35,024 nt of DNA from an uncultured Flavobacteriales bacterium (GTDB lineage Bacteria; Bacteroidota; Bacteroidia; Flavobacteriales; UBA7430). The stretch lies in NCBI GenBank assembly GCA_963933205.1, contig CAWVTK010000003.1:1-35024 (forward strand), in the 5' to 3' direction. A model generated the notes under the pieces. The model had not been told where the DNA came from. It did not search any database and saw only the letters and a list, made by a program, of their open reading frames with translations. The first letter of the stretch is position 1. The number at the start of each line of letters is the position of its first letter. The position numbers were made by a program, and so were the translations under genes. Of the stretch, positions 1-35,024 are shown one piece after another.

Positions 1-81
1 ACGCATCATCAAAAACAATACCAAAGAGGAGTTTAGCCATAAACTATATGAAAAATAGTTGGACTGTTCGGTGAAAAAAAT

Positions 82-89
82 TAAATTTG
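82..89 (+). promoter_or_regulatory. Bacteroidota housekeeping-sigma -7 element (TAAATTTG) for asnS-rpoN
   Basis: Matches TAnnTTTG, 31 nt upstream of the asnS ATG. Confidence 0.6.
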
Positions 90-120
90 CTAAATAACCT
101 ACGATTTTATCAAGAAGAAA

Positions 121-1560
121 ATGAAAAGGATTACTATAAAAAAAGCCTTGGCTTTAGAAGCGAATGATGAGTTGGTTAACCTAAAAGGTTGGATCAGAAC
201 AAAAAGAGGAAGTAAAAACGTTACGTTTATTGCCCTAAATGACGGTTCTACAATTAATAATATTCAGGTCGTAGCTGAATCTCAAATTTCAGAGGAGCTA
301 TTAAAAAATTGCAATACAGGGGCTAGTATTTCTGTTGTTGGTAAGCTAGTTCAGTCTCAAGGTTCAGGTCAGTCTACAGAAGTTCAAGCTACTTCAATCG
401 AACTTATTGGTTTGGCAGATCCCGATGAATATCCACTTCAGCCAAAAAAGCACTCTTTAGAGTTTTTAAGAGAAAATGCTCATTTGAGATTTAGAACCAA
501 CACTTTTAGTGCTGTATTTAGAATTAGGCATGCCATGAGCTTTGCAGTACATAACTTTTTTAATGCACGCGGTTTTGCAAACATACATACGCCCATAATA
601 ACTGGATCTGATTGCGAGGGTGCAGGAGAAATGTTTGCAGTAAGTACCCTAGATAAAAAAAACACGCCTTTAACAGAAAGCGGCGAAATCGATTATTCGC
701 AAGATTTTTTTGGAAAAGAAACCAACCTAACTGTTTCTGGACAATTGGAAGCCGAAATGGCCGCATTAGCACTTGGTAAAGTATATACATTTGGTCCAAC
801 TTTTAGAGCAGAAAACTCTAATACTTCAAGGCACTTAGCAGAGTTTTGGATGATAGAGCCCGAAGTGGCTTTTGCAGATCTGGATGAGGATATGGATTTG
901 GCTGAAGAAATGTTACAGTATTTATGTGCCTATGCTTTAGAGCATTGTAAAGACGATTTAGCCTTTTTAGACAATCGGTTAACCGAAGAAGAGAAGAATA
1001 AAAAGAAAGAGGAACGACAAGAACTCAGCTTGATTGACAAATTACAATTCGTAGTCGAAAACGATTTTGAGCGTATAACTTATACAGAGGCTTTTGACAT
1101 TCTACGAAATTCTAAACCCAACAAAAAGAAAAAATTCCACTACTTAATTGAAGAATGGGGCGCAGACTTTCAATCCGAACACGAACGATACCTTGTAGAA
1201 AAGAAGTTTAAAAAACCGGTTATAATTACCGACTATCCTAAAGATATTAAAGCATTTTACATGCGAATGAATGAAGACGGTAAAACAGTTCGAGCAATGG
1301 ATGTTCTTTTTCCTGGTATAGGAGAAATAATTGGAGGCTCTCAAAGAGAGGAGCGTTTAGATATGCTCAAATCCAGAATGGCAGCAATGGATATTCCAGA
1401 ACAGGAACTCTCTTGGTATCTTGATTCTAGAAAGTTTGGGTCCGTACCTCACAGCGGCTTTGGTTTAGGCTTTGAACGTCTTATTTTATTTGTTACAGGC
1501 ATGGGCAACATACGAGATGTGATACCATTCCCTAGAACACCAAATAATGCAGATTTTTAA
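121..1560 (+). CDS. asnS: Asparagine--tRNA ligase
   Basis: N-terminal OB fold (GWIRTKR...F+ALNDGS), class II motifs [21 protein letters not shown] and [10 protein letters not shown]-terminal [11 protein letters not shown]. Confidence 0.97.
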
Positions 1561-1566
1561 CATTAT

Positions 1567-3015
1567 ATGTTAAAACAGTCTCTACATCAAAAATTATCTC
1601 AAAAACTTTCTCCTCAGCAGATTAAGTTGATGAAGCTTATACAGCTTCCAACCATCGAGCTTGAGCAAAAAGTACAAGAGGAAATAGAGGCTAACCCAGC
1701 TATAGAAGAAGGTGTAGATGAGGTCGAAACACCAGATTTTGAAGACTACGAAGACCGAGATTCACAACAAATTTCTGCAGACGAAATTAATGTAGATGAA
1801 TACTTGAGTGACGATGAAATACCTCGTTATAGGTTGGTAGCTAACAATACCAGTCCTGACCAAGAAGATAAATCGATTCCTATTGCAATGGGTGTAAGTT
1901 CTACACAATTGCTAGAAAAACAATTGGCTTTAAGAAGTTTGAGCGATCACCTATACCAAATTGGGGTTTATCTAATTGGTTGCGTAAACGATAACGGATT
2001 TATAAGAAGAGATTTAAATCTCATTATGGACGATATCGTGTTTACCCAAAACATTACAACCAACCTTAGCGAGCTTGAATATGTTCTCAAAGTGATTCAA
2101 GACTTTGAACCAATTGGTGTAGGTGCGCGCGATTTACAAGAAACAATGTTAATACAACTCAACAAAAAACAGGTAAATGAGGTTGTATTAGTTTCAAGAG
2201 AAATTGTAAAGAACCACTTCAATGCATTATCAAAGAAGCATTACACCAAATTATTAAGCAGACTGGCCCTAAGTGAAGAGCTTTTAAAAAGAGCTTTAAA
2301 AGAGATAAGTAAATTAAACCCCAAGCCAGGGTCTGCCTTATTTACCTCTAGTAAAATTGTACAACACATAATACCCGATTTTAGAATTTCTATTATTGAT
2401 GGGGAGCTAGATTTAGTGATGAATACTGGGATGATTCCAGAACTTAGAATTAACAATGGGTTCAAAGACCTGCTTCAAGGTTATAAAGAGACGAAAGGCA
2501 AGCAAGATAAATCTCAAAAAGAGGCTGTTATTTTTGTGAAACAGAAATTAGACTCTGCCAAATGGTTTATTGACGCCATCCGTCAAAGACACAGAACCTT
2601 AATGTTTACAATGACGTCGATTATGCACTTTCAGCAAGAGTTTTTTCTAACCGGCGATGAGAAGTCTTTAAAACCTATGATTTTAAAAGATATAGCTGAA
2701 AAAGTAGAAATGGATATTTCGACCGTTTCGAGAGTGGCAAACAGCAAATATGTAGACACGCCTTACGGAACTTTTTTAATCAAATACTTTTTTTCGGAGT
2801 CAATGAAAAATGACCAAGGTGAAGACGTTTCTACCAAAGAGATAAAAATGATTTTAGAAGAAGTAATAGGAGAAGAAAGTAAATCAAAACCGTTAACAGA
2901 TGCAAAGTTAATGGACATGCTTTTAGAAAAAGGATACCCCATTGCCAGAAGAACTGTTGCAAAGTATAGAGAGCAATTAAATATTCCAGTAGCACGTTTA
3001 AGAAAAGAGATGTAG
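1567..3015 (+). CDS. rpoN: RNA polymerase sigma-54 factor
   Basis: Q/L-rich region I, HTH (DISTVSRV), RpoN box ARRTVAKYRE. Confidence 0.97.
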   Translation: MLKQSLHQKLSQKLSPQQIKLMKLIQLPTIELEQKVQEEIEANPAIEEGVDEVETPDFEDYEDRDSQQISADEINVDEYLSDDEIPRYRLVANNTSPDQEDKSIPIAMGVSSTQLLEKQLALRSLSDHLYQIGVYLIGCVNDNGFIRRDLNLIMDDIVFTQNITTNLSELEYVLKVIQDFEPIGVGARDLQETMLIQLNKKQVNEVVLVSREIVKNHFNALSKKHYTKLLSRLALSEELLKRALKEISKLNPKPGSALFTSSKIVQHIIPDFRISIIDGELDLVMNTGMIPELRINNGFKDLLQGYKETKGKQDKSQKEAVIFVKQKLDSAKWFIDAIRQRHRTLMFTMTSIMHFQQEFFLTGDEKSLKPMILKDIAEKVEMDISTVSRVANSKYVDTPYGTFLIKYFFSESMKNDQGEDVSTKEIKMILEEVIGEESKSKPLTDAKLMDMLLEKGYPIARRTVAKYREQLNIPVARLRKEM

Positions 3016-3034
3016 ATTATTAAATATATAATTG

Positions 3035-3042
3035 TATATTTG
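3035..3042 (+). promoter_or_regulatory. -7 element (TATATTTG) for the ArsR gene
   Basis: Matches TAnnTTTG, 26 nt before ATG 3069. Confidence 0.55.
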
Positions 3043-3068
3043 TAGTCTATCTTTAAATTTCCCTCGAT

Positions 3069-3365
3069 ATGACTACTACAGAACTCAACCTAAATTCTGA
3101 AGAGTTGCAAACTGCAGCTTCAAAACTTAAAGTTTTGGGACACCCAATAAGAATATCTATTATTCAGTTATTGGCGAAGACTCCTAAACTTTGCGTAACT
3201 CAAATCTTTACAGCTTTAAATATTGAGCAAGCAATTGCTTCTCATCATTTAAACACGCTAAAAAACAAAAGCATTCTCAACTCCGAAAGAGTTGGTAAAA
3301 ACTCTTTTTACTCAGTTACTAATAAGAGTTTAATCGATGTGGTTAATAACATACAAATCTGTTAG
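3069..3365 (+). CDS. ArsR/SmtB family transcriptional regulator
   Basis: 98 aa; LKVLGHPIRISII, QAIASHHLNTLK and RVGKNSFYS winged-helix pattern. Confidence 0.85.
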   Translation: MTTTELNLNSEELQTAASKLKVLGHPIRISIIQLLAKTPKLCVTQIFTALNIEQAIASHHLNTLKNKSILNSERVGKNSFYSVTNKSLIDVVNNIQIC

Positions 3366-3406
3366 TAAACTGCAGTTATTTTTTTAATTCTTAACATAGG
3401 TTTGTT

Positions 3407-3423
3407 TTGGCATATTTTTAGCT
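3407..3423 (+). promoter_or_regulatory. Putative sigma54 -24/-12 promoter TTGGCATATTTTTAGCT
   Basis: GG 3409-3410 and GC 3421-3422 are separated by exactly 10 nt, with a TGGCA core; 33 nt before the peptidase ATG. Confidence 0.6.
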
Positions 3424-3431
3424 AACTAAGC

Positions 3432-3451
3432 AATAAATAAATAAATAAATA
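3432..3451 (+). repeat. (AATA)5 tetranucleotide tandem repeat just upstream of the C25 peptidase start
   Basis: caataaataaataaataaataaacctATG. Confidence 0.8.
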
Positions 3452-3456
3452 AACCT

Positions 3457-6400
3457 ATGTTAAGAATTCTACAAATTACAATTTGTTTTTTTGCCCTTAA
3501 TCTGTCAGCACAAAGCTCCCACATTAAGACTATTTCTAGTAATGTAAATAGTCTTCATTTAAAGTTTATTACGGGGAAACTTCAATTTGACCAGATTAGC
3601 GCAGACACAAAAGACTTTACGCACATTTCTGCTGCTGGATTAACCAAATCATACGATATTGGGAATCCAGATTTACCTGTTTACAGTAAACTAATAGAAG
3701 TTCCAACAAATGGAGCTATCTCTGTTGAGATACTAAACTCTTCAGAAAAGCGCACCGACTTAGCAGCTCTTGGATTTCATCAAGAGGTTTTACCTTCTCA
3801 ACATTCTGTATTTAAAAATCAGGACCCTACAAAAGTCCCTTTTCAGTACAATGAAAGTACATATTTAAGCAATAATTTTTATTCTCAAAACTTAGTTACA
3901 ATTGAGCGAGTTGGAGTTATGCGTGGTAAATCTATTGCAAGAATTCAAATTGCACCACTCTCCTACAATCCACTAACCAACGAGTTACTAGCTAAAAAAG
4001 AGGTAGAGTTAAAAGTGAATTTTGAAAACTCAATTACAATTACCCCACAGGCATTACGAACACAAGATTTTGACGTAAATTTTTCAAAACTATTGAATAA
4101 AGATTTAGGTCAGAAGCAAGCTTTTTCTTCAAACACCACTCGTATGATAATTTTATCAGACCCAGAATTTGAAGAAGATTTACAACCTTTTATCCAGTGG
4201 AAAATTAGAAAAGGATTTGATGTAATTGAAGCTTACAAAGGACAAGCAGAAGTAGGAGAAACCAAAGAGAGCATGAAATCTTATGTGCAATCTTTTTACG
4301 ACAATGCAACAGAAGAAAACCCGGCCCCTACTTACTTGCTTATTGTAGGCGACCATGAACAAATACCAAGTTTTGATGCAGGTAACCATGTCTCAGATAT
4401 GTTTTATTGCGAATTTGATGGGAATGGAGATTACCTACCAGAAATGATCTTTGGTCGATTCTCAGCTTCTACCAGAAGCGAACTAGAAATTCAAATTAAT
4501 AAAACCTTACAATACGAACAGTTTACAATGACCGACCCAAGTTATCTTGAAGAAGTTCTTCTTGTAGCCGGTGTTGACGGTAACTTTGCACCCACCCATG
4601 GAAATGGACAAATTAATTATGGAACAGATTACTATTTCAATGCGGCTCATAATCTAACATCCTATGTGTATTTATATCCCGAAACAGAATCTAATGCAGT
4701 AGAAAATGCAATTATAGAGCATGTAAGTGATGGAGTTGGTTTTGCAAATTACACAGCGCACTGTGGCCCCGGTGGTTGGTCAGATCCAAGTTTTGAAGTT
4801 TCTGATGTTGCTGGATTAACAAACGAAGATCAATATGGTTTAATGGTAGGGAACTGCTGTCAATCCAATACATTTAACGGAGTTACCTGCTTCGGCGAAG
4901 CTCTGTTGAGAAAGTCTAAAGGAGGCGCTGTTGGTTACATCGGTGGCTCGGACAATACACTGTGGGATGAAGATTATTATTGGAGTGTTGGAGCAGGTCC
5001 AATTTCTGCAAACCCGAATTACCAGGAAACAGGCTTAGCTATTTACGATTGTAGTTTTCACGAAAACAACGAACAATCAGACGACTGGTCTATAACACAA
5101 GGTCAATTGTTCCAGTCAGGAAACTGGGCTGTCTCAGAATCGGCTAGTAGTCAAGCCGAATATTACTGGGAAATTTACCATTTAATGGGAGATCCTTCTG
5201 TACTCACTTATTACGGAATGCCATCTGATCTTATGGTGTCTCATCCTTCAGCTTTATCCGTTGGAATGTCTTCCATATCTGTATCTACTGAACAATACAC
5301 TTACGTAGCCATAAGTCAGAATGGAGTTCTTTTGGACGCATCTTACACCGACGAAACTGGAAACATCGTTTTGTCTTTTGAGCCTATTAGTACCATGAGC
5401 CCATTAGAGATTGTGGCTACCAAACACAACAAAAAAGTATACATTGGAATCGTAAACACGATGAGTTCCGATGCACCCTATGTGACTTGCTCTTCTATAT
5501 CTTTAAATGAAGGTGAACTTGGAGACATTGAGGCAGCGATAAACCAAACATTCGTTTTAGATATGAGCCTCCAAAATTACGGTTCTGTTGATGCTACTGG
5601 ATTGACTATTGATGTTACTACATCAAATCCAAATGTAACTATTAGTTACAGCGAGCTTCTACTAGCATCCATATCTGCTCAATCTGTTATAAATATGAAT
5701 GGTTTAGTTACCGTTGAATTAAATAATAATTTTGCCGATCAAGAACTTGTGAATTTAATATTTACGATAACAGACGCAGAAGGTTCACAATGGTTTACAA
5801 ACAATAGTTTTCTGGTAAATGCACCCGAATTAGAATTTAGTTCTCATTCACTTTCAAATTCTAACTCCACAATAGCGCTTGGCGAAACCGTTGAGATTAC
5901 ATTTATTTTAAATAACATAGGGCACGCTACATCCACAAACGGTAGTGTAGTTGTTTCTTCTGATTTACCTGAATTGAGTATTAATCAAAACAATCTCTTG
6001 TTCAGTTCAATAGGAGCTAGTTTGCAGGCTTTAGTAACTGTGCCGGTAACCCTAAATCCTGATGCTCCTTTGGGAGAAACATATTCGATATCTTTGACGG
6101 CTCTTTCTGATGCCGGGTTATCAACTAATTATACAGCAACTTTTACCACACCTAATTGCCCGACTGAAAGCTCAGAAGTTCAAATAAATTTAGTTACCGA
6201 TTATTACCCAAACGAAACTTCTTGGGTTCTATTAAACTCAGATGGTGAAACAATTGGCCAGGTCGGTTCAGACGAGTTAGAATCAGGTCAATCCTACACA
6301 GATATATTTTGTGTAAATATGAATACGTACTACACGTTTGAAATCCAAGATGATTTTGGCGATGGATTATTATCCGGGGGTTACAGTATAGTAATATGTG

Positions 6401-6816
6401 GTGAAACCATTGCTTCTGGGGCCCAGTTTGGAGATGGAGAGACCATTAACTTTATTTCGGGTTGCGATCAAACTTTAGCGGTTGGGTGTACGGATCCACT
6501 TTACACAAATTACAGCATCGATGCAGTTGTAGATGACGGATCATGCGAATCGCTTATTATAGGTTTAACAGAGCTAGAAAACCGCATTCGCATTTACCCA
6601 AACCCTGCTAAAAGCAAGCTTAATATTCAACTCGGATCTTTAGAGGTAGCATCTATCTCTATATATCAAATGGAAGGAAAACAAATACGAGAATATACTG
6701 ATTTGGCAGATGCAGAACTAGAAATTAATATTTCGGACCTCGATGCAGGCTTTTACCATATCAAAGTCAAACTACAAAGTGGTCAAACCATTAGTAAGTC
6801 TATTATTGTGATGTAA
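3457..6816 (+). CDS. C25 family (gingipain, Kgp-like) cysteine peptidase with propeptide, Ig-like domains and T9SS type A C-terminal sorting domain
   Basis: Signal peptide; propeptide GNPDLP; YLLIVGD; catalytic NYTAHC and GNCCQS; EDYYWSVG; YHLMGDPS; GCTDP...DDGSC motif; CTD IYPNPA...GFYHIKV. Confidence 0.88.
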   Translation: MLRILQITICFFALNLSAQSSHIKTISSNVNSLHLKFITGKLQFDQISADTKDFTHISAAGLTKSYDIGNPDLPVYSKLIEVPTNGAISVEILNSSEKRTDLAALGFHQEVLPSQHSVFKNQDPTKVPFQYNESTYLSNNFYSQNLVTIERVGVMRGKSIARIQIAPLSYNPLTNELLAKKEVELKVNFENSITITPQALRTQDFDVNFSKLLNKDLGQKQAFSSNTTRMIILSDPEFEEDLQPFIQWKIRKGFDVIEAYKGQAEVGETKESMKSYVQSFYDNATEENPAPTYLLIVGDHEQIPSFDAGNHVSDMFYCEFDGNGDYLPEMIFGRFSASTRSELEIQINKTLQYEQFTMTDPSYLEEVLLVAGVDGNFAPTHGNGQINYGTDYYFNAAHNLTSYVYLYPETESNAVENAIIEHVSDGVGFANYTAHCGPGGWSDPSFEVSDVAGLTNEDQYGLMVGNCCQSNTFNGVTCFGEALLRKSKGGAVGYIGGSDNTLWDEDYYWSVGAGPISANPNYQETGLAIYDCSFHENNEQSDDWSITQGQLFQSGNWAVSESASSQAEYYWEIYHLMGDPSVLTYYGMPSDLMVSHPSALSVGMSSISVSTEQYTYVAISQNGVLLDASYTDETGNIVLSFEPISTMSPLEIVATKHNKKVYIGIVNTMSSDAPYVTCSSISLNEGELGDIEAAINQTFVLDMSLQNYGSVDATGLTIDVTTSNPNVTISYSELLLASISAQSVINMNGLVTVELNNNFADQELVNLIFTITDAEGSQWFTNNSFLVNAPELEFSSHSLSNSNSTIALGETVEITFILNNIGHATSTNGSVVVSSDLPELSINQNNLLFSSIGASLQALVTVPVTLNPDAPLGETYSISLTALSDAGLSTNYTATFTTPNCPTESSEVQINLVTDYYPNETSWVLLNSDGETIGQVGSDELESGQSYTDIFCVNMNTYYTFEIQDDFGDGLLSGGYSIVICGETIASGAQFGDGETINFISGCDQTLAVGCTDPLYTNYSIDAVVDDGSCESLIIGLTELENRIRIYPNPAKSKLNIQLGSLEVASISIYQMEGKQIREYTDLADAELEINISDLDAGFYHIKVKLQSGQTISKSIIVM

Positions 6817-6832
6817 AACCTATTGTTACTAG

Positions 6833-6862
6833 AAAAAAAAGCCGCTATTGCGGCTTTTTTTT
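6833..6862. terminator. Bidirectional intrinsic terminator
   Basis: A8-GCCGC-TATT-GCGGC-T8, just after the peptidase stop. Confidence 0.9.
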
Positions 6863-6870
6863 GTTTAGTA

Positions 6871-6937
6871 TTAACCATAACTTAACACTCTTTTAAGAAA
6901 CGATTAACCTTACATATACTTTGCATACATATATTTG
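6871..6937 (+). promoter_or_regulatory. Pho-box-like array (4 half-sites, 11-bp period) plus -7 element
   Basis: TTAACC 6871, TTAACA 6882, TTAAGA 6893, TTAACC 6904; TATATTTG 6930-6937. Confidence 0.75.
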
Positions 6938-6957
6938 CGGCAACAAAAAGAAAGAAA

Positions 6958-8178
6958 ATGAAAAAGTGGAATTTAGTATTTATACTGTTTAGCATTGCGG
7001 TAAATATCTTTGCACAAGAAGTTGTAAATAATAGTTTTGGAAACGGCTTTTACAATGTTATTGCTGCCGATAGTTCCTATAGCATGAAACTAGCTGCAAG
7101 AATGCAATCCCTATACATAGCAGATTGGGATGTTGACGAATCCGATGGTTTACACAACGGAAATTCACAATTTTTGATTAGAAGAGCACGATTGAAGTTT
7201 GGAGGTTTTGTTTTAAACCCTAAAGTAAAATACAAGATCGAACTAGGATTGTCTAACAAAGATTTAGGAAAAGTAGACGGCAGAAATAATGAAGCCCCAA
7301 AAATGATTTTGGATGCAGTTGTAAAATGGAATTTTTATAAAAACTTCACCTTGTGGGCAGGACAAACTAAGCTCCCAGGAAATAGAGAACGTGTAATCTC
7401 TTCTGCAAATTTACAATTGGTAGATCGATCTCTGGTTAATAAAAGATTTAATATTGACCGTGACATGGGTATTCAACTTCGCCATCACTTTAAATTAGGA
7501 AAGAACTTTATTGTACAAGAATCTATTGCTATATCTCAAGGAGAAGGCCGAAACGTTGTACAAGACAACTTAGGTGGATATCAATGGACGGGTAGAATAG
7601 AGGTTTTGCCATTTGGTGCGTTTTTAGGAAAAGGCGATTATACAGGTGGAGCTTTAAAAAGAGAACAAAAGCCTAAACTAGCTATCGGTATTACTTACGA
7701 TCTTAATAATGCTGTAAAAGACCGTTCTAACTTAGGGAATTATATGCTCATTGACCTTGATGCTGGCTTTGAAGAAACCTACCACCAAACAAATGTAAAC
7801 ACAGTTTTTGTTGATGCAATGTATAAGTATCAAGGATTTTCTCTTATGGCAGAATATGCCTCTAGAGAAGCAGATAACCCAATCGCAAGAAACTCAGACG
7901 GTACTCCAACCGAAAATGTTGTTCAGGTTGGAAATGGATTGAATGTTATGTCTGGCTATTTATTAAAGAATAATTTTGAGGTAACAGGACGGTATACCTC
8001 CATTAAATTGAATAAGAATATAACCGGAAAAGACTTAGAAAGACAATACACATTAGGGCTTTCTAAATATTTTAAAGGACATAAATTGAAAATCCAATCT
8101 GACATCAGTTACTTAACTATTGAAAACAATCCTACTGGTAAATTGATGTACAGACTTCAATTTGATGTACACTTTTAA
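6958..8178 (+). CDS. Outer-membrane porin, phosphate-selective porin O/P-like
   Basis: Signal peptide; basic ladder FLIRRARLKF; ILDA and GQTKLP..RE segments; DRDMG; amphipathic strands ending RLQFDVHF (terminal Phe). Confidence 0.75.
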   Translation: MKKWNLVFILFSIAVNIFAQEVVNNSFGNGFYNVIAADSSYSMKLAARMQSLYIADWDVDESDGLHNGNSQFLIRRARLKFGGFVLNPKVKYKIELGLSNKDLGKVDGRNNEAPKMILDAVVKWNFYKNFTLWAGQTKLPGNRERVISSANLQLVDRSLVNKRFNIDRDMGIQLRHHFKLGKNFIVQESIAISQGEGRNVVQDNLGGYQWTGRIEVLPFGAFLGKGDYTGGALKREQKPKLAIGITYDLNNAVKDRSNLGNYMLIDLDAGFEETYHQTNVNTVFVDAMYKYQGFSLMAEYASREADNPIARNSDGTPTENVVQVGNGLNVMSGYLLKNNFEVTGRYTSIKLNKNITGKDLERQYTLGLSKYFKGHKLKIQSDISYLTIENNPTGKLMYRLQFDVHF

Positions 8179-8203
8179 GTAAATACTATTTAATTCTCAT
8201 CTC

Positions 8204-8238
8204 AAAACGGAAATTCTAATTTAGAATTTCCGTTTTTG
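8204..8238 (+). terminator. Intrinsic terminator after the porin gene
   Basis: Perfect 16-bp inverted repeat AAAACGGAAATTCTAA-T-TTAGAATTTCCGTTTT with U-rich tail. Confidence 0.85.
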
Positions 8239-8305
8239 TTTTAGCGCTATTATAATTTGAGCTATATATTGATGTTTAAACCTTAGTTAATCATAGTATT
8301 ACTTC

Positions 8306-8313
8306 TATATTTG
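8306..8313 (+). promoter_or_regulatory. -7 element (TATATTTG) for SulP
   Basis: Matches TAnnTTTG; overlaps the ORF-track TTG start at 8311, which argues for ATG 8410 as the real start. Confidence 0.45.
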
Positions 8314-8409
8314 GTTAAATTATTAGTATTGATAAATATACGATTTATTAAATATCTACTTTTATGTAGACTCTTAGTATTAAATGAATTTAACATAAAA
8401 AGAATAAAA

Positions 8410-10245
8410 ATGAAGAAAGTATTTAATTTTAAACACTTAAAAGGAGATTTATACGGAGGAATAACGGCGGGTATTGTAGCTCTTCCCTTAGCACTTGCAT
8501 TTGGGGTTAGCTCCGGACTCGGACCAAGTGCCGGTTTGTATGGTGCAATTTTTGTAAGTTTTTTTGCGGCACTTTTTGGAGGCACCAATACTCAAATATC
8601 TGGGCCAACCGCACCAATGACGGCCGTAAGTATGGTTGTAGTTGCCGGAATAGTTGCCACATTTAATGGAGACATCGCTAATGCATTACCTGTAATACTA
8701 GGTGTTTTCTTATTGGCCGGAATAATGCAAATCGGACTGGGTTTACTTGGTTTAGGTAAATACATCAAATACATACCGTATCCTGTAGTGTCTGGATTCA
8801 TGACAGCCATAGGTGTCATCATTTTAGTTACTCAAATACTCCCCTCATTAGGTTATTACCCAAAAGAAGATGTCGTATTTGTAGATCAGTTTAAACCATA
8901 TGCAGAAGAAATAATATTAGACAATATATTAAAGGATGAAGCCGGTGAAGGTTTTTTGGTGCTCGAAAATTTTGAAGAAACCATTACACGTGCAAATTAC
9001 ATTACTCAGGAACAAATATTGAAAGAATCTCAAGTACTAGCTGGCAAAGAAGCTTCTGGTGTATTCGGTGCGCTAAAAGTTTTACCTCGAGCTCTTCAAA
9101 AAATTAACTGGATGGAATTTATTTTAGCACTCGCAACCATCATAATTATCTACGGGTTTAAGCGAATTACAACAAAAGTGCCAAGCACTTTGGTCGCTTT
9201 AGTTGTTATGACTGTTGTTGCTATTGTTTTTGGATTAGATTATCGATCAATTGAAGAAATACCCAGTGGCTTACCTGTTCCTAATTTTAGGATTTTTACT
9301 GATTTTAGTTTGAGTGGCATATCCCCGTATATTTTTAGTGCGCTTACCTTAGCTCTTTTAGGAGCTATAGATACCCTGCTTACCTCTGTTGTTGCTGATA
9401 ACATGACTAAAACCAAACATGCACCTAATAAGGAACTAATTGGTCAAGGAATTGGAAACAGTATTGCATCACTTTTTGGTGGGATTCCAGGAGCTGGAGC
9501 AACCATACGTACCGTTGTGAATATTAAAGCTGGAGGAAAAACGAGGTTGTCTGGAATGATGGCTGGTTTAATGCTCCTAATCGTACTTCTTGCACTAGGA
9601 CCTATTGCTTCTCAAATTCCAGCTGCTGTTTTAGCTGGTATACTAATTACTGTAGGTATTGGTGTGATGGATTACAAAGGCCTCAAGGCAATTCCTTTTA
9701 TGCCTAAGCCTGAAGTTATCATAATGCTAGTTGTTTTAGTACTAGCCTCTGTTTGGAATTTAGTTTACGCTGTAGGCATTGGATTAATTCTAGCCTCCTT
9801 AATGTTTATGAAAATAATTGGAGATATGACCTCAGAAAGATCCAAAGTAAGCGCCCTAAATCAAGACAAAGAACTGCCTGATAATCTTACATTATCCGAA
9901 ACGATCACGGAGCGTATTGCCCTTAAAGAAATTAAAGGACCCTTATTCTTTGGTTCTACGAGCGAATTTCAGCAATTGGCACAACAAATCCCAGATGCCT
10001 CATCCATAATTATCTTTAAAATGGGCTTAATGCCTTACATGGATCAGTCTGGTTTGTACGCTATGGAAGACCTATTAATAGACTTAGTAAAACAAGGCAA
10101 AAAGGTGATGCTTGTTCAGCTGCTCAAACAACCAAAACATATGCTAGAGTGCATTGATATTATTCCAGCATTAATTCCAACTGATCAATTATTTGAATCG
10201 ATAGAAGAATGTCTGTCATGTTTAAAAGAAACAGATCAACAATGA
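8410..10245 (+). CDS. SulP/SLC26 family anion transporter (BicA-like) with STAS domain
   Basis: GDLYGGITAGIVALPLALAFG, ISGPTAPM, NKELIGQGIGN, GATIRT; C-terminal STAS GPLFFG...MDQSG; start taken at MKKVFNF. Confidence 0.92.
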   Translation: MKKVFNFKHLKGDLYGGITAGIVALPLALAFGVSSGLGPSAGLYGAIFVSFFAALFGGTNTQISGPTAPMTAVSMVVVAGIVATFNGDIANALPVILGVFLLAGIMQIGLGLLGLGKYIKYIPYPVVSGFMTAIGVIILVTQILPSLGYYPKEDVVFVDQFKPYAEEIILDNILKDEAGEGFLVLENFEETITRANYITQEQILKESQVLAGKEASGVFGALKVLPRALQKINWMEFILALATIIIIYGFKRITTKVPSTLVALVVMTVVAIVFGLDYRSIEEIPSGLPVPNFRIFTDFSLSGISPYIFSALTLALLGAIDTLLTSVVADNMTKTKHAPNKELIGQGIGNSIASLFGGIPGAGATIRTVVNIKAGGKTRLSGMMAGLMLLIVLLALGPIASQIPAAVLAGILITVGIGVMDYKGLKAIPFMPKPEVIIMLVVLVLASVWNLVYAVGIGLILASLMFMKIIGDMTSERSKVSALNQDKELPDNLTLSETITERIALKEIKGPLFFGSTSEFQQLAQQIPDASSIIIFKMGLMPYMDQSGLYAMEDLLIDLVKQGKKVMLVQLLKQPKHMLECIDIIPALIPTDQLFESIEECLSCLKETDQQ

Positions 10246-10369
10246 TCTTCAGATTGAATTTTAGATGCTAATTGTTAAAATGCGTGAGCAGTATGTAACT
10301 GGCTTATTTTAATATCTTAAATTAGCTAAATTATACTACCTAGGTGTTGCTTACTAAATAGAGGTAGGG

Positions 10370-10436
10370 TTAACCTAAACTTAACATTAGGTTTATTTTA
10401 GTTTAACTGCAATGATCGGTTTTAGTCCTTTATTTG
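10370..10436 (+). promoter_or_regulatory. Second Pho-box-like array (11-bp period) plus degenerate -7 element
   Basis: TTAACC 10370, TTAACA 10381, TTTATT 10392, TTAACT 10403; TTTATTTG 10429-10436; same geometry as 6871-6937. Confidence 0.75.
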
Positions 10437-10463
10437 CAGAGTAAAATTTAAAAAACCCACATT

Positions 10464-10556
10464 ATGAACACCTCTACAATTACAAGAATTGAAATCAGTA
10501 AGTTTTTATACGCAACTATTTTAGTAGTCGTTTATGCAATTGCAGTATTTGCCTAA
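10464..10556 (+). CDS. Unannotated 30-aa single-pass membrane micropeptide MNTSTITRIEISKFLYATILVVVYAIAVFA
   Basis: ATG after an A-rich leader, 27 nt past the -7 element; 17 consecutive uncharged, mostly hydrophobic residues at the C-terminus; stop 34 nt before the transporter ATG. Confidence 0.6.
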   Translation: MNTSTITRIEISKFLYATILVVVYAIAVFA

Positions 10557-10590
10557 TCCTAGTTTATAGTAAATTACTACTAGTTGTTTT

Positions 10591-11733
10591 ATGAAAAAGC
10601 TCATTAGAAGATTTAGCTTTCCTGTTTCTCTATGGATTCAGAAAGATGAGAAATCATTTTTAACCTTCGTTATCGCTGCTTTTATGCTTGCGATGTTTGC
10701 AACACCTTACCCCCAAATTGCAATGTGGGTAGGCTTTTTATTTGCAGCTTATGCCGCAGTTGCAAACGACTCTATACAAACACTCGGTACATTTATTGCC
10801 TCCAATCAAGATAAGAAGTGGTGGGTACTTTGGTTGTTTATCGGAGGTATTTTTCTTTTTACAGTTGGCTACAGCTGGTTTAATTACGGAGGAGATGTTT
10901 CTCACGGTCGGTTAATGGCAAAAGGCTTTGAAATAGCTCCAACCGAATTTCACTTCTTACAAATTGCGGCACCTATTTTCCTTTTGATACTAACGCGTTT
11001 AAGAATGCCAGTATCAACTACATTTATTTTACTTACCTCTTTTGCCACTGCTCCTGCTGCAATTGGTAAAGTATTAGCCAAAAGTATGAGTGGCTACATA
11101 CTCGCGTTTTTCTTAGGTGTTGTTGTTTTCTTATTAATATCTAAACTCGCAAAAAAATACTTTGTAGGCGAAGCCAAATTTGGCTGGTCTATCGCACAGT
11201 GGATTACCTCGGGTACTCTCTGGTCTGTTTGGCTAATGCAAGATGCAGCCAATATTGCAGTATACCTTCCAAGAGACATGTCGTTTAGTGTATTCATGGG
11301 TTTTGCAATGGTTGTTTTTATAGGTTTAGGCTTGCTCTTTTATTATAAAGGAGGTAGAATACAAAAAATTGTAACAGAAAAATCAGTCATAACAGACGTT
11401 CGTTTTGCAACAATTGTCGATTTTATTTACTGTATTATCTTATTTTATTTCAAACTATACAGCTCTGTTCCTATGAGTACAACATGGGTTTTTATTGGTT
11501 TGTTAGGAGGTAGAGAAGTTGCTATGGCAATTAGAAAAACGGGAGAGCATAGCTTACTTCATTCCATAAAACTATTACTTAAAGATTTCTCATTCGCCAT
11601 GATTGGCTTATTTATATCCATTGCCATAGCAATTGGTGTAAACGATCAACTCTCACTTGCTTCTATGATGGAAACCATACCGGCAGAGTTTGCCTCCGGA
11701 ATAACAAAATTCTTTAGCAAACTAGGACTTTAA
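10591..11733 (+). CDS. Divergent PiT/PHO4-like inorganic phosphate transporter (putative)
   Basis: Polytopic membrane protein with repeated motifs VANDSIQTLGT / MPVSTT and QDAANIA / VPMSTT, resembling the PiT GANDxAN and PVSTTH signatures. Confidence 0.6.
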   Translation: MKKLIRRFSFPVSLWIQKDEKSFLTFVIAAFMLAMFATPYPQIAMWVGFLFAAYAAVANDSIQTLGTFIASNQDKKWWVLWLFIGGIFLFTVGYSWFNYGGDVSHGRLMAKGFEIAPTEFHFLQIAAPIFLLILTRLRMPVSTTFILLTSFATAPAAIGKVLAKSMSGYILAFFLGVVVFLLISKLAKKYFVGEAKFGWSIAQWITSGTLWSVWLMQDAANIAVYLPRDMSFSVFMGFAMVVFIGLGLLFYYKGGRIQKIVTEKSVITDVRFATIVDFIYCIILFYFKLYSSVPMSTTWVFIGLLGGREVAMAIRKTGEHSLLHSIKLLLKDFSFAMIGLFISIAIAIGVNDQLSLASMMETIPAEFASGITKFFSKLGL

Positions 11734-11738
11734 TACTT

Positions 11739-11771
11739 AAAACTCCCTCGAGAAATCGAGGGAGTTTTTTT
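11739..11771 (+). terminator. Intrinsic terminator
   Basis: AAAACTCCCTCGA-GAAA-TCGAGGGAGTTTT followed by Ts. Confidence 0.9.
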
Positions 11772-11822
11772 GGCTCTTAAACTCTGATATTTGTACTATA
11801 TTTACAGAAACTCATTTCAATC

Positions 11823-12518
11823 ATGCAAACGAACAATCGTATTTTACTTGTCGATGATGAGAAAGATATCCTAGAGTTCTTAAGTTACAATCTTAAGAAA
11901 GAAGGCTTTGAAGTAGCTACCTGTTCCGACGGCCAAGCTGCTTTAGATATGATCCTAGAGTTTAAGCCCAATCTTATTGTGTTAGATGTAATGATGCCCG
12001 GAATGGACGGAATAGAGACCTGTGAAAACATAAGAGCAAATCCTGAAAACGATTCCATAATCATTACTTTTTTAACTGCCAGAGCAGAAGACTATTCTCA
12101 AGTAGCAGGTTTAAATGCAGGAGCAGACGACTATATTTACAAGCCAATTAAACCCAAAGTTTTAGTGAGTAGAGTTAAAGCACTTTTAAGAAGAAAAGTA
12201 GCTATAACAACTTCTGATGAGCCATCCCAAACAATTCAAATTGCAAACCTGAATATTAACAGAGAACGTTATTTAGTAACGCTTGATGAGCTCCCCTTAA
12301 CCTTACCTCGTAAAGAATTTGAAATTTTATATTTACTGGCATCTAAACCAGGTAAAGTGTTCAAGAGAGATGAGATCTTTGAAAAAATATGGGGAAACGA
12401 CGTAGTGGTTGGTGGACGTACCATTGATGTTCATGTAAGGAAACTCAGAGAAAAGCTTGGAAGAAATTACATAGAAACTGTAAAAGGGGTTGGCTATAAA
12501 TTTAAATTAGATGAATAG
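11823..12518 (+). CDS. OmpR/PhoB family response regulator (PhoP-like)
   Basis: Receiver LVDDE, LDVMMP, FLTA, KP; wHTH RTIDVHVRKLREKL...TVKGVGYKF. Confidence 0.93.
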   Translation: MQTNNRILLVDDEKDILEFLSYNLKKEGFEVATCSDGQAALDMILEFKPNLIVLDVMMPGMDGIETCENIRANPENDSIIITFLTARAEDYSQVAGLNAGADDYIYKPIKPKVLVSRVKALLRRKVAITTSDEPSQTIQIANLNINRERYLVTLDELPLTLPRKEFEILYLLASKPGKVFKRDEIFEKIWGNDVVVGGRTIDVHVRKLREKLGRNYIETVKGVGYKFKLDE

Positions 12519-13566
12519 GCTTCCAAAGCTATATTTCAAGCTGAAAAAAAAAATAGATCAATCATGGTTGGTCTCTTTAGTTTCTTCAATTGTTTTAATC
12601 ATCGTAATGTGTGCGCACATTTTTATTTTTGATTTCGACTTAAGTTTCTCTAATGCGGTAATTCTCGTAAGCTCTGTTGGTCTTTCAAGCTTTATTTTGG
12701 TGAGGTGGTTGATTGATCAGTTTATATACAATAAAATTAAACTGATTTATAAAAACATTCAAGATTTCAAATCTAGACCAGGAGATTTAAAAGACGTTGA
12801 TTTACAACAAGCATCAAAAGATGTAGCAAGTTGGAACATAAAACGCGAAAAAGAAATTCAAAAATTGATGATACGTGAAAGCTACAGAAGACAATTTGTT
12901 GGAAATGTAGCACACGAACTAAAAACACCTATTTTTAATATTCAAGGTTATATCGACACACTGCTCGATGGTGCTATAGATGACGAAGAAATAAACCGAA
13001 AATTTTTAGAGCGCGCTAACAAGAGTGTAGCTCGAATGATCTATATTATTGAAGACTTAGACCAAATCACCAAACTAGAGGCCGGAACACTTGAAATAGA
13101 AGAGTCGCCCGTAGATATTATCGAGGTGATTACCGATGTAGTTGACCAATTGGATATGAAAGCTAAAAAAAGAAATGTTAATGTTATTGTAAAACAGCAG
13201 CAGCAAAAAGGCCGTTTTTTAGTTCGCGTAGATGTAGAAAAAATAAAACAAGTATTAATCAATCTTATCGTAAATGCAATTAAGTACGGTAAAGAAGGTG
13301 GCGAAGTACTTGTAAGAACCTACGAAATGGGTGAACAAGTATTAGTAGAAGTTGCAGATGATGGAAATGGAATTGCCTCCGACCACCTAACCAAAGTTTT
13401 TGAGCGGTTTTATCGTGTAGATAAATCTCGCGACCGAGGACAAGGCGGCTCTGGTTTGGGTTTATCAATAGTAAAACACATTATAGAAGCACACGGTCAA
13501 ACCATAAACATTAGAAGTACAGAAGGTGAGGGTTGCACACTTTCCTTTACCTTGAAAAAAGCGTAA
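12511..13566 (+). CDS. Membrane sensor histidine kinase (PhoR-like)
   Basis: Two TM helices; H box NVAHELKTP; NAIKY; DDGNG; FERFYRVD; GGSGLGL; 8-nt overlap with the regulator. Confidence 0.93.
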   Translation: MNRLPKLYFKLKKKIDQSWLVSLVSSIVLIIVMCAHIFIFDFDLSFSNAVILVSSVGLSSFILVRWLIDQFIYNKIKLIYKNIQDFKSRPGDLKDVDLQQASKDVASWNIKREKEIQKLMIRESYRRQFVGNVAHELKTPIFNIQGYIDTLLDGAIDDEEINRKFLERANKSVARMIYIIEDLDQITKLEAGTLEIEESPVDIIEVITDVVDQLDMKAKKRNVNVIVKQQQQKGRFLVRVDVEKIKQVLINLIVNAIKYGKEGGEVLVRTYEMGEQVLVEVADDGNGIASDHLTKVFERFYRVDKSRDRGQGGSGLGLSIVKHIIEAHGQTINIRSTEGEGCTLSFTLKKA

Positions 13567-13591
13567 ATAATCTAAATATAAAAGGGAACAT

Positions 13592-14107
13592 CTACTGCTT
13601 CTCAATAACTACCTTCAATAGGTCGTAATTAGTTTGAGCTTGTTTCTGTAAAGCCCCTTTTAAAAGGTAAAACATAGAACGATAAAAGACATTTGAGCCT
13701 TTTATAGTCGTAAAAATCTTTAGGACAGTTTTCTGTTCGCCCCCTTCAAAATAAACTTCTATGGTCCCATCAAACACATCTGTTAGCATGTCAAAAATAT
13801 ACTTCTCATTTTCCTGAGCCTCTTTAAGTACCTCAATTATCTCTCCACGCTCTTCTGCTTGCTCAAATTTCACTAAAAATCGCGCTCCTGGCACCCTTCT
13901 TTTTCCGCTCAATACTTCCTTCCCTAAATAGCCTTCCAGCCACTCTGCCTTTAAAGAATCATTAACGAAGGTGGCGTAAGACTTTTCAACTGAAGCATCC
14001 ACCTCAATTTGATTTTCGAACTGAAAACTAGAATGAAAAAAACCCAAACTGATGAATGCTAGTGTAATTCCAAGCAAACCTATAAGGGTGAATTTTACGA
14101 AGCGCAT
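13592..14107 (-). CDS. Membrane-anchored SRPBCC/START-like protein (171 aa)
   Basis: Start at MRFVKFTLIG (hydrophobic anchor), then FENQIEVDASVEKSYATF...W pattern typical of SRPBCC; the longer ORF-track N-terminus is antisense to trmB. Confidence 0.55.
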   Translation of the reverse strand: MRFVKFTLIGLLGITLAFISLGFFHSSFQFENQIEVDASVEKSYATFVNDSLKAEWLEGYLGKEVLSGKRRVPGARFLVKFEQAEERGEIIEVLKEAQENEKYIFDMLTDVFDGTIEVYFEGGEQKTVLKIFTTIKGSNVFYRSMFYLLKGALQKQAQTNYDLLKVVIEKQ

Positions 14108-14186
14108 ATTTTTATATTTGTTTCTCCAAATATAGAAAAAGGAATCCTTATTGAATTTGTATTTTTGCAAAGCAAAAAATAAAAAA

Positions 14187-14876
14187 GTGGGAAAGAATAA
14201 GCATAGAAAGTTCGCTGAAAACGAAACCTTTGAAAACATGGTGCAAGCACCTAGAACCGATTTATTGGAAAATGGATTGAGTTTAAAAGGAAAATGGCAC
14301 TCTGATTTTTTTAAAAATGACCATCCAATTGTTATTGAATTGGGTTGTGGTAAAGGAGAGTACACCGTAGGAATGGGAGCTAAGTTTCCTGATAAAAACT
14401 TTATTGGCATAGACATTAAAGGAGCTAGAATGTGGCGAGGCGCTCGTACAGCAACCGATAATAAAATGAACAATATTGGGTTTTTAAGAACCCATATTGA
14501 GCTTATTCACAATTGTTTTGCCAAAGGAGAGGTAAGCGAAATTTGGATTACTTTTCCAGACCCTCAAATAAAATACAGACGACGTAAAAAGCGATTAACA
14601 GCTCCTGATATGTTAGAAATGTACAGACAAATCCTTACCGAAGACGCCATCATTCACCTTAAAACAGATTCTCAGTTCTTACATGGATATACTTTAGGTA
14701 TTGTAGAAGGTTATGGGCATAAAGTACTAGATTCTAGCTATGATATTGATAAGCAAAAAGCAGACAACCTACTACTGAAAATAAGAACAAACTACGAATC
14801 CATTTTTCGAGACAAAGGAACAACCATAACCTATATAAAATTTCAGCTAAACCAAAATGACCAAAAAAACAGATGA
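14187..14876 (+). CDS. trmB: tRNA (guanine-N7)-methyltransferase
   Basis: ELGCGKG, FIGIDIK, ITFPDP, HLKTD, TNYE; GTG start inferred downstream of -7 element TATTTTTG 14160-14167. Confidence 0.95.
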   Translation: MGKNKHRKFAENETFENMVQAPRTDLLENGLSLKGKWHSDFFKNDHPIVIELGCGKGEYTVGMGAKFPDKNFIGIDIKGARMWRGARTATDNKMNNIGFLRTHIELIHNCFAKGEVSEIWITFPDPQIKYRRRKKRLTAPDMLEMYRQILTEDAIIHLKTDSQFLHGYTLGIVEGYGHKVLDSSYDIDKQKADNLLLKIRTNYESIFRDKGTTITYIKFQLNQNDQKNR

Positions 14877-15189
14877 GGAATCATTTTTTGAGCGCTGTTA
14901 TCAGGTAGCTCGATTAATTCCTTCGGGAAAAGTTACAACTTACGGAGCAATAGCTAAATACTTGGGAGCCGCTCGATCCGCAAGAATGGTTGGTTGGGCT
15001 ATGAATAATAGTCATGGAACTGATGTACCTGCACATCGAGTTGTAAATAGAATAGGCCTGCTTACAGGAAAACATCATTTTGACGGAATAAACCTCATGA
15101 AGCAATTGTTGGAAAGTGAAGGCCATAAATTTGATGGAGATCAGATGCTAAATTTTAAGGATGCATTTTGGACTCCAACAGACGCTTAA
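14857..15189 (+). CDS. Alkyltransferase-like (ATL/MGMT family) protein
   Basis: IPSGKVTTYGAIA, ARMVG, VPAHRVVN (Ala at the catalytic Cys position), LLESEG. Confidence 0.88.
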   Translation: MTKKTDEESFFERCYQVARLIPSGKVTTYGAIAKYLGAARSARMVGWAMNNSHGTDVPAHRVVNRIGLLTGKHHFDGINLMKQLLESEGHKFDGDQMLNFKDAFWTPTDA

Positions 15190-15203
15190 GACCTTGATTT
15201 TTG

Positions 15204-15211
15204 TAACTTTG
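15204..15211 (+). promoter_or_regulatory. -7 element (TAACTTTG) for mrp-nfu-korAB
   Basis: Matches TAnnTTTG, 17 nt before ATG 15229. Confidence 0.6.
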
Positions 15212-15228
15212 CATAGTAAAATTAAACC

Positions 15229-16356
15229 ATGAATATACAGAAGAAGCAAATAGAAGAAGCCCTGAATACTGTAAAGGTAAAAGGAGAGGCTAGCTCGTTG
15301 GTAGCTAGTGGTTTAGTAAATAACATTGTAGTTTTTGGCGATGAGGTTAATGTTGACATTACAATTCACAATCCAACTCTTCATGCAAAAAAACAAGTAG
15401 AAGTAGATATTTTAAAAGCCATTCACAGCCAAGTGTATGCAAAAGCTAAGATTGTAGTTAAAATTACAGTAGAAGCTAAACAAGAAGAAAATCCGAACCT
15501 AATTAGAGGCGAAAAACTTGAGGGAGTTAAAAACATTATAGCTATAGCCTCTGGTAAAGGTGGTGTAGGTAAATCCACAGTAACTGCAAATCTCGCAGTT
15601 TCTCTACAAAAACAAGGCTACAAAGTAGGTATTGTAGATGCTGATATATATGGACCCTCTCAGCACCTTATGTTTGATGTCGAGAAATCTAGACCAGAAG
15701 CAAGTAATGTAGATGGTAAGCCTGTAATGATACCTGTAGAAAGCTATGGGGTAAAATTACTTTCAATTGGATTTTTTGCACCCGGATCTCAAGCAGTTGT
15801 TTGGCGAGGCCCTATGGCTACAAAAGCATTAAACCAATTAATAAAAGACGCCTACTGGGGAGACTTAGATTATTTATTAATCGATTTACCACCAGGAACT
15901 GGCGACATTCACCTCTCACTAGTACAAGCTGTACCGGTAACTGGTGCAGTTATCGTAAGTACTCCACAAAACATTGCTCTTGCAGATGCTAAAAAAGGAG
16001 TAGGCATGTTTCAATTAGATACCATTCAAGTACCTGTTTTAGGTTTAGTAGAAAATATGGCTTACTTTACGCCCGACGAGCTTCCAGAAAACAAATACTA
16101 TATCTTTGGAAAAGATGGAACCAAAAATTTAGCCGACGACTTAAACCTGCCCCTTTTAGCTGAAATTCCTTTAGTACAAAGTATACGAGAAGCTGCAGAT
16201 GTAGGCCATCCTATCGCACTACAAGATGACAATCCATCTGCTTTAGCCTTTAACGAATTAGCTAAAAACGTTGTAGAACAAGTTCAACTCCGGAATAAAA
16301 ACATAAGCCCTACAGCTGTAGTAGAAATTACCAATATGGACGGTTGTTCATCATAA
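15229..16356 (+). CDS. mrp: Mrp/NBP35 (ApbC) family ATPase
   Basis: ASGKGGVGKST, DADIYGPS, WRGPM, DLPPGTGD, VENM. Confidence 0.93.
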   Translation: MNIQKKQIEEALNTVKVKGEASSLVASGLVNNIVVFGDEVNVDITIHNPTLHAKKQVEVDILKAIHSQVYAKAKIVVKITVEAKQEENPNLIRGEKLEGVKNIIAIASGKGGVGKSTVTANLAVSLQKQGYKVGIVDADIYGPSQHLMFDVEKSRPEASNVDGKPVMIPVESYGVKLLSIGFFAPGSQAVVWRGPMATKALNQLIKDAYWGDLDYLLIDLPPGTGDIHLSLVQAVPVTGAVIVSTPQNIALADAKKGVGMFQLDTIQVPVLGLVENMAYFTPDELPENKYYIFGKDGTKNLADDLNLPLLAEIPLVQSIREAADVGHPIALQDDNPSALAFNELAKNVVEQVQLRNKNISPTAVVEITNMDGCSS

Positions 16357-16366
16357 ACATATAAAT

Positions 16367-16618
16367 ATGTCAGAACAGATAGCCTTAACACTCATTGAGA
16401 AAATTGAAATAGCCTTAGCCGAGATTCGCCCGTATTTAGAGTCAGATGGAGGCGACATTTCATTGGTAGAGGTTACGCCAGATATGGTAGTTAGAGTTAA
16501 ACTTCACGGTTCTTGTCAAAGTTGCAATGTAAATCAAATGACTTTGAAAACCGGAGTAGAACAATCCATTAAAAAATACGCTCCCGAAATTAAGTCGGTA
16601 GAAAATATAGACGATTAA
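16367..16618 (+). CDS. NifU C-terminal (Nfu-type) Fe-S carrier
   Basis: IRPYLESDGGDI, GSCQSC (CxxC), TLKTGVE. Confidence 0.92.
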   Translation: MSEQIALTLIEKIEIALAEIRPYLESDGGDISLVEVTPDMVVRVKLHGSCQSCNVNQMTLKTGVEQSIKKYAPEIKSVENIDD

Positions 16619-16630
16619 AAGCAAAGCCCC

Positions 16631-18481
16631 ATGAATCAAGTTCAGCATAAACTTGAAAAGGTAACGATACTCTTCGCCGGTGATTCTGGCGATGGAATAC
16701 AATTAACCGGAACTCAATTTACAACCAATACAGCATTGTTCGGAAATGATCTGAGTACTTTTCCAGACTTTCCTGCAGAAATACGCGCCCCATTAGGAAC
16801 TGTTGCCGGAGTTTCCGGTTTTCAAATTAATTTTGGTGCAGTAGATGTATATACCCCAGGAGATCTCTGTGATGTCCTGGTCGTGATGAATGTAGCCGCC
16901 TTAAAAAAGAACTTGTCCAGACTAAAAGAGCGAGGTACGATTATCGTAAACTCCTCGGGTTTCGACAAAAGAAATCTTCGCTTAGCAGGTGTTGAAGAAG
17001 GCCAGAATCCTTTACTAAATAATAGTCTAGACGATTTTAAATTACACGAGTTTGATATAACAAAATTAACTAGAGAGAGCCTTAAAGATTCTCCTTTAGG
17101 AACTAAAGATCGAGACCGTTGCAAGAACATGTTCGTTTTAGGATTTGTTTATTGGATGTACAATCGTAATATTGATTCTTCAATAGACTTTTTAAAATCA
17201 AAATTTTCATCAAAACCAGACATCTTAAAAGCCAATATTACGGTTCTTAAGGCTGGTTATCATTTTGCCGATACCTGCGAAACATTTTCCAATCGTTTTG
17301 AGGTAAAACCTTCGAAGATGCCAAGCGGATCTTACCGAAATATAATAGGCAACCAAGCAACAGCATTAGGCTTAATTGCCGCTGCTCATAAATCTAAGCT
17401 CAATTTGTTTTACAGTGGCTATCCTATAACTCCAGCCTCAGATATCCTTCACGAACTAGCGAAACATAAAAATTTCGGAATAAAAACATTTCAAGCAGAA
17501 GATGAAATTGCAGGAATTTGCGCTGCTATTGGAGCTTCATTTGGTGGAGATTTAGCTGTTACAGCTTCTTCAGGGCCTGGAATAGCTTTAAAAGGAGAAG
17601 CACTTGGTTTAGCCATGATGTTAGAAATTCCTTTGGTTATTATAAATGTTCAAAGAGGTGGTCCTTCTACAGGATTACCAACAAAAACAGAGCAAGCAGA
17701 TCTTTTTCAAGCTATTTACGGCAGAAACGGCGAAGCTCCTATCCCAGTAATTGCTGCAGCATCTCCGTCGGACTGTTTCGATATGGCTTACGAAGCATGT
17801 CGTATTGCAATAGAACATATGACCCCAGTATTTTTACTAACAGATGGTTATATTGCAAACGGTGCAGAACCATGGAGGTATCCTAAAAAGGATGAGTTGA
17901 AACCGATAGAGGTAAGTTTTGCGAAGGAAAGAGCAGAAACTGAAGCACCCTATCTACCTTACAAACGAAATAAAAAATTGGTTCGTGAATGGGCGCTACC
18001 CGGAACAAAGGGAACAGAGCATAGATTGGGTGGCTTAGAGAAGGACAAAGAAACAGGAAATGTATCTTACGATCCCGATAACCATCAGTTTATGGTTAAA
18101 GTTAGAGCCGAAAAAATCGCTAAAATAGCAGACTATATACCTGAGCAAGAATTTGATACAGGTTCTGTAAACTCAAAAGTATTGGTTTTAGGTTGGGGCT
18201 CCACATATGGCTCAATAAAAACAGTTGTTAGAACTTTAGCAGTTGAAGGATTTGATGTAGCCCATGCTCACATCAAATACATACAACCAATGCCTAGGAA
18301 TTTAGGCGACCTATTAGCAAACTTCGACAAAATCTTGATTCCTGAAATGAACAACGGGCAGCTTATTACCCTTATTAGAGATCAATATTTGGTTGATGCA
18401 AAACCTTTGAATAAAATTAAAGGCGTTCCATTTGAATCCAGAGAAATAAAAGAAGCAATCCTAAATATGTTGAAGCAATAA
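16631..18481 (+). CDS. korA: 2-oxoacid:ferredoxin oxidoreductase, alpha subunit (gamma-alpha fusion)
   Basis: AGDSGDG, YPITP, QAEDEIA, SSGPG, QRGGPSTGLPT, EMNNGQ; 2-oxoacid specificity not certain. Confidence 0.9.
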   Translation: MNQVQHKLEKVTILFAGDSGDGIQLTGTQFTTNTALFGNDLSTFPDFPAEIRAPLGTVAGVSGFQINFGAVDVYTPGDLCDVLVVMNVAALKKNLSRLKERGTIIVNSSGFDKRNLRLAGVEEGQNPLLNNSLDDFKLHEFDITKLTRESLKDSPLGTKDRDRCKNMFVLGFVYWMYNRNIDSSIDFLKSKFSSKPDILKANITVLKAGYHFADTCETFSNRFEVKPSKMPSGSYRNIIGNQATALGLIAAAHKSKLNLFYSGYPITPASDILHELAKHKNFGIKTFQAEDEIAGICAAIGASFGGDLAVTASSGPGIALKGEALGLAMMLEIPLVIINVQRGGPSTGLPTKTEQADLFQAIYGRNGEAPIPVIAAASPSDCFDMAYEACRIAIEHMTPVFLLTDGYIANGAEPWRYPKKDELKPIEVSFAKERAETEAPYLPYKRNKKLVREWALPGTKGTEHRLGGLEKDKETGNVSYDPDNHQFMVKVRAEKIAKIADYIPEQEFDTGSVNSKVLVLGWGSTYGSIKTVVRTLAVEGFDVAHAHIKYIQPMPRNLGDLLANFDKILIPEMNNGQLITLIRDQYLVDAKPLNKIKGVPFESREIKEAILNMLKQ

Positions 18482-18483
18482 TT

Positions 18484-19530
18484 ATGGCTGAAGCAAAAGA
18501 CATACAAGAAGAAGTAAAGAAGCTAAGTGCTAAAGACTTCGTAAGCGATCAAGACATTAGATGGTGCCCCGGTTGTGGCGATTATTCTATTCTGAAACAA
18601 GTACAGGGCATTATGCCCGAATTGGGTATCCCCAAAGAAGACATCGTATTTGTTTCTGGAATTGGCTGTTCATCGCGATTTCCGTATTATATGAATACTT
18701 ATGGCATGCACTCCATACACGGAAGAGCTACGGCTGTTGCCAGCGGACTTAAAGCGGCACGTCCTGATTTAAGTGTATGGTTGGTTACAGGAGATGGCGA
18801 TGCGCTTTCTATTGGAGGTAACCACTTAATTCATCTTTTAAGACGGAATTTTAACTTAAACATACTCTTGTTTAATAACCAGATTTATGGTTTAACAAAG
18901 GGTCAGTATTCTCCTACATCCGAATTAGGAAAAAAAACAAAATCTACTCCAATGGGATCTATTGATCATCCATTTAACCCCTTGGCTCTTTGTATGGGCG
19001 CTGAAGCGACTTTTATAGCTAGAGGGATTGATAGAGAACCCAAACAAATGCGTGCTATTTTAATGCGCGCCGAGCAGCATAAAGGCACCTCTTTGGTAGA
19101 AATCTACCAAAACTGTAACATCTTTAACGATGGCGCTTTTGGTGGTTTTACCGACAAGCAAATGAAAAAAGAAAACAGCCTCTATTTAGAACATAATAGG
19201 CCTCTTGTTTTTGGAGCCAAAGAAGATAAAGGAATTGTTTTAGATGGGTTTAACCCTCGTATAGTTGACCTTACTTCTGGAGAATACACCAAGGAAGACT
19301 TATGGATACACGATGAAAAGTGCAGAAATAAAGCCAATATTTTAACTCGTTTCTTCGACGATCCTTCAAATGAAAACGCATTTCCAAGACCTTTTGGTGT
19401 GTTTTATCAAGAAGATCGCTTTAGATACGAAGAGGCTATGGGCGAACAACTGCAATTTATGAAAGAACATAAAGGCCAACCCGATTTAGATAAATTGCTC
19501 GCAGGACCCAACTCCTGGGAAGTAGAATAA
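18484..19530 (+). CDS. korB: 2-oxoacid:ferredoxin oxidoreductase, beta subunit
   Basis: WCPGCGD, SGIGCSSR, HGRA, ThDP motif GDGD...NNQIYGLTKGQ. Confidence 0.9.
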   Translation: MAEAKDIQEEVKKLSAKDFVSDQDIRWCPGCGDYSILKQVQGIMPELGIPKEDIVFVSGIGCSSRFPYYMNTYGMHSIHGRATAVASGLKAARPDLSVWLVTGDGDALSIGGNHLIHLLRRNFNLNILLFNNQIYGLTKGQYSPTSELGKKTKSTPMGSIDHPFNPLALCMGAEATFIARGIDREPKQMRAILMRAEQHKGTSLVEIYQNCNIFNDGAFGGFTDKQMKKENSLYLEHNRPLVFGAKEDKGIVLDGFNPRIVDLTSGEYTKEDLWIHDEKCRNKANILTRFFDDPSNENAFPRPFGVFYQEDRFRYEEAMGEQLQFMKEHKGQPDLDKLLAGPNSWEVE

Positions 19531-19574
19531 GACAAAAAAAGCTCGCGATTTATCGCGAGCTTTTTTTGTCTTAT
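19527..19574. terminator. Bidirectional intrinsic terminator (23-bp perfect inverted repeat)
   Basis: ATAAGACAAAAAAAGCTCGCGAT-TT-ATCGCGAGCTTTTTTTGTCTTAT. Confidence 0.92.
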
Positions 19575-19717
19575 CCTGCTGTTGTATCTTAACTATTATA
19601 TCGTACCTTTTTAAGAAATTCATTAGACCTTTCTGACAGCTAACACATGGAGTTAAAAACTTTACAAATATAAACGACTAGAAAATCTAGTAATAAACAT
19701 AGTTTAATACATGATTT

Positions 19718-20815
19718 ATGGGTGATAAAAAACATATAGAAACTAAATTTACCTCTGCAGAATTAAACAGACTAGATCTTCCTGTTGCTAATTTTGAAAA
19801 GAAAAACATACAATTAGAAGAGGTTCTTTTAAAAATGAATGAGCTGCAAAATGCCTTAGACTCCTCTTCAATTGTAGCCATTACCAATGCTAGAGGTATG
19901 CTTACTTATGTAAATGATAAGTTTTGCGAGATATCAAATTATTCTAGATCAGAATTGTATGGAAAAAATCATTCTATCGTAAGCTCTGGTGACCATGCAA
20001 AAAGTTTTTGGGCTGAAATGTGGCAAACCATTAGTACAGGGAAGGTTTGGAACGCTGAAGTTAAAAATGTAGGGAAAAAATTAGAAATTTATTGGGTTGA
20101 CATGACCATTGTACCTTACTTAAATGAAAGGAATGTGCCCTATAAGTATATAGCTATTCAAAGAGATATTACCGAAAAAAAAATATCCGATCAAAGAATA
20201 CTGAGCTCTATTATTAAAGATCAAGAACACGATCGTGAGATTTTTGCCGAAGATTTACATGAAGGTTTAGCCCAGGCACTTGCAGGCTTAATGATGCAGG
20301 TTGGTATTATAGAATTTAAAACTCAAGAGATTAAAGATGTAGAATTACAAGCCTCTATAAAATTCATAAAAAGTTACATTGAAGAAAGTATTGACAATAC
20401 TCGAATTATGGCTTCGAGTTTAATGCCTCGTACGATGATTAAATATGGAATTGAACCCTCCCTAAGGTCTTATATTTCTTCAATCCAGAAAGAAGGAAGG
20501 AGGTACATACAATTCAAATGTAAAATTCTTACTCCTGTAGATAAAGACTCAGAGATTACACTTTACCGTACTATTATAGCAGCAATGGCTAAATTTAGAA
20601 ACAACGATATTATAAGTATAGTTATTTTTGTATCGAGCGGAGAAAACTCTTGTTTAATAGCTACTATAGATGTTAAGTCTACTAAAGAATATTTAGATGC
20701 CTGTAGTTTTCAAAACTTAGGTTTTGAATCCAATAAAAAAAGAATAGAATCCTTGGGAGGTTACTTCAGACTGCAAAAACTAAACTCTCTACTTAGAATA
20801 AGCATAAAACTGTAA
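19718..20815 (+). CDS. Cytoplasmic PAS/PAC protein with HisKA_3-like helix and degenerate HATPase domain
   Basis: PAS YVNDKFCEISNYSRSELYGKNH...MWQTISTGKVW; PAC RDITEKK; AEDLHEGLAQ H box; IESLGG. Confidence 0.75.
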   Translation: MGDKKHIETKFTSAELNRLDLPVANFEKKNIQLEEVLLKMNELQNALDSSSIVAITNARGMLTYVNDKFCEISNYSRSELYGKNHSIVSSGDHAKSFWAEMWQTISTGKVWNAEVKNVGKKLEIYWVDMTIVPYLNERNVPYKYIAIQRDITEKKISDQRILSSIIKDQEHDREIFAEDLHEGLAQALAGLMMQVGIIEFKTQEIKDVELQASIKFIKSYIEESIDNTRIMASSLMPRTMIKYGIEPSLRSYISSIQKEGRRYIQFKCKILTPVDKDSEITLYRTIIAAMAKFRNNDIISIVIFVSSGENSCLIATIDVKSTKEYLDACSFQNLGFESNKKRIESLGGYFRLQKLNSLLRISIKL

Positions 20816-20905
20816 AATGACTTGGGGTAGTTTTTAAGTACTATTCCTTAAAATAGATGTTCTCCATTTTAGATTTACTCCTGTAATGCCTCTTAATGCG
20901 TAAGT

Positions 20906-21688
20906 TTAGTCGTGTTTTAATTCACTTGGGATTCTGCAAACAGGAATTGCTTGCATTTTATGTAAATTGGCTTCATGTAATTTAGAGAAAATATCAAAAA
21001 CAATTTGCTCCCTACCATCATACTTGTTTTCCGATGATTTTTCATAAGCATGCATTGCCCACTCTAATTCTACATAAGTTGCTCCTAATTGATCTTCATC
21101 AGTTCTCCCATCTGCCCACAAACCATCTGTAGGGGCTGCTTGCCTAATGGAGTTAACAATATTAAGCTTTTCGGCAATGGTATAAATTTCAGATTTCATT
21201 AAATCAGCAATTGGACTTAGGTCTACTCCTCCATCTCCATACTTGGTGAAAAACCCAACACCGAAATCTTCTATTTTATTTCCAGTTCCCGCAACAAGCA
21301 TTTTATGAGCTCCTGCATAGGTGTAAAGCGTGGTCATTCTAAGCCTAGCCCTAGTGTTTGCCATTGTTAAGTCTCCTTTAACATTTGCTGGTAACTGCGC
21401 CGAAAGAGCATCAAAAGTACTTGTTAAGTTAACTTCACAAACACGTACATTTTCAAATGTATTTAGCAGCCAAGTAGTGTGTTCTTTAGAGCGCTCAAAC
21501 TCCATTTGATGTTGATGTATTGGCATTAGAATACACAGCACCTTTTTCTTCGTTAAAGCACAAAGTGTAGAGGTAACTGCAGAATCTATTCCGCCAGAAA
21601 TACCTACAACAAATCCATCTGTATTCGATTTTTCGCTGTAAGTTTTAAGCCAATTTGTAATGTATGTAATACTATCTGCTGTCTTCAT
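20906..21688 (-). CDS. nadE: NH3-dependent NAD+ synthetase
   Basis: GISGGIDSAV, NTRARLRM, GFFTKYGDG, PTDGL, TDEDQLG; start MKTADS chosen because the -7 element (21708-21715, minus strand) abuts the upstream ATG. Confidence 0.95.
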   Translation of the reverse strand: MKTADSITYITNWLKTYSEKSNTDGFVVGISGGIDSAVTSTLCALTKKKVLCILMPIHQHQMEFERSKEHTTWLLNTFENVRVCEVNLTSTFDALSAQLPANVKGDLTMANTRARLRMTTLYTYAGAHKMLVAGTGNKIEDFGVGFFTKYGDGGVDLSPIADLMKSEIYTIAEKLNIVNSIRQAAPTDGLWADGRTDEDQLGATYVELEWAMHAYEKSSENKYDGREQIVFDIFSKLHEANLHKMQAIPVCRIPSELKHD

Positions 21689-21800
21689 GTTTTTGATATA
21701 GGGCATGCAAATTTACGAAAAAAGTTTTTCTACGATTAATTCCTTTTACTTAATACTATCTTGTAACGTTTATTATTTTTACAACTTATTATATTCTTAA

Positions 21801-22775
21801 ATGATGCGAGCACATATTGTCTATTTTTTACTTTTTCTGTTTTTAGTCTCATGCGATTCTGTTCGTATTCCTGAGGTCTCATCAGACGATTCTAAAATTG
21901 AGATTAATCACTTTGATCATTCCTTTTTTAACATGGACAGTAGTCATCTATTACTCAGCTTGGATTCATTAAACCTGCAATTTCCTGAGTTCTTTGACTC
22001 GGGCCAAAAAAGAACAGCACTCATAAAGCGTTACCAAGATCCAAAAATAAGAGAATTATTTAATGCGGTCGATTCTGTCTTTTCAGATACGCTTGCTCTA
22101 AACAAAGAAATTACCCAAAGCTTTAAGTATTTTCATCATTACTTCCCGGCTCATGACAGTTTGCAAGTATACACTTGGGTCTCAAATTTCGAGTCCTTAA
22201 GTCCCATTACAGTTTCAGGGAATACCTTACTCATTGCACTAGATTTCTATCTGGGAACAAATTCTAGGTTTTATAAGTCAGCTCCTCAGTATCTTAAAGA
22301 TGGATTTGATAAGCGCTATTTAATCTCAGATATAATGCAGCTTTATTTCCAATCAAACCTCCCATTTTCAAAAGAAAACACACTGCTTTCTTCCATGTTG
22401 TATTACGGTAAAATTCATTACCTAAGCTCCTTAATGATTCCTTACCAAAAAAGTGAAATAGTACTAAAATATACACCAGCTAAAATGCAATGGTGCATAG
22501 CAAACGAGGGGAATGTATGGGCCTATTTTGTAGAAAACAATTTATTGTTTTCGAGCCAACATCAAAACAAACAGCGCTTTATAGAAGAGGCTCCTTTCTC
22601 CAAGTTTTACACCGAATTTGACACTCAAACTCCTGGAAGAATAGGTCAATGGATTGGGTGGAGGATTATAGAATCGTATATGAAGTCTCACCCAGAAAAG
22701 AGCTTAACAGACCTAATTAACGAGCAGGATGCTCAAAAGATACTAAGAGAATCACGTTATAAACCAAAACAGTAA
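21801..22775 (+). CDS. gldB: Gliding motility lipoprotein GldB
   Basis: Lipobox LVSC; LDFYLG; MLYYGK; RFIEEAPFSKFY; PGRIGQWIGWRI; ILRESRYKP; lies between nadE and gldC. Confidence 0.85.
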   Translation: MMRAHIVYFLLFLFLVSCDSVRIPEVSSDDSKIEINHFDHSFFNMDSSHLLLSLDSLNLQFPEFFDSGQKRTALIKRYQDPKIRELFNAVDSVFSDTLALNKEITQSFKYFHHYFPAHDSLQVYTWVSNFESLSPITVSGNTLLIALDFYLGTNSRFYKSAPQYLKDGFDKRYLISDIMQLYFQSNLPFSKENTLLSSMLYYGKIHYLSSLMIPYQKSEIVLKYTPAKMQWCIANEGNVWAYFVENNLLFSSQHQNKQRFIEEAPFSKFYTEFDTQTPGRIGQWIGWRIIESYMKSHPEKSLTDLINEQDAQKILRESRYKPKQ

Positions 22776-22776
22776 G

Positions 22777-23118
22777 ATGAAAGAGTCGGAAATTAAAATA
22801 AAAATTAGTCTAGACGAGAATAAAGTACCGGAACAAATTTTTTGGACAGCAGAAGATGCTGGAGAAGTAAATCAAAAATCTGAGGCAGTGCTCATTTCTC
22901 TTTGGGACGCCGAAAAACAAAATTCTTTACGAATAGATTTGTGGACAAAGGAAATGAAAGTAGATGAAATGAAGACCTTCTTTCATCAAACACTAACTGC
23001 AATGACCGATACATTTGAACGTGCCACAGGCGACGAAAAAATGGCTGAAGACATGCGCAGGTTTTGCCAATACTTTGCCGAAGAATTAAAATTGGTACAG
23101 GATATAAAAAAGAATTAA
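22777..23118 (+). CDS. gldC: Gliding motility protein GldC
   Basis: LDENKVPE, LRIDLWTKEM, FFHQTL, RATGDEKM. Confidence 0.92.
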   Translation: MKESEIKIKISLDENKVPEQIFWTAEDAGEVNQKSEAVLISLWDAEKQNSLRIDLWTKEMKVDEMKTFFHQTLTAMTDTFERATGDEKMAEDMRRFCQYFAEELKLVQDIKKN

Positions 23119-23178
23119 ACCGGGTACTGCAAATTAGTTGTAAGAGGTTTGACTAGAGTAATTTGTAAAACAAAAACT

Positions 23179-23787
23179 TTACAGCTTCCCTTTTACGGCT
23201 TCATTTGTAGCATCTATAAACTTAAGAATTTCCATTTTACCTAAGCCACTTTCTGCAGAACTCATAAAACACTGAGGAACTTCTTCCCAAGTTTTTAGCA
23301 TTTCTAATTTGTATTTACCCAAATTTTTATTGAGTTGAGAGCTGGACAATTTATCCATTTTTGTAAAAATAATTACAAAAGGAATTCCTTTGTTTCCCAG
23401 CCATTCCATAAATAGCATGTCTATTTTTTGAGGATCATGTCGAGAATCAATCAATACAAAAGTACAAATCAAGTTCTCACGATTCTCCAGGTAATCGTAA
23501 ATAAATTTCGCGAATATAGATCTGTCTTTCTTAGAAACCTTGGCATAGCCATACCCAGGTAAATCTACCAGAAACCAATCTTTATTAATCTTAAAATGAT
23601 TAATTAATTGAGTTTTTCCGGGTCTTCCAGAAGTTTTAGCTAGCGATTTCCGGCTAGTCAGCATGTTGATTAATGATGACTTGCCCACATTAGAACGGCC
23701 AATAAATGCGTACTCAGGTATGCGCTCTTTTGGACATTTTTCAAGATCGGTATTACTGATAACAAATTCAGCACTGTTAATTTTCAT
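23179..23787 (-). CDS. yihA: Ribosome biogenesis GTPase YihA/YsxC (EngB)
   Basis: GRSNVGKS, PGKTQ, DLPGYG, TKMD. Confidence 0.95.
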   Translation of the reverse strand: MKINSAEFVISNTDLEKCPKERIPEYAFIGRSNVGKSSLINMLTSRKSLAKTSGRPGKTQLINHFKINKDWFLVDLPGYGYAKVSKKDRSIFAKFIYDYLENRENLICTFVLIDSRHDPQKIDMLFMEWLGNKGIPFVIIFTKMDKLSSSQLNKNLGKYKLEMLKTWEEVPQCFMSSAESGLGKMEILKFIDATNEAVKGKL

Positions 23788-23788
23788 C

Positions 23789-24550
23789 TTACTGATGCTT
23801 CTTTAACCAGGCAACACAGGTATTTGCAAAATCTACTGGATGCTCCATCATAGGGGCATGACCACATTTTGAAAACCAAAACAACTCGGAATTAGGTAAC
23901 AATCGATGAAACTCATTTGCAACTTCAGGAGGTGTAACAGCATCATCTTCTCCCCAAAGCAAGCACACAGGTAGTGTCATGTTTGGAAGATCCTTACCCA
24001 TGTTATGGCGTATTGCAGACTTAGCAATTGCTAAAATTCGTAATATCTTCTCTCTTGAGTTTACAGAGTCAAACACCTCATCTACCAATTCCTTGGTAGC
24101 AACGGCCGGATCGTAAAATACATCCTGTGTCTTCTCTTTAATGTAAGAATAATCTTCCCTGCGAGGAAAAGAGTCGCCCATAGCTTTTTCATACAAGCCC
24201 GAAGAACCCGTAAGCATTAAGTTCTTTACTAGTTCTGGATGATTTTTTGTATAAATTAATCCTACATGACCACCCAAGGAATTGCCTAAAAGTGTTACAT
24301 CTTTAAGTTTTAAATCCACAATGAAAGTTTCTAAAAACCTAGAAATACCTTTTGCACTCGTTTTTAAAAGAGGTAAGGTGTATATAGGTAATGAGGGGAT
24401 TACCACTCTGTAGCCAGCTTCGGCTATAATTCTGGAGGTTTTTTCGAAGTTACTTAAAGCACCCATCAAGCCATGTAAGAACACTATTACAGGTCCTTGC
24501 CCAATGGTTACGTATTCGTAAGTACCATCTTTTACTATTTCGTACTTCAT
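23789..24550 (-). CDS. Alpha/beta fold hydrolase
   Basis: FLHG oxyanion motif, GNSLGG nucleophile elbow, WGEDD, CGHAP; ATG 24550 lies downstream of the -7 element at 24569-24576 (minus strand). Confidence 0.9.
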   Translation of the reverse strand: MKYEIVKDGTYEYVTIGQGPVIVFLHGLMGALSNFEKTSRIIAEAGYRVVIPSLPIYTLPLLKTSAKGISRFLETFIVDLKLKDVTLLGNSLGGHVGLIYTKNHPELVKNLMLTGSSGLYEKAMGDSFPRREDYSYIKEKTQDVFYDPAVATKELVDEVFDSVNSREKILRILAIAKSAIRHNMGKDLPNMTLPVCLLWGEDDAVTPPEVANEFHRLLPNSELFWFSKCGHAPMMEHPVDFANTCVAWLKKHQ

Positions 24551-24696
24551 ATTTGAAATTTTACAATGCAAAAATACTGAATATATACTTAAGTCTTGTA
24601 CGATGCTCCTCCGACCTTTTTTTCATTTCCACTCATCTGCCTGAAATACTCTTTTTTCTCCTTATTTACTTGATTATAAGTAAAGTTATTAACATG

Positions 24697-24730
24697 GTGG
24701 TAAAATGTGGATAAAAGTGGTATATATTTG
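24697..24730 (+). promoter_or_regulatory. MraZ-binding repeats (3 x GTGG, 10-bp period) plus -7 element of the dcw promoter
   Basis: GTGGtaaaatGTGGataaaaGTGGta-TATATTTG. Confidence 0.8.
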
Positions 24731-24756
24731 TATTCTATAAAAATTAAGCATATAAA

Positions 24757-25227
24757 GTGAAGAATTTAATCGGAATGTACGAATGTAGAGCTGATGCCAA
24801 AGGGCGTTTAATGCTTCCTGCTGGCCTAAAAAAACAGTTAGCTGCAGAGCTCCTGGAAGGTTTTGTATTAAAACGGTCTGTATTCAACACCTGCTTAGAG
24901 CTACACCCAATGGCCGGTTGGAATTTAATTATGGATGATGTGAACAAGCTAAATCGTTTTGTGAAAAAGAATAACGATTTCATTAGAATGTTTACAGCAG
25001 GCGTTCGAGTGGTTGAGGCAGATAGCACCTCTAGAATACAGATACCGAAAGACCTGATTAATTTCGCTGGAATTGACAAGCAGATGGTTTTGGCCTCTGT
25101 GGGGAGTATTGTAGAAATTTGGGACAAGGACCAATACGAGCGCATGCTTAACCAAGGTGCTGAAGAATTTGGCAACTTGGCAGAGCAGGTTATGGGAACT
25201 CCCAACAAATCTACAGCGCATGAGTAA
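24757..25227 (+). CDS. mraZ: Transcriptional repressor MraZ
   Basis: DAKGRL and DSTSRIQIP repeats, VEIWD; GTG start. Confidence 0.93.
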   Translation: MKNLIGMYECRADAKGRLMLPAGLKKQLAAELLEGFVLKRSVFNTCLELHPMAGWNLIMDDVNKLNRFVKKNNDFIRMFTAGVRVVEADSTSRIQIPKDLINFAGIDKQMVLASVGSIVEIWDKDQYERMLNQGAEEFGNLAEQVMGTPNKSTAHE

Positions 25228-26119
25228 GTACCACGACCCCGTATTATTAGCCGAATGTTTGGACGGTTTAAATATTAATCCAAAAGGAACTTACGTTGAT
25301 GTTACTTTTGGTGGAGGAGGTCATTCTAGATCTATAGTTTCAAAACTCAGCACAGGTCATTTATATGCCTTCGATCAAGATGATGATGCTTTAAAAAACG
25401 AAATAAAGGACGATAGATTTACCTTAATAAATGCAAATTTCAAGTACTTAAAAGGTTCGTTGAGAATGTATGGAGTTAAAAAAATTGATGGACTTTTAGC
25501 CGATTTAGGTGTTTCTTCTCATCAGTTTGACGTACCAGACAGAGGCTTTTCTACTCGCTTCGAAGCGGATTTGGATATGCGAATGGACCAGAATGCAGCC
25601 TTAAATGCCTATAAAGTAATTAACGAATATACTCAAGAAGATTTACGAAATATCTTGAAGTTTTATGGGGAGCTAAAGCGCCCGGGTACTGTTGCCCGAA
25701 TAATTTGTGAAGCAAGAATAAACGGGCCTATATCTACCGTTAGTGAATTGAAAAGTTTGCTCAAACCTTTTACGCCTGCCATGCTCGAAAATAAATTTTT
25801 TGCTCAGGTTTTTCAAGCCATTCGTATTGAGGTTAACGACGAGCTTAATGTTTTAAAAGAAATGTTGTTGCAAGCAACAGACGTATTAAACCCAGGAGGT
25901 AGATTAGTGGTAATATCTTATCATTCTTTAGAAGACCGCTTGGTAAAAAACTTAATACAAAAAGGAAATTTTGAAGGTGAGTTAGCACAAGACTTTTACG
26001 GCAACAAAATTTTAAGCTTTAAAAAGATAAGTAAAAAACCAATACTGCCATCAAAAGAAGAAATAGAGCGAAATAACCGCGCCCGTAGTGCAAAATTACG
26101 CGTAGCAGAAAAATTATAG
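25220..26119 (+). CDS. rsmH: 16S rRNA (C1402-N4)-methyltransferase
   Basis: HDPVL, DVTFGGGGHS, DLGVSSHQ, FQAIRIEVN, SYHSLEDR, RARSAKLR; start at MSKYH. Confidence 0.96.
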   Translation: MSKYHDPVLLAECLDGLNINPKGTYVDVTFGGGGHSRSIVSKLSTGHLYAFDQDDDALKNEIKDDRFTLINANFKYLKGSLRMYGVKKIDGLLADLGVSSHQFDVPDRGFSTRFEADLDMRMDQNAALNAYKVINEYTQEDLRNILKFYGELKRPGTVARIICEARINGPISTVSELKSLLKPFTPAMLENKFFAQVFQAIRIEVNDELNVLKEMLLQATDVLNPGGRLVVISYHSLEDRLVKNLIQKGNFEGELAQDFYGNKILSFKKISKKPILPSKEEIERNNRARSAKLRVAEKL

Positions 26120-26121
26120 TC

Positions 26122-26469
26122 TTGACAAAATCGAAGTGGAATATATTGTTTAATGCATTTGGAAGTAGAGCTAAAGAGTTCTATCAAAATAAACTTGCTC
26201 CAAACAAATTAATTGCTAGCTCATGGAGCATGATTTTGTTTTTTTCCACTTTAGCGATTTTGGTTATTTACAGCTCCCATCAGATAGACCGTAAAGTATT
26301 TAAAATTAGCAAGCTTAGTGAGCAGTTAAAAGATTTACGCTCAAAACACATCGACATGAGAACAAAACTAATGTCGCTAAGTAAGCCCACAAAAGTAGCA
26401 GAAGACTTAAAAGCAATGGGTCTTTCGGAACCTACCAAAGCGCCATTTAAAATTAAATTTTCCGAATAA
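26122..26469 (+). CDS. ftsL: FtsL-like cell division protein
   Basis: One TM helix plus coiled coil, located between rsmH and ftsI; start codon uncertain. Confidence 0.75.
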   Translation: MTKSKWNILFNAFGSRAKEFYQNKLAPNKLIASSWSMILFFSTLAILVIYSSHQIDRKVFKISKLSEQLKDLRSKHIDMRTKLMSLSKPTKVAEDLKAMGLSEPTKAPFKIKFSE

Positions 26470-26472
26470 GTA

Positions 26473-28530
26473 ATGACCGACAAAAAATCCATATTTCTGA
26501 GAGTTATGCTTATTAGCTCGCTAATTACGCTCGCTGCGATAGCTGTATTTATACAGCTTTTGAGGGTTCAATCGGAAATGGAGAGTAGCTTAGGTCAAAA
26601 CGATCCTATTTTGGCTTTACGAGAAATTCCATCTCCTCGTGGTAATATATACGACTTTAAGGGTAATTTGTTAGCTACTTCAATGCCCGTTTATACCATT
26701 GCAATAGATGCAACGCAACCGTCAGATACTTTATTTAACAATAATTATAAAGCCTTAGCCCAAGGTCTTTCTTCGCTATTTAATGATTTGAGTCCGGCAC
26801 AATATCAAAAAAAAATACTGCAATCCAGAAAAACAAAAAAACAATACTTGAGGCTCAAATCAGGTGTAAGATACTCCGAGCTTCAAGAGGTAAAAAAATT
26901 ACCAATTATAAATAAAGGTAGGTTTAAAGGGGGTTTCGTGTACACACAACAAACCCATAGGATTAGACCTTTTGGTTTTTTATGCGTCCGTACAATTGGC
27001 TACGGAAGAGAGGTCCATGATGTTGGAATTGAGAAATCGTTTAACAAATATCTTAAAGGAAAAAATGGACTGCAAATGATGCAGAAAATTAACGGAGGTG
27101 TATGGAAGCCTTTAAGTAATTCTCAAGATGTAGAGCCAGAGTCTGGAGCAGATGTTTACTCCACTATAGACATTAAAATACAAGACGTAGCACAGAAAGC
27201 ATTGCTAACCAGTTTAGAAAAGTTTGAAGCCGAAAGTGGTTCTGTAATTTTAATGGATGTTAAAACAGGAGCAATACGTGCCATGTCTAGTTTGCAACGC
27301 ACAAAAGAGCAGAAGTACGCAGAGAACTTCAATTTTGCTTTTGGAGCGGCATACGAACCAGGCTCTACTTTTAAACTTGCCTCGCTATTAGTTGCCCTGG
27401 AAGATGGGAAAATAGATACCTCTAACATAGTGGATACTAAAAATGGAGTCTTTCAATTTTACGATAGAAAAATGAAAGACTCAAATGCTAACCGAGGAGG
27501 CCACGGAAAAATATCTATTGCTCGAGCTTTTGAAGTGTCTTCCAATATTGGAATTGCTCGAACTATAGTTGATCTATACGAAGACAAACCACAAGAGTTT
27601 ATAGATCGTTTAGCTCGTTTGGGTGTAAGTAATAAATTAGATTTTGAACTTTTAGGCGAAGCAGAACCTTGGATTAAAAACAGAAGTGATTCTACCTGGT
27701 CTGGCGTTTCTTTACCCTGGATTGCTTATGGATACGAATTAAAAATGAGTGCCTTACAAATATTAGCTCTTTACAATGCTGTAGCGAATAATGGCGAGTT
27801 GGTAAAACCCTATTTGGTAGATAGAATACAACAAGGGGAGCATATTGTCAAATTACAAAAAGTTGAAGTTTTAAAACCTAGTATATGCTCCAATAAAACC
27901 ACGTCTATACTTCAAGATTTGTTGGTGGGTGTTGTAGAAAGAGGAACGGCCAAAAATATATATTCAAAAGAACATACCTGTGCTGGAAAAACAGGTACTG
28001 CAAAAATTGCGAGTAAGGGCGGATATGGCTCAGAGTATAGAGCCTCTTTTGCGGGTTATTTTCCAGCTAAAAACCCTAAATACTCTTGTATTGTAGTGGT
28101 TACAAAACCAAAAAAAGAACTTGGATTTTATGGTAACATAGTAGCGGCTCCTGTATTCGAAGAAATTAGAAATACCTTGTATGCAGAAGAGCCTGTGCTG
28201 GTGCCTGAGCTAAAAGGAATCATCGCAAACAATTATACCGGTACAACCAATGAGTTGAATTCCTTACATAAAGAATTGTCTTATCCAATCCATACTTCTT
28301 CTTCAAAAGATGCATGGTTAATAGGATCTAAAGAGGGTTTTAAGGAGCGAAATTTCGAATCAGACATTATGCCTAACCTAAAGGGAATGTCGTCTATGGA
28401 CGCCATTTACTTACTAGAAAACAGAGGATTATCTGTCGAATTACTCGGAAAAGGAAAAGTAAAAACACAATCTCTAAAAGCGGGAGTTAAAATTACAGAA
28501 AATCAAAAAGTAACACTAAGCCTATTGTAA
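26473..28530 (+). CDS. ftsI: Class B penicillin-binding protein (FtsI/PBP3) with C-terminal PASTA domain
   Basis: RGNIYD, EPGSTFK (SxxK), SSN, KTGT; MPNLKGM PASTA. Confidence 0.92.
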   Translation: MTDKKSIFLRVMLISSLITLAAIAVFIQLLRVQSEMESSLGQNDPILALREIPSPRGNIYDFKGNLLATSMPVYTIAIDATQPSDTLFNNNYKALAQGLSSLFNDLSPAQYQKKILQSRKTKKQYLRLKSGVRYSELQEVKKLPIINKGRFKGGFVYTQQTHRIRPFGFLCVRTIGYGREVHDVGIEKSFNKYLKGKNGLQMMQKINGGVWKPLSNSQDVEPESGADVYSTIDIKIQDVAQKALLTSLEKFEAESGSVILMDVKTGAIRAMSSLQRTKEQKYAENFNFAFGAAYEPGSTFKLASLLVALEDGKIDTSNIVDTKNGVFQFYDRKMKDSNANRGGHGKISIARAFEVSSNIGIARTIVDLYEDKPQEFIDRLARLGVSNKLDFELLGEAEPWIKNRSDSTWSGVSLPWIAYGYELKMSALQILALYNAVANNGELVKPYLVDRIQQGEHIVKLQKVEVLKPSICSNKTTSILQDLLVGVVERGTAKNIYSKEHTCAGKTGTAKIASKGGYGSEYRASFAGYFPAKNPKYSCIVVVTKPKKELGFYGNIVAAPVFEEIRNTLYAEEPVLVPELKGIIANNYTGTTNELNSLHKELSYPIHTSSSKDAWLIGSKEGFKERNFESDIMPNLKGMSSMDAIYLLENRGLSVELLGKGKVKTQSLKAGVKITENQKVTLSLL

Positions 28531-29984
28531 TGAAATTGCTAAAAGACCTATTGTACAAAGTAGATTTAGAGCTCATTGAAGGAAGCACAAATATTGCGAT
28601 TCCTCATGTTTGTTTTGACTCTAGATTTGTGCAAAAAGACAGCCTCTTTGTTGCTGTAAAAGGAACGCTTTCTGACGGGCATTCTTTTATAGAAAGTGCT
28701 CTAAAACTTGGTGCTGTAGTTATCGTTTGCGAAGAGTTGCCACAAAACTTAAATTCTAATGTAGTGTATGTAAAAGTACCTAATGCAGCAAAAGCTCTCG
28801 GTATTATTGCTTCAAACTTTTACGATAATCCATCAGAAAAAATAAAACTAGTAGGCGTAACAGGAACCAATGGAAAAACAACTGTTGCAACATTGCTCTA
28901 CAACCTATTTCAAGCCCTTGGGCTCAAAGCAGGACTATTGTCTACTGTTGTTTATAAAATAGGCCCCAGCTCAATAAACGCAACACATACAACACCGGAT
29001 GCCATCCGTATAAATCAATTGATTTATGAAATGGTAGAAAGTGGCTGCAAATATTGTTTTATGGAAGTAAGCTCGCATGCTATAGATCAAGGAAGAATTG
29101 TAGGCTTAGATTTTGACATTGCTTTATTCACGAACATAAGTAGAGACCACCTCGATTACCACAAAACATTTGACGACTACATACTAGCCAAGAAACAATT
29201 TTTTGACCTACTGTCTTCAAAAGCAACTGCCATAGTAAATAAAGATGACAAACATGGTGCTACCATGTTACACCATTCAAAAGCAATTAAAAAGACTTTT
29301 GCTTTGCGTTCCAATGCCGATTATAAATGCAAAATAATCGAAAGTCAATTTAGTGGTTTACACCTAAATGTAAACGGACAAGACGTATACACAAAATTAA
29401 TTGGTCATTTTAATGCAGCAAACCTATTGCTTAGCTATGCCGCTGCAATCGAGCTTGGAGAAGATGCGCTTCAGGTGCTCACTGTTTTGTCCTCTCTAAA
29501 TGCAGTAGATGGCAGGTTTCAGCAGTTTAAAACGGAAACAGGAGTAACAGCTATAGTAGACTATGCCCACACGCCTGATGCCTTAGATAATGTATTGAAT
29601 ACAATAGATGATATACGTTCAGGAAAAGAAAAAGTTGTTTGTATCATCGGATGTGGAGGCGATAGAGACCATGGTAAAAGACCACTAATGGCTGCTTCTG
29701 CATGCAAATGGGCCGATCAAGTTATTTTAACTTCTGATAATCCACGAAACGAAGACCCAAAAGTAATTATTGAACACATGAAATTGGGTTTAACCAATTC
29801 TCAACTCAGAAAAATAGTAAGTATTGAAGATAGAAAGGAAGCTATAAACCTAGGCTTAACGCTTTGCAGTGCGGATGATATTTTATTGGTTGCTGGAAAA
29901 GGACATGAAAAATACCAAGAAATTAAAGGAGAACGATTTCCTTTTGATGACTTGGCTGTTTTAAAAGCACATTTTAAAGACTAA
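28530..29984 (+). CDS. murE: UDP-MurNAc-tripeptide synthetase (meso-DAP)
   Basis: [38 protein letters not shown]. Confidence 0.96.
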
Positions 29985-29988
29985 ACAT

Positions 29989-31203
29989 ATGCTGTATTAT
30001 TTATTCAAGTATTTACACGAAACATTCGACTTATCCGGAGCTGGAGTGTTCCAATATATTTCTTTTAGAGCTGCAATGGCAGTTATTGTATCCTTGTTAA
30101 TATCCATGATTTTTGGTAAAACGATTATTAAGTATTTGGCAAAAAAACAAGTAGGAGAAAGTATAAGAGATTTAGGTTTAGCAGGACAAACAGAAAAAGC
30201 GGGTACTCCAACCATGGGAGGCATCATTATTCTTAGTGCTATTTTAATTCCAACCTTACTGTTTGCAAAACTCGATAATATTTATATAATCCTAATGTTA
30301 ATTACCACTGTTTGGATGGGTTTAATTGGTTTTTTAGACGACTATATAAAAGTGTTTAAAAAAGACAAAGATGGTTTAGCCGGGAAATTTAAAATTCTTG
30401 GACAAGTCTCCTTAGGAATCATTGTAGGGTCCATACTGTATTTCCATCCCGACGTGGTCATGAGAGAACAAGTAAAAACAAGCACTAACAGCTCCGAAAT
30501 AGTTTATACCCAAACGGATATCAAGTCTACCATGACGACCATTCCTTTTTTTAAAAACAACGAATTTGATTACTCCGATGTTTTATCGTGGGCAATAGAC
30601 AAGGCCGAAGATTGGGCTTGGCTAATCTTTATACCAATGGTTATTTTTATTGTAACTGCCGTTTCAAACGGAGCAAATCTAACCGATGGAATAGATGGTT
30701 TGGCAACAGGTACTTCTGCTATTATTGGACTTGTATTGGCCGTATTTGCATACGTATCTGGTAACATTATTTTTGCCGAGTATTTAAACATTATGTACAT
30801 ACCTAATTCTGGAGAATTGGTCATCTTCATCTGTTCTTTTGTAGGAGCTTGTTTTGGCTTTTTGTGGTACAACTCTTATCCAGCTCAAGTATTTATGGGC
30901 GATACAGGGAGTTTAGCCATTGGAGCTATTATTGGAGTTTTTGCCATAGCAATCCGTAAAGAATTACTTATTCCAATAATATGTGGAATCTTTTTTGTCG
31001 AAAATTTATCGGTGGTTTTACAGGTTACTTATTTTAAATATACTCGAAAAAAATATGGAGTAGGAAAACGAATATTCCTAATGTCGCCTCTCCATCATCA
31101 TTATCAAAAAGCAGGCTTACACGAAAGTAAAATAGTTTCTCGATTTTGGATTGTAGGAATTATGCTCGCAATATTAAGTTTTGTTACGCTAAAACTTCGC
31201 TAA
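29989..31203 (+). CDS. mraY: Phospho-N-acetylmuramoyl-pentapeptide transferase
   Basis: [32 protein letters not shown]. Confidence 0.97.
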
Positions 31204-31204
31204 A

Positions 31205-32521
31205 ATGATCGCAGTATTAGGTGCCGGAGAGAGTGGTCTTGGCGCAGCAATTTTGGCCAAAAAAAATGGATTAGACGTTTTTGTAAGTGACCTTGGTTTG
31301 ATAAAAGCAACCTATAAAGTCGAGCTAAACAAAAACAACATTAGTTGGGAAGAAGGCATGCATAGTGAGCAGAAAATACTCTCTGCCGACTTGCTTATTA
31401 AAAGCCCCGGAATACCCGAAACTAAGCTTTTGGCAAAAGCACGAACTAAAGGGATAGAAGTTCTTTCAGAAATTGAGTTTGCATTCCGGTTTTGCAAAGG
31501 TAAAATCATTGCAATTACAGGAAGTAATGGTAAAACAACTACGGCAACCTTGTTAAATCACCTCCTTAAAGGAGCTAATTTTGACGTTGCTTTAGCAGGA
31601 AATATAGGCGCTAGTTTTGCGCGATCCTTGGCCAACAATGATCATGAGTATTGGGTTTTGGAACTGAGTAGTTTTCAGCTCGATGATATTCATCAGTTTA
31701 AGCCTTTTATTGCTATTGTGCTTAACATTAGCCCTGACCATTTAGATTGATATCAGGGTAAAATGGAAAATTACGTAGCCTCAAAAATGAGAATTACCGA
31801 AAATCAAACTAAGAACGATTACTTTATTTATTGGAACGACGACACATGGCTTAAAAAGAATTTACACAAAGTAAAAGCGCAATTGCTACCCTTTGGAGAA
31901 CAAATAATTACTAAAGGTGCAAGCCTTATTGACAACAAAATTAACATTAATAGTAACCTAGAGCAGTTAACTATGAATATTCATGAATTAGCATTACAAG
32001 GTAAGCACAATAGTTACAACTCTATGGCTGGAGGTATTGCAGCAAAATTATTGGGCATTACAAATGATATTGTGAGAGATTGCCTCTCAGACTTCGAGAA
32101 AATTGAGCATCGCCTAGAACCGGTACTTCAAGTGTATGGGGTAGATTATATTAACGATTCGAAGGCAACTAACGTAAATGCTGCTTGGTATGCCATAGAC
32201 AGTATGTCTAGGCCAGTAGTTTGGATTTGTGGAGGGGTAGACAAAGGCAATAATTACGAAGACTTGATTCCTCTTGTATCAAAAAAAGTAAGTGCTATTA
32301 TTTGCTTAGGACTAGACAATTCCAAATTGATTAAAACCTTTGGAGCTAGTGTGGAGGTAATAATGGAGGCAAACACAATGAGATCTGCTGTTAAGATGGC
32401 TTATAAATTAGCCAATAAAGGCGACGCAGTATTACTGTCTCCTGCCTGCGCAAGCTTTGATTTATTTGCAAATTACGAAGACAGAGGTAGACAGTTTAAA
32501 AAACAAATAAGACTATTGTAA
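31205..32521 (+). pseudogene. murD: UDP-MurNAc-L-Ala--D-Glu ligase interrupted by one in-frame TGA (31748-31750); real nonsense allele or sequence error
   Basis: GAGESG, SPGI, GSNGKTT, ELSSFQL, DHLD*Y, HRLE, NDSKATN, LLSPACASFD; both fragments are in one frame (438 codons plus stop). Confidence 0.85.
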
Positions 32522-32522
32522 A

Positions 32523-33665
32523 TTGACTTGGACAGACCACATAAAAGGAGATAAATACATTTGGACGATAGCTGTTTTGCTCTCCCTAGTATCCATTGTT
32601 CTTGTGTACAGTGCAAGCTCTCATTTAGCCTTTGCCTACAAGCAAGGAGATACGATGTCTTTTTTAATTAAGCACTTGTTCCACTTAGGAATTGGCTTTT
32701 TTATCATGTGGCTGCTCTCTAAAATACCATTCAAGTACTTTTACAATAGTTCCTTACTTATTTTTGGCTTTGCAGTTCTGTTGGTTTGTTGGGCCATAAG
32801 CGGTGGCGAGTCTATAAACGGCGCAAATGCCAGCAGATGGATTAGGGTAGTGGGCTTTACGTTTCAGCCATCTGAGTTGGCAAAAGTATCTTTATTTGTT
32901 CTTTTAGCCAGAAATTTGGTTCACTACAAAGACAAGCTAAAATCCTTTAAGCATTCGTTTATTCCTATTTTAGGCCCTGTAATTTTAATCTGCGGATTAA
33001 TACTTCCTTCTAACTTTTCTACATCTGCCATTATTTTTATGATCAGTTTTTTGATCATGTTTGTTGGCAGATACTCGTTAAAATGGTTAAGTATAATGCT
33101 TTTTATTGGGCTGGGCTCATTAGCCTCCTTTTACGCCGTTGTAACCACCTACCCAACTATTAGTAACAGGGTTGCCACCTGGAACTCTCGTATCGAGTGT
33201 TACCTGGACAATGATTGTATAAGTTACCAAGTTCACCATGCTAAAATGGCTATAGCACGCGGCGGAATTTGGGGAAAAGGCCCTGGAAAGAGTGTCGAAA
33301 AAAACTTCTTACCTCAATCTTCTTCCGATTTTGTTTACGCTGTTATTATTGAAGAATATGGAAGATTTGGAGGCCTATTTGTTATCTTTTTGTACTTAAG
33401 TTTACTCTTTAGAGTACTAAAAATTGCCAGTAAATGTGACGACGACTTTGCCGTTTTAATGGTTATAGGTTTAGGTATTTCTATCGTTTCTCAAGCATTT
33501 ATTAATATGGCTGTTGCTGTGAGTTTACTCCCCGTTACCGGCCAAACACTTCCTTTAATTAGTGCAGGAGGCTCTTCTGTTTGGATGACATGCGCAGCCT
33601 TAGGCTTAATTTTGAGTATTAGTAATGGTTTACCAAAACCAGAAAGTGCAGAGCTAAATGACTAA
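32523..33665 (+). CDS. ftsW: SEDS family peptidoglycan polymerase FtsW
   Basis: GANASRWI, FQPSELAK, SDFVYAVIIEEYG, PVTGQTLPLISAGGSS; TTG start. Confidence 0.94.
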   Translation: MTWTDHIKGDKYIWTIAVLLSLVSIVLVYSASSHLAFAYKQGDTMSFLIKHLFHLGIGFFIMWLLSKIPFKYFYNSSLLIFGFAVLLVCWAISGGESINGANASRWIRVVGFTFQPSELAKVSLFVLLARNLVHYKDKLKSFKHSFIPILGPVILICGLILPSNFSTSAIIFMISFLIMFVGRYSLKWLSIMLFIGLGSLASFYAVVTTYPTISNRVATWNSRIECYLDNDCISYQVHHAKMAIARGGIWGKGPGKSVEKNFLPQSSSDFVYAVIIEEYGRFGGLFVIFLYLSLLFRVLKIASKCDDDFAVLMVIGLGISIVSQAFINMAVAVSLLPVTGQTLPLISAGGSSVWMTCAALGLILSISNGLPKPESAELND

Positions 33666-34755
33666 AAAAATTCTAATTAGTGGTGGAGGTACAGGAGGAC
33701 ACATTTTTCCTGCAATAGCTATTGCAAAAGAGTTGAAAAAACGAAACAAAAATATCAATTTGCTCTTTGTTGGCGCCTCCGACCGTATGGAGATGGAGAA
33801 AATTCCTGCAGCAGGGTTTAAAATTATTGGACTTTGGGTTTCTGGTTTTCAGCGATCACTTTCGCTTAAAAACCTACTTTTTCCCATCAAATTACTTTTT
33901 AGCATTGTAAAATCTTTCTTCACAATACTTCGTTTCAAACCTCATGTTGTAATCGGTACAGGCGGATTTGCAAGTGGGCCAATCCTATGGGTTGCCTCAC
34001 TTTTAAAAATACCTACACTTATACAAGAGCAAAACTCTTATCCAGGTATTACCAATAGAATATTAGCTTCTAGGGTAACCAAAATTTGTGTTGCATATCC
34101 AGGATTAGAACGCTTTTTTCCTGCGAATAAACTGCAGCTAACTGGAAACCCTATCCGCTCTGAAATAGAGTTTTCAAACTACAAAAAGAACGAAGCTTTA
34201 GCTGCTTTTGGATTTACTACAGACAAGCCTACTGTATTTATTGTAGGAGGAAGTTTAGGAGCCAAACGCATAAACGAAACAGTTTTAGCAAACAGTGCAT
34301 GGTTTGCAACGAACAAGGTTCAGTTAATTTGGCAAACGGGAAATTTATATTATGATACATGTATAAAAGCACAAGGCACCCTAGGTTCTGGAGCTCAAAT
34401 AAAAGCCTTTATTAGCGATATGGCATTAGCTTATGCAGCTGCAGATGTCGTTGTTTCAAGAGCGGGAGCTATTGCTTTATCAGAGCTAACTTCTCTTGGG
34501 AAAACCTCTATTTTAATCCCCTCACCTAATGTTGCCGAAGATCATCAAAAGAAAAACGCTTTGACTCTAGTGAAGAATCATGCAGCTATTTTAGTAGAGG
34601 AAAAAGATATGGACAATCAGCTCTTTGTAGCCTTAAAGTTAGTGTTGGAGAATCCACAAAAACAACAAGAACTGGCTGCCAATTGTAAAAGCATGGCACA
34701 GCCAAAAGCAGCGCATAAAATTGTAAATCTAATAGAACAAATTTGCAATGATTAA
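33658..34755 (+). CDS. murG: Undecaprenyl-PP-MurNAc-pentapeptide GlcNAc transferase
   Basis: GGGTGGHIFP, EQNSYPG, GNPIR, GGSLGA, SRAGA, HQKKNA. Confidence 0.97.
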   Translation: MTKKILISGGGTGGHIFPAIAIAKELKKRNKNINLLFVGASDRMEMEKIPAAGFKIIGLWVSGFQRSLSLKNLLFPIKLLFSIVKSFFTILRFKPHVVIGTGGFASGPILWVASLLKIPTLIQEQNSYPGITNRILASRVTKICVAYPGLERFFPANKLQLTGNPIRSEIEFSNYKKNEALAAFGFTTDKPTVFIVGGSLGAKRINETVLANSAWFATNKVQLIWQTGNLYYDTCIKAQGTLGSGAQIKAFISDMALAYAAADVVVSRAGAIALSELTSLGKTSILIPSPNVAEDHQKKNALTLVKNHAAILVEEKDMDNQLFVALKLVLENPQKQQELAANCKSMAQPKAAHKIVNLIEQICND

Positions 34756-35024
34756 ATTAGATCACTTAAAACAAATTTATTTTCTCGGAATTGGAGGCAT
34801 TGGCATGAGTGCCCTGGCTCGTTATTTTGCCGAATTGAATTACGAGGTTGCCGGATACGATAAAAGTAGCTCAGCAATAACTCGATCCTTAGAGCAAGCA
34901 TCTTGTACTGTATTTAATAAAGACGAGATAGCATCTATACCTAGTTCGTTTAACAATCCAAATCGTATTTTAATTGTTTATACACCAGCAATTTCGCAGC
35001 ACAGCACTCTTTTTAAATATTTTA
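34748..35024 (+). CDS. murC: UDP-MurNAc--L-alanine ligase, 5' part (runs off the window)
   Basis: Translates MIKLDHLKQIYFLGIGGIGMSALARYF...VAGYD...IVYTPAI; overlaps the murG stop. Confidence 0.92.
   Translation, partial: MIKLDHLKQIYFLGIGGIGMSALARYFAELNYEVAGYDKSSSAITRSLEQASCTVFNKDEIASIPSSFNNPNRILIVYTPAISQHSTLFKYF

Follow-up and report, generated by a model that had tools for sequence, protein, structure and literature searches.

Phased TTAAC arrays as candidate Pho boxes at two promoters of an uncultured Flavobacteriales bacterium

The locus and its transcription units

The region described here belongs to an uncultured Flavobacteriales bacterium and lies in a stretch of 35,024 nucleotides (contig CAWVTK010000003.1 of assembly GCA_963933205.1, positions 1 to 35,024), the whole of which was analysed and is hereafter referred to as the window. 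Genes for an outer-membrane porin, an anion transporter, a micropeptide with a multi-pass membrane protein and a two-component system follow one another on the forward strand, and the porin and the micropeptide genes are each preceded by an array of short repeats. The features of the region are as follows.

6833..6862, + strand, intrinsic terminator of the upstream C25-peptidase gene, a 13-pair stem followed by a T run
6871..6908, + strand, array 1, four 11-bp-phased boxes at 6871, 6882, 6893 (4 of 5 letters) and 6904
6930..6937, + strand, -7 promoter element (TAnnTTTG type) of the porin unit, read from the sequence
6958..8178, + strand, outer-membrane porin of the phosphate-selective porin O/P family, 406 aa (Pfam PF07396, E 4.5e-17)
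8204..8236, + strand, intrinsic terminator 3' of the porin gene, a 15-pair stem
8311..10245, + strand, SulP/STAS anion transporter (profile matches), between the two array units
10370..10407, + strand, array 2, four boxes at 10370, 10381, 10392 (3 of 5 letters) and 10403
10429..10436, + strand, -7 promoter element of the micropeptide-transporter unit, one mismatch to TAnnTTTG
10464..10556, + strand, conserved hydrophobic micropeptide gene, 30 aa (alignment of 14 sequences, codon comparison)
10591..11733, + strand, P0001, multi-pass membrane protein, 380 aa, divergent PiT-like, putative phosphate importer
11743..11771, + strand, terminator-like hairpin and T run 3' of P0001, read by eye and not listed by the terminator scan
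11823..12518, + strand, OmpR-family response regulator, predicted PhoB orthologue (domain and orthologue searches)
12511..13566, + strand, histidine kinase, 351 aa, predicted PhoR orthologue (domain and orthologue searches)

The terminator of the peptidase gene ends 8 nt ahead of array 1, which thus opens a new transcription unit, and the terminator behind the porin gene sets the porin transcriptionally apart from SulP. The likely true start of SulP is the ATG at 8411, with a -7-type element of its own near 8297-8304. The gene is missing at this position in three relatives, in which the porin gene directly precedes the micropeptide unit. A scan agreed with the first-pass annotation that neither SulP nor the two-component genes are preceded by an array.

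Both array units are covered by contigs from RNA libraries, for which the phosphate status of the samples is not given. Contigs from two studies start at 6942 and 6943, a weak hint at the porin transcript start, and those of three runs continue through the hairpin behind P0001 into the regulator gene. Little or no cover was found over SulP and the 26 nt at 10414-10439, which is not to be read as a sign of silence.

Architecture and rarity of the arrays

The first, second and fourth boxes of both arrays are exact copies of TTAAC and the third is the degenerate one, at the very bases reported in the first-pass annotation. Its other readings of the arrays also stood: the opening 17 nt of the two arrays mismatch at two adjacent positions, and the G of TTTG (6937 and 10436) lies 33 nt past the start of the fourth box in each case. 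Bacteroidota promoters carry a -7 element of consensus TAnnTTTG and a -33 element TTTG, and the elements were called with this consensus. The -33 TTTG is absent from both array promoters; as earlier proposed, the arrays cover the -33 region, with the fourth box placed where that element would be.

In Escherichia coli, the Pho box consists of at least two 11-bp direct repeats bound by a phosphorylated OmpR-family regulator and overlaps the upstream promoter element, where PhoB contacts the sigma factor, according to the parts of PMC9306846 and PMC1906773 that deal with it. Both arrays share this anatomy, as direct repeats (at least two) with an 11-bp period at a fixed position at or over the upstream promoter element. 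The box sequence differs, however, and so does the placement: in the descriptions available about 10 bp separate the end of the E. coli array from the -10 element, whereas here the last base of the -7 element follows the start of the proximal box by 33 nt.

A four-box consensus was drawn from 18 non-redundant sites. Among 76 non-identical sites, many of which are kin, the G of TTTG lay 55 nt from the last pair in 26 sites, 33, 44 and 45 nt from it in five sites each and 22 nt in three, with every other distance found in at most two sites.

The window contains two copies of the pair TTAAC-N6-TTAAC where 0.27 would be expected, a count reached in 3 of 100 shuffles. The small genome of this marine bacterium comprises 2,026,634 bases in 233 contigs (assembly 88% complete, 36% G+C) and contains 15 such pairs, the three-box pattern being confined to the two arrays. 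A permissive search for four boxes, with box 2 exact, at least 4 of 5 letters in boxes 1 and 4 and at least 3 of 5 in box 3, likewise recovered the two arrays alone; run on 20 locally shuffled genomes, it returned a mean of 0.75 arrays when TTTG was left out. Two-box matches inside genes on seven contigs are probably chance matches, as are the intergenic ones on three others, which have no fitting TTTG. The match at position 22621 of contig C11 precedes a DUF1573 gene and is one base off the register.

It is very improbable that the arrays are functionless, whether as chance products of A+T-rich intergenic DNA or as remnants of a local promoter duplication. The low G+C content of the genome, the A+T-rich box and the 13 further pairs, several of them intragenic, are what such an origin would lead one to expect. 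However, the four-box array with TTTG appeared in none of the shuffled genomes, the two arrays agree chiefly in the boxes and the -7 element, where a recent duplicate would show even identity, and, as detailed below, the boxes are conserved beside divergent flanks and spacers and stay in strict register with that element across many genomes.

The motif marks two promoters and one weaker candidate in this genome and no more, too few to establish a regulon-wide pattern within the organism. Motif and geometry, which the first-pass annotation suggested for defining a regulon, delimit a very small one here. Of the targets it predicted, pst genes carry the motif in relatives; no phosphatase, pst or susCD gene was found in the 88%-complete assembly.

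Conservation, phosphate genes and the regulator

The full four-box layout of array 1, with the same distance to the -7 element, is kept in seven porin loci of two genera, in which the boxes persist while the flanks diverge. For array 2, the TTAAC pair lies ahead of the orthologous unit in 17 of 21 loci (the present one included) from five families, as read from the printed alignment of the loci. Genomes of one clade are not independent, and such counts therefore overstate the number of separate observations. In G004, a genome of the same genus that is 95% complete, the transporter gene is interrupted by stop codons and the match to the regulator is cut short; the unit is thus dispensable in at least one relative.

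The motif was also found before phosphate-acquisition genes in many genomes, a further property of Pho boxes. In the order, TT[AT]AC-N6-TTAAC occurs in 11 of 22 pstS upstream regions (shuffle mean 0.05, maximum 2 in 1000), a count from which 8 of 30 loci without a tblastn match to the single PstS query were left out, and the density of the pair is 2.45 per kb in the upstream regions vs 0.064 per kb elsewhere in the same loci. The strict pair is missing from the other 11, several of them internal to operons, with phoU or a porin gene ahead. Outside the order but within the class, after removal of one truncated and one duplicate locus, the perfect pair was found in 5 of 15 pstS upstream regions (shuffle mean 0.01) and at least 9 of its 10 letters in 10 of 15 (shuffle mean 0.33). 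The motif is also present in TonB-receptor promoters adjoining phoB. As expected in the first-pass annotation, it recurs ahead of phosphate genes, pstS among them, far above chance and keeps its register with the -7 element. The name "Bacteroidota Pho box", under which it was first proposed, holds for the class Bacteroidia but not for the whole phylum, as the pair occurs anywhere in only 4 of 30 pstS loci of other classes; the term Pho box is accordingly supported, from these genome comparisons, for the Bacteroidia.

The regulator at 11823 combines a receiver with a winged-helix output domain and the kinase a HisKA with a HATPase domain, the make-up of a two-component system. At its N-terminus the kinase has two hydrophobic segments joined by a very short loop, and a domain search found no PAS domain in its 351 aa. 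The regulator is the best PhoB match of the genome (216 bits vs 172 for the next), and a clear orthologue, one per genome, is present in 53 of the 61 relatives. Linkage to pst, phoU or further phosphate genes was found for six of the orthologues. The one in G049 is grouped with porin O/P, pstS-C-A-B and phoU, and the one in G035 is transcribed divergently from a Na/Pi-cotransporter-PhoU gene that has three phased boxes upstream and the G at the same +33 offset. At six further loci the orthologue is divergent from a TonB receptor and an unnamed protein of about 390-470 aa, a layout matching the phosphate-induced PhoBR cluster Fjoh_0541-0546 of Flavobacterium johnsoniae, as far as the cluster is described in the main text of PMC8115612. 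The regulator and the kinase are the single-copy PhoB and PhoR orthologues of the order, and the genome matches and neighbourhoods in other families agree with the role of Pho-box activator that the first-pass annotation gave to the regulator.

The curated NCBIfam cut-offs are missed by both proteins, the regulator scoring 216.7 against 270 for Bacteroidota PhoB and 213.5 against 296.2 for TIGR02154, and the kinase 160.9 against 500 for Bacteroidota PhoR; no other gene of this genome reaches the PhoB or PhoR equivalog cut-offs either. These low scores give some weight to the view that the adjacent regulator does bind the arrays, but in response to another anion, envelope stress or osmolarity, as a local control of porin and transporter. 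The kinase also scores well on the WalK and PnpS models, a SulP transporter lies between the two units, P0001 has no family assignment of its own and the array is limited to two promoters genome-wide. A signal other than phosphate is nevertheless unlikely, since other families show linkage of the orthologous regulator with pstSCAB-phoU and with the Na/Pi-PhoU gene, the same motif stands ahead of pstS in many genomes, SulP has its own promoter with no array, and the genome offers no better PhoB candidate.

Equally unlikely is a site that is regulatory but read by another protein, or a negative one at which a repressor sits over the -33 region until released by a signal. A proximal box over the -33 place would also be compatible with occlusion, and in G049 an additional gene with only a Trans_reg_C domain lies between the porin gene and pstS, so that such boxes may have several winged-helix proteins as readers. 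Against this, a -33 TTTG is missing from both promoters, in keeping with dependence on an activator, the array travels with the PhoB orthologue across families, and head-to-tail 11-bp repeats are a hallmark of OmpR/PhoB-family activators in the relevant parts of PMC9306846 and PMC1906773.

Taken with the conservation, the preferred reading, to which a probability of about three in four is given, is that both arrays are Pho boxes and the predicted binding sites of the PhoB-type regulator encoded at 11823. The analysis shows the sequence, rarity and conservation of the arrays, their link to the regulator gene and the occurrence of the motif ahead of phosphate-uptake genes throughout the class, whereas binding by this regulator, activation rather than repression, and phosphate as the signal are inferred.

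Known Pho boxes, the putative importer and the predicted regulon

The boxes of Bacillus subtilis PhoP are repeated hexamers of very similar sequence with a spacing of about 11 bp, in a Gram-positive host with sigma-A promoters, and some of the sites are intragenic. The SphR site of Synechocystis, as given in the portions of Su et al. 2007 (PMC1906773) concerned with it, comprises at least three 8-bp repeats with 3-bp linkers and the core TTAAC. The present arrays share with it, on the same account, this core and a position before phosphate-uptake genes. They differ in belonging to another phylum with another promoter architecture, in their fixed register with a Bacteroidota-type -7 element, where they replace the -33 element, and in having four slots with the third degenerate.

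Closer relatives offer the regulator. The PhoBR cluster of F. johnsoniae is induced by phosphate depletion and, as outlined in the main text (PMC8115612, Lidbury et al. 2021), shares with loci of the regulator orthologues an OprP-type porin, PhoR, PhoB, a TonB receptor, a lipoprotein and a glycosyltransferase; unlike F. johnsoniae, the present genome is without the receptor, phosphatases and PusCD systems. The words "promoter", "motif" and "binding site" have no occurrence each in that main text, to which the count applies. In Bacteroides fragilis, PhoB binds the pst promoter and is needed for low-phosphate induction of pstC (PMC3547664, Wakimoto et al. 2013); this regulator comes from the same class, and the sections of the article at hand report binding on a 512-bp fragment only, define no box sequence and use neither "consensus" nor "direct repeat". 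A search of the open literature, covering main texts and not subscription journals, curated regulon databases or supplements, found no published Pho-box sequence for the Bacteroidia.

P0001 alone has no Pfam or NCBIfam match, and none to PF01384 (PiT/PHO4) even at E<=10. Of the 39 members of its family, 16 match PF01384 at E<=0.1 (best 5.2e-7), and the comparison of the family with PiT by hhalign gave 87% probability (E 4e-6, 186 of 374 columns), with the two conserved Pro-x-Ser-Thr-Thr helix motifs of both halves aligned. The protein may share profile-level homology with PiT/PHO4, but is shorter and preceded by a conserved micropeptide gene. Nothing meaningful was found for P0001 or its family profile among sequences of solved structures (best claudin, E about 1). 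The P0001 family and PiT have complementary distributions in relatives, and P0001 is regarded as a divergent PiT-like protein and a putative phosphate importer. PstS, PstB, PHO4, the Na/Pi cotransporter and PhoU were not detected in this genome, in which P0001 is the only recognisable, putative phosphate importer found. Control of a porin O/P and a PiT-like protein by the boxes fits a phosphate signal.

The micropeptide has five invariant residues in the alignment of 14 sequences, and its gene differs from that of the relative L016 at 12 codons synonymously and at two non-synonymously. Hundreds of phage-borne relatives of P0001 were found. Among 77 viral transporter loci, only two have a box pair within 400 nt upstream, both of the weak variant, and control of the phage copies by host PhoB is thus not supported.

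The proposed mechanism would run as follows. When phosphate is scarce, the PhoR-type kinase (12511) would phosphorylate the regulator, dimers of which would bind head-to-tail on the 11-bp-phased TTAAC boxes. From the promoter-proximal box at the -33 place, the bound regulator would recruit RNA polymerase to promoters that have a -7 element only. Two units would be switched on, one supplying a phosphate porin in the outer membrane and the other, in the inner membrane, the 30-aa micropeptide with the divergent PiT-like transporter.

A broader proposal is put forward tentatively, as somewhat less than an even chance: the micropeptide and P0001 may form an unnamed Pho-regulated family of phosphate importers that replaces PiT, Pst and Na/Pi systems in streamlined marine Flavobacteriales and serves as an auxiliary gene of marine phages. 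As these genomes lack Pst and PhoU and have a PAS-less PhoR, the transporter or the micropeptide may be the phosphate-sensing partner of PhoR.

Bacteroidia play a major part in recycling organic matter in sea, soil and gut and are known for an unusual response to phosphate starvation. The fixed geometry of the motif relative to the -7 element would make PhoB regulons predictable from the genomes and metagenome-assembled genomes of uncultured members. In the present genome the predicted regulon is reduced to a porin and a single unnamed transporter family, a pointer to the phosphate-uptake route of genome-streamlined ocean flavobacteria.

Layout, rarity and promoter geometry of the two arrays

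The two arrays of four TTAAC boxes phased at 11 bp precede the porin gene and the unit formed by a micropeptide frame and P0001, a PiT-like membrane protein, within the following gene order.

Features around the two arrays (window coordinates)
6833-6862: strong intrinsic terminator, followed by array 1
6871, 6882, 6893, 6904: box starts of array 1
6958-8178: porin, phosphate-selective O/P family, array 1 upstream
8204-8236: strong terminator at the end of the porin gene
8311-10245: SulP/STAS transporter, own -7-type element
10370, 10381, 10392, 10403: box starts of array 2
10464-10556: hydrophobic 30-codon reading frame (micropeptide), array 2 upstream
10591-11733: P0001, 380-aa multi-pass membrane protein
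11823-12518: OmpR-family regulator
12511-13566: histidine kinase, 351 aa

All the array coordinates reported in the first-pass annotation agree with the sequence on re-reading. In each array the weak box is the third (four of five letters in array 1, three of five in array 2), and the distance from the start of the fourth box to the G of the -7-type TTTG is exactly 33 nt in both, the G lying at 6937 and 10436. The Bacteroidota promoter consensus is of the -33/-7 type. The TTTG at the -33 position is absent from both promoters of the window and box 4 stands there, an arrangement that would be expected of an activator-dependent promoter by analogy with E. coli, in which the Pho box overlaps the -35 region (PMC9306846, PMC1906773).

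The window is one complete contig (C3, 35,024 bases) of its assembly (2.03 Mb, 233 contigs, 36% G+C, 88% complete), and NCBI assigns proteins sharing 90% identity with one protein of the assembly to metagenome-assembled genomes of Flavobacteriales. In the assembly, the two-box pattern occurs 15 times, two of them in the window against 0.27 expected, while the three-box pattern is found only at the two arrays. A tolerant four-box scan of the genome returned the same two arrays only; in 20 locally shuffled genomes it returned none with the TTTG required and 0.75 on average without that requirement.

The SulP/STAS gene has a -7-type element of its own; as had been noted from the sequence, no array precedes it. 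Since the micropeptide unit lies directly 3' of the porin in three related genomes (G001, G002 and G011), SulP seems to have been inserted into an older cluster of porin, transporter and phoBR. In G003 and G005, about 4 kb separate the two Pho units, similar in size to the gap that holds SulP in the window.

The stretch, whole or in part, is contained in 19 listed public runs (12 studies), six of which are recorded as RNA, and the contigs of four metatranscriptome runs (at most three samples, two studies) were compared with 6700-13700. In two runs, each from a different study, contigs start at 6942 and 6943, 5-6 nt past the -7 element and without a listed loose end, a weak hint of a transcript start near 6942. 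A hairpin with a T run was seen by eye between P0001 and the regulator gene, and contigs of three runs cross this junction, weakly hinting at read-through from the P0001 unit into phoB, which, if true, would mean autoregulation; neither a transcript start nor one continuous transcript can be proved from contigs, and DNA may be present in RNA libraries.

Conservation of the boxes and their occurrence at phosphate genes

Orthologues of P0001 (75-98% identity) are present in 24 of the 61 related genomes, and a TTAAC pair at 11-bp spacing, read by eye, precedes the micropeptide frame in 17 of the 21 loci with upstream sequence, the window's own included. At the genus and family level the whole 38 nt of array 2 are near-invariant and both flanks are unalignable. 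Upstream of the porin, seven loci of two genera retain the four-slot layout and its spacing to the -7 element, with box 1 reading either TTAAC or TTTAC. In the consensus of 18 non-redundant four-box sites from several gene types and orders, slots 1, 2 and 4 read TTAAC in 70% or more of the sites, slot 3 is weaker, and the -7 element follows. In 76 non-identical sites, many of them orthologous and hence not independent, the spacing between the last pair's second box and the G of a downstream TTTG was counted: it is 55 in 26 sites, 33, 44 and 45 in five each and 22 in three, any other value occurring in at most two. The distance classes differ by whole helix turns.

The boxes also occur at phosphate genes of other genomes. 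In G035, the promoter of the Na/Pi cotransporter gene carries TTAAC at three phased positions, with the promoter-proximal box starting 33 nt ahead of the G of TTTG, just like box 4 of the window, and phased boxes were seen by eye at the TonB-receptor promoters beside phoB in G033, G044, G047 and G053 and upstream of pstS in G049. A set of 30 pstS loci was drawn from 100 other genomes of the order, and a single PstS query located the gene in 22 of these loci; TT[AT]AC-N6-TTAAC lies within 260 nt upstream of pstS in 11 of these 22 (shuffles: mean 0.05 loci, maximum 2 in 1000), and the pair density is 2.45 per kb upstream versus 0.064 per kb over the remainder of those loci. In other orders of the class, the region upstream of pstS holds a perfect pair in 5 of 15 loci and a pair with at least 9 of 10 letters in 10 of 15 (shuffle means 0.01 and 0.33, respectively). 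Because the pair is found anywhere in only 4 of 30 pstS loci taken from the phylum's other classes, and just upstream of pstS in only one of them, the motif is, on this comparison, a feature of Bacteroidia and not of all Bacteroidota. The proposal of a Bacteroidota Pho box is supported for the class rather than for the whole phylum.

Three phased TTAAC boxes also stand ahead of a fatty-acid desaturase gene in the window's genome (G000:C9:488-545, locus L201/L203), where the distance to the -7 TTTG departs from the usual register by one base. By eye, the pair is retained in 7 of the family's 11 loci and in none of nine more distant ones. This gene may be a third Pho target tied to lipid remodelling.

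Identity of the regulator and the kinase

The top NCBIfam model of the regulator is PhoB of Bacteroidota (216.7 bits, under the cut-off of 270), and those of the kinase are WalK, PnpS and PhoR, each under its cut-off; genome-wide, no gene outscores the regulator for PhoB or the kinase for PhoR. A single clear orthologue of the regulator exists in 53 of the 61 relatives, and its neighbourhood was examined in eight genomes of other families, with genes named by Pfam. In G049 the order is porin O/P, a Trans_reg_C protein, pstS, pstC, pstA, pstB, phoU, TonB receptor, regulator and kinase; in G035 a gene for a Na/Pi-cotransporter-PhoU fusion is divergent from the regulator; in six further loci a TonB receptor and an unnamed protein of about 390-470 aa are divergent from it, and in G060 a glycosyltransferase adjoins the regulator. 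The last layout is that of the F. johnsoniae 'PhoBR operon' cluster, Fjoh_0541 to 0546, which is induced on phosphate depletion (Lidbury et al., PMC8115612). The pstS gene adjoins the regulator or the P0001 unit in G007, G013, G050 and G056. Since the orthologues neighbour pst, Na/Pi-PhoU and phosphate-induced-type clusters, the gene pair at 11823-13566 is taken to be the PhoB/PhoR of the order even though both proteins fall short of the NCBIfam cut-offs.

Two hydrophobic segments about 8 residues apart lie at the N-terminus of the PhoR-type kinase, and no PAS domain was detected in it. The Pst system and PhoU are the usual partners for phosphate sensing by PhoR; the genome of this kinase shows neither. 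The Trans_reg_C protein of G049 (L106, 2906-3496; 196 aa), between the porin O/P gene and pstS, has the winged-helix domain only, with no receiver domain detected, and may act as a further protein that reads these boxes.

Direct repeats phased at 11 bp are bound by PhoB, PhoP and SphR, and boxes of this kind are classical. The cyanobacterial repeat unit bound by SphR has the same TTAAC core as the boxes of the window (PMC1906773). In B. fragilis, PhoB function has been shown and the protein binds a 512-bp pst promoter fragment, with no box defined (PMC3547664), and the Flavobacterium phosphate regulon was described without promoter analysis in the main text (PMC8115612). A Bacteroidetes Pho-box sequence was not found in the literature searched (supplements, subscription journals and regulon databases lay outside its scope; an earlier description may exist). 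The comparative evidence supports, within Bacteroidia, the original reading of the arrays as the activator site of the regulator at 11823, and we estimate a probability of about three in four that both are Pho boxes bound by this PhoB-type protein.

The putative PiT-like transporter and its micropeptide

P0001 itself has no Pfam or NCBIfam match. Its family is large, unnamed and mostly marine, with over 7,000 proteins matched among 8,000 candidates scored, forming 806 clusters at 50% identity, and its atlas neighbours carry the automatic name phosphate/sulfate permease. PF01384 (PHO4/PiT) is matched at E<=0.1 by 16 of 39 diverse family members (best 5.2e-7), not by P0001. A profile-profile comparison (hhalign) with eight PiT proteins of related genomes gave 87% probability (E 4e-6, 186 columns) and paired the two conserved Pro-x-Ser-Thr-Thr motifs; the P0001 family is probably a distant relative of PiT/PHO4.

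Among the 61 relatives, PHO4 occurs in 21 and never together with P0001, and the taxonomic families with one and those with the other are disjoint. No PstS, PstB, PHO4, Na/Pi cotransporter, PhoU, PhoA-type phosphatase or PhoX was found in the window's genome (88% complete); G009, G011 and G016 (94-96% complete) have P0001, and PstS, PHO4 and the Na/Pi cotransporter were not found in them. The micropeptide has five invariant residues among 14 sequences and differs from its closest relative by 12 synonymous and two non-synonymous codon changes, indicating that it is conserved as a protein across several families; perhaps it serves as a small transporter subunit.

In G004 (same genus, 95% complete), the transporter match at C28:114147-115847 (L036, L040, L043) has several stop codons, the regulator match spans residues 2-156 only and the porin is intact 11 kb away; PstS, PHO4 and the Na/Pi cotransporter were not found there.

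Viral relatives of the transporter lie on at least 580 contig stretches of IMG/VR, most at about 45% identity and about 320 aa long (loci L224-L303), near genes for a Gp23-type major capsid protein, a family-B DNA polymerase and nucleotide metabolism. The box pair stands upstream of 2 of 77 viral copies, and is weak even there. These copies may represent a phage auxiliary gene for phosphate uptake.

We infer that these streamlined genomes use the micropeptide-P0001 unit as their putative phosphate importer. Newer than the boxes themselves is the minimal Pho regulon to which they point, a porin plus an unnamed PiT-like transporter accompanied by its micropeptide.

Follow-up and report, generated by a model that had tools for sequence, protein, structure and literature searches.

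A 30-residue membrane micro-protein, conserved in Flavobacteriales, encoded at the head of the predicted operon of a divergent PiT-fold carrier

The locus considered here, from an uncultured Flavobacteriales bacterium, raises the question of whether an open reading frame of only 30 codons, lying between a candidate Pho box and the gene for a 380-aa membrane carrier, is a gene at all, and, if it is, whether its product acts on the carrier, on the PhoR-like kinase encoded further downstream, or on neither. The stretch of DNA that was analysed, 35,024 nt in full, is referred to below as the window, and all positions are those of the window.

The micro ORF as a gene

The genes and sites around the micro ORF are as follows:

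From 6871: TTAAC array, preceding the porin gene
6958–8178: gene for a phosphate-selective porin
8311–10245: gene for a SulP/STAS permease
10370–10407, + strand: TTAAC array of four 11-bp-phased boxes (TTAAC, TTAAC, degenerate TTTAT, TTAAC), candidate PhoB site (Pho box)
10430–10436, + strand: conserved TTATTTG, probable promoter element, invariant in 11 aligned loci
10450–10463, + strand: A-rich stretch for translation initiation of the micro ORF (A run from −14 to −9, which includes −12 and −13; A at −3)
10464–10556, + strand: micro ORF, gene for a 30-aa micro-protein (ORF listing, dN/dS, profile matches)
10557–10590, + strand: spacer of 34 nt with a dyad, no supported function
10591–11733, + strand: gene for a 380-aa PiT-fold membrane carrier, probable phosphate importer (structure model, fold search)
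11823–12518, + strand: gene for a PhoB-like response regulator (Pfam Response_reg and Trans_reg_C)
12511–13566, + strand: gene for a short PhoR-like histidine kinase (Pfam HisKA and HATPase_c)

Elsewhere in the window a C25 peptidase is encoded that bears a T9SS sorting domain.

The micro ORF opens with ATG, runs for 30 codons and closes with TAA, and its translation is identical to the one given in an earlier note made from the sequence of the window. Residues 14–30 of the peptide (FLYATILVVVYAIAVFA) form an unbroken hydrophobic stretch that reaches the C-terminus and amounts to one transmembrane (TM)-length segment; these 17 residues agree with the single TM helix that the note had claimed. 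In its architecture the peptide combines a hydrophilic N-terminal head, where the motif [KR]-[IVF]-[DE]-[ILV]-S is found, with one TM helix that extends to the C-terminus. The note had also called the ORF hidden, which holds for the long-ORF track only: a look-up in public gene-call collections returned the exact peptide of the window and 4 of the 6 orthologues queried, with two cluster mates named “hypothetical protein”, and the gene is therefore unnamed rather than unseen.

Between positions 7000 and 16000 of the window, which is AT-rich, we counted 105 ORFs of at least 20 aa, so that a single micro ORF in one genome lies within chance expectation and it is conservation across genomes that carries significance. 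Nei-Gojobori counts over 10 orthologues (45 pairs) gave dN/dS values of 0.02–0.26 in the 40 pairs with defined dS, the remaining five pairs being saturated at synonymous sites. Across the same 10 orthologues, pS ranged from 0.30 to 0.81 and pN from 0.01 to 0.18, and variable columns were found at 12, 8 and 26 of 31 codons for codon positions 1, 2 and 3, respectively. The 11 closest loci share a near-invariant TTAAC array and TTATTTG, followed by a micro ORF that varies mainly at third positions and by an unconserved spacer, and throughout 46 loci the start and stop codons of the micro ORF are kept beside a spacer that is unconserved. The earlier note had pointed to relatives as the place to look for the ORF; checked there by synteny and dN/dS, it is conserved as a protein, with low dN/dS. 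On this comparative evidence, the micro ORF is a protein-coding gene under strong purifying selection.

A profile built from 14 orthologues and searched against 1.84 billion representative proteins matched 28 representatives at E ≤ 0.001, of which 26 are peptides of 24–61 aa that share the same layout: Met, a few polar residues, [KR]-[IVF]-[DE]-[ILV]-S-x-x-[LIV]-Y, and a hydrophobic helix to the C-terminus. The longer peptides, up to 61 aa, appear to be this ORF annotated with a start further upstream. At carrier loci the family measures 24–33 aa, with 44 of 46 members listed at 25–33 aa, and the start codon is ATG at 45 of the 46 positive loci, the exception being TTG (L013). One member, at locus L094, is listed at 18 aa from an internal ATG; the 42-aa frame there, which starts with TTG, also contains a 25-aa form with an ATG of its own. 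With a single TM segment and fewer than 50 aa, the product has the size and topology looked for in a small transporter accessory subunit.

Curated models did not capture the family. Scanning 35 members against Pfam at E ≤ 10 yielded three unrelated single matches (DUF5488, DUF6480 and ExbD) and none for the peptide of the window, none of the 35 matched any NCBIfam model, and an Rfam scan of positions 10200–10700 found no match. A DUF3948 cluster was considered as a relative and set aside, since its best Protein Atlas score (0.83) is under the meaningful level and Pfam lent it no support. Searches of the literature turned up no account of these peptides or of their association with the carrier. 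As judged from sequence, the peptide is a family without a curated model that belongs to an already known type of system, that of small TM proteins associated with transporters.

Promoter, leader and RNA contigs

The spaced pair TTAACN6TTAAC occurs in the window only at 6871 and 10370, compared with 0.27 occurrences expected by chance, and 3 of 100 shuffled sequences reached two matches. The array at 10370, near-invariant in 11 orthologous loci, has counterparts elsewhere: at 42 of 46 loci the 200 nt ahead of the micro ORF start contain TTAA[AC]N6TTAAC, mostly between −87 and −99, whereas only 2 of 46 have a match inside the spacer between micro ORF and carrier. This distribution makes the micro ORF the first cistron behind a Pho-type promoter. 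The earlier note had placed it as the first ORF after the second TTAAC-array promoter and as the head of the carrier operon; it is indeed the first conserved ORF after the array at 10370, and the arrangement recurs over the 46 loci. The TTATTTG element is only a partial match, through its TTTG core, to the Bacteroidota-type promoter consensus, and a transcript start predicted from it would lie near 10443, giving a leader of about 20 nt. From sequence, the operon is predicted to be transcribed under phosphate starvation from this PhoB box, with the micro ORF first and the carrier next.

The A-rich leader described in the earlier note was also recovered. In the window, the 20 nt ahead of the micro ORF contain the A run from −14 to −9 and the A at −3, and over the 46 loci this leader averages 55% A, against 38% for the carrier leader and 34% for the loci overall. 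According to PMC6847099, initiation in Flavobacterium johnsoniae is favoured by adenines at −3, −6, −12 and −13.

Part of the stretch is present in ten marine metatranscriptome runs of four studies, and we compared assembled contigs from four of these runs, which represent three studies:

RNA contig X1: 10469–10970, other letters 0
RNA contig X2: 10487–11442, other letters 19
RNA contig X3: 10476–12478, other letters 70
RNA contig X6: 10378–10629, other letters 0

Each of the four contigs links the micro ORF to the carrier gene, to be read with the caveat that assembled contigs prove neither a transcript start, nor a strand, nor a single transcript, that DNA may be present in such libraries, and that uncovered parts and differences in depth between contigs are unusable as evidence. 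Three of the contigs (X1, X2 and X3), which cover the three studies, begin at 10469–10487, downstream of the first base of the ATG by 5 to 23 nt. These starts weakly suggest that transcription begins a short way upstream, which fits the position near 10443; taken strictly, the contig ends may also reflect a transcript start inside the micro ORF.

The carrier and its linkage to the peptide

The 380-aa carrier matches no Pfam or NCBIfam family, with nothing to the PiT model PF01384 at E ≤ 10, and sequence and profile searches of the PDB returned nothing useful; the PiT relationship was found by fold search only. An AlphaFold2 model built from 32 sequences (pLDDT 80, pTM 0.79) had as its top Foldseek match 6L85, the sodium-phosphate transporter of Thermotoga maritima (E = 8.6e-4, TM 0.49, probability 1.00). 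In a VIA-align comparison with 6L85, 287 residues were aligned with a Z of 20.9, an rmsd of 3.8 Å and 17% identity, the next entry reaching a Z of 6.4; extra N- and C-terminal helices lie outside the aligned core (residues 39–352). Thus the carrier, not the peptide, has the same fold as the PiT family (PHO4, PF01384), yet it falls under detection by PF01384, by NCBIfam and by profile search of PDB sequences. The PiT assignment made in the earlier note accordingly stands by fold and not by the Pfam PHO4 model. Going by its structure model, the carrier is a divergent PiT-fold protein.

Automatic naming points the same way. The nearest Protein Atlas clusters are auto-named “Phosphate/sulfate permease”, and among 8000 candidates scored there were 7251 clusters of carrier homologues, the named ones within the best 120 all being “hypothetical”. 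The fold, the Pho context and the automatic cluster name together make the carrier a probable phosphate importer. A six-frame search of the assembly G000 (2.03 Mb, 88% complete) with PF01384 gave no match, and 11 of 14 control genomes did match. Nor was there a PhoU match, or a PstB match over the cut-off, in that assembly, for which, at 88% completeness, we speak of these genes as not found rather than absent.

The carrier was found in 22 of 41 related genomes and, in an order-wide search, in 77 of 401, where it fell into two classes by identity to the carrier of the window, at least 63% and at most 58%. A locus was scored as positive when a same-strand profile match with E < 1e-3 lay no more than 400 nt upstream of the carrier. 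By this measure the micro ORF was present at 46 of 54 close-class loci, whose carriers are at least 64% identical to that of the window. The profile itself included rows from 13 of these 46, and among the 34 close-class loci that were fetched afterwards the micro ORF was present at 32. The pair is spread over five families of the order, four of them positive (f1, f3, f9 and f10) and the fifth (f2) with weaker forms (L012 and L017). These two loci and L097 carry a TM ORF at the same position that scores weakly (E 0.15–1.6), and one of the 8 unmatched close-class loci, L019, has no upstream DNA. No homologue was found beside the carrier at L014, L015, L023 and L088, and in genomes G014, G010 and G735 the profile finds no peptide anywhere at E ≤ 1.

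Beyond the close class, the micro ORF was found at none of 29 loci in a class-wide sample of distant carriers (50–58% identical), and a search upstream and downstream of such carriers for other small TM ORFs gave none that was credible. At viral loci the profile matched 0 of 80 (whole locus, both strands, E ≤ 1). Searching in reverse, with the peptide as query, we found the carrier immediately downstream at 11 of 11 genome loci, which are not independent of the carrier-led set since they come largely from the same genomes. In a single case, G004 (L061), a broken carrier accompanies a micro ORF without a stop codon. Taken as a test of the kind applied to accessory subunits, conserved adjacency and a common promoter with the transporter gene were both found, in the linkage at 46 of 54 loci, in the array upstream at 42 of 46 and in the RNA contigs that bridge the two genes.

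Possible roles of the peptide and their significance

Conservation within the peptide is not evenly distributed. Among 68 unique members, the conserved columns S11, L14/Y15, I18/M19, V22/[FY]23 and A26 make up one helix face, on a helix that starts at the edge of the membrane and crosses the bilayer, and the helical moment of conservation at 100 degrees (7.7) was reached by 33 of 10,000 column shuffles. Such one-face conservation is expected for a helix that packs on a conserved protein partner, and it points to such a partner while leaving it unnamed. The earlier note had proposed co-folding with the 380-aa carrier. With both alignments supplied, peptide and carrier scored 0.49 over a best control of 0.00, the runs agreeing in at least 78% of contacts and the partner having a pLDDT of at least 69; the score thus exceeds the controls and lies in the weak range only, with a tool verdict of “weak support”. 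When the tool was calibrated, 116 of 157 solved complexes and 2 of 215 mismatched pairs attained the mark; at scores of 0.60 or below, only 18 of the 157 complexes did so, together with both of the passing mismatches. The controls were unrelated 30-residue proteins rather than established TM helices, and generic helix packing could score likewise.

The linkage at 46 of 54 loci, the one-face conservation and the weak co-fold support lead us to favour the reading that the peptide is a small single-pass accessory subunit or modulator of the PiT-fold carrier, to which we give a probability of roughly 0.6. Under this reading, a 30-residue single-pass inner-membrane protein would be translated from 10464–10556, with its basic-residue head directed toward the cytoplasm and the end of its TM helix at the outer face, as the positive-inside rule would have it. 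The conserved face (Ser12, Leu15/Tyr16, Ile19/Leu20, Val23/Tyr24 and Ala27) would pack against the carrier within the membrane, and the peptide would stabilise the carrier or tune its activity, much like KdpF for KdpABC or MgtS for PitA. We infer each of these steps, namely translation, topology, carrier binding and the effect on transport.

Two alternatives would deny the peptide itself any role. A chance ORF in conserved non-coding DNA, which the ORF density of the AT-rich window (105 in 9 kb) might suggest, is extremely improbable given that third codon positions vary so much more often than second ones, that dN/dS is far below 1, and that start and stop persist at 46 loci next to an unconserved spacer. 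It might instead be the act of translation that matters, with the micro ORF serving as a leader that couples or attenuates expression of the carrier, or as a membrane-targeting first cistron for the mRNA. Its place at the front of the transcript, its strong A-rich initiation region and a spacer that is short at most loci (median 32.5 nt) would suit such a role, and the earlier note had raised a leader peptide coupling translation as one option. However, the length of the spacer varies between 11 and 197 nt, stop and start overlap at none of the 46 loci, and selection covers the whole peptide; a role in leader action or coupling is therefore unlikely. Selection on the translation act or on a few codons, as would mark an attenuator, is not what we see, since dN/dS is low across the whole ORF and the conserved columns are spread along one helix face. 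The dyad that the note had seen in the spacer is present in the sequence, but its fold is at chance level (MFE −3.8 kcal/mol, z = +0.81, with 157 of 200 shuffles folding at least as well) and the 10 closest orthologous loci do not conserve it. Terminator calling marked no site within 10557–10590. We therefore rejected the dyad as a terminator or attenuator, the tests of fold, conservation, terminator calling and Rfam having revealed neither an RNA structure nor a terminator between the two genes, and we regard a role for translation alone as very unlikely.

Other alternatives accept the peptide and give it a different target. One is that it acts on signalling by binding the two-TM PhoR-like kinase, alone or as a bridge to the carrier, and so reports carrier activity. 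The best NCBIfam matches of the response regulator are PhoB models, at scores under the model cut-offs, and the kinase has HisKA (residues 126–192) and HATPase_c (241–350) as its only Pfam domains, with two hydrophobic segments at its N-terminus (about residues 19–40 and 48–66, joined by a very short loop, as judged by eye) and neither a PAS nor another sensor domain detected in Pfam and NCBIfam scans. This build would favour such a role, as would the facts that the kinase and regulator genes directly follow the carrier in the window and its 10 closest relatives, that PhoU, PHO4 and PstB were not found in G000, and that small PhoR-binding proteins are on record, according to PMC12648545. Against this, the micro ORF stays by the carrier at L012, L013, L017 and L018, where no regulator or kinase matches within 1.5 kb; at 19 of the 34 further loci the regulator is matched upstream of the carrier and beyond the pair, mostly on the opposite strand; and L014, L015 and L023 keep the carrier and regulator without the peptide. 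In G512 the peptide even sits beside a full pstSCAB-phoU set, the order being phoR-phoB (minus strand), an unknown gene, pstS-pstC-pstA-pstB-phoU, a TTAAC array, the micro ORF and the carrier. Because the neighbours change while the pair persists, the constant partner is the carrier and not the kinase, and we consider action on the kinase, the other partner suggested in the earlier note, to be unlikely. A more elaborate version, in which a phosphate “transceptor” would be coupled through the peptide, with the cytoplasmic [KR]-I-[DE]-I-S head and conserved TM face of the peptide passing the transport state of the carrier to the kinase, seems quite improbable. The thought that the peptide substitutes for PhoU in PhoU-less genomes was weakened by the presence of PhoU in 11 of 57 close-carrier genomes, and the position of the pair directly after pstSCAB-phoU in G512 shows that the peptide is no general PhoU replacement. 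It is similarly doubtful that the peptide is an independent Pho-regulated membrane peptide directed at an envelope protein, at the bilayer or at some toxin-like end, linked to the carrier through a common promoter only. Carriers without the peptide in distant clades, on viral contigs and in a few close genomes would fit this, as would co-fold support that is only weak; yet adjacency to the carrier outlasts the rearrangement of every other neighbour across five families, and the gene is single-copy in both genomes in which the profile found it (G000 and G007).

The carrier-modulator reading has precedents among small membrane proteins. Yin et al. in 2019 are said to have found that in E. coli a small single-TM protein of 31 aa, MgtS, modulates PitA, a symporter of the PiT family. 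The MgtS gene lies away from pitA and is controlled by magnesium starvation, unlike that of the present peptide, which is co-encoded with the carrier behind a Pho box; none of 35 family members gave a relevant Pfam match or any NCBIfam match. The closest layout is that of KdpF (29 aa), which is encoded in the kdpFABC operon of E. coli and, according to an excerpt of PMC12648545, stabilises the transporter complex. Both are single-TM peptides of about 30 residues whose genes head a transporter operon responsive to nutrient limitation, in the present case by prediction. Unlike KdpF, none of 35 members matches a Pfam or NCBIfam small-protein model, the two having no sequence relation, and the putative partner here is a PiT-fold secondary carrier whereas that of KdpF is a P-type ATPase. 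The context is also not that of kdpABC, the downstream genes encoding the PiT-fold carrier and then PhoB- and PhoR-like proteins, with no Kdp domains among the neighbours scanned.

A further parallel is SCO1846, described in extracts of PMC12439885 as an uncharacterised small membrane protein encoded beside pitA in 45 genomes and a possible accessory where PitR is missing; the same extracts tie each PhoU clade to one importer family. Like the micro ORF, SCO1846 is a small gene that adjoins a PiT importer gene. Compared by description, its product is about one-third the size of PhoU and so larger than the 30-aa peptide, and PhoU and PitR themselves, unlike the peptide, are soluble. Action on the kinase would instead resemble that of MgrB on PhoQ or of DUF1127 proteins on PhoR.

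Known examples of small single-pass proteins that accompany transporters amount to a few cases in model organisms, and the present carrier family is unannotated yet very common in marine metagenomes. The pair appears to form part of the response to phosphate starvation in ocean Flavobacteriales with small genomes and is found in marine RNA libraries of three studies. Should the transceptor idea prove true, a 30-residue protein would do the job of PhoU or PitR in streamlined marine Flavobacteriales where Pst, PhoU and a canonical PiT carrier were not found in the assembly. If, as we favour, the peptide modulates or stabilises the carrier, it would bear on phosphate uptake by abundant marine heterotrophs, and the two genes would offer a compact, genetically tractable pair for the tuning of PiT transporters by a micro-protein. 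The finding argues for annotating the micro ORF and for naming the carrier family.

The Pho cluster of the window and its short kinase

The part of the Pho cluster that precedes the second TTAAC array, together with the kinase gene downstream of the PiT-fold carrier, contains the following features:

from 6871, first TTAAC array, the putative promoter driving the phosphate-selective porin gene
6958-8178, phosphate-selective porin, behind this array
8204-8236, strong terminator-like hairpin, ahead of the permease gene
8311-10245, SulP/STAS permease, downstream of the hairpin
12511-13566, short PhoR-like kinase of 351 aa

The inclusion of a SulP permease in this cluster (6871-10245) is an unusual placement. 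The kinase carries an N-terminal pair of hydrophobic segments connected by a loop of only a few residues, and our domain scan detected neither a PAS domain nor any other sensor domain in it. Since the loop is so short and a sensor domain was not found, we infer that this kinase senses through a partner or inside the membrane. A similar kinase, of 341 aa, is encoded in genome G512, where the tightly packed Pho cluster also includes a 320-aa ORF (locus L186, 3076-4038) flanked by pstS on one side and the divergent phoB-phoR pair on the other. This ORF had no Pfam match, and it may be a further unannotated member of the Pho regulon.

Interrupted, broken and viral carriers

In four genomes (G576, G489, G600 and G665; loci L098-L101), the carrier was matched as two separated parts, corresponding to residues 1-98 and 100-380. 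The parts lie 60 nt apart in G576, whose carrier frame is 398 aa, and about 366 to 490 nt apart in G600, G665 and G489. These three larger gaps fall inside open frames of about 500-550 aa, which suggests that some 120-165 aa of additional domain sequence are inserted there. Three related genomes, G004 (L020/L061), G015 (L021) and G008 (L022), have broken carrier copies with several in-frame stops. At L061 the stop codon of the micro ORF is gone, and its frame extends to 46 residues. PhoU is present in both G004 and G008.

Carrier homologues with 40-58% identity were also encoded on 89 IMG/VR viral stretches; most are ~300 aa long and cover core residues ~40-351 of the PiT-fold carrier at 10591-11733 in the window. 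The micro ORF was found in none of the 80 viral loci kept for this search (L106-L185). Uroviricota also appear among the taxa of one Atlas cluster neighbouring the carrier. These viral copies are candidate phage auxiliary genes that would serve the uptake of phosphate.

Phosphate import in G000

In the 2.03-Mb assembly G000, which is 88% complete, neither PHO4 (PiT) nor PhoU gave a match, and the best PstB score, 151 bits, fell short of the 343-bit cut-off. The main phosphate importers of this genome may be the Pho-box-driven PiT-fold carrier and perhaps also the SulP permease.
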